From Aquificales bacterium (GTDB lineage: Bacteria > Aquificota > Aquificia > Aquificales > QOAS01), in NCBI GenBank assembly GCA_012962155.1, contig DTXZ01000004.1, positions 1-42,738 on the forward strand: DNA of 42,738 bases. Direction: 5' to 3'. The notes below the pieces were generated by a model that saw nothing but the letters and a program-made list of their open reading frames with translations, ran no database searches and was not told the origin of the DNA. This document shows, piece after piece, positions 1 to 42,738 of this stretch. Every line of letters begins with the position of its first letter. The stretch's first letter is position 1. The translations under genes were made by a program, and so were the position numbers.

Positions 1-1119
1 GCGGAGCTGGATAGGCTCAAAGAGGAAAAAATCAAGCAGGGTGTGGATGTTATAGACTTGGGAGTTGGAGACCCCGACCTTCCCACTCCTAAGGAAATTA
101 TAGAAGCGGGACAAAAAGCCTGCGAAGACCCCGCCAATCACAGATACCCGTCCTACAAAGGTCTCCCCGCCTTTAGAAAAGCGGTAGCCCAGTGGTATAA
201 GGAACGTTTTAATGTAGAGCTTGACCCCGATAAAGAAGTTGTTACCCTTATAGGTTCAAAAGAGGGTATAGCCCACTTTCCCTTGGCGTTTGTAGACGCC
301 TGCGATATAGTGATAGTTCCCGAACCCGCCTATCCCGTTTACAAAATAGGAACAATTTTTGCCGGAGGGATACCCTATACCGTCCCTCTAAAGGAGGAAA
401 ATAAATTTCTAATAAACCTTGACACTATTCCCGAGCAGATTGCCAAAAGGGCAAAAATAATTTGGGTAAATTACCCCAACAACCCCACTTCCGCCACCGC
501 TACCCGTGAATTCTACGAAAAGCTTATAGATTGGGCTAAAACTTATAACGTAATAGTGGCTTCCGACTTGGCATACTCCGAGATTTACTACGATGAAAAC
601 GATAAACCTCTCTCCATTTTGCAGATACCCGGTGCTAAAGATGTGGCAATAGAATTTCATTCCCTCTCTAAAACCTACAACATGACTGGTTGGCGTATAG
701 GAATGGCGGTCGGTAACGAAGAGTTGGTCCAAGGTCTCGGGAAGGTAAAAACCAACGTAGATAGCGGACAGTTCAATGCGGTTCAAATAGCGGGAATAGA
801 AGCCCTCAAAAACAGCGAAAAATACAGAAAACAAATAATTCCGATTTATGAAGAAAGAAGAAGGGTTATGACCGAAGCGTTGGAAAAAATCGGGTTAAAA
901 CCGTTTAAGTCCAATGCAACCTTTTACCTTTGGGTAAAAGTTCCCGAAGGGTACACCTCCGCGGAATTTACAAAACTACTTCTGGACAAAGCGGGTATAG
1001 TAGTTACCCCTGGAAACGGTTTCGGAGAAGCGGGTGAGGGATACTTCAGGATTTCATTAACCGTTCCCACCGAAAGACTACTGGAAGCGGCGGAAAGAAT
1101 TAAAAACCTAGTTCTGTAA
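1..1119 (+). CDS. dapL: Class I/II PLP aminotransferase, most likely LL-diaminopimelate aminotransferase (5' end truncated by window edge)
   Basis: Frame is open from base 1 (AELDRLKEEKIKQGVDVIDLGVGDPD). Motifs GSKEG, NYPNNPT, DLAYSE, PLP-lysine SLSKTYNMTGWRIG and PGNGFG..GEGYFRISL. Fold is certain; substrate is inferred from family resemblance. Confidence 0.75.
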   Translation, partial: AELDRLKEEKIKQGVDVIDLGVGDPDLPTPKEIIEAGQKACEDPANHRYPSYKGLPAFRKAVAQWYKERFNVELDPDKEVVTLIGSKEGIAHFPLAFVDACDIVIVPEPAYPVYKIGTIFAGGIPYTVPLKEENKFLINLDTIPEQIAKRAKIIWVNYPNNPTSATATREFYEKLIDWAKTYNVIVASDLAYSEIYYDENDKPLSILQIPGAKDVAIEFHSLSKTYNMTGWRIGMAVGNEELVQGLGKVKTNVDSGQFNAVQIAGIEALKNSEKYRKQIIPIYEERRRVMTEALEKIGLKPFKSNATFYLWVKVPEGYTSAEFTKLLLDKAGIVVTPGNGFGEAGEGYFRISLTVPTERLLEAAERIKNLVL

Positions 1120-1170
1120 TTTTTCCCTTTCACCTTTTTGGTGTACTCTTGGGGAAAATAATTCCCTTTA

Positions 1171-2613
1171 ATGGTTAACGAAATTATCAAACTTCCCGCC
1201 GTTCGGCTCAGGGAAGAAATAGCAAAAGGAAATATCTCCCCCACCGAAGTTGTTGAAACCTTTGCCAAAAGGATCCGGCAGGTTGAGGAAAAAATAAACG
1301 CCTTTGTAACCTTAATGGTGGAACAAGCTTACGATAAGGCCAAAAGGGTTAAGGGTGGAAAGCTCTTTGGAGTACCCATAGCGGTTAAAGATAACATACT
1401 CACCTACGGGGTTAAAACGACTTGTAGTTCCAAAATGCTTGAAAACTTCGTAGCCCCTTACGATGCAACGGTAAGCGAAAGGATAAAAAAAGAAGGGGCA
1501 ATAATTATCGGAAAAACCAATATGGACGAATTCGCAATGGGTTCTTCCACCGAGTATTCCGCTTTTGGACCGACCAAAAATCCCTGGGATTTGGAAAGGG
1601 TTCCCGGGGGCTCTTCGGGGGGGAGCGCCGCCGCGGTAGCATCCTTAATGGCACCCCTTTCCTTGGGTTCGGACACGGGAGGGTCTATCCGACAACCTGC
1701 TTCCTTTTGTGGAGTTATAGGATTAAAACCTACCTACGGTAGGGTTTCAAGGTATGGACTTGTAGCCTTTGCCAGTTCTTTAGACCAAATTGGACCCTTC
1801 GGAAGGTATACGGAAGATGTAGCCCTCCTTTTGGAAGTTATAAGCGGTAAAGACCCCAAAGACAGCACCTGTGCCGATAAACCGGTTCCCAACTTTGTAG
1901 AGGAGATAAAAAAACCTATAAAGGGATTAAAGGCGGGAATCCCCAAAGAAATATTTGACCTGGGACTCGGCGGTGAAGTTAGGGAAATATTTGAAAATTG
2001 GCTTGAAAAATTAAAAACCCAAGGTGTGGAATTAAAAACCGTAGAACTTCCTATGCTCAAGTATGCGATCCCCACTTATTATGTAATAGCAACTTCCGAA
2101 GCTTCTTCAAACCTCGCCAGGTATGACGGGGTCCGTTACGGCTACAGAACTCCCAAATATAAAGACTTGACCGAAATGTATACCAAAACCAGGGATGAGG
2201 GTTTTGGATCCGAAGTCAAAAGGAGAATAATGCTGGGAACTTTTGCGCTATCAACGGGATATTACGATGCTTACTACCTTAAGGCGAAAAAAATCCAAAG
2301 ACTCCTTTACAAGGACTTTGCGAGGGTATTTAAAGAGGTGGACGTAATCCTAACCCCTACAACCCCTACACCCGCTTTCAAATTCGGAGAAAAACTGAAC
2401 AACCCGATAGATATGTATCTGTCCGATATATTCACCGTTTCCGTAAACCTGGCAGGCCTTCCCGCGGTAAGCGTTCCCATAGGTCTTACCGCCAATAACT
2501 TACCCGTAGGAGGGCAGGTAATAGGAAAACCTTGGGAGGAAACCACCATATTAACCGTAGCCTACAACTGGGAAGAGATTTCTCAATTTCCCAGTTGGTT
2601 TCCCAATATCTAA
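1171..2613 (+). CDS. gatA: Asp/Glu-tRNA(Asn/Gln) amidotransferase subunit A
   Basis: Amidase signature KDNI, GKTNMDEFAMGSSTE, PGGSSGGSAAAV, GSDTGGSIRQPA; GatA-specific SNLARYDGVRYG and GFGSEVKRRIMLG; 480 aa. Confidence 0.97.
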   Translation: MVNEIIKLPAVRLREEIAKGNISPTEVVETFAKRIRQVEEKINAFVTLMVEQAYDKAKRVKGGKLFGVPIAVKDNILTYGVKTTCSSKMLENFVAPYDATVSERIKKEGAIIIGKTNMDEFAMGSSTEYSAFGPTKNPWDLERVPGGSSGGSAAAVASLMAPLSLGSDTGGSIRQPASFCGVIGLKPTYGRVSRYGLVAFASSLDQIGPFGRYTEDVALLLEVISGKDPKDSTCADKPVPNFVEEIKKPIKGLKAGIPKEIFDLGLGGEVREIFENWLEKLKTQGVELKTVELPMLKYAIPTYYVIATSEASSNLARYDGVRYGYRTPKYKDLTEMYTKTRDEGFGSEVKRRIMLGTFALSTGYYDAYYLKAKKIQRLLYKDFARVFKEVDVILTPTTPTPAFKFGEKLNNPIDMYLSDIFTVSVNLAGLPAVSVPIGLTANNLPVGGQVIGKPWEETTILTVAYNWEEISQFPSWFPNI

Positions 2614-2730
2614 TCTTTTTTTCAATTTTACAATAAAACTCATAGATAAATACGAGCCTCTTAAGTTTAATGCTTGGAAAACTCTCTTTAGTTAACATTG
2701 AATAAAAACTTTTATTTTTGGAGGTTTAAA

Positions 2731-5052
2731 ATGACAAAACCCGTAATTACCTGGACTAAGACCGACGAGGCTCCTCAGCTGGCAAGTTATTCTTTGCTGC
2801 CCATCGTTAAGGCTTTTACCAAAGATGCGGGCGTTGAAATTGATGTAAAAGATATTTCCTTGGCGGGAAGGGTTTTGGCCCAATTCGGTTACGAACCCGA
2901 CGACTTGGCCTACTTAGGAGAGCTCGTTTGGAAACCGGAATGCAATTTAATAAAACTCCCCAATATTTCCGCATCGGTTCCCCAGCTCATAGACACCGTT
3001 AGAGAACTCAAGAAGAGGGGATTTGACCTACCCGATTATCCCGAAGAACCCAAAACTCCCGAAGAGGAAGAAATTAAAAAGAAATACGACGCTTGCGTAG
3101 GTTCTGTAGTTAACCCCGTCATTAGGGCGGGTAACTCCATAAGAAAAATAGCCCAACCCGTTAAGGAATATGCAAAAAAACACCCCCACAAACTTAAACC
3201 TACCGACCCCCACCAGAAGTCCTACGTCGCCTATATGAAATCGGGTGACTTTTACGCACACGAAAAATCGGTGGTCCTTGAAAAAGATACCAAGCTCAAA
3301 TACGTTTTCGTGAACCCCAAAACCGGTGAGGAAATAGTTCTCAAAGAGATCCAAGGCGAAAAAGGAGACGTTATAGACGGAACTTGGATGAATAGAAAAG
3401 TCCTAAGGGAATTCTTTGAAGAGGTAATCCAAGACGCCAAAGAAAACGATATACTCTTCTCGCTTCACGTGAAGGCTACCATGATGAGAGTTTCCGACCC
3501 CGTAATATTCGGGGATGCCATAAGGGTTTACTACAAAAAATTGTGGGAAAAACACGGAGACCTTCTGGAGAAGATAGGGTTCAAACCCGAGAGGGGATTG
3601 GTAGACCTGGAAGAGAAAATGCAAAAACTCTCCCCCGAGGAGCAAGAGGCTATTAAGAAAACTATAGAGGAAATTTACAAAGAGAGACCCAGAATGTATA
3701 TGGTGGACTCCGACAGGGGTATAACCAACCTGCACAGACCCAACGATGTAATCATTGACGCATCCGTTCCCGCGGTAATCAAAAACGGTCTCCAAGGATG
3801 GGGTCCCCAAGGCGAAGAGGACGATGTAGTTATTACCGTTCCCGACAGAAGCTACTCTACTATGTACGACGAAATCGTTGAAGACATTAAAGTTAGGGGT
3901 CAGTTTGACCCTGCCGGTGTCGGTTCCGTTGAAAACATAGGTTTAATGGCTATAAAGGCGGAAGAATACGGTTCTCACGATAAGACCTTCTTTCCTCCCG
4001 AGGACGGAATTATTGAAATCCGCGACGAGGACGGCAACGTCCTTATGAAACACAGGGTCAACAAAGGCGATATTTACAGAAGCTGCCAAACAAAAGATGT
4101 TGCAATCAAAAACTGGATTGAGATAGCGGTTAAAAGGGCCAAGGAGGCCTCCCAAGAGTATAACGACAACGTTCCCATTGTTTTCTGGTTGGACAGAAGA
4201 AGGGCCCACGATAGAGAACTTATAAGAATTGTTAAACGCGAACTGCAAAGGTTGGAAAAGGAAGGAAAACTTGAGGGTGTTGACTGGTATATTATGCCCC
4301 CCAAAGATGCTATGAAATTCACCCTCAAACGCTTCAGGGAGGGTAAATACACAATCGCAGTTACCGGAAACGTTCTTAGGGACTATCTAACCGACCTGTT
4401 CCCCATAATAGAGGTTGGAACCTCGGCAAGGGCCCAATCTATAGTTCCCCTACTAAAGGGCGGAATACTCTTGGAAACCGGAGCGGGTGGTTCCGCACCC
4501 CGACATGTATCCCAGTTTCTAAAAGAAAGCCACCTAAGGTGGGACTCCTTGGGTGAATTCTTGGCGGTATACGAAGCTCTAATGCACGTATACAGAAACA
4601 ACCCCGAAAACAAAAAGGCTAAAGTTATCGCCGATGCGCTTTACAAAGCAATTTACAAATACCTAATGGAAGATAAAACTCCCAAAAGAAAAGTGGGTCA
4701 GCTAGACACCCGAGGTTCCCACTACTATCTGGCTAGATTTTGGGCGGAAGCCCTCGCCGAGCAAGGAGAGGATAAAGAACTGAAAGAAAAATTTGCTCCC
4801 GTTGCAAAAGAATTGGCCGAAAAAGAGGAGCAAATCCTTGAAGAGATAAGGGCTACCGAAGGAAAACCCGCGGGTATAGACGCTTGGTACTTCTTCGGGC
4901 TAAATCCCAACGACCCCGTTGAAAAACAAATTCTTGAAAAACTACCTCCCGAAAAACAGAAAGAAGTTATTGAACTCTACGAAAAAGTTGTATCCCTCAT
5001 GAGACCTTCTAAAACCTTCAACGCAATAATTGACAAGCTTTTAAATAACTAA
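2731..5052 (+). CDS. icd: Monomeric NADP-dependent isocitrate dehydrogenase
   Basis: TDEAP.LA, KLPNISAS, SLHVKATMMRVSDP, GLMA.KAEEYGSHDKTF, TGNVLRDYLTDLFP, ETGAGGSAPRHV, HLRWDSLGEF, MRPS. Start moved to ATG 2731, preceded by a GGAGG Shine-Dalgarno (ORF track starts at TTG 2698). Confidence 0.95.
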   Translation: MTKPVITWTKTDEAPQLASYSLLPIVKAFTKDAGVEIDVKDISLAGRVLAQFGYEPDDLAYLGELVWKPECNLIKLPNISASVPQLIDTVRELKKRGFDLPDYPEEPKTPEEEEIKKKYDACVGSVVNPVIRAGNSIRKIAQPVKEYAKKHPHKLKPTDPHQKSYVAYMKSGDFYAHEKSVVLEKDTKLKYVFVNPKTGEEIVLKEIQGEKGDVIDGTWMNRKVLREFFEEVIQDAKENDILFSLHVKATMMRVSDPVIFGDAIRVYYKKLWEKHGDLLEKIGFKPERGLVDLEEKMQKLSPEEQEAIKKTIEEIYKERPRMYMVDSDRGITNLHRPNDVIIDASVPAVIKNGLQGWGPQGEEDDVVITVPDRSYSTMYDEIVEDIKVRGQFDPAGVGSVENIGLMAIKAEEYGSHDKTFFPPEDGIIEIRDEDGNVLMKHRVNKGDIYRSCQTKDVAIKNWIEIAVKRAKEASQEYNDNVPIVFWLDRRRAHDRELIRIVKRELQRLEKEGKLEGVDWYIMPPKDAMKFTLKRFREGKYTIAVTGNVLRDYLTDLFPIIEVGTSARAQSIVPLLKGGILLETGAGGSAPRHVSQFLKESHLRWDSLGEFLAVYEALMHVYRNNPENKKAKVIADALYKAIYKYLMEDKTPKRKVGQLDTRGSHYYLARFWAEALAEQGEDKELKEKFAPVAKELAEKEEQILEEIRATEGKPAGIDAWYFFGLNPNDPVEKQILEKLPPEKQKEVIELYEKVVSLMRPSKTFNAIIDKLLNN

Positions 5053-5140
5053 ATCCCCCTACATGTTTAATCTCTTTCTTTCTTCTCCCCTTTTTGGTAT
5101 AACTGCTTTTTTTTAATAAAAACCTACGGAGGTCTACATT

Positions 5141-7141
5141 ATGGCAAAGGGAACCGTTGCTTGGAAAATTATCAAAGAGCACCTCGTTCACGGTGAAATG
5201 GAACCGGGTAAAGAGATAGCCATTAGAATAGACCAAACCCTCACCCAAGACGCTACCGGAACTATGGCTTACCTTGAATTTGAGGCAATGGGAGTAGATG
5301 AGGTAAAAACTCCCGACCTATCGGTTTCTTATATAGACCACAACACCTTACAGCTTGACTTCCGAAACCCCGACGACCATGAGTATTTGAGAACCGTAGG
5401 AATGAAATATGGAATTTGGGTATCCAAACCCGGCAACGGTATCTGCCATCAAGTTCACCTAGAAAGGTTTGCCAAACCGGGAAAAACTTTGTTAGGTTCG
5501 GACTCCCACACTCCCACCGCCGGTGGGGCGGGAATGATAGCAATAGGTGCGGGAGGATTGGACGTAGCTGCCGCAATGGCGGGAGAGCCCTTCTACACCA
5601 AAATGCCCAAAATCGTTAAAGTTGAACTCAGGGGCAAACAACTTCCCCCATGGGTTTCCGCAAAGGACATAATCCTTGAAATGCTCCGCAGGCTTACCGT
5701 TAAAGGCGGGCTTATGAAAATTTTTGAATACGTCGGAGAGGGAATAAAGGCTCTATCCGTTCCCGAAAGGGCAACGATTACCAATATGGGTGCTGAATTG
5801 GGAGCTACCACATCAATATTCCCCTCCGATGAACTAACGTTGGACTTCTTCCGCAGGCAGGGAAGGGAACAAGATTGGATTGAACTCTTGCCCGACCCCG
5901 ATGCGGAGTATGACGAGGAAGTCATTATAAATCTTGATGAATTGGAACCTTTAATAGCTCAACCCCACTCGCCCGATAATGTTGTCCCCGTTAGGGAACT
6001 CCAAGGTAAGAGAATTAAAGTTAACCAAGTTGTTATAGGTTCCTGCACAAACTCCTCCTACAGAGACCTTAAGACTGTTGCAGAAATTCTCAAAGGCAAA
6101 AAAGTACACAGGGATGTATCCCTTATAATAGCCCCCGGTTCCAGACAGGTTTTGGAGCAAATCGCTAGGGACGGAACTTTGGCGGACCTAATTAATGCGG
6201 GAGCGAGGATTATTGAAACAGCATGCGGTCCTTGTATCGGTATGGGATGGGCACCTCCCTCCAAAGGTATATCGGTAAGGTCCTTTAATCGAAACTTCAA
6301 AGGCCGTTCCGGAACTCTGGACGCGGGGGTATACTTGGCATCTCCCGAAACTTGCGCGGCCGCGGCCCTGACCGGTTACATAACCGACCCCAGAACCCTT
6401 GGCGAACCCATTAGGGTAACCTTGCCCGAAAAATTCTTGCCTTACAATGATGCACTACTTATACCCCCTCTACCCAAAGGGGAAAGGGAAAAAGTAGAGA
6501 TAAGAAGGGGTCCCAACATAAAACCTCTACCCGAATTTGACGAAATGCCTGAGACTATTAAAGGAAAGGTAGAAATAAAAGTTGGAGATAACATAACAAC
6601 CGACCACATTATGCCCGCGGGAGCCAAAATCCTACCCCTAAGGTCCAACATTTACGAAATCTCCAAATACGTATACCACTACGTAGACGAAGGCTTTGCC
6701 CAAAGGGCTCTAAACAATAAAGAGCAAGGAATAGCCACCGTAATTGTAGGTGGAGAAAACTACGGACAAGGTTCTTCCAGGGAACACGCCGCATTGGCAC
6801 CTAGATACTTGGGGGTAAGGGCTGTAATTGCCAAATCCTTTGCCAGAATTCACCACCAAAACCTCTGCAACTTCGGAATACTGCCCCTGGAATTCGTAAA
6901 CCCCGCCGATTACGAGAAAATTGACCAAAACGATGAGATTGAAATCCCCAACGTAAGGGAACAACTCACCGCTTGTGTTAAAGAGGGCAAACCTATAAAG
7001 GTAACCGTTAAAAAACCTTCCGGAGATACCTTTGAAATAGAAACCACCGTTAATATAACCCCCAGACAATACGAACTCCTTATGGCAGGTGGACTGCTCA
7101 ATTACATAAAAAATAAGCAGAAGCAAGAAAAGACCAACTAA
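5141..7141 (+). CDS. acn: Aconitate hydratase (compact ~660-aa Aquifex/archaeal type)
   Basis: QDATGT, IDHN, GICHQ, DSHT, [4Fe-4S] ligands GSCTN and CGPCIG, SFNRNF.GR, TTDHI.PAG, NYGQGSSREHA; GGAGG SD upstream; adjacent to icd. Confidence 0.92.
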   Translation: MAKGTVAWKIIKEHLVHGEMEPGKEIAIRIDQTLTQDATGTMAYLEFEAMGVDEVKTPDLSVSYIDHNTLQLDFRNPDDHEYLRTVGMKYGIWVSKPGNGICHQVHLERFAKPGKTLLGSDSHTPTAGGAGMIAIGAGGLDVAAAMAGEPFYTKMPKIVKVELRGKQLPPWVSAKDIILEMLRRLTVKGGLMKIFEYVGEGIKALSVPERATITNMGAELGATTSIFPSDELTLDFFRRQGREQDWIELLPDPDAEYDEEVIINLDELEPLIAQPHSPDNVVPVRELQGKRIKVNQVVIGSCTNSSYRDLKTVAEILKGKKVHRDVSLIIAPGSRQVLEQIARDGTLADLINAGARIIETACGPCIGMGWAPPSKGISVRSFNRNFKGRSGTLDAGVYLASPETCAAAALTGYITDPRTLGEPIRVTLPEKFLPYNDALLIPPLPKGEREKVEIRRGPNIKPLPEFDEMPETIKGKVEIKVGDNITTDHIMPAGAKILPLRSNIYEISKYVYHYVDEGFAQRALNNKEQGIATVIVGGENYGQGSSREHAALAPRYLGVRAVIAKSFARIHHQNLCNFGILPLEFVNPADYEKIDQNDEIEIPNVREQLTACVKEGKPIKVTVKKPSGDTFEIETTVNITPRQYELLMAGGLLNYIKNKQKQEKTN

Positions 7142-7176
7142 TAAGTTTTCTTTCCTTTATCATTTAATCCCTTTTT

Positions 7177-7842
7177 ATGGGTTTTCCCATTTTTGTAACC
7201 GCAACCAATACCGGTATAGGTAAAACTTTTTTCTCTTACCTCTTATGTAGTTCCCTAAAGGATTTGGGTTACAAGGTTGGATATTGGAAACCGGTTGAAA
7301 CCGGTGCCAATCCTTACCCCCAGGATGCAAAACTTTTATCCGAGCTTCTAAACCAACCGCTGGAGGAGACGGTAACGTATACCTTTCAATTACCCCTTGC
7401 CCCCGCGGTGGCGGAAAAATACGAGGGAGAGAAAATAGAAATAGAAAGGTTAAAGGGGATTTACTATCAAAAGCTAAAAGCTTTTGACCTTCTTGTTATT
7501 GAAGGTGCGGGAGGATTGGCGGTTCCTATAAAAGGGAATTACACCTACGGAAACTTCGCCAAGGAACTTAACCTTTCCGTTTTAATAGTCAGTGATGCGA
7601 AACTGGGAACTATAAACTGCAGTTTTCTAACCGCCTTCTACGGTAAGTCTTTAAAATTGAACCTCATAGGATTTGTCTTTAACCGATTCACCGGTGAAGA
7701 CTTTTCCGAAAGAGATAACCCTTCGGTTGTAGAGAAATTAACCGGACTAAAGGTGTGGTTTAAAATTCCTAAAACCGACTTAAGGAATTACAAATTGGAA
7801 GAGGAAACTCTAAAAGAGTTTTTAAAGAAGATAAAAGGCTAA
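7177..7842 (+). CDS. bioD: Dethiobiotin synthetase
   Basis: P-loop TNTGIGKT, KPVETG, PLAP..A, EGAGGL.VP, LGTIN. Confidence 0.95.
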   Translation: MGFPIFVTATNTGIGKTFFSYLLCSSLKDLGYKVGYWKPVETGANPYPQDAKLLSELLNQPLEETVTYTFQLPLAPAVAEKYEGEKIEIERLKGIYYQKLKAFDLLVIEGAGGLAVPIKGNYTYGNFAKELNLSVLIVSDAKLGTINCSFLTAFYGKSLKLNLIGFVFNRFTGEDFSERDNPSVVEKLTGLKVWFKIPKTDLRNYKLEEETLKEFLKKIKG

Positions 7843-7843
7843 A

Positions 7844-10800
7844 TCAGGAAGCTTTTTGTTCCCCTTCTTCGGTAAAAAGCCGGTTTCCCACTTCTTGAGA
7901 TAGGGGTTCCACCTGCACTTTGCTGTATATCTCTTCTCCTGTTCCTACGGGAACTAGGTTACCGATTATAACATTTTCTTTTAGTCCTCTAAGTTCGTCA
8001 ATCTTACCTTCGCAAGCCGCATCGGTTAAAACTTTGGTGGTTTCTTGGAAAGATGCGGCGGATATCCAGGATTTGGTGTGGAGTGCCGCTTTGGTGATAC
8101 CGACCAGAACTGGTTCCGCTTTAGGGAGTTTTCCACCTACCTCTTTTATTCTCTTAATTTCTTCCTCAAAGTCCTCCTTATCCACAATTTCCCTAACGAT
8201 AAAGCGGGAATCTCCGGGGTCGGTAATCCTAACCTTTCTAAGCATTTGTCTAATAATGATCTCAAAGTGTTTATCGTGGATATCAACCCCTTGGAGTTTG
8301 TAAACCATTTGAATTTCCTTAATAAGGAACTTCTGTAGCTCTTCAACTCCCTTAATTCGCAAGATTTCGTGGGGATTGGGTGTCCCGTCGGTGAGGGGAT
8401 CTCCCGCCTGAACCCTATCTCCATCTTTGACTAGGAGCATTTTTCCTTTGGGAACAAAGTATTCCTTTTCCAAACCGGTTTCCCTGTTATAAACGACAAT
8501 CTTATAACCTTTAGAGGTCATTTGAACCCTTCCGTCAATTTCCGCTTTGGTTCTATCGGTAATAGGTGTTCCCTTTCTGACCATTTGTCCCGCTTTGACG
8601 AGGATAAGTTCGTCTTTTGCAACTTTGTGGCTCCAAGTTTGTTTAGTGAAGGGGTTGAAGATTATAATCTCGTCCGCATCCTCGTATATTTTAACTTCCC
8701 CGTCAATTTCGCTGAGAATTGCGGGGTTTTTGGGAGGTCTTGCCTCAAATAGCTCCTCAACCTTGGGCAGACCACCGACGATGTCTTTAACCTTAGCCGT
8801 TTCCTTGGGAAGTCTTGCCAAAATATCTCCGGGATAAACCTCTATATCCTCGGCAGGTTCAAGGTATTGGTGTTGAATTTCCGCACCTTCCGCTTCACTA
8901 CAAGTGGGGCAAGGTTTCCAAACCAACTTTAATTTATCCCTGGAAACCATAAGGGTTGCGTTAACGGGCAGGTCGTAAACGTATTCCTTACCATCTTCAC
9001 TGACGATAGTTAGCCTGGGGGTATGAAGCATCGCATCTTTGGGTTTCATAAAGCTGATAACGAGGGAGATCTTTCCGGTGATGGGGTCCCTCTCTTCTTT
9101 AATAGTTACGTCCTTAATAATATCGGTTAGTTGCAGTTTACCTTTAACCTCGGCAATAATAAATTCCGCAAAGGGGTTCCATTCCGCAATTTTAGTTCCT
9201 TTTGTAATTTCTCTATCCTCTTCCGCCAGGAGGATTGCCCCATGGGGAATGGGGTGTCTTTCCAAGATTCGGCCATTTCCCTTATCCACTATGTAAACCT
9301 GTGCCTGCTTGGAGGTAACAATTTTTCTTCCCGCCCGGTCTACAACATATTTGACATTGTGATATTTTAGGATTCCGTCGTTTTCCGCAATTAGTTCGCT
9401 CTTTATTTTTTCCGCTGTCGCCGCACCACCGATGTGGAATGTTCTCATGGTGAGCTGGGTTCCGGGCTCACCGATAGATTGAGCGGCGATAATACCTACC
9501 GCTTCACCGACCGCAACGGGTTTACGGTTGGAAAGGTCCATTCCGTAACATTTGGCACAAACACCGCCTTTAGCTTCGCAGGTGAGGACGCTCCTTACTT
9601 TCACCTTCTCAATACCAGCCTTTTGAATTTGTTCCGCCTTTTCGTCATCTATAAGTTCGCCCGCTTTTACTATTACTTCGCCCGTAATGGGGTCTTTCAC
9701 ATCCGCCGCGGCAACCCTTCCGAAAACCCTTTCCTTTATGGATACTTTTTCTTCTCCACCTTCAATAATGGGTTCGACTGTAATACCCTTAATGGTTCCA
9801 CAGTCTTCCGTAACGATTCTAACCTCTTGGGCTACGTCTACCAATCTACGGGTTAGGTAACCGGCTTGGGCGGTCTTTAGGGCGGTATCCGCCAATCCTT
9901 TACGGGCACCGTAGGTGGAGATGAAGTATTCCAAAACGGAAAGACCCTCTTTGAAGGAGGATATAATGGGAGTTTCAATAAATTCTCCCGAGTGCTTAGC
10001 CATAAGTCCACGGGTTCCCGCCAGCTGACGAACCTGGTCTTTGTTACCCCTCGCCCCCGAAATTGCCATCATGTATATGGAGTTGAAGGTTCCGGGGAAG
10101 GTTTTTCCGTTGTAAACAATTTCGGTCTGCTCGATTTCCTTAAACATTTCTTGGGTAATCTCTTCCGTGGCACGGGACCATATATCTATAATCCTGTTAT
10201 AACGCTCCTTGTTGGTAATAATTCCTTTTCTGTATTGTTCCCATATCTTTTCGGTTTCCAAAACAGCCCTTTCTACGATTTCCTTTTTCTTCTTGGGAAC
10301 CCTAATGTCGTCCATACCAATGGAAACCGCCGCTTTGGTGGAAAGCTCAAATCCTAGATTCTTTAGTCGGTCAAGAAAGTTAACCGTTTCCTCATTACCC
10401 ACAACTTTGTAAACGTCATATATGAGTTTCCCGAGGTTTTTCTTATTTAAAACTTGGTTTACAAAGCCCCTTTCTTTTCTATACTTTTCGGGGAGTATTT
10501 CATTAAACAGTATTCTCCCAACGGTCGTTTCTATAGTTTTTCCGTCAAACCTAACTTTGATTTTTGCATGAATGTCTACCTTACCGAGTTCCCATGCTTT
10601 AATCGCCTCTTCGGGAGAGGCAAAGAGTTTTCCTTCCCCGGGCCTACCCTCTATAACCTGGGTGATGTAATTGATACCAAGAATCATATCTTGGGAAGGC
10701 ATAGTTAGGGGTTTTCCGTGGGCGGGGGATAGCACCTGTTGGGTTGAAAGCATAAGGATATATGACTCCAATTGGGGTTCTATACCGAGGGGAACATGAA

Positions 10801-12565
10801 CCGCCATTTGGTCACCGTCAAAGTCGGCGTTAAACGGTGGACAAACGAGGGGATGAAGTTTTATAGCTTTGCCTTCAACCAATACAGGTTCAAAGGCTTG
10901 AATAGAAGGTCGGTGAAGTGTTGGTGCCCTGTTTAGCAATACGGGGTGCTGTTTCACAACTTCTTCCAAACATTCCCACACTTCGGGAGCCTGCTCTCTA
11001 ACCAGACGCTTAGCCTGTTTTATGGAAGTTGCGTAGCCCTTTTCCTCCAGTCTTCTGTATAGGAAAGGTTTAAACAGCTCTAAAGCCATTATTTTGGGCA
11101 GACCGCACTGGTGCATTTTGAGTTCGGGCCCCACAACGATAACCGAACGTCCCGAATAATCTACCCTTTTACCCAGTAGGTTTTGCCTAAAGCGTCCTTG
11201 TTTCCCTTTGAGGTAATCGGCAAGGGACTTAAGGGGTCTCCTTTTGGAGGTTACAACTTTCCCCCTCTTACCGTTATCTATGAGGGCGTCCACCGCCTCT
11301 TGGAGCATTCTCTTTTCGTTTCGGATGATTATTTCGGGGGCGTCCAGTTCTATAAGCCTTTTTAGACGGTTATTTCTATTGATAACCCTTCTGTAAAGGT
11401 CGTTTAGGTCGGAAGTTGCGAATCTTCCACCCTCCAAGGGAACCAAAGGTCTCAGCTCGGGGGGAATTACGGGTAAAACGTCCAGAATCATCCACTCGGG
11501 GCGGTTACCCGAGTTGATGAAGCCTTCTATAAGTTGGAGTTTCCTTACGTAGTCTTTGATTTTGCTTTCGGGAAAGGCCTTTATTACCGCATGACGGACT
11601 TCCTCTTTAAGTTTTTCTATAATGGGTATCTCACTATTTTTTGTTCGGTAAAGTTCGTAAAGCTTTTCAAGGGCTTCTAAGCCCGTAACAAAATCCTCCG
11701 AAAGTTGTTCTTCCGCTATTTCACCGGTTTTGGGATTGAGCCACTTCTGACCGACAATAAGCCCGTCAAGGGTTTTGGGGTCGGAAGGTTCTATACCGTA
11801 ACGTTGGAAGTATGCGGCTATGGTTCGGACCATACGCTCGTAGAATTTGGGAAATTTCTCCCTGGTTTCGGAATTTAGGTCTTCCCAACTAAGGGAGTAG
11901 GGTTCTATAAGCTGCTTCAGTTTTTCCGCGAAGGCTTCAAGGTCTAATTTGGAGAGAACTTCCTTAATAATTTCAGCACCAATTCCCGCTACGTATTTAT
12001 CTTCCAATGAAAAGGCGTATTCGTTTTGGTAGGTATCCTCGTTTACTATGTGGAGTTTGACCCATTTGGTTTCCCCAAAATCGTTAAGCGGTATGGTTTT
12101 TTCATCCTTGGAAAACTCTTCGTTTTCTTCATCGTCTTGGGGATACTCTATTACAAGGTAGTTTTCAAAATATATAACCTTTTCCGCTTCTCTGGTAGAC
12201 ATATTTAGTAAGGAGGCTATCTTGGAGGGGGAGGATTTTAGAAACCATATATGGGATACGGGAGCGGCTAAATCTATGTGACCGAAACGCTCCCTTCTAA
12301 CGTAGCTTCTCGTAACTTCCACACCGCAACGGTCACAAACGGTTCCTTCAAATTTTTTTCCTTTATATTTACCGCAAAGACATTCGTAATCTTTAATGGG
12401 ACCGAAAATTTTTGCGCAAAATAGACCGTCCTTTTCCGGTTTTAAAGTTCTATAATTTAAGGTTTCGGGTTTTTTTACTTCTCCGTGAGACCAAGAGAGT
12501 ATCTCTTCGGGAGAAGCTATCATTAATTTAATCGCATCAAAGGGTAAAATTCCCTTTTTACCCAT
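7844..12565 (-). CDS. rpoC: DNA-directed RNA polymerase subunit beta'
   Basis: Zn finger C.CGKY...[23 protein letters not shown], active site [28 protein letters not shown]; 1573 aa with Aquificota-style insertions; GGAGG SD upstream. Confidence 0.99.
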
Positions 12566-12628
12566 TATGTTAAACCTCCAAAACTATCTAAATTTAGGTT
12601 GGAAAAAAGAGAAAAACAAAAGCATCGG

Positions 12629-15600
12629 TTAGAAAAGTTTCTTCTTATCCTCTTCCTCTTCGCGGATTTTAATCTGGTCGCAACCGACCGATTTTGCTTC
12701 GTCAAAGTTTATGCATCTAACGTCAAGGGCTAAACCTTTAAGTTCCCTAACCAATACCTTAAAGGATTCGGGCAATCCGGGTGTATATACATATTTACCG
12801 TTTACGATAGCCTCGTAAACCTTGGTTCTACCTTCAATGTCGTCGGATTTGACGGTGAGCATCTCTTGAAGCGTGTATGCAGCACCGTGGGCTTCCAGTG
12901 CCCAAACTTCCATTTCTCCGAGACGCTGACCACCGAATTGCGCCTTACCGCCAAGGGGCTGCTGGGTAACTAGCGAATACGGTCCCGTTGCCCTGGCGTG
13001 AATCTTGTCGTCTACCATGTGTATCAATTTGTTCATATACATATATCCGACGGTAACTTCCATATCAAAAGGTTCGCCCGTTCTACCATCATAGAGGGTT
13101 ACCTTACCGCTTTCGGACAATCCCGCCATTTTGAGGAGGGTTTTAATGTCCCTTTCGGTAGCCCCCTCAAATACGGGAGTGGCAATAGGTATTCCTTTTT
13201 TTGCATATTCTTTAACAACTTCCCTAAAGCTTTCGTCGTCTAGACTATCCAGCCATTCCTTTATCTCCTTTTGCATTTTGCCGTCCCTGTCGCCAACGGC
13301 GTATATTTCAACTATCCGTTTGGTTATCTCCTCTTGGCTAAAGCCATTTTGGAGCATTTCGCCCAGTTGTTCTCCCAACTTCTTGGCGGCGAAGCCAAGG
13401 TGGGTTTCCAAGATCTGTCCGATATTCATACGGGAGGGAACACCCAGGGGGTTGAGAACTATATCAACCGGTGTTCCGTCTTCAAGGAAAGGCATATCTT
13501 CAACGGGCAATACCACCGAGATGACACCCTTGTTTCCGTGGCGACCGGCCATTTTGTCTCCGACTTTAATCTTCCTCTTTTGGGCTATGTAGATTTTCAC
13601 CAAGGTGTTCACACCGGGTTTTAAACCGCCCTTTTCAAGCTGTTTCCTTTTCTCCTCGTATATCCTATCGAGGACGCGGGTTTGGAGTTTAAACCTCTCG
13701 GTAATCTCCTCTACCTTCTTAAGGACTTCCTCCTCTTTTATAAACTTCTTTGGATTAAGGCTGATAACGGGTAACACCCTATTTATGTTTTCTTCGGTTA
13801 TCTTCTCACCCTTTTTGAGCAGGACTGCATTTCCAACCTTAAGGTCTTCCTCTATAGTTAGGCCTACCAGCAGTTCCTTTAGGACTATGTTTCTACCTTC
13901 CAAAAGAAGTTTCTTTTTTTCTTCGTATTCCTTTTCTAGTTTTTCCCTTTCCTCCCTTATAACATCCTGGGCGAGTTTATTCTTTGAGGCCTGGTCTTTC
14001 CTTGTAAATACCTTAACGTCTATAACTATACCTTCCAATCCGGGAGGACATCTAAGCGATACGTCTTTAACATCTTTTGTTTTTTCCCCAAATACCGCCT
14101 GCAAAAGTTTCTCCTCGGGGGTTAGTTGTCCTTCCTCTTTGGGTGCTACTTTACCTACCAAAATGTCTCCCGGTTTTACATAAGTTCCCACCTTTACTAT
14201 TCCGTATTCGTCTAAGTGGGCTACAGCCTTTTCGCCCACACCGGGAATGTTACGGGTTATTATTTCATCCCCCAATTTGGTTTCCCTGGCTTCTACTTCC
14301 AATTCCTCTATATGGATGGAGGTATATACATCTTCCTTAACAAGTCGCTCGGAAATAACTATCGCGTCCTCAAAGTTGTAACCCCTCCAAGGCATAAAGG
14401 CCACGAGGACGTCCTTTCCTAGAGCCAATTCCCCCCTTTCGGTAGAGTAACCATCCGCTATAACTTCTCCTTTTTCAACCTTCTGTCCGGGACGTACGAG
14501 GGGTTTTTGGTTTAAACATGTATCTTGGTTCGTTCTTTGGAACTTTTTAAGTTCGTAAATATCGATACCGAGGTCGTTGGGGTCGTCAAAGTTAATCTCT
14601 TCACGGTTTACCCTGATTATTATCCTTCTGGAGTTAGCCTCTTCGACTACCCCTCCCCTCTTGGCAACCACTACAGCGTGGGAATCCCTGGCAACAACCT
14701 TTTCCATTCCCGTTCCCACTAAGGGAGAGCTAGTCTTTATGAGGGGGACCGCCTGACGTTGCATATTGGACCCCATCAAAGCCCTATTTGCGTCGTCGTG
14801 TTCCAAGAACGGAATCAGCGACGATGAAGGAGATACAACCTGTTTGGGAGATACGTCCATATAGTCTATCTGTTTGGGGTTGTTTATTATATGGATATCG
14901 CTCTTCCACCTTACGAGGATTCGGTCAGAAATTATATTACCCTCTTCGTCGGTGGGAGAGTATTGGGCTATAAATTTATCTTCCTCTTCGTAAGCGGCGA
15001 GCCATTCTACCTCGTTGGTAACTTTACCGTCTTTAACTTTCCTATAGGGGGTTATTAGAAAACCGTATTCGTTCAGTTGGGCAAATACGGTGGGAGAGGT
15101 TACCAAACCGATATTTTGACCTTCGGGAGTTTCTATTGGACAAATCCTACCGTAGTGGGAGGGGTGAACGTCCCTTATTTCAAACTTCGCACTTTCCCTG
15201 GTCAGTCCGCCGGGCCCCAAAGCGGACAGACGCCTTTTATGGGTTAGACCCGTCAAGGGGTTGGTGTGGTCCAAGTATTGGGAAAGTTGTCCCGTTTTCA
15301 AAAAGTCCATTATGGTGGAGGTAATGTGACGGGGGTTTATAAGGTCCTGGGGTCTTAGGTCGGGGTTTCCTATATTGACGATATTGGCCTTGTCCCTGAA
15401 TCCCCTTTCCATACGGGCAACGCCCATACGGGCTTGGGCTTCTAAGAGTTCGCCAACGGGTCTAACCCTACGGTTTCCAAGGTGGGCTACGCTATCGGTT
15501 TTATCCCTTTCAAATCTTAGGTCTATAAGTTTTTTAACAATGGCTACCAAATCGTACCATTGCAGGAAGCGGGCTTCCTCTTCCGTATAGTCCTTTACGG

Positions 15601-17167
15601 GTATGGAATTAACACCCACATTAAAGAGTTTTTCAGCCAACTCTCTGGTAACCCTTGTTCCCTCTTTGTAAACCTCTCCGTTTACCTCTATATCTTGGGC
15701 CAACGCCAAGGGAGGGATTTTGTCCAATAGTTCTAGGTCCTGGGGTTTTAGCTCTTTGGGTAACTTGTGAACCCTTGCGTTGAGTTTAACCCTACCTACA
15801 TGGGAGAGGTCGTATCTGTGAAGGTCGGCAAAGTAAGCCCTCCAGTAGTTTCTAGCCCTCTCCGCAAGGTTTTCAAAGGTTAAGGTGATAGGCTCCAAGG
15901 GGCGGAGTTTCTTGTAGATCTCAATTTTTGCGTAATCGGAAAATCCAAACCTTGCGGGAACCCTAACGGGAGAAGCGTTTTCGGGAGATCTTACCGAGGT
16001 TTCCTTTATTACCGTTTCCAAAGGTATTTTTGCCCAAGGGGATTTGGTTGCTTCCTGATTGGAAACCGCCGTTATGTAAACGATTTCATACCTATCGTCG
16101 GAAAGAAGTCTTTTGAGCTTCCCAGTATTTTCAATAAAGCGCTCCTCAATAAACTCCTCCTCCGTTTGGGTATCCTGAACAAAGGCTTTATAGCGGATTA
16201 ATGCAAAGAGGTTGTAGCCTTCCAGCTCCTCAAGGGTAAATTCCTCGCCGGTCTCCGCATCAACAAAGGCACCGTCTTGGAAATAAAGTTTTTTAGTTCC
16301 GGGATAGAACTGTTTTAGAATATCGTAGGCGGTTTCCAATCCCCAGGCTCTAAAAACCAGCGACCCGCTGAGTTTTTTCTTATTTAGCCTTGCGTAAAAC
16401 TCGTCCGAAGTGGAGGTTAATTCAAACTCAACCCTTATACCCTTATCGCTAACTACCGAACCCCTGTAAATTTTTCTCGAAATGGGACCTTCTTTAGCCC
16501 TATCTTCCTTAATTTCGTAAAACAGTCCGGGAGACCTTATCAGTTGGTTAATAATTATTCTTTCTGTTCCGTTGGTTATAAAGGTCCCCTCTTCAGTCAT
16601 GAGGGGAACTTCCCCGAAGTAAACCTTCTTGGGGGGTCTAACCCACCATTTAACACCCTCTTCGTCAACTTCTATTTGACCCTTTCCTTTTGGAGGGATA
16701 AAGTTTTCGTCATCTACCCTGGTTGCAACCTGAAGTAAAACCCTCAGCGGAGCGGAATAGGTAAGACCTTTTTCTTTACATTCTTTGGGTGTATAAGGTT
16801 TTTTCCAAACGAGGTATATCCTTTTGTTTTCTTTCTCCAAACAACGGGGGCATATTTCACCGGGACCACCCAATTCGGTTTCCCCGGGTTTATATCCGCA
16901 AACGGGACATTCCCAATCCCCTATTTCGTAACCCAAATATCTAAGTTCAACCCTTTCGTTGGGGTCCCTAAGGGGGAAGGTTACCCTAAAGAGGTTTTCC
17001 AAACCGGTACGTTTTCTCTGGTTGGAATTTACGTGGTCTTGCAAGAACCTTTTATAGGAATCCTTAGGTATCTTCAGCAGGTATGGTATGGGAACCAAAG
17101 TTTCCTTGGATCCGAAAAATTTCCTGGGAAGGGCTTCATTGGGTTTGAATTTCCTTTTTTCGGTCAT
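12629..17167 (-). CDS. rpoB: DNA-directed RNA polymerase subunit beta
   Basis: [57 protein letters not shown]. Start placed at ATG 17167 (MTEK), which follows a GAGGGG SD; an alternative in-frame ATG is at 17185. Confidence 0.98.
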
Positions 17168-17206
17168 ATTATTATTACCCCTCATGGTTAAAAGTGCAAC
17201 CTATTA

Positions 17207-17236
17207 ATTATAAACCGCGAAAGGGGGAGATTTCAA
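17207..17236 (-). promoter_or_regulatory. Putative sigma70 promoter for rpoBC
   Basis: Minus strand TTGAAA (17236-17231), 18-bp spacer, TATAAT (17212-17207), inside the short fliP-rpoB gap. Confidence 0.6.
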
Positions 17237-17240
17237 GAGA

Positions 17241-17927
17241 CTACGGCAAATTGGGTATATGGTAACTCTTTACCAAAGTTTTTGCCAATAGTTCCCAACC
17301 GTTGATTAGCACAAAGAGGATAATCTTCAACGGTAGCGATATAACCGTAGGCGGAAGCATAAATATACCCAACCCTATGAGGATTGTTGCGACCACTATA
17401 TCTATTACCAAAAAGGGTAAATAAAGGAGAAAAACTATCTCAAATGCTGTTTTTATTTCGCTAACCATATAGGCGGGAATAAGAACCCTCCAGGGTATCT
17501 TTTCCGGAACCCTATCCTCTTTTGGCAAGTTTGCCAGATCCATAAACACTTTTAAGGAACTTTTTTGGGTATTGTAGAGCATAAAAGTCCTTATCGGAGC
17601 GCCCGTCCTCTTTATAAACTCCTCATCGGTAATTTCATTTTTTATGTAGGGAACGAAGGCGTTGTTATATATCTTTTGAAAAATCGGATACATAATGAAG
17701 AAGGTTAAAAATAGGGCTAAGGAAATTATTACCTGATTGGGAGGAATGGTGGGCGTTCCTATCGCCTGTCTTATCAGGGCCAAAACTATAACTATACGGA
17801 CAAAGGATGTAAACATTATCAATAGGGAAGGGGCTAGGGATAAAAGGGTTAGAAGGAGAAGCAATTTTATAGGGGTAGCTAATTTAACCCCTTCGGTTGT
17901 CAGTTGAACAGTTACATCTCCCGCCAT
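17241..17927 (-). CDS. fliP: Flagellar export apparatus protein FliP
   Basis: TSFVRIVIVL..IRQAIG...PPNQV, LIPAY.VSEIKTAF, LPFLVIDIVVA, MLPP..ISLPLK; multiple hydrophobic segments. Confidence 0.96.
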   Translation of the reverse strand: MAGDVTVQLTTEGVKLATPIKLLLLLTLLSLAPSLLIMFTSFVRIVIVLALIRQAIGTPTIPPNQVIISLALFLTFFIMYPIFQKIYNNAFVPYIKNEITDEEFIKRTGAPIRTFMLYNTQKSSLKVFMDLANLPKEDRVPEKIPWRVLIPAYMVSEIKTAFEIVFLLYLPFLVIDIVVATILIGLGIFMLPPTVISLPLKIILFVLINGWELLAKTLVKSYHIPNLP

Positions 17928-17932
17928 AGGTT

Positions 17933-18229
17933 TTAATCTCCGATTTTAGAAATTTTTACAAAACCTCCGCCTTTCGAATATCCCCAAACCTCAAAGTGGG
18001 TTCCCTTCGGAGTTTTGACCTCAACGAAGATTAAATAACCTTCCCCCATAAAGGGGAGAACCTTTAAAATCCTTACCGATTGGTTGGGAGAAAGCTGAAT
18101 TTCTCCCTTTGTTAGGAATATCACGTTTCCATACTTTTTACGGAAAAGCCAAAAGATACCGCCTAAGGTAAGGAGGAATACTATCAGCCCCGCGTAGATG
18201 TATAAAAAAAGAGAACTGTCAAAGGGCAT
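17933..18229 (-). CDS. Small single-pass membrane protein, FliO-like by position and topology
   Basis: One N-terminal TM helix followed by RKK and a small beta-rich domain, lying between fliL and fliP. Start moved to ATG 18229 just after the fliL stop. No sequence motif proves FliO. Confidence 0.55.
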   Translation of the reverse strand: MPFDSSLFLYIYAGLIVFLLTLGGIFWLFRKKYGNVIFLTKGEIQLSPNQSVRILKVLPFMGEGYLIFVEVKTPKGTHFEVWGYSKGGGFVKISKIGD

Positions 18230-18233
18230 AGGC

Positions 18234-18758
18234 CTACATAGTTTGTACCACAAATTGGGTGAAGTATACCGCTTTAATACCGCCTTCGGGAAGTAGAGCG
18301 TTTAACCTTTTGAGGAGTTCTATTTTTAACCTCTCCCTTCCTTCGGGAGTTCTTACATCTCTGTAATACTTGCTGCTTATGAGGTCGTTTATCGCATCTT
18401 TTATGGCGGGCATCATTTGGTTTACATCGTTTTGAACCTTTTCGTTCATAACCTCTAGGGTTACAGAAACTTTTACAAATCTTTGAACGTCGGTATCGGC
18501 CAGATTAACCACGAATTCGCCAACGTCGATAAATATCCCAGGCTTGGAAAGTTCCTCCAATTCCGGTGGGGGCTTGGGTTTTTCCTCCGTTGCGTTTTCA
18601 GTAGCGTTGACATTCTCTTGGGGAGGAGTCTTTTTTAGCAAAAAGAAATAGGCCGCGGCACCACCACCCCCCAAAATAAGGAGTAGGGGAAAGCCGAGAA
18701 GTAAAAGTTTTTTCTTTCCTCCTCCTTGTGCAGCTTCTTTCTTTTGTTCTTCCGCCAT
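18234..18758 (-). CDS. fliL: Flagellar basal body protein FliL
   Basis: GGGKKK-TM-GGGAAAYFF N-terminus, FVVNLAD, IKDAI...SSK, EGRE.LK.E, VYFTQFVVQ C-terminus. Confidence 0.95.
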   Translation of the reverse strand: MAEEQKKEAAQGGGKKKLLLLGFPLLLILGGGGAAAYFFLLKKTPPQENVNATENATEEKPKPPPELEELSKPGIFIDVGEFVVNLADTDVQRFVKVSVTLEVMNEKVQNDVNQMMPAIKDAINDLISSKYYRDVRTPEGRERLKIELLKRLNALLPEGGIKAVYFTQFVVQTM

Positions 18759-18771
18759 ACCTTAACCTCTA

Positions 18772-20427
18772 TTAACGTTTTAGATTTATAGTTGTATCCA
18801 TAATAGTCTGTCCCGTCTGGATAACCTTTGCATTAGCCTGATAGGCTTTTTCCGCGGTAATCATGTTAATCATCTCTTCCGTTATATCTACATTGGATAA
18901 TTCCAAAGCTCCAGCCCTAATTTTTGCACTAGCACCCGCATATTCAATTAACGGTTGAACTGTTGAAAGGGTTGTAAATATATTGGAACCCTTGGGCATA
19001 AGGGCCTGTTTATCTCTAAAGTAAGCCAATTGAAGCCTATATATGGTTTTGGAAACCCCATTACTGTAAAGGGCCGTAATTGTTCCATCTTCTCCGATGG
19101 AGAGACCGGTAAACCTTCCCGCGCCGTAACCATCTTGGTTGTAGCCCAACGAAAATTCTACGGGATATTGTGTTAGACCATTTAGGTCTACCTCTTTTAA
19201 AAGAAGTTTGTCCCGAAGTGTTTGGGGAAGTTGGGTTAAATCTATACCGATTCTGCTATAATCGGGTTGGATTTTCCCATCTTTAAAGTGTAAAATAGCG
19301 TAAACTTCATCGTTTTCTTTATCTACATCGTTCGTTAGAGGGTTTTTTATTACCTTGTTTGTTGTGTTTAAAACGTTATAAACTTCATGGTCGTTAACTT
19401 TTAAAAGAACAAAGGTTTCCCAGTAATCTTCAACGGTAGCGGCTTGTATAGTTTTATAATTGGTTAATTTGTTATTGGTATCCAAAGTTACTTCATAAAT
19501 GTCTCCCGTATTTTGGTTTTTTGCTACAATATGCGGTTTATTATTTTTGTCAAGATACCAATAAACCTCATATTTATCGCTACCATAAACGACATCTCGG
19601 GCTATTAGAACCGCATTATCCGGTAAAGAAGTTAATGTTGTAGATGTGGCTACCTTAGTTTTGTAATAGGAATTATCATTTGGATTGAAATATACAAAAT
19701 GGTTATTACCTATATCGTCCTTGGCTACAAAGGTATAGTAGTGATTTCCGTTATTATCGTAAAGTTTGGGATTCAGTTTTTTCATATAGATGGAAACGTC
19801 TTTAGTTTGCCCATCGGTTGTATAAATTTTAACGGTATAAACGATATTAAAACTTTGGGCGTTATTGGGGTCAAAGTCTACAGTCGGAGTAGTTCCCCTG
19901 GGGTCTAAATTGGAGCCATCCTGGGTATAAATTTTCTCCGTAGCCTTTGGCTCTAAAATTGAGTCTACGGTTACAGGTTCCAACTTATTAGTTGTATAAC
20001 TAAGTCCCAAAACCTTTAATCCACTGCTGTGAACCAGATACATAACCTCTTTTCCGTGTTTTTCTCCGCCGGCAAAGGTTAGTTGTCCGTCACGGGAATA
20101 GTATTTAACCCCGTTGTTGTCTTCTAGTATTAAAAATCCGTCACCCTCTATTGCTATATCCGTATTGACTCCGGTTGTCTTAAAGGATCCCAAGGAGAAA
20201 TCCCTTAGGGTGTGGCCGAGGGTTACACCTCCACCAAAGGTTATATTGGAAACCGTCCCCGTTGTGGGTTGATACTGCATAATGTTTTGCAATACAATAT
20301 CCTGAAAGATAGGTTTGGATTTCTTAAAACCGATAGTATTGGCGTTCGCTATATTATCGGCGGTGATGTCTAACCACCCGCGGGAACTTTTTATACCCGT
20401 TATCGCTGTAAAGAAAGACCTTAACAT
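18772..20427 (-). CDS. flgE: Flagellar hook protein FlgE with enlarged central domain
   Basis: N-terminal NIANANTIGFK, DIAIEGDGF, YSRDG; C-terminal QDGY..G, GALELSNVD...E...MI.A..AYQAN; 551 aa. Confidence 0.93.
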   Translation of the reverse strand: MLRSFFTAITGIKSSRGWLDITADNIANANTIGFKKSKPIFQDIVLQNIMQYQPTTGTVSNITFGGGVTLGHTLRDFSLGSFKTTGVNTDIAIEGDGFLILEDNNGVKYYSRDGQLTFAGGEKHGKEVMYLVHSSGLKVLGLSYTTNKLEPVTVDSILEPKATEKIYTQDGSNLDPRGTTPTVDFDPNNAQSFNIVYTVKIYTTDGQTKDVSIYMKKLNPKLYDNNGNHYYTFVAKDDIGNNHFVYFNPNDNSYYKTKVATSTTLTSLPDNAVLIARDVVYGSDKYEVYWYLDKNNKPHIVAKNQNTGDIYEVTLDTNNKLTNYKTIQAATVEDYWETFVLLKVNDHEVYNVLNTTNKVIKNPLTNDVDKENDEVYAILHFKDGKIQPDYSRIGIDLTQLPQTLRDKLLLKEVDLNGLTQYPVEFSLGYNQDGYGAGRFTGLSIGEDGTITALYSNGVSKTIYRLQLAYFRDKQALMPKGSNIFTTLSTVQPLIEYAGASAKIRAGALELSNVDITEEMINMITAEKAYQANAKVIQTGQTIMDTTINLKR

Positions 20428-20438
20428 ACCAAGCCCCC

Positions 20439-20467
20439 TTTATATTGAAGATTATAATCTTTGTCAA
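20439..20467 (-). promoter_or_regulatory. Putative sigma70 promoter for flgE-fliL-fliO-fliP
   Basis: Minus strand perfect TTGACA (20467-20462), 17-bp spacer, TATAAA (20444-20439), ending 11 nt before the flgE ATG. Confidence 0.5.
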
Positions 20468-20506
20468 AGAACCTCCCGAAAATATTTAACCGTTTAACGG
20501 TTTTCT

Positions 20507-21148
20507 ATGGAAACGTTAATTTCCGTTTGCGAAATATATCCAACCATTCAAGGTGAAGGTTTTTTGGTAGGTTCACCGATAACCCTCTTAAGGTTTCAAG
20601 GTTGCAATATATACTGCCAGTGGTGTGATACTAAATATGCCATCCCCTTTAGGGAGGAGGTGAAAGTTCCCCTAAAAGAGGTTTTAAAAAAAATTGCCCA
20701 AATAGGCAGAAAACACATATTAATTACCGGTGGAGAGCCCTTTGCCCATCCCGTTTTGGGGGATTTTTGTCAAATCCTCATGAAGGAGGGGTATTTCGTG
20801 CAGATAGAAACCAACGGGACCATTTGGCAATCGGTTTTTGAAAAACTTCCCAGGGAGGGTTTTTATATAAGCCTTTCTCCAAAATATTCGGTAAATTACA
20901 AAATAGACCCCAAGTTTTCCCAGTTTGCGGACGAACTAAAAATGGTAGTTGACGAACATCTAACCTTGGACGTTATATTAAAAGAGGAATTTCTCCCCCT
21001 TGTCAAGGGGAAAAAACTCATTCTCCAACCGGAGGGAAACAAAGAGGAAAACCTGAAAAGGGCTTTAAACCTTTTAGACCAACTCCTAAAGATGGGTTTT
21101 TACGCCCGAATAATCCCCCAAATGCACAAACTTATTAATCTCCCTTGA
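20507..21148 (+). CDS. queE: 7-carboxy-7-deazaguanine synthase (radical SAM)
   Basis: EIY.TIQGEG...G, GCNIYCQWCDT (CX3CX2C), TGGEP, IETNG, SPK, LQP, PQMHK. Confidence 0.92.
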   Translation: METLISVCEIYPTIQGEGFLVGSPITLLRFQGCNIYCQWCDTKYAIPFREEVKVPLKEVLKKIAQIGRKHILITGGEPFAHPVLGDFCQILMKEGYFVQIETNGTIWQSVFEKLPREGFYISLSPKYSVNYKIDPKFSQFADELKMVVDEHLTLDVILKEEFLPLVKGKKLILQPEGNKEENLKRALNLLDQLLKMGFYARIIPQMHKLINLP

Positions 21149-22040
21149 GGGTTATCTCCGTTCCCACCCCTTCGTCGGTAAAGATTTCTAGGAGAATTGA
21201 GTGGGAAAGTCTCCCGTCTATTATGTGGACCTTCCCAACGCCCCCCTTGAGGGCGGAAACTGCGGAACGCACTTTCGGTATCATTCCTCCCCCTATAGTC
21301 CCGTCCTTTATAAGTTCCTCCACTTGGGTGTCTTTTAATTTCTTTATAAGGTTTCCATTTTTGTCTTTAACCCCTTCGGTGTCGGTCAGATAAATTAGTT
21401 TTTCCGCCCTAAGGGCCTTGGCAACTTCCGCAGCGGCTATGTCCGCATTTATGTTATAGGCTTCCCCTCTCTCCCCTACACCTATAGGGGCTATAACGGG
21501 GATGTAATTTTTCTCCAAAAGGGTTTTTATCGGTTCGGTATTAACCCGTTCAACTTCTCCCACCAATCCTATATCTCCCGAAGGGGGTTTTATCCCCAAT
21601 TTTTCGCTAAAGTAGGAGCTATCTATTTTTTTAGCCTTTAAAAGTCTCCCATCCCTTCCCGAAAGGCCCACCGCGTAGATTTTTTCTCCCGAGTGTTTAT
21701 TTATAAGGGCTACTATGTCCTTGTTAATATCTCCGCTTAAAACCATTTCAACTATATGCATAACCTCTTCGGTGGTTTTTCTCAGTCCTCCAACGAATTC
21801 CACAGAAATTCCCAACTTTTTTAGCATTTCATTTATATGCTTTCCCCCTCCGTGGACTATAACGGGATTGATACCTACCAATTTTAGGAGGACCACATCC
21901 CTTGCAAAGGTTTCCCTAAGTTCCTCATTTACCATTGCGGAACCGCCGTATTTGATAACGAAGGTTTGTCCCCGAAATTTCCTAATATAGGGAAGGGCTT
22001 CCAAGAGAACTTCCGCTTTTTTTATGAGTTTTTCAACCAT
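21135..22040 (-). CDS. argB: Acetylglutamate kinase
   Basis: LLEALPYI, VIKYGGSAM, VHGGG, YNINAD, LTD..GV, GGMIPKV, LLEIFT..G.GT. Confidence 0.97.
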   Translation of the reverse strand: MVEKLIKKAEVLLEALPYIRKFRGQTFVIKYGGSAMVNEELRETFARDVVLLKLVGINPVIVHGGGKHINEMLKKLGISVEFVGGLRKTTEEVMHIVEMVLSGDINKDIVALINKHSGEKIYAVGLSGRDGRLLKAKKIDSSYFSEKLGIKPPSGDIGLVGEVERVNTEPIKTLLEKNYIPVIAPIGVGERGEAYNINADIAAAEVAKALRAEKLIYLTDTEGVKDKNGNLIKKLKDTQVEELIKDGTIGGGMIPKVRSAVSALKGGVGKVHIIDGRLSHSILLEIFTDEGVGTEITLKGD

Positions 22041-22077
22041 TAAGGGTATATTTTGGGGAAAAGGGAAACAAAAGAGG

Positions 22078-23835
22078 TTACATCCTTTCGGGAGCGGAGA
22101 TACCTATGAACTTAAAAATTAACCTTAAGGCGGTCCTAATTGCTTTTAAAAGTGCCAACCTCGCCTTCATCAGTTCAAAATCATCGGTCATTACCCTGTA
22201 GTGGTTGTAGTAGTAGTGAAACTTTTTAACAAGTTCCACCGCCAGTTGGGGAAGCAGATGAATTTCCCTACTTTGGGCTATGGAGATAAGCTCATCCTTT
22301 AAGGTTGCCAAATCTTTTATAAGCTCCAATTCGGTTTCGCCGTTTAAAAGAAGCGGGTTAAATTCAAACTCTTCCTCCGCGTTGAAACCTTTTCTATTTT
22401 TAACCTCTCGAAAAATTCCGCTTATGCGGGCGTGGGCATACTGTACGTAAAAGACGGGGTTTTCCGAACTTTCCTCTTTAGCCTTTTCAATGTCAAACTC
22501 CAAGGGTGTATCGCTTCTTTTTGTTATAAACCAGAAGCGTATTACGTCCTCTCCTACCTCATCCATAAGTTCCCGCAGGGTAACAAAGTTCCCCGCCCTT
22601 TTAGACATTTTTACCTCTTTACCGTTTCGGTAAAGCTTTACCAGTTGAACCAGTTCCACCTCCAGCCAATCTTCCTTTACGCCAAAGGCCTTTATAGCAG
22701 CTTTTATTCGCGGCACATAACCGTGGTGGTCGGCACCCCAAACGTTTATAACCTTGTTAAAACCCCTCAGATATTTGTTGTAGTGATAAGCTATATCGCT
22801 GGCAAAGTAAGTGTAACTTCCGTCACTTTTTATTACCACCCTATCCTTATCGTCGCCAAACTCGGTGGTTTTGAACCAAATCGCCCCTTCCTTTTCATAA
22901 AGCAAACCCTTTTCTCTTAAAAACTTAAGGGTTTTTTCCACATAACCCGTTTGGTATAGACTTTTTTCGGAAAACCAAACGTCAAATTTTATACCGAACC
23001 TATTTAGGTCTTCCTTTATCTCCTCAAGCATTTCTTTTAAACCGAACTCCGAGAGGAAGGATATAGCCCTCTCTTTGGGAAGTTCTAAAATTTGTTCCCT
23101 ATAGAGGTTATACACCTTTTGGGCCAATTCCTGTATGTATTCCCCTCGGTATCCGTTCCTTTCAAAATCTTCACCTATCTCCCTAAATAGTTCCGATATG
23201 CGGGCATAAAGTCTATCCTTCTTAGTAGTTCCATCACCCAAGGGGGTTATATAAACCGGGGAAGAATACGCCCCATCGTAAACAAGCGATAGCATTAGCT
23301 CCAAATAGCGGTAAAGAATGGAAACCCCGAGCACTCTTATTTGATTACCCGCATCGTTTATGTAGTATTCGCGGGTAACATCCCAACCGTAAAACTCTAG
23401 TAAATTGGCCATTACATCTCCTACCACCGCACCCCTGCCGTGTCCCAAGTGGAGGGGACCCGTGGGGTTGGCGCTGACATATTCAAGTTGGACTTTTCTA
23501 TCCAAGCCGATATTTTCCCTAAAGTAGTCAAACCCCTTGGAGAGAATATCCTTTAAAACACCGTAGTAGTAATCTTTGGAAAACCTAAGGTTTATAAAGG
23601 CCGGTTTTGCAACTTCAACACTTTCAAAGGCGGAATTTTTCCTTAACTCTTCCGCTATTTCGTTGGCTATCTCAAAAGGGTTTCCCTTAAGGTGTTTAGC
23701 CAATATAAAGGCAACATTGGTAGCCAAATCTCCGAATTCTTTCCTTTTAGGTCTTTCAACCTTGAACTCTATCCCCGAAAGGTTGTATCTTTGCTTTATT
23801 AAATTTTGTATCTCTTTTTTCAAAAAACCCTGCAT
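22078..23835 (-). CDS. argS: Arginine--tRNA ligase
   Basis: GDLATN, EYVSANPTGPLHLGHGR (HIGH), GDDKDRV, WGADHHGY, KMSKR, NPVFYVQYAHAR, APERM C-terminus. Confidence 0.97.
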   Translation of the reverse strand: MQGFLKKEIQNLIKQRYNLSGIEFKVERPKRKEFGDLATNVAFILAKHLKGNPFEIANEIAEELRKNSAFESVEVAKPAFINLRFSKDYYYGVLKDILSKGFDYFRENIGLDRKVQLEYVSANPTGPLHLGHGRGAVVGDVMANLLEFYGWDVTREYYINDAGNQIRVLGVSILYRYLELMLSLVYDGAYSSPVYITPLGDGTTKKDRLYARISELFREIGEDFERNGYRGEYIQELAQKVYNLYREQILELPKERAISFLSEFGLKEMLEEIKEDLNRFGIKFDVWFSEKSLYQTGYVEKTLKFLREKGLLYEKEGAIWFKTTEFGDDKDRVVIKSDGSYTYFASDIAYHYNKYLRGFNKVINVWGADHHGYVPRIKAAIKAFGVKEDWLEVELVQLVKLYRNGKEVKMSKRAGNFVTLRELMDEVGEDVIRFWFITKRSDTPLEFDIEKAKEESSENPVFYVQYAHARISGIFREVKNRKGFNAEEEFEFNPLLLNGETELELIKDLATLKDELISIAQSREIHLLPQLAVELVKKFHYYYNHYRVMTDDFELMKARLALLKAIRTALRLIFKFIGISAPERM

Positions 23836-23839
23836 GGGA

Positions 23840-24472
23840 TTAAGAATTATCTACCCGGACTCCCTTAGCCCTTAAAATAAATTCCTTTAGTTTTTTCAAA
23901 TCCTTTTTCCCCTTCGTCAGTTCCACCCCACTGGATACGTCCACAGCGTAGGGTCTTACCGAGGAGATAGCCTCCTCAACATTTTCGGGATTTAACCCCC
24001 CCGAAAGGAATATTTTGTAACCCTTTTGGGGTAGACCTTTAGCCACTTCCCAGTTAAAGGTTTCCCCAGTCCCTCCGTAAACCCCTCTTTTGTAGGTGTC
24101 AAGTAAAAAGGCGAAAACTCCTTCCCAAGGTTTTAAAAGTTCCTCACTCAAACTGTCCTTTACCCTAAAGGCCTTTATAACCTGCGATGGGGGGAGGTAA
24201 TTTAGGATTTCGGGGCCTTCGTCGCCGTGGAGCTGTATGTAGTCAAAACCGAGGTCAAAAAGTTCTATAAGCTTTTCGGGGGACCCGTTTACGACCACCG
24301 CAACGGTGGGGACCTTTTTAGGCAAGTTTCCCACTATTTCGCCAACCTTTTCCGGCTTTATGTAACGGGGGGACTTGGGGTAGAGAACAAAGCCTAAATA
24401 GTCCGCCCCCGCCTTGACCGCTTCTATTGCATCTTTGAGATTGGTTATTCCACAGACTTTTACCTTCACCAT
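23840..24472 (-). CDS. trpF: Phosphoribosylanthranilate isomerase
   Basis: KVCGIT, GFV.YPKSPR, QLHGDE, LLD...GGTGETFNW, SGGLNPEN, DVSSGVE. Confidence 0.97.
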   Translation of the reverse strand: MVKVKVCGITNLKDAIEAVKAGADYLGFVLYPKSPRYIKPEKVGEIVGNLPKKVPTVAVVVNGSPEKLIELFDLGFDYIQLHGDEGPEILNYLPPSQVIKAFRVKDSLSEELLKPWEGVFAFLLDTYKRGVYGGTGETFNWEVAKGLPQKGYKIFLSGGLNPENVEEAISSVRPYAVDVSSGVELTKGKKDLKKLKEFILRAKGVRVDNS

Positions 24473-24485
24473 TTCTAAAGGCTTC

Positions 24486-25205
24486 CTATTTTCTTAGCTC
24501 CGCCCATCCGACGGTAACATTTTCTTTGGGAAGGTAGAGCACGTATCGGGGTCTAATGTCTATTCCCAGTTCCTTAATGAGGAATTTCCTTACCTCCTTA
24601 ATTTTCCAGAAAAAGAGTAGATCTCCCTTAAAGTGGACTTCGGTCCACAAACCCAACCTTAGAGGAATTTCCCAATGTTTAATATCGTTTAGTAGTTCTT
24701 CGTAAAACCTTTCCCCGAGGGGGTGTTCCCGCAAAAAGTTTCTCTCTATGTGGGCAAGGGCTTCCGCAAAAGAGTGGCAGGCGCTTTTTAACCTTTCCCA
24801 GGACGGAAAAGCAATTTCAATCTCCAAGCTTCCTCTAAAAACTTCCGTTTCAAAATGCCCAACATCTTCCTTCCTCTTTAGGTCTAGGATTTTTATCCTT
24901 TCCCTTGTAAGCTTTTCCGCCGGTAAGTAAACCTTTTTGGGAATTTGAAGGTTATTCAATAAAGGGTATTTTTCACACACAAATCTTTTAACGTCCTCGG
25001 CTATTTCCGTTAACTTTAACCCTTTTGAAGTGAGGTAATTTCTTACCTTACTTTCCAATTGTTTGTCCTTTTTAATACTGTGAAAAATCACCGCCGAGGT
25101 TAGAGCCTCTTTAAGGGTTTCACCGGGTAGGTAGGGTTTACCCTCCCCATCCCTGGGAAAACCTTTTCTTGAAAAAACCAAAGGGGTTTGCGTAATAAGC
25201 TCCAT
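24486..25205 (-). CDS. Hypothetical protein resembling a shortened, degenerate type III-A CRISPR RAMP (Csm5-like)
   Basis: ITQTPLVF resembles the RAMP first strand T..P.HIG; D.EGKPYLPGETLKEAL resembles PYIPGSSIKGAI; PLRLG and terminal VGWAEL resemble the Csm5 C-terminus. 239 aa. Assigned by eye only. Confidence 0.55.
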   Translation of the reverse strand: MELITQTPLVFSRKGFPRDGEGKPYLPGETLKEALTSAVIFHSIKKDKQLESKVRNYLTSKGLKLTEIAEDVKRFVCEKYPLLNNLQIPKKVYLPAEKLTRERIKILDLKRKEDVGHFETEVFRGSLEIEIAFPSWERLKSACHSFAEALAHIERNFLREHPLGERFYEELLNDIKHWEIPLRLGLWTEVHFKGDLLFFWKIKEVRKFLIKELGIDIRPRYVLYLPKENVTVGWAELRK

Positions 25206-25257
25206 AACTTGATAATATTACACTAAGAATTTTTTAGTATAATCATCTTAATTAAAA

Positions 25258-25278
25258 TATTGAAATTCCGTATCAATA
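25258..25278. promoter_or_regulatory. Fur-box-like inverted repeat upstream of feoA
   Basis: TATTGA-AATTCCGTA-TCAATA. Core TGAAATT-C-CGTATCA matches the Fur 7-1-7 consensus TGATAAT-N-ATTATCA at 5/7 in each arm; lies 22 bp before feoA. Confidence 0.55.
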
Positions 25279-25300
25279 AATCCATATTCTTATAGATGAT

Positions 25301-25537
25301 ATGGGAGTGAAAAGGCTAAGCCAAATTGAAGAAGGGAAGCTGGTCAAAATAGTGGGGTGCGAAACGGGTAAGGGTTTGAAAAGGAGACTGGAAGGCTTGG
25401 GGCTTACCAGCGGGAGAACCGTTAAGGTTTTAAAAAACGGTTGGGGCCCCCTGTTGATTGAAGTTTTGGGGAGAAAAATAGGAATTGGTAGGGGACAGGC
25501 TGAAAAAATACTGGTAGAAGAGGTTAAGGAGTCTTAA
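25301..25537 (+). CDS. feoA: Ferrous iron transport protein A
   Basis: 78 aa; LSQI..G..VKI, RRLEGLGL..G..VKV, GPLLIEV.G.KIGIGRG.AEKI.V, the FeoA SH3-like pattern. Confidence 0.92.
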   Translation: MGVKRLSQIEEGKLVKIVGCETGKGLKRRLEGLGLTSGRTVKVLKNGWGPLLIEVLGRKIGIGRGQAEKILVEEVKES

Positions 25538-25546
25538 AAAGAAGCT

Positions 25547-25572
25547 AATACCCGCCGAAGGTGGGTATTTTT
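25547..25572 (+). terminator. Intrinsic terminator after feoA
   Basis: AATACCCGCC-GAA-GGTGGGTATT hairpin (one G-U pair) running into a U-rich tract, 9 bp after the feoA stop. Confidence 0.7.
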
Positions 25573-25589
25573 CTTATTTTCTAAACTTA

Positions 25590-26414
25590 ATGTCTTCCAC
25601 GGTAGTTCTCGTAGGTCTCGGCAATATGGGCCGAAAATATCTAAACAAACTTTTGGAGCTCAACGTAAAACCCACCCTTTGCGACCTAAATTTTGAACTT
25701 AAAAGGGAGTTCCAAAATTTTCCCTTTTACCACTCCTATAGGGATATCGAAGGAAATCCTTCCACCGTTTTTGTGGCTATAAATCCCCAATTCCACCCCG
25801 AGGTGGCCCAATACTTTCTCTCCAAAGGGGCTTTTGTATTACTTGAGAAACCCCCCGCGTTGAATTATATAGACCTTGCCCGTTTGGCGGAAAACTTTGG
25901 CGGATACCCCTTTGGCGTTTCGGAAATAGAGAGGTATTCCCTTGCGGTTAAGAATTTTAAACCCGATCCCCATAAGGTTAAGGCGGTTCTTATAAACCGC
26001 CTCAACGGTGGAAGGGGTTACATAAACCCCATATGGGACTTGGCGTGGCACGACCTGTATTTAATTTTGTACCTATTTGGTGAATTTGAAATAAAAACCG
26101 TTGAGAGAAAAGGAGATTTCTATTACAGGGTAAGGGGAGAAATTTTGAAATCCATACCCTTTGAGTTAAACGTGGCTTGGAATTACCCAAATGTGGATAG
26201 GAGTTGGACAATTTTAACCTCCGATGGAGAGATTGTGTTGGATTTTTTAAACGAACGGAGGTTGGAAAACGGTAAGACGGTATCCCTTCGGAAGGGAAAG
26301 GACAAACTGTACGAACTGGTAAAGGATTGCTTGAGTGGAAAATACGACACCCTATCGGTCCAAAGGGCGTTATTTATCCTAAAGGAGTTGGAGAAAAGAG
26401 GAAAAAACCTTTAA
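25590..26414 (+). CDS. Gfo/Idh/MocA family NAD(P)-dependent oxidoreductase
   Basis: Rossmann GLGNMG, P..H, VLLEKP, WDLAWHD. Substrate unknown. Confidence 0.85.
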   Translation: MSSTVVLVGLGNMGRKYLNKLLELNVKPTLCDLNFELKREFQNFPFYHSYRDIEGNPSTVFVAINPQFHPEVAQYFLSKGAFVLLEKPPALNYIDLARLAENFGGYPFGVSEIERYSLAVKNFKPDPHKVKAVLINRLNGGRGYINPIWDLAWHDLYLILYLFGEFEIKTVERKGDFYYRVRGEILKSIPFELNVAWNYPNVDRSWTILTSDGEIVLDFLNERRLENGKTVSLRKGKDKLYELVKDCLSGKYDTLSVQRALFILKELEKRGKNL

Positions 26415-26416
26415 GG

Positions 26417-26803
<387 letters not shown>

Positions 26804-27889
26804 TTAAAAAACAAAGGCAATTTCCGCACCCAATCTCAGTTCATTGTCGCTCAAATCGTTGGGTTTGTCACCCTTTTTTTGATAATGCTTGTGGCCGAGG
26901 GTTACATAGGAAATTTCTCCCTTCACGTATAAATACCTGTTGAGTTGATATTTTGGGGTTACGGTGAAAGTCCAAGCGTTGTTACCTTCTCCGATTCCGT
27001 AGTTATCCCCGTCCCCATCATTGTTTACGTATTCAATTCTTCCCCCTATGGAGAGTTGGTTATTAACTTTGAATTCTCCGAGGAGGGCCACTCCTACCGA
27101 GTCCGCATTATCCCCCGTTTGGGGGGTATTTAGGTAGTCTACGTAGAGGGTTAGCGGCAGATAGTCCAAATAGTTTATATTGACGGTTAGATTGTATACC
27201 TTTGTATTGGTCTCATCCTTTTTATCGGGAATTAAAACGTTAAACCCTACATCTACATTAGCAAAGGAAGTTCCTACTCCCGCCTCAAGGGCCATTTTTC
27301 CGTCGTCGGTATCCCTATCGTTTACCCCTATGTAACCCTGAAACTTTCCGTACTGGACCGAAACCCTTATACCGTCAAACCAAACCGGTTCTCCCCCCCA
27401 AACCAAACCTCTTTGAATGTTTACATTTTGCCAAGTAAAGGGTGCTTCTCCACCTATGTTGGTCGCAAATCTACCCGCGGTCAAGGTTACAAATCCCAGT
27501 TTTCCTTCCACGTAAGCTTCAAAAACTCCAAAATTGGTATCGCTTTTGGAAAAAGCCCCGTTGCCATCGTCGGGGTTGGGTATAGGCTCTAGACCCACTA
27601 CGGGAAACCAAGCCTGACCTACACTAAAGCCGAAACCGAAAGGATTTTTTTCGCTTGCGGTTTTATAAATTCCCAAAAAGGCGGTATAGGTGAATTTGTC
27701 TCCATATCCGCTTTGTCCGTTTATGTTGTCGCTTCTATTGGCGGTATAAATGTAGTCTCCGGTAACAGCGATATTAAGCTCTATATCCTTTTGATTAAAA
27801 AGTTGCTTTAATTCTTCCATGGAACCGGCATTGGTTACCAATGAAAACCCAAGGAGACCGGCCGCGGGTAAAAATCTAAACTTCTTCAT
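26804..27889 (-). CDS. Outer-membrane beta-barrel porin (putative porin-2/OmpL-like family)
   Basis: Signal peptide MKKFRFLPAAGLLGFSLVTNA (start ATG 27889), amphipathic beta strands, EAYV...GRFATNIG.E......N.NI.RG pattern, C-terminal Phe (AFVF). Confidence 0.8.
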   Translation of the reverse strand: MKKFRFLPAAGLLGFSLVTNAGSMEELKQLFNQKDIELNIAVTGDYIYTANRSDNINGQSGYGDKFTYTAFLGIYKTASEKNPFGFGFSVGQAWFPVVGLEPIPNPDDGNGAFSKSDTNFGVFEAYVEGKLGFVTLTAGRFATNIGGEAPFTWQNVNIQRGLVWGGEPVWFDGIRVSVQYGKFQGYIGVNDRDTDDGKMALEAGVGTSFANVDVGFNVLIPDKKDETNTKVYNLTVNINYLDYLPLTLYVDYLNTPQTGDNADSVGVALLGEFKVNNQLSIGGRIEYVNNDGDGDNYGIGEGNNAWTFTVTPKYQLNRYLYVKGEISYVTLGHKHYQKKGDKPNDLSDNELRLGAEIAFVF

Positions 27890-27972
27890 AAGTTTCTTTA
27901 CTAATAAAGGGAGCCGCAAAGGGGAAAAAATTTAAGACACCCGAAAATGTTTACAAAACATGAATAATTTTG

Positions 27973-29106
27973 TTAAGTTGTATATTCTGCATTGAGTTTT
28001 ACGTAATCGTAGGTCAAATCGGAGGTGTAATAAGTCCAGCTTTGGTGTCCCTCCTTTAGGTCTACCATTATCGGAATCTCTTTGTTTTTCCTCATGTATT
28101 GAGCCACTTCTTCCAAATTGGTATTGGTCGGAGTTCCGTCCACCAGTAGCGGGTAATTCCCTATGTAAATGTCCAAACGGTCGGGATCTACGGGGTATTG
28201 GGGCAGGCTTCCCACCGCTTGGGCAATTCTTCCCCAATTGGGATCACAGCCAAAGAGGGCGGTTTTGACCAGTAGAGATGTGGCAACCCTTTCCGCCAAA
28301 GCTTTTGCCTTTTCCTCACTTACCGCGTTTACGATTTTTATAACACCTATTTTGGTGGCACCCTCTCCGTCCGCCACAATAAGTTTGGAAATCGCTTCGG
28401 CAACTTCAAAGGTATCTTTTTCCACTTTTTCTACGGGAATTTCTTCCTCTCCGAGGGAGATAAGTAGGAAACTATCGTTGGTGGAGGTGCAACCGTCCAC
28501 CGTTATGGAGTTAAAGGTTTTCTCCGTAACCCTTGAGTGGATTTCCCTAAGGGCGTTAAAGTTAAGCTTTGCGGGTGTAAAAATGTAGGCGAGCATCGTT
28601 CCCATATTGGGGTGTATCATTCCCGCACCTTTGCCGAAACCGAAAGCGTACTCCTTTTGGGAGTATTTCGGAAAACGGTCGGTTGTTGATATAGTCTCCG
28701 CCGCCTCCCTTAGATTCAAAAGCTTAAGCTCGGAACAAGCTCGGTCTATACCTACCAAAACCTTTCCAATAGGGAGTAAAGCCCCTATCAGTCCCGTAGA
28801 GAAAACCAAAACCTCTTCCGGTTTTATATCCAAGTTTTGCGCCACCCTTTGGGCCATCATTTGGGCATGTTTTAGTCCCTCTTTTCCCGTTCCGCAGTTG
28901 GCGTTACCGCTATTTACGACAAAAGCCCTAAATAGTTTTCTTTTATCGGTTAAACCTTTAGAGTAAATTACCGGGGCCGCCTTAAAGTGGTTTTTGGTAT
29001 ATACCGCGGAAACCAAAACGGGTTTTTCAAAAAATACGACCAATAAATCCTTTTTTCCCGAAGGTTTTATCCCCGCCCGGGCTGTCCCCATTAGAACTTG
29101 CACCAC
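27973..29106 (-). CDS. argJ: Ornithine acetyltransferase / arginine biosynthesis protein ArgJ
   Basis: AGIK, NSGNANC.TG, STG.IG, TTD, KGAGMIHPNMGTML (autocleavage Thr), DG.TSTND, DGEGATK, DPNWGR, YVKLNAEY; GTG start. Confidence 0.96.
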   Translation of the reverse strand: MVQVLMGTARAGIKPSGKKDLLVVFFEKPVLVSAVYTKNHFKAAPVIYSKGLTDKRKLFRAFVVNSGNANCGTGKEGLKHAQMMAQRVAQNLDIKPEEVLVFSTGLIGALLPIGKVLVGIDRACSELKLLNLREAAETISTTDRFPKYSQKEYAFGFGKGAGMIHPNMGTMLAYIFTPAKLNFNALREIHSRVTEKTFNSITVDGCTSTNDSFLLISLGEEEIPVEKVEKDTFEVAEAISKLIVADGEGATKIGVIKIVNAVSEEKAKALAERVATSLLVKTALFGCDPNWGRIAQAVGSLPQYPVDPDRLDIYIGNYPLLVDGTPTNTNLEEVAQYMRKNKEIPIMVDLKEGHQSWTYYTSDLTYDYVKLNAEYTT

Positions 29107-29107
29107 T

Positions 29108-29500
29108 TTACCCCCTTAAAACTTTTTTCAAAATAAGATTTACGTTGGTAATACCTATTGCCTGCAGTGTAGACAAAAGCCTTGCGACATACTTGTAAGG
29201 TGTTCTCTCGTCGGCGGTAACATTAACCACAAAAGGTTTTCTTTCTCTCAAAATCTCCTTAAGTTTGGATAGGGTTACCACCTTTCCTTTAAAGAGGAGT
29301 TTTCCATCTTTATCTACCGAAATATTTATTATTTTTAAGTTCGCCTTCTTTCCTTCCCCTTTAGGTAGTTGAACGAATACGGAAACAAAAGGGGTTTTAA
29401 AGGCTATTATCGCCAAAAAGAGGAAAACCGCTAAAAGCACATCCACAATAGGTATAACCACCAGTTTCGGTTCTTCAAAATACTCCTTCGGAAATTTCAT
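29108..29500 (-). CDS. exbD: ExbD/TolR family biopolymer transport protein
   Basis: IPIVDVLL TM helix with the conserved Asp, V.LP, AD..TPY..V..L..L...G. Confidence 0.85.
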   Translation of the reverse strand: MKFPKEYFEEPKLVVIPIVDVLLAVFLFLAIIAFKTPFVSVFVQLPKGEGKKANLKIINISVDKDGKLLFKGKVVTLSKLKEILRERKPFVVNVTADERTPYKYVARLLSTLQAIGITNVNLILKKVLRG

Positions 29501-29580
29501 CTAAATAATATATAGGGCGAGTTTAAGGAATTTGGAAAAGTTAACCGAAAAAATTCTTTAAATAGGGTACTAAACTGAGT

Positions 29581-31827
29581 TCAGCCCAATATCTCCTCCA
29601 ACCTTCTATCATAAACCCTCCTAACCTCCTCGGTGTTAATTTCCAAAACATTTTCACCGTTGTTGGTTACCCTCAAAATAGGTTCTTCCAAAGTCGTTCC
29701 AATTTTTAACCACTTAACACCTTTGGAGTTCAAAAATTCTTCAAATTCCGCCTCTTTTTCGGGGTCTACCGATACCACAACCCTAGTGGGGTTTTCCGAA
29801 AAGAGGAAGAAGTCTATCCTTTCGTCGGTGTATAGTTCCAAGTTGGCCCCCAGGGTGGTTTCCCCGTTGAAAAGTCCCTCCAAAACGGTGACTATCAACC
29901 CACCCAAACTAATGTCGTGCGCTCCCGTAATAAGTCTCTTGTTATTGAGCTCCACAAGGGTCTCTATTAATCTTTTCTCCTCCTTGAGGTCGAGGTCGGG
30001 AATATCACCCTTTACGAGTCCGTGAACCTCTTTTAAATATTCGCTCCCCGCAACGAAGGAGGATTTTTCTATATCCCCTATAAGGTAGAGGATATTGTTG
30101 GATTTAAACACCGAGGGGGTATAGTTGGTATAATCCTCCAAAACTCCAACCGCCACTACAACGGGCGTGGGATAGATATTCCTTATTTCACCCCCGCTAA
30201 CCGTTTCGTTGTACAGGGATACGTTCCCGCTTATTACGGGAACATTTAATTCTTCACAGGCTTGAGCCATACCCTCTATAGCCTTTACCAGTTGATACAT
30301 AATTTCGGGACGTTCGGGGTTTCCAAAATTCAGATTATCGGTAATAGCCAAGGGTTTTGCACCCACACACGCCACATTTCTACACGCTTCCGCTACCACC
30401 CACTTTCCACCCTTATAGGGGTCTAAGTAAACTATCCTTCCGTTGCCGTCGTTGGATATTGCGATACCCTTTTCGGTGTAAATTTCGGGACGGAGTTTCC
30501 ACTTTAGGCGGACTACCGCCGCGTCCCCTCCGGGGGTATAAACGGTATTCGTTCCAACTTGGTAATCGTATTGTTCATATATCCACCTCTTGTTTGCCAC
30601 ATTGGGGGAGGAAATTACCTTTAGGAGGGCCTCTTTTAAATTCACCTCGGGTAGGGTGTTTTGGTCAAAATTTTTAACCTCTTTTAGGTATTCGGGTTCC
30701 TTATAAGGACGGTCGTAGACGGGGGCTTGGTCAACTATTGCACTAACGGGTAAATCGGCCACCAGCCTACCCTTATAGTAGGCTTTAAACCTATCTCCTT
30801 CGGTGGTTTTGCCTATAACCGCGCACGCCAAGTGCCACTTTTGGGCCACCTTTTTGAGGTAAGGAACCAATTCCTCCTCCGTTACAATTAGCATTCTCTC
30901 TTGACTTTCCGAGAGTAATATCTCGTAAGGTGTCATTCCCTCCTCGCGGAGGGGAACATTTTCCAGATAGAGTTCAACCCCCAAACCGCTTTTGGAAGCC
31001 AACTCGGATGCGCTACCGGCCAAACCTCCCGCCCCGAGGTCTTGCATACCTACTATGGCCTCGGGTTTTTCGGTTAAAACTTCCCAGATGGCCTCTATAA
31101 GTTTCTTTCCAAAGAAGGGGTCTCCTATTTGAACATTGGGTCTTTTCTCTTCCGTATCCTCCCCAAATTGGGCGGAAGCCATTACCGCCCCCTTTATACC
31201 GTCCCTTCCCGTTTGCGAACCTATCAAAAATAGCACCTGTCCGGGACGGGTGGCCCGGGCCCTCTTCATTTTCCCCGCGGGGATTACCCCCAAACAAAAG
31301 GCATTCACCAAGGGGTTTGTTACGTAGCTGTCTTCATAAAAGGTATCTCCTCCCACGGTGGGAATACCAACGGGATTTCCATATCCACCTATCCCTTTGA
31401 CGACCCCCTTATTTAGCCCTCTACTTTTGGCCTCCTTTCTTATATCTCCAAACCTCAAGGAGTCGGTTAACGCTATGGGACGGGCACCCATAGATAGGAT
31501 GTCTCTAATAATTCCACCTACACCGGTTGCCGCTCCGTGAAAAGGTTCTATAAAAGAGGGATGGTTGTGACTTTCTATCTTAAAGGCTACCCATACATTT
31601 TCGTCTACCTCAACCACCCCCGCATTTTCGCCGGGACCTTGAACCACCCAAGGGGCTTTGGTAGGGAATTTCCTCAAGTGTTTACGGGAGGATTTATAGG
31701 AGCAATGTTCACTCCAAAGAGCTCCGAAAATTCCCAATTCAACCTCGTTGGGCTCCTTTTTTATAAGTTCTTTAATGAGTCTATACTCCTCTTCGGTAAG
31801 CCCCTGCTGTTGCCAAGGTTTCTCCAT
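29581..31827 (-). CDS. purL: Phosphoribosylformylglycinamidine synthase subunit PurL (small type)
   Basis: WSEHCSYKSS, ESHNHPS, GAATGVGGIIRD, QDLGAGG, LSESQERM, DNLNFGNP, SGNVSLYN; 748 aa. Confidence 0.98.
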   Translation of the reverse strand: MEKPWQQQGLTEEEYRLIKELIKKEPNEVELGIFGALWSEHCSYKSSRKHLRKFPTKAPWVVQGPGENAGVVEVDENVWVAFKIESHNHPSFIEPFHGAATGVGGIIRDILSMGARPIALTDSLRFGDIRKEAKSRGLNKGVVKGIGGYGNPVGIPTVGGDTFYEDSYVTNPLVNAFCLGVIPAGKMKRARATRPGQVLFLIGSQTGRDGIKGAVMASAQFGEDTEEKRPNVQIGDPFFGKKLIEAIWEVLTEKPEAIVGMQDLGAGGLAGSASELASKSGLGVELYLENVPLREEGMTPYEILLSESQERMLIVTEEELVPYLKKVAQKWHLACAVIGKTTEGDRFKAYYKGRLVADLPVSAIVDQAPVYDRPYKEPEYLKEVKNFDQNTLPEVNLKEALLKVISSPNVANKRWIYEQYDYQVGTNTVYTPGGDAAVVRLKWKLRPEIYTEKGIAISNDGNGRIVYLDPYKGGKWVVAEACRNVACVGAKPLAITDNLNFGNPERPEIMYQLVKAIEGMAQACEELNVPVISGNVSLYNETVSGGEIRNIYPTPVVVAVGVLEDYTNYTPSVFKSNNILYLIGDIEKSSFVAGSEYLKEVHGLVKGDIPDLDLKEEKRLIETLVELNNKRLITGAHDISLGGLIVTVLEGLFNGETTLGANLELYTDERIDFFLFSENPTRVVVSVDPEKEAEFEEFLNSKGVKWLKIGTTLEEPILRVTNNGENVLEINTEEVRRVYDRRLEEILG

Positions 31828-31889
31828 TAGGGGTAAATTCTAAAGAAACAATTCAGGCCTCCGTATATCTAATATTTAGAGATACCGCC

Positions 31890-34800
31890 ATGGGGGAAAA
31901 GATAAAAGCTATATTTGAAAAGGCTTGTCCCAACTGCGGAGGAGCGATAAGCGATTACAGACTCAAAAAAGGGTTACCCTGTTACAAATGTCTACCTAAA
32001 ATAGAGAAAGAGGATAGTTACCTTGCCTGTTTGGAACTTTCCGCAACCCAGAGATTGCAAGGGGATTTTAAAGAAATTTGCCAACTTTCGGAGGCGACCG
32101 GGGACTTTTCCAACTTTTTTAAGAGTATTCATAAATCCCCCCCTTGGTCTTTGCAGATAGCTTGGTTTAAAAGATTTTTCCTCGGGAGGAGCTTTGCCCT
32201 TCTCGCCCCGACCGGTATAGGTAAAACCACCTTCGGGCTCACCTTGAGTTTTTATTTGGCGAGGGAAAAACGGCAAAAAAGTTACCTGATATTTCCAACC
32301 CGCCTTTTGGTGGAACAAGCTCTAAATAAACTCCGCAAAATGGGTGTTCCCGAAGATTACCTACTTTTCTTCGGAGAAAAACCTTCGGTAACCAAAAAAC
32401 AGAAGGAGGAGAGGTTAAAACGTCTCCGAAAAGGGGATTTTAGGATTTTGATAACTACTTCCATGTTTTTATATAGAAATATAGAAGAGATACCCAAAGG
32501 GGTTTTCTCTCTGGTTTTTGTGGATGACGTGGACAGTTTCCTAAAAACCGCCAAAAATATAGATAAGGTTCTGTATCTGCTCGGCTTTAGCCAAGAGGAC
32601 ATAGATTGGGCTTTTAGAATTATCCGCCTAAGGCGGGACCTCTCCCAAAGACCGGACGCCAAACCCGAAGATTGGGAAAAGCTAAGGGAGGAAGAGGAAA
32701 ATCTTAAAAAACATGCCCAAAGGGTTAGAAAAGGGGTTTTAATAGTTTCTTCCGCCACTTCCAACCCCAGAAGCGAGAGGATTAAACTATTTAGGGAACT
32801 TTTGGGATTTGAGGTAGGGCGTCCCCTCTTCTATTTGAGGAATGTGGTGGACGCCTACGAAGATAAATTTTTGGGCGACCAAAAGGTTATCTTAAACCAC
32901 AAACCGCTGTGGGATTTCGTCTACCAGTTTGTAAAAAAACACCCCAAGGGGGGACTTATCTATATTTCCCAAGATAGGGGTAAGGAAGAGGTAGACCGTT
33001 TGGTGGAATACCTCAACTCAAAGGGACTGAAGGTGGTCTCCTACGAAAAAATGGACAAACACCTACAGGATTATGAGGAGGGAAGGGTAAACGCCCTGGT
33101 GGGAATAGCTTCTTACAGAAACCCCTTGGCCCGCGGTTTTGATATGCCCCACGTGGTTCGGTATGCCCTCTTTGTGGGTGTTCCCAAACTAAAATTCACC
33201 CTGAAGGTGGAAGAGCATATATCCCACATACTTTGGGTGTTGCTCGCTTTGCGCCCCTTACTCGCCAAGGACGGGGAGCTAAAAGCAAAATACCTCCAAA
33301 AGTTGGACCGTTGGATAGAAAGGCTTAGGAGATACTCCTATCTATCGGAGGAATTTATTGAGCGGAATGAGCGCCTAAAGGAAATTATAGAGAAGATAAG
33401 AAACGAGGTAAGGGAGTTTATAGAAAACCCCCAAATCCTTGAGAGGATAAAAGAGAGTGAAGAGATCACCCTAAGGTGGGACGAGAAAGAGGGCTACACC
33501 CTAATAGTTGCGGATGTAACGGGATATCTTCAGGCGTCGGGTAGAACCTCCCGCCTCTATGCGGGTGGACTTACCAGAGGTTTTTCTCTAGTTTTGGTGG
33601 ACGACAAAAAAGCCTTTAACAACCTCAGGAAGAAAGTTAAATGGTTTAGCGACGAGATAGAGTTTACCCCTTTGGACAAGGTGGAACTGGAAAAACTCTT
33701 TGAGGAGATTGAAAAGGATAGACAAAAGGTGGTTAAGTTCCTAAAGGGTGAAATCCCCAAAGGTGCAAAAGAGCTTATTAAACCGGTATTGGTTGTAGTG
33801 GAATCTCCCAACAAGGCGAGAACCATAGCCAACTTCTTCGGAAAACCCCTAAGGAGGAGAATCGGAGATATAGACGTTATGGAGGTTTCCCTCGGAGATA
33901 AATTCCTAGCCGTAACCGCCTCAGCGGGACACATCTACGACCTAATAAAAAAGAATGAAGGAAATCTCTTCCACGGCGTAATAGTGGAAGGTTCCAAAAC
34001 AAACCCCAGCCACTTTATACCTGTATACGAACCGATAGAGCAGGAAACCCCTTCGGGAGGGGTCAGGGACAAAGAGGAAATTATCAACTCTTTACGTCAA
34101 GCTGGACTTGAGGTTGCGGAGGTTTACATAGGAACCGACCCCGACAGTATTACGGGTGACAGTAAAGTTCTCGTCAAGGTTGGGGATGAAATAAAACAGA
34201 TTACGGTAGAAAAACTATTCGAAGAACTAAAGGAGCGGCATGAAGTAGAGCTCCGGAACGGGCATGAGTATTTAAAACCGTCAGACCTTTACATTCCCGT
34301 TGTAGATAGGGATTTTAGCGTTAGGTTCGGAAGGGCTAAATACCTAATCCGCCACAAGGTTAGAAAACCTATATACAAAATAACAACCCAAAGTGGAAGA
34401 GAAATAAAGATTACGGGGGACCACTCCATCTTTAGGTTGGATGAAAACTTTACCCTCCAAGAAGAGAAACCCAGCCAACTCCGAGAAGGTGATTTTATAG
34501 TTGTAAACTCCCGCCTTCCGGAGATAAAAACGGGAAACCTTCAACCTAAAGGGGATTACGGAAGACAGATAGGTGATATCTTTGAGGATAGAATAAAAAA
34601 AATAGAACTTTTACCTATAGAGGAACAATACGTTTACGATTTTGAAACCGAAACCCAAAACTTTATAGCCAACAATATCCTTTGCCACAACACCGAAGGG
34701 GAAAAAATCGCCTGGGACCTTTACGAGATTTTAAAACCTTACAACTTCAACATTAGAAGAATGGAATTTCACGAGGTCACCAAAAGGGCTATTATTGAAG

Positions 34801-36113
34801 CCCTAAACAACCCCCGCCGGTTGGACGAAAACTTGGTTTCGGCCCAAATGGTTAGGAGAATTGCGGACCGCTGGGTGGGTTTCGAGCTGTCCCAACTTCT
34901 TCAGGAACACTTCAAGAAACCCTGGCTTAGCGCCGGAAGGGTTCAAACCCCCGTTCTAGGTTGGGTGATAGAGAGGGACAAACAATACCGAACCAAGAGA
35001 GGAGCGGTATTGGTATATCTACCCAATACGGAAAAGGAGAAAAGAAGGGTCTCCGTAAGTTGGGAATTTGAAGATAAAAAACTGGCAAGGGAATTTTACA
35101 AAAACCTAAAAGAGGTTGAGGTTAGGGTCGTTTCCAAACGCAAAGAGGAAAGGAAACCGGCCCCTCCCTTTACCACCGATACAATGCTCAAGGAAGCCAG
35201 CGAAAAACTACGCTTTAGCGCAAGTAAAACGATGAAATTGGCACAAGAGCTATTTGAAAGTGGCTTTATCACTTATATGAGAACCGACAGCACCCGCGTT
35301 TCCGACGTAGGAATAGCCATAGCCAAGGAATACATCGGCGAAAACTTTGGGAAAGAGTATTTCTATCCCAGACATTGGGGGGAAGGTGGAGCCCACGAAT
35401 GCATCAGACCGACCCACCCGTGGGATACCGAGGAAATCCGGTCAATGATGCTTAGCGGACAGATTCAGAGACTTACCGGCGACCACCTAAGGCTGTACGA
35501 ACTCATATTTAAACGCTTTATGGCCTCTCAAATGAGGCCTGCAACCGCCGAAGTTTCAAAGATAGAGGTAACCCCCCTTTTGGAGAGCGGAAATCTGCCA
35601 ACTCCAAAGGTTGAAAAGGAAGAGGTTACCGCGATTGTGGAGGACGGTTTTAACCTCCTTTTACCCTTGGACCTTTATTTTGTAAAGGAGGGAACTTTTA
35701 AAGTGGAAGAAGAACCGGACCAAAACCGGGAAAATGCCATAAAAGTCTACAAACTTGTACCTCTAGCCTACCCCTTTACCCAAGGAAGTTTAATAGAGGA
35801 GATGAAAAAACGGGGAATAGGACGCCCTTCGACCTATGCCCAAATAGTACAAAAACTGTTAGATAGAGGTTACGTCATAGAGAGGAAAAATTACCTTTTT
35901 CCCACCAAGCTGGGAAAGGAAGTTTATAGCTACCTTATACGGTTAAAGGCGGCGGAAAAATTCGTTAAGGAAGAATTTACGAGAATTTTGGAAGAACTAA
36001 TGGACAAGATAGAGAGGGGAGAGGTTCATTACATAGATGTTCTTAGAGATTTGTTTGAGGAAGTTTTGAAGGTTGAAATGGTCAGGAATAATAGGGAAGG
36101 AGATGAAAATTAG
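31890..36113 (+). CDS. rgy: Reverse gyrase (intein-containing precursor; 1225 aa after splicing)
   Basis: N-terminal Zn finger CPNCGG...CYKC, helicase motifs APTGIGKT, DDVD and QASGRTSR, TOPRIM VVESP.KA and DPD|TEGE, SAGRVQTP, catalytic ITYMRTDS, GIGRPSTY. Confidence 0.98.
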   Translation: MGEKIKAIFEKACPNCGGAISDYRLKKGLPCYKCLPKIEKEDSYLACLELSATQRLQGDFKEICQLSEATGDFSNFFKSIHKSPPWSLQIAWFKRFFLGRSFALLAPTGIGKTTFGLTLSFYLAREKRQKSYLIFPTRLLVEQALNKLRKMGVPEDYLLFFGEKPSVTKKQKEERLKRLRKGDFRILITTSMFLYRNIEEIPKGVFSLVFVDDVDSFLKTAKNIDKVLYLLGFSQEDIDWAFRIIRLRRDLSQRPDAKPEDWEKLREEEENLKKHAQRVRKGVLIVSSATSNPRSERIKLFRELLGFEVGRPLFYLRNVVDAYEDKFLGDQKVILNHKPLWDFVYQFVKKHPKGGLIYISQDRGKEEVDRLVEYLNSKGLKVVSYEKMDKHLQDYEEGRVNALVGIASYRNPLARGFDMPHVVRYALFVGVPKLKFTLKVEEHISHILWVLLALRPLLAKDGELKAKYLQKLDRWIERLRRYSYLSEEFIERNERLKEIIEKIRNEVREFIENPQILERIKESEEITLRWDEKEGYTLIVADVTGYLQASGRTSRLYAGGLTRGFSLVLVDDKKAFNNLRKKVKWFSDEIEFTPLDKVELEKLFEEIEKDRQKVVKFLKGEIPKGAKELIKPVLVVVESPNKARTIANFFGKPLRRRIGDIDVMEVSLGDKFLAVTASAGHIYDLIKKNEGNLFHGVIVEGSKTNPSHFIPVYEPIEQETPSGGVRDKEEIINSLRQAGLEVAEVYIGTDPDSITGDSKVLVKVGDEIKQITVEKLFEELKERHEVELRNGHEYLKPSDLYIPVVDRDFSVRFGRAKYLIRHKVRKPIYKITTQSGREIKITGDHSIFRLDENFTLQEEKPSQLREGDFIVVNSRLPEIKTGNLQPKGDYGRQIGDIFEDRIKKIELLPIEEQYVYDFETETQNFIANNILCHNTEGEKIAWDLYEILKPYNFNIRRMEFHEVTKRAIIEALNNPRRLDENLVSAQMVRRIADRWVGFELSQLLQEHFKKPWLSAGRVQTPVLGWVIERDKQYRTKRGAVLVYLPNTEKEKRRVSVSWEFEDKKLAREFYKNLKEVEVRVVSKRKEERKPAPPFTTDTMLKEASEKLRFSASKTMKLAQELFESGFITYMRTDSTRVSDVGIAIAKEYIGENFGKEYFYPRHWGEGGAHECIRPTHPWDTEEIRSMMLSGQIQRLTGDHLRLYELIFKRFMASQMRPATAEVSKIEVTPLLESGNLPTPKVEKEEVTAIVEDGFNLLLPLDLYFVKEGTFKVEEEPDQNRENAIKVYKLVPLAYPFTQGSLIEEMKKRGIGRPSTYAQIVQKLLDRGYVIERKNYLFPTKLGKEVYSYLIRLKAAEKFVKEEFTRILEELMDKIERGEVHYIDVLRDLFEEVLKVEMVRNNREGDEN
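34146..34691 (+). mobile_element. Mini-intein (182 aa, no homing endonuclease) in reverse gyrase
   Basis: Block A SITGDSKVLV (Ser1), block B GREIKITGDHSIF (TxxH), block F YVYDFETETQNFIAN, block G ILCHN followed by +1 Thr. Removal restores GTDPD-TEGEKIAWD. Confidence 0.95.
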
Positions 36114-36194
36114 ACCTTTTCCTACCTCCTTGTCTAAATTTATTTCCCCTTTCTTTCCTTTAGCCGTCCCGTTAAGTTTAAATTAATCTTTCCT

Positions 36195-37319
36195 ATGAAG
36201 AAAGAGAGATTATTTACACCGGGACCGGTTCAAATTCCCGAAAGAGTTTTAAAGGTTTTGGGTGAGCCTATAATCCACCACCGCACTCCGGAGTTTAAGG
36301 AAATTTTTGCCTACACAAGAGAGTTGTTTAAAAGGCTGGTGGATAGCCCAAGCGATAACTTTGTCTACTTTGCCTCCAGCGGAACGGGTGCTATGGAGGC
36401 GGCGGTTGCCAACTTTTTTAAACCCGGGGAAAAAGTAATAGTAATAAACGCGGGTAAATTCGGCGAAAGGTGGGTTCAAATAGCCAACACCTATGGGTTA
36501 GAAATTGTAGAACTGAAATACGAATGGGGGAAATCGGTAGATATAGACCAACTTAAGGATTCTTTAGATAGAAACCCTGACGCTAAGGGTGTTTTGTTTC
36601 AAATTTCGGAAACCTCCACGGGTGCCTACCACGATTACAAAGCCATAGGAGAACTCTGTAAAAATAGGGATACTTTGGTTGTTGCGGATGCGATAACCAC
36701 CTTGGGAGTTTACAACATAAAACCCCAACAGGAGGGGATAGACATTCTTATAGGTGGTTCCCAAAAGGCATTAATGCTTCCGCCGGGACTTTCCATACTT
36801 TGGTTCTCCGAAAGAGCGGAAAAGAGGTTAAACCCGAAGGGCTATTACTTTGATGTTAAAAAAGAGGTTAAGAAACAAAAAGATGCGACAACAGCCTATA
36901 CCCCCGCGGTAAGTCTAATTATCGGCCTCAGGGAAAGTTTGGAAATATTGCTTGAGGAAGGAATGGAGAATGTGGAGAAAAGACACCGTATTATGAGTGA
37001 AGCAACCCGCAAAGCGGTAGAGGAATTGGGATTCAAAGTGCTCCCCGAAAAACCCGCAATTTCCGTTACCGCGATATTATCCGAATTTGCGGAAAAGCTT
37101 AGAAAAGAGATGCTAACATTGGGGGTTAGAACCGCGGGAGGACAAGACCACCTAAAGGGTAAACTTTTTAGAATTTCCCACATGGGTTATTTGGATATGT
37201 TAGACCACTTCAGTGCGATAGGAGCTTTGGAACTGGCAATGGTCAAGGTGCTTGGTAAAACCGACCACCTCGGAAAGGGAATAAGGGCATTCCAAAAAGC
37301 TATCGTTATAAATGGGTAA
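36195..37319 (+). CDS. Class V PLP aminotransferase (serine-pyruvate/alanine-glyoxylate/phosphoserine aminotransferase-like)
   Basis: TPGP, HHR..EF, SGTGAME, GKFGERW, ETSTG, DAIT, PLP-lysine GSQKALMLPPG, TAYTP, GGQ..L.GK.FRI.HMG. Confidence 0.88.
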   Translation: MKKERLFTPGPVQIPERVLKVLGEPIIHHRTPEFKEIFAYTRELFKRLVDSPSDNFVYFASSGTGAMEAAVANFFKPGEKVIVINAGKFGERWVQIANTYGLEIVELKYEWGKSVDIDQLKDSLDRNPDAKGVLFQISETSTGAYHDYKAIGELCKNRDTLVVADAITTLGVYNIKPQQEGIDILIGGSQKALMLPPGLSILWFSERAEKRLNPKGYYFDVKKEVKKQKDATTAYTPAVSLIIGLRESLEILLEEGMENVEKRHRIMSEATRKAVEELGFKVLPEKPAISVTAILSEFAEKLRKEMLTLGVRTAGGQDHLKGKLFRISHMGYLDMLDHFSAIGALELAMVKVLGKTDHLGKGIRAFQKAIVING

Positions 37320-37389
37320 AGTTTGTAAAACCCTTTTTCTAGTCTTTTTTCAAAAATTTAAATATTAAGAAAAAGGGAAAAATTTCGGA

Positions 37390-39240
37390 TTATTCCCCTT
37401 CGGGTCTTTCCACAATGTAGAGGATGTCATCCCAAGGATGCCTGTAGAGAGGCATACCGAGGCGTTTTTCATCCAAGATATGACCAATAAATCCTATAGA
37501 CCTTCCGAGAACGAAGAAGGCGTTAAAGGCTCCCGCCTCTATGAGTTCCTCAATTTCCTTATCGCTGTAACCGAGAGCTTTAAACATATCTACGAGCAAC
37601 ACTCCGATGGTTCCGTCCACGTTGAGAATGAGGTTTTCTTTCTTTGCGGTTGTAACCTTTTCAACTTCTAGAGCGTAGTCTAAGTATTCCGTGCTGGGGA
37701 AATGTTTTTTAGCGTAGTTTTTGAGAAGTTCAACCCTTTTATCGGGGTTTTTAACAGACTTAATCCTGTGTCCGATACCGGGAATGTTTTTCTTCTCCAC
37801 GTTCTTCATATAGTCAACAAACTCATAGGGGTCCATGCCTTTGTCTTTTGCCATTTTAAAGTATTTGGCGGCACCGTCAATCGCTCCACCGAACCTGGGA
37901 CCTATGGTTAGAATTGCGGTAGCCAGTGCCGACATTAGGTCTTTACCCGCCCTGGCGGTAACCCTCGCATTGTGGGCTCCCGATACCGCGGGCCCGTGGT
38001 CTGCAACAATCTTAATAACCATATCTATAAAGTCGGAAGCCCATTTGGGGAACTTGCGCCTAAACCACAGGAGTCCTATAACATCCGCGATGGAGTAACC
38101 CTTTTCAACAACTTCGGAAATGGGTATTCCGCAGTAGGTAGCCTCTTCGCCCCTATCGTCGGAAATTGTGCATACAAAGTGGCTGGGCCTTCTAACCTTT
38201 CCTTGGGCGCGCAATTTGTTGTAATCTTCGGGAATGGGAGGAACTTCGGGTTCTTCAATTTCGGTTATTTCGCCTTTTGCCTTAAGTTCTTCGTAAACAC
38301 CCCTAATTAACTCGGGCAGGTCGTTGAAAGATTTGGGAACCAATGCCCCCGCTTCCCTAAGGGCTTGGTTTTTAGCGTCCGCCGTTTCCCTTTCCGCACC
38401 AGCTTTAGCACCGGCGTGCCCGAATTGAACTTCACCACCGAAATGTTTGGCAATGGTTCCGATACACCAGGCGATAACTGGTTTGGTTATTTTCCCGCTG
38501 GCTATAGCATCCGCAACTTTGTATTCCAGTTCTCCACCAACCTCTCCGAGCATTATCATAAATTTGATTTGGGGGTTTTCCTGGAACCTAAGCAGATGGT
38601 CTAAGAAATCGCTTCCGGGGAATCGGTCACCACCTATCGCAATACCTTCAACAATACCGTTTGCGTTTCTTGCGATAACATTGGCAAGCTCGTTAAACAG
38701 TCCCCCCGAGCGGGTAACAAGTCCAACGCTTCCGGGACGGTGGAGTTTCGCCTTTACGATGTTTTGAAGGGTTCCCCCCGCGTTACCTATTCTGAAAGCT
38801 CCCGCCGCTATTCCACCGACGGTAGCGGGGCCTATAATCCATTTACCCAGAGACTTAGCCTTTTCCCTCATTTCGAGGGCGAATCTTTCGGGGATTCCCT
38901 CCGCCGTTATAGCTACAGTCCTTATAGTGGGAATGTCAAGCGCTTCCATAGTAACCTTGTAAGCGGTTCTAAAGGATGCGAAGTTTACTAGAACATCGGC
39001 TTCGGGATGAGCCTCTGCCGCCTCTTGGCTAGACCTGTAGATAGGTATCAAAATTTCACCGGTTCCGTAAAAGAATTTTTCAAATTTTCTATTTTGGGTG
39101 GGGGCGACTATTGCCACGATAGAGGGGCTTCTACCCACGAGGTAGTCGTAATCAAGCATCCTCTGAATTGCATTAGGGTTGAGGTTCCAAAAGATTGCCT
39201 TTGTATTCCTGTCAAACAAAAGATATTCGGGTTTTGCCAT
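37390..39240 (-). CDS. aclA: ATP citrate lyase large (alpha) subunit
   Basis: QRMLDYDY, IGPATVGG, GGDRFPG, phospho-His QFGHAGA, fused citryl-CoA lyase domain DHGPAVSGAH, PGIGHRIKS..NPDKRV and LNVDG; 616 aa; GGAGG SD. Confidence 0.95.
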   Translation of the reverse strand: MAKPEYLLFDRNTKAIFWNLNPNAIQRMLDYDYLVGRSPSIVAIVAPTQNRKFEKFFYGTGEILIPIYRSSQEAAEAHPEADVLVNFASFRTAYKVTMEALDIPTIRTVAITAEGIPERFALEMREKAKSLGKWIIGPATVGGIAAGAFRIGNAGGTLQNIVKAKLHRPGSVGLVTRSGGLFNELANVIARNANGIVEGIAIGGDRFPGSDFLDHLLRFQENPQIKFMIMLGEVGGELEYKVADAIASGKITKPVIAWCIGTIAKHFGGEVQFGHAGAKAGAERETADAKNQALREAGALVPKSFNDLPELIRGVYEELKAKGEITEIEEPEVPPIPEDYNKLRAQGKVRRPSHFVCTISDDRGEEATYCGIPISEVVEKGYSIADVIGLLWFRRKFPKWASDFIDMVIKIVADHGPAVSGAHNARVTARAGKDLMSALATAILTIGPRFGGAIDGAAKYFKMAKDKGMDPYEFVDYMKNVEKKNIPGIGHRIKSVKNPDKRVELLKNYAKKHFPSTEYLDYALEVEKVTTAKKENLILNVDGTIGVLLVDMFKALGYSDKEIEELIEAGAFNAFFVLGRSIGFIGHILDEKRLGMPLYRHPWDDILYIVERPEGE

Positions 39241-39294
39241 ATTTTAGACCTCCGCAATTTTTAGCTAAGTATATAAAAGAAAAAAGTGAACGAA

Positions 39295-40614
39295 TTAAGA
39301 AGAGCTTTCCGCCTTTTCATCGTCTACGAGAGCTTTTTTAACTATAGCGGTCATGTGGGTTTCGGGACCGTAAACCTCTATTGGAAGGCCCAATTCTTCC
39401 GCCGCCTTTTTAATTCTTGCGAGACCTATTTCGTAGTTGGGCCCCCCCCTTCTTACGTAGATTTTTACACCAACCTCTTTTAGTTTGTCCGCGTATTCCT
39501 TCATTGCGTCTATAATTCCGTCAAAGGTTTTGGCTACGTCGGTAAAGTTTGCTATAGCCCCACCGATGATTAGTATTTTTGGTTTGCCGGATTTGTGTTT
39601 TTGTCGGGTCATAAGGTCAAAGAGGGTTTTAACGTATTCTCTAGTTTCCGTTCGGGAAGGGTTTCCGGAATATTCCCCGTAGTTTGCCAATTCTTTAACA
39701 AATCCCAGGTCAGCTACGGTATCGGAGTAAACAACCGATGCACCTCCACCCGCAATTAGGAGCCATACCCTACCTTCGGGATTGAGAACGGTAAGCTTCA
39801 GGGAAGCACCGGATTTTTCGTCTAGTTCTTTAATGTATTTCTCTTCGGGGGTCAGTTCCCTACCGAACCCCGCGGGGAAGGTTACATCCCCCCATTTTCT
39901 TCCTGCAACGAATTGGGCGGTGTCGTCCAATCTTGCAACCATATCAAGGGGGAATACCTTGTTGTCCTTTAACACTAAGGGGTTAATCTCCAAGTATGCA
40001 AAGTGGAGGTCTTTAAAGTATTTATAGAGCCTTTTAACAAATTCTGTGTAATTTTTTTTATCCTCTATTTCTTCGGGAATATTTTCCTCTATTAGTTTGA
40101 AAGCTTCCTCTTCACTTGCCAGAATGGGAATAGTTACTTCTTTAACCTTATCCCAGTTTTCCTCTACCTCTATACCACCGAATGCGGACATAAAAATCTT
40201 ATCACCTTGTTCGGAGAGTGTCATTGCCACGTAATACTCCTCCTTTTGCTCGTGGGGAATGAAAGGTTCAACTATAAAGTGGGTAAGTTTCCCCTTTACA
40301 CCCTTTATTTCTATCTCTTCCCCCATTTTTTCTTTAATCCATTTTTTGACGTCCTCCCAAGTAACGTCTCCGGGGGTGTTTATCTTGTAAAGAACCAAAC
40401 CGAGTTTCCCCCTTTTTCCAAAGAGCATGTCGGGTTTTGCAACCAAAGGGGTTTCCTTAACCCAAGGGTGTTCCTCGGGAATTTTATCCAAATCGGTTTC
40501 GGGGGTTATTAATATGCTTTTAAAGTCGTACTCAAATTCGCCGCCGAAGTAGTCTTTCCAGTTTTTAGCTAAGATTCTTTTGGCGTCAAACTCTCTGATA
40601 GCTCTCTGAGCCAT
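39295..40614 (-). CDS. aclB: ATP citrate lyase small (beta) subunit
   Basis: MAQRAIRE.D.K, KPDMLFGKRGK, YLEINP, LDDTA, GASLKLTVLNP.G, AGGGASVVY, ANYGEYSG, GGAIANFTDV, RRGGPNY; directly upstream of aclA. Confidence 0.95.
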   Translation of the reverse strand: MAQRAIREFDAKRILAKNWKDYFGGEFEYDFKSILITPETDLDKIPEEHPWVKETPLVAKPDMLFGKRGKLGLVLYKINTPGDVTWEDVKKWIKEKMGEEIEIKGVKGKLTHFIVEPFIPHEQKEEYYVAMTLSEQGDKIFMSAFGGIEVEENWDKVKEVTIPILASEEEAFKLIEENIPEEIEDKKNYTEFVKRLYKYFKDLHFAYLEINPLVLKDNKVFPLDMVARLDDTAQFVAGRKWGDVTFPAGFGRELTPEEKYIKELDEKSGASLKLTVLNPEGRVWLLIAGGGASVVYSDTVADLGFVKELANYGEYSGNPSRTETREYVKTLFDLMTRQKHKSGKPKILIIGGAIANFTDVAKTFDGIIDAMKEYADKLKEVGVKIYVRRGGPNYEIGLARIKKAAEELGLPIEVYGPETHMTAIVKKALVDDEKAESSS

Positions 40615-40664
40615 GCTTTCCTCCTGGCAAAAAAGGTTTTTTGTTAAAACTCTCTATTTTAATA

Positions 40665-41456
40665 ATGGAAAGTAAGCCTTTCCATACTTTAAAAGTTGGA
40701 GTTTTTGATTCGGGATTGGGCGGTCTTACCGTTCTTTCCGAACTGACTAAGGTTTCTTCGGGAGTAAAGTTTTTTTACTTGGGAGATACCGCCCGCGTTC
40801 CTTACGGAATTCGTTCCGACGAAACTATCGTGGAGTATTCTTTGGAATGCGCCCGCTTTCTTTTGAAATTTGGAATAGATGTTTTGGTAATAGCTTGCAA
40901 CACCGCCAGTGCAAAAGCCACCGAATCTTTAAAAAAAGAATTTCCCTTTTTGAAAATATTTGAGGTTATAACTCCGGCGGTGGATGTTGTTTCCGTTACA
41001 GCCAAAAGTAGCGTTGGAATAATTGGAACCCCGGCAACGGTAGAAAGCAACGTTTACCTAGAAAGGTTGGAATTTTTAAATCCCTCTTTGGAAATTTTTC
41101 AAAAACCAACCCCCCTTTTGGTTCCTCTCGTTGAAGAAGGTCTCACCGACGGAAAGGTGGTCTTTGAAGTTTTGAAACACTACCTTTGGGAGTGGAAAGA
41201 AAAAATAGATACCCTACTACTCGGTTGTACCCATTATCCACTTTTGGAGTATTCAATAAAAAAGCTATTCCCCCACTGGGGGATAGTAAATAGTGCCAAA
41301 CCTTTGGCCCAAAAACTAAAACCTATTTTAAACTTTGGAGGTAAAAACGAAATAAGACTTTACTTTACCGATAAAACCGCCTTTTTAGAGGAAATGGTAT
41401 ATAGGATTCCCTTAAAAGGGAAGATAAAGAGATTGGAAATAGGAAATTTACTTTAG
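40665..41456 (+). CDS. murI: Glutamate racemase
   Basis: GVFDSGLGGLTV, DTARVPYG, catalytic IACNTAS and LGCTHYP. ATG 40665 preferred over TTG 40641. Confidence 0.96.
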   Translation: MESKPFHTLKVGVFDSGLGGLTVLSELTKVSSGVKFFYLGDTARVPYGIRSDETIVEYSLECARFLLKFGIDVLVIACNTASAKATESLKKEFPFLKIFEVITPAVDVVSVTAKSSVGIIGTPATVESNVYLERLEFLNPSLEIFQKPTPLLVPLVEEGLTDGKVVFEVLKHYLWEWKEKIDTLLLGCTHYPLLEYSIKKLFPHWGIVNSAKPLAQKLKPILNFGGKNEIRLYFTDKTAFLEEMVYRIPLKGKIKRLEIGNLL

Positions 41457-42554
41457 ATTTTTGACTTCACAAATCTCGTAATTTTTAGCTAAATTATTTA
41501 AGCCCATAGCTTGAAGGGTTTCAATGGAGATGTTTCCGGCGGGCAAGTTGTGGTCAACTTGGAATTTAACAACCGCCGCCATGGTGTCCTCGTCAAGTTT
41601 TCCATTAATAGTTCCCTTGTAATAACCCAACTCTTTAAGCTTCCTTTGAATAATCTTGATTTCTTCCGGTTTGAGGTTAACGTCACAGAGAATAGCATCC
41701 CATATAACTTCGGGCCCTTTGACCATAAAGGTTTTGCTCTTTACATCGTATTTGGGAGGCATAGGCTCTTTCGTACAGGTTGCATCCCTAACCAACTCTT
41801 TAATTTTTATAATCTTATACTCCGCGGGAACCAGTATTTTCTTACACTTGGGAGGTTCAACTAAAACTTTTCTCGTTACGGTTATATATTCTGCGGGAAC
41901 TTCTACTTTACAGTACACTCCATTTTCGTAAGTCCATATAGGTCTGGAGGGAGCAAGAAGAATTTTTTCCGTTTTTACTTCATACTTAGGAGGAATTACC
42001 TCTATTTTATGATAGGGGGGTCTTACAAGGATTTTTTTCTCAATTTCTTTAAACTGGGCTTCCTTTATTTTTACTTTTAAACCGCCATCCTCTTTAATAT
42101 ATTTTACTGTAATTTTCTTATATGTAGGAGGTTTAACCAATTTACCGTAACAGCATCCTACAGGAGCATTTTGAGGGTAACTTACTACGGGAGATTTTTC
42201 TTTAATCAAAGATTTAATAATCTGGAGTAGCTCTTGGGGAGATTTTTCCTTATAAGGTCCCCAATCGGTGTAAGTGGTTTCTGTTCTTTTAACAACCGTT
42301 TTGTCCTGTTTAATCCCTTTAGTTGAAAGATTTTCAGCCTTTGGAGCCTCTTTAGAAAACTCATCTACCGGTAGCCGATTTTCTTTTGAAGTTTTTTGTT
42401 CTTTTTGGATTTCAGATTTGAAGCAAGCTTCTTCATCCTGGAAGAGGAGATATCCACCGTCATCGCAAGAAGGTAAAACCTGAACCGCATTTGTTATTCC
42501 ACCACTTACAAATATACCGCAGCAAAAAATAGCAACTAAATTTGGCCTTTCCAT
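41448..42554 (-). CDS. Secreted Cys-rich protein with 23-aa beta repeats and a C-terminal peptidoglycan-binding domain
   Basis: Signal-peptide-like N-terminus (..GITNA), six P-[PA]-x-Y-type repeats, PG_binding_1-like IQRKLKELGYY.G.ING...EDT.AAV.KFQ....L..G. Confidence 0.8.
   Translation of the reverse strand: MERPNLVAIFCCGIFVSGGITNAVQVLPSCDDGGYLLFQDEEACFKSEIQKEQKTSKENRLPVDEFSKEAPKAENLSTKGIKQDKTVVKRTETTYTDWGPYKEKSPQELLQIIKSLIKEKSPVVSYPQNAPVGCCYGKLVKPPTYKKITVKYIKEDGGLKVKIKEAQFKEIEKKILVRPPYHKIEVIPPKYEVKTEKILLAPSRPIWTYENGVYCKVEVPAEYITVTRKVLVEPPKCKKILVPAEYKIIKIKELVRDATCTKEPMPPKYDVKSKTFMVKGPEVIWDAILCDVNLKPEEIKIIQRKLKELGYYKGTINGKLDEDTMAAVVKFQVDHNLPAGNISIETLQAMGLNNLAKNYEICEVKNLK
41700..42131 (-). 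repeat. Protein-level tandem repeat, 3+3 units of about 23 aa
   Basis: PPTYKKITVKYIKEDGGLKVKIK / EAQFKEIEKKILVRPPYHKIEVI / PPKYEVKTEKILLAPSRPIW, linker, PAEYITVTRKVLVEPPKCKKILV / PAEYKIIKIKELVRDATCTKEPM / PPKYDVKSKTFMVKGPEVIW. Confidence 0.75.
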
Positions 42555-42600
42555 AACTTTTATATTATAGAGTAAGTGTCCTAGGTTCTTTTGTCAGAGT

Positions 42601-42687
42601 TGGTGCGGGCGCCGGGAGTCGAACCCGGACGGCCTTACGGCCAGCGGATTTTAAATCCGCCGCGTCTGCCAGTTCCGCCACGCCCGC
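42601..42687 (-). tRNA. tRNA-Leu (anticodon UAA), CCA encoded
   Basis: Reverse complement GCGGGCG...CGCCCGC-A-CCA acceptor stem, D arm with TGG, anticodon stem GCGGA/TCCGC with loop TTTAAAA, long variable arm GGCC-GTAA-GGCC, T loop TTCGACT; 87 nt. Confidence 0.97.
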
Positions 42688-42738
42688 TTATAGAAAGTAT
42701 AAGTTTAAAGGAATTGGAAAGAATTTCAATGGAATGAC

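Follow-up and report, generated by a model that had tools for sequence, protein, structure and literature searches.

A mini-intein splits the TOPRIM metal-binding motif of a reverse gyrase from uncultured hydrothermal vent Aquificota

Reverse gyrase is the signature enzyme of hyperthermophiles. Inteins are on record in this enzyme: that of T. kodakarensis TK0470 is 489 aa long (Table 1 of PMC11409957), a reverse gyrase intein is cited in passing, under a supplementary table, in PMC4760082, and two preprints (bioRxiv 10.1101/524215 and 10.64898/2025.12.08.692931) mention only intein removal. No intein at the DxD motif, and no intein of a bacterial reverse gyrase, was described in the paper texts searched; the search covered article text rather than the InBase listing or supplementary tables S1-S6 of PMC4760082.

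Using as the query the second intein of a split reverse gyrase (P0015), which precedes the catalytic Tyr, we retrieved reverse gyrases of named cultured archaea. Eleven sequences were inspected, from Thermococcus waiotapuensis, T. guaymasensis, Methanocaldococcus sp. 28A, M. indicus, M. vulcanius M7, Methanotorris formicicus, Pyrococcus horikoshii, a metagenome-assembled genome (MAG) labelled Methanococci and three others. All 11 read ..GL/C...HN/CTYHRT (slashes mark intein boundaries), placing the intein one residue-pair before the catalytic Tyr and leaving D-x-D-x-EGE uninterrupted. This bears out an earlier note on the present DNA, according to which known reverse gyrase inteins of archaea adjoin the catalytic Tyr. 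These archaeal inteins are of the LAGLIDADG type, with Cys1 and Cys+1, and a mini derivative occurs at their site too (P0017, 122 aa).

We analyzed a stretch of 42,738 nucleotides (hereafter the window; contig DTXZ01000004.1, assembly GCA_012962155.1) from the genome of an uncultured Aquificota bacterium of hydrothermal vents. This genome (G000) comprises 1.12 Mb in 93 contigs and is estimated to be 95% complete. On the forward strand, which carries all features described below, an open reading frame at 31890..36113 encodes a 1407-aa precursor plus stop codon. NCBIfam TIGR01054 identified it as reverse gyrase (1342 bits, far in excess of the 471.7 cut-off), and Pfam found zf_Rg, DEAD, Toprim and Topoisom_bac, with Intein_splicing between the last two. 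A single chain thus contains the zinc finger, the SF2 helicase, the TOPRIM domain and a type IA topoisomerase with its catalytic Tyr. The N-terminal zinc finger lies at 31902..32003 (residues 5-38; PF17915, E 4.3e-18), and the codon of catalytic Tyr1129 at 35274..35276, within GFITYMRTD (residues 1125-1133). That motif runs without interruption, as the earlier note had also read it, so the intein site used by the cultured archaea is empty here. The gene is the sole reverse gyrase found in the genome; the only other match to the whole protein was a 609-aa frame with 30% identity on contig C63. Close homologues carry the source labels Aquificaceae, Aquificales or Aquificota bacterium. One metatranscriptome contig spans 33960-34106 of the gene and gives no more than a faint indication that it is expressed.

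The N-terminal part of the TOPRIM domain lies at 33786..34145 (residues 633-752; PF01751), with its catalytic Glu in VVVESPNKA, and the N-extein terminates at D750-P-D752. The Toprim match ends at residue 752 and covers only profile positions 1-66 of 96, indicating that the domain is cut in two by the insert. Between D752 and T935, residues 753-934 form a class-1 mini-intein of 182 aa at 34146..34691, stop-free and in frame, which opens with SITGDSKVLV and closes with ILCHN followed by T. The remaining TOPRIM sequence begins with the C-extein start TEGEKIAWD at 34692..34820, where Thr935, the +1 nucleophile, is also a native residue of the DxDxE motif. The insertion therefore separates the second Asp of that motif from its x-Glu (D-P-D/T-E-G-E).

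The insert matched Pfam Intein_splicing (PF14890) with E 1.5e-24 (87 bits; cut-off 35.8), and the whole protein gave this match with E 3.9e-24. It also matched TIGR01445, which represents the N-terminal region of inteins, and TIGR01443, which represents their C-terminal region (18.3 bits; cut-off 15.6). PF14890 was the sole Pfam match within the 182 aa, with no endonuclease family detected. Block A (SITGDSKVLV, 34146..34175) supplies Ser1, the first nucleophile, invariant in seven of seven sequences of alignment A1; block B (ITGDHS, 34410..34427) carries the TxxH motif as intein T90 and H93, and its T, D, H and S do not vary across the same seven sequences. Block F (YVYDFETE) lies at 34629..34652, and block G (ILCHN, 34677..34691) provides the penultimate His933 and terminal Asn934. 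Between blocks B and F, alignments with endonuclease-bearing congeners delimit a linker, SRLPEIKTGNLQPKGDYGRQIGD (34509..34577), which is predicted to be disordered and stands in place of the congeners' LAGLIDADG endonuclease of about 290 aa. The mini-intein proposed at 34146-34691 in the earlier note, with blocks A, B, F and G and no endonuclease, is hence correct to the base. The GC content of the intein is 0.401 against 0.449 for the exteins (GC3 0.407 against 0.499), a difference that is unexplained if the element has long been inherited together with the gene.

Next, we used the whole protein to query 41 genomes, comprising the window's own and 40 relatives. Two sister families account for 33 of these, and in 32 of the 33 the reverse gyrase match omitted query residues 754-933 while staying in a single frame of 1123-1198 aa that is open throughout, with matching pieces at about residues 5-753 and 934-1396; the 33rd (G034) yielded fragments only, with stops. 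All five sister-family loci inspected (L008-L012) read TDPDTEGEKIGWD without interruption, showing that excision of the 182 aa restores a conserved motif and that the insertion splits D-P-D/T-E-G-E as the earlier note had stated. Ser1, TxxH, His-Asn and Thr+1 are thus combined with an in-frame insertion whose removal rebuilds the host motif, the features of a class-1 intein. Contigs from the vent metagenomes of another study (X8 record 20, X10 record 2 and X7 record 12; contigs alone were used) spanned the linker as well as both the N and C junctions, with 0-1 differences. Since these independent contigs cross both junctions and the linker, the insert is not an assembly artefact. No endonuclease-bearing allele was seen among them, an absence that carries no weight. 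Among the 120 best database matches to residues 640-1040, no empty allele at genus-level identity was present.

In our view, this element is probably a class-1 mini-intein that still functions, a LAGLIDADG homing intein in its endonuclease-less form, residing in the DxD/xE TOPRIM motif of the organism's only reverse gyrase. Splicing would begin with an N-O acyl shift at Ser753, followed by transesterification onto the Thr935 hydroxyl; Asn934 would then cyclise, aided by His933, and an O-N shift would yield the continuous GTDPD-TEGEKIAWD and hence an active enzyme. We infer that splicing does occur and would be essentially constitutive at growth temperature. In type IA enzymes the DxDxE motif anchors Mg2+ and is homologous to the type II DxDxD (PMC2647314). 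Because the intein places a 20-kDa domain within this metal-binding turn, the unspliced precursor is probably inactive, which is a reasonable inference. The persistence of the element would not depend on usefulness. Only a base-perfect deletion would remove it without killing the enzyme; imprecise removal would destroy reverse gyrase, so that the element would stay and selection would keep its splicing efficient.

We utilized AlphaFold2 to model the intein with 15-residue extein stubs from a 7-row alignment, obtaining a model of moderate confidence (mean pLDDT 71, pTM 0.68) in which pLDDT fell below 50 only in the N-extein stub and at model residues 139-155, in the linker. A Foldseek search of the PDB with this model returned 5o9i, a natural TFIIB mini-intein, as the best match (E 3.8e-12, TM 0.78), followed by the TvoVMA, Pho RadA (TM 0.78-0.80) and CDC21-1 inteins. 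There were 54 matches at E <= 0.001, and among the matches listed, all were inteins or other HINT domains. The window intein is accordingly predicted, at moderate confidence, to adopt the HINT fold. A PDB sequence search likewise found 5o9i closest (E 6.3e-12), making the TFIIB mini-inteins of Methanocaldococcus (5o9i and 5o9j) the nearest solved structures by both sequence and fold. Like the window intein, they are natural mini-inteins of about 170-185 aa from a hyperthermophile, whereas their host protein and site are different and structural alignment gave 18-23% identity.

We estimated dN/dS between the window gene and its congener G001, over a range where dS (0.43-0.55) was not saturated. 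The values were 0.083 for the N-extein, 0.085 for the intein N part, 0.121 for the intein C part and 0.098 for the C-extein. The splicing domain is therefore constrained as strongly as the exteins, as expected if splicing is required for the genome's only reverse gyrase. This equality fits regulated as well as constitutive splicing. It also bears on the idea that the insert no longer splices, leaving a reverse gyrase gene in decay or put to another purpose. We regard that idea as extremely improbable, given that all splicing residues are intact, that dN/dS is about 0.08-0.12 in exteins and intein alike, and that no other reverse gyrase was found in a genome estimated to be 95% complete.

To describe the alleles within the window's genus, we compared its eight genomes and found an intein at the DPD/TEGE site in six. 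Its length is 182 aa in the window genome, 190 aa in G004 and 448 aa in both G001 and G005; in G002 it is at least 434 aa, where the contig end is reached, and the copy in G003 is cut off after 96 residues. The site region was not assembled in the remaining two (G006 and G007). The 448-aa copy of G001 contains LAGLIDADG_3 (PF14528, E 2.5e-18) and Hom_end (PF05204) by Pfam, and the copies in G001, G005 and G002 are free of stops and retain the two LAGLIDADG motifs (GLWVGDG and LFSADG) in intact form. Endonuclease dS was saturated; the endonuclease regions of G001 and G005 are 83% identical, the same as their exteins, so the endonuclease is still under constraint in those species. The empty and endonuclease-bearing alleles that the earlier note had proposed to look for thus both exist, in the sister families and in the 448-aa congeners, respectively.

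Endonuclease loss is an expected stage in the decay of homing inteins. The 190-aa form retains FLDPQEVEKLRTETFEGRK, a remnant of the endonuclease C-terminal GFLQKHKQEKLNKTFSGKS, and the 182-aa form differs from it by a further 8-aa gap in the linker. Since the 182-aa linker is the 190-aa linker minus these eight residues, the window element appears to descend from a homing intein that lost its endonuclease. Separate deletions giving rise to the 182- and 190-aa forms were considered and rejected: five 182-aa linkers align without gaps, and derived residues are common to the linkers of both lengths. The linker DNA alignment was too scattered for breakpoints to be defined.

Mini and full-length forms were also found in nearly identical gene backgrounds. 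P0008, with a 182-aa intein, and P0010, with a 448-aa intein, share 757 of 759 N-extein residues and 469 of 477 C-extein residues, as well as the first 121 intein residues (121/121) and 29 of the last 30. The P0008 linker is of the window's gapless type, though the exteins of the two differ by about 18%. We also built a quick tree of the exteins, in which the nodes that matter here had SH-aLRT support of 99-100. The window (182 aa) was sister to G001 (448 aa), and P0007 and P0008 (both 182 aa) were sister to P0010 and G005 (both 448 aa). That the lineage of P0008 and P0010 underwent a recent deletion was rejected as the source of this pattern, because the retained residues differ between the mini form (SCLPEVDSK in P0008) and the full form (ETLPSEGKK in P0010). 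Allele exchange by recombination is implied instead. The simplest reading is that the central part of the intein was replaced through homologous recombination between lineages, or that an old polymorphism was kept across species.

The interleaving of mini and full forms on the extein tree means that the tree alone gives no polarity, and the mini-intein could in principle be the older state, with the 448-aa alleles having acquired their endonuclease later. We judge this reversed order to be quite improbable. The 190-aa linker retains a recognisable C-terminal piece of the endonuclease, distant lineages have the same endonuclease at the same site (43-58% identity; P0012, P0014, P0016 and P0018), and in other lineages the endonuclease is decaying (P0013 and P0011). 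Descent of the mini form from an endonuclease-bearing intein is the reading that we adopt.

These distant lineages came from a wider survey of the site. PF14890 was present in 17 of the 120 best database matches to residues 640-1040, and in all 16 intein carriers inspected (P0004-P0019) the occupied site was DPD/S...HN/TEGE. Intein lengths among the 16 were 182, 190, 237, 256-257, 386 and 444-448 aa. Four of them (P0012, P0014, P0016 and P0018) represent distant lineages with the shared endonuclease; P0013 is 386 aa long with neither LAGLIDADG motif intact in the sequence inspected, and P0011 is 237 aa long. The split reverse gyrases P0015 and P0017 contain inteins at both the DxD and the Tyr sites.

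Furthermore, we scanned one genome per species with two exact junction peptides, a scan that misses same-site inteins with other block F or G sequences, and obtained eight confirmed loci (L019-L026). The junction was confirmed by reading in L022-L025, and L026, from a Selenomonas record, was a weak match. L019-L021 resemble the window intein at 74-91% identity. L019, L021 and L023 are titled as Aquificales or Aquificota MAGs, L024 as Candidatus Baldrarchaeota, and L022 and L025 as Candidatus Woesearchaeota, with L022 holding another mini form of about 167 aa. The title of L020, Gammaproteobacteria, conflicts with its 91% identity to the window intein.

Within the phylum, 10 of the 178 species genomes searched gave a match at E <= 1e-8, six of them in the window's genus. 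A second family of the same class matched in both of its genomes (53-56% identity), and L023 and P0012-P0014 are of that type; the other two matches were weaker (31-39% identity) and lay in other, shorter frames. Three further families of the phylum gave 0 of 90, 0 of 28 and, among 50 genomes, nothing at the DPD/TEGE site. The DPD/TEGE intein therefore also occupies a second Aquificota lineage and archaeal-labelled MAGs, and is neither unique to the window's genus nor only bacterial. The suggestion of an uncatalogued site and host in the earlier note holds to the extent that both are undescribed in the searched paper texts, but not as regards singularity, the same site being occupied in other Aquificota and in Baldrarchaeota and Woesearchaeota MAGs.

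The inteins at the two reverse gyrase sites share a host enzyme and both interrupt a catalytic motif of its topoisomerase half. As the Tyr-site inteins leave DxD intact and the Tyr site of the window gene is empty, the window site differs from that of the cultured archaea. The window intein has Ser1 and Thr+1 in place of Cys1 and Cys+1, P0012 shares only 27% identity with the Tyr-site intein region, so that kinship is not close, and none of the 105 matches of the 448-aa intein was a named archaeal reverse gyrase. Among inteins of other proteins, those most closely related to the 448-aa form occur in T2SS/T4P-type (KlbA-like, PF00437) ATPases of DPANN archaea, with 27-31% identity over the full length and E down to 8e-78, in a different host and site. 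GyrB inteins occupy the identical position in the homologous motif (TDAD/S..HN/TDGxHIRTLL, compared with TDPD/S..HN/TEGE in reverse gyrase) and likewise use Ser1 and Thr+1 (P0342, P0343 and P0355), though their host enzyme is of type IIA. Their similarity, which extends over part of the length at 24-37% (E 7e-15 to 9e-9), is weaker than that of the ATPase inteins, so the same structural spot was probably colonised independently.

The earlier note had raised the possibility of a conditional switch, in which temperature, Mg2+/Zn2+ or DNA would govern the amount of active reverse gyrase through a co-opted mini-intein. The intein sits in a metal-binding loop adjoining the DNA-binding place, its nucleophiles Ser1 and Thr+1 are weak, the mini form has been kept through several species-level splits, and condition-dependent intein splicing in hyperthermophiles is discussed in PMC11409957. 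On the other hand, insertion into active-site motifs is the rule for inteins generally, according to PMC5050341, and conservation is poor in the linker, the portion that sets the mini form apart. Congeners manage equally well with the endonuclease-bearing form and the sister families with none, which we take as an argument against any need for the mini form. We therefore consider such a switch unlikely, although less so than the other alternatives above; were it true, splicing, and hence the capacity for positive supercoiling, would vary with temperature, divalent metal or the binding of DNA at the split TOPRIM site.

Overall, constitutive splicing of an endonuclease-less homing intein remains our preferred reading. 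The element is real but fairly ordinary, a selfish element of a well-known kind that does not overturn the current understanding of inteins. Its length of 182 aa, its Ser1/Thr+1 nucleophiles and its origin in a vent thermophile make it a candidate cysteine-free, heat-tolerant splicing tool. The insertion site is apparently undescribed, and Bacteria are apparently a new host domain for reverse gyrase inteins; reverse gyrase would thereby gain a second intein site, and its inteins would extend to Bacteria. This one site presents a whole decay series, from intact 448-aa forms through decaying forms of 386 and 237 aa to mini forms of 190, 182 and about 167 aa, and includes empty alleles. Together with the exchanges between mini and full forms, the series is a useful resource for research on the homing cycle and on how vent populations recombine.

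The DxD site of reverse gyrase, at which the window intein lies, has a counterpart in another topoisomerase. The GyrB proteins P0342, P0343 and P0355 carry a Ser1/Thr+1 intein at TDAD/...HN/TDGxHIRTLL (slashes mark the splice junctions). Their TOPRIM motif, DxDxD, is homologous to that of reverse gyrase and is interrupted between the same two residues. The N junction, which was the one read in a further GyrB, P0329, likewise shows TDAD/S. Two split reverse gyrases, P0015 and P0017, each contain two inteins in their topoisomerase subunit. Their DxD-site intein is 257 amino acids long, and the second lies ahead of the catalytic Tyr. In P0015 this second intein comprises 456 amino acids and includes a LAGLIDADG domain; in P0017 it is a mini form of 122 amino acids.

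Two other genes of the window's own genome (G000) are also split by inteins with LAGLIDADG domains. One is the DNA polymerase III alpha subunit gene (contig C63, locus L016, positions 241-4035, plus strand), in whose product Pfam identified PHP, DNA_pol3_alpha and finger domains, with Intein_splicing spanning residues 422-765. The other encodes the RNA ligase RtcB (contig C46, locus L017, positions 1-2076, minus strand).

The reverse gyrase intein of L020, a locus from a metagenome-assembled genome titled "Gammaproteobacteria bacterium", is 91% identical to that of the window. Every other close relative is labelled Aquificota, and the gammaproteobacterial label looks wrong.

We also compared the base composition of the window intein (34146-34691) with that of its host gene. 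GC content was lower in the intein than in the surrounding gene (0.401 versus 0.449), and GC3 differed in the same direction (0.407 versus 0.499), even though the two appear to have been inherited together for a long time.

In three of the eight assemblies of the window's genus (G002, G003 and G006), the reverse gyrase contig stops within or shortly before the intein. Coexisting intein alleles that broke the assembly would fit these contig ends.

Two database reverse gyrases, P0008 and P0010, carry different allele forms in almost identical backgrounds: the P0008 intein has 182 amino acids and lacks an endonuclease, whereas that of P0010 has 448 and includes one. Their N-exteins are identical at 757 of 759 residues, and the first 121 residues of the two inteins match without exception (121/121). 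Even so, the linker of the mini form (34509-34577 in the window) is common to species whose exteins have diverged by approximately 18%. Taken together, these sequence comparisons point to one of two histories: the central part of the intein may have been swapped by recombination, or the polymorphism may have been maintained across species.
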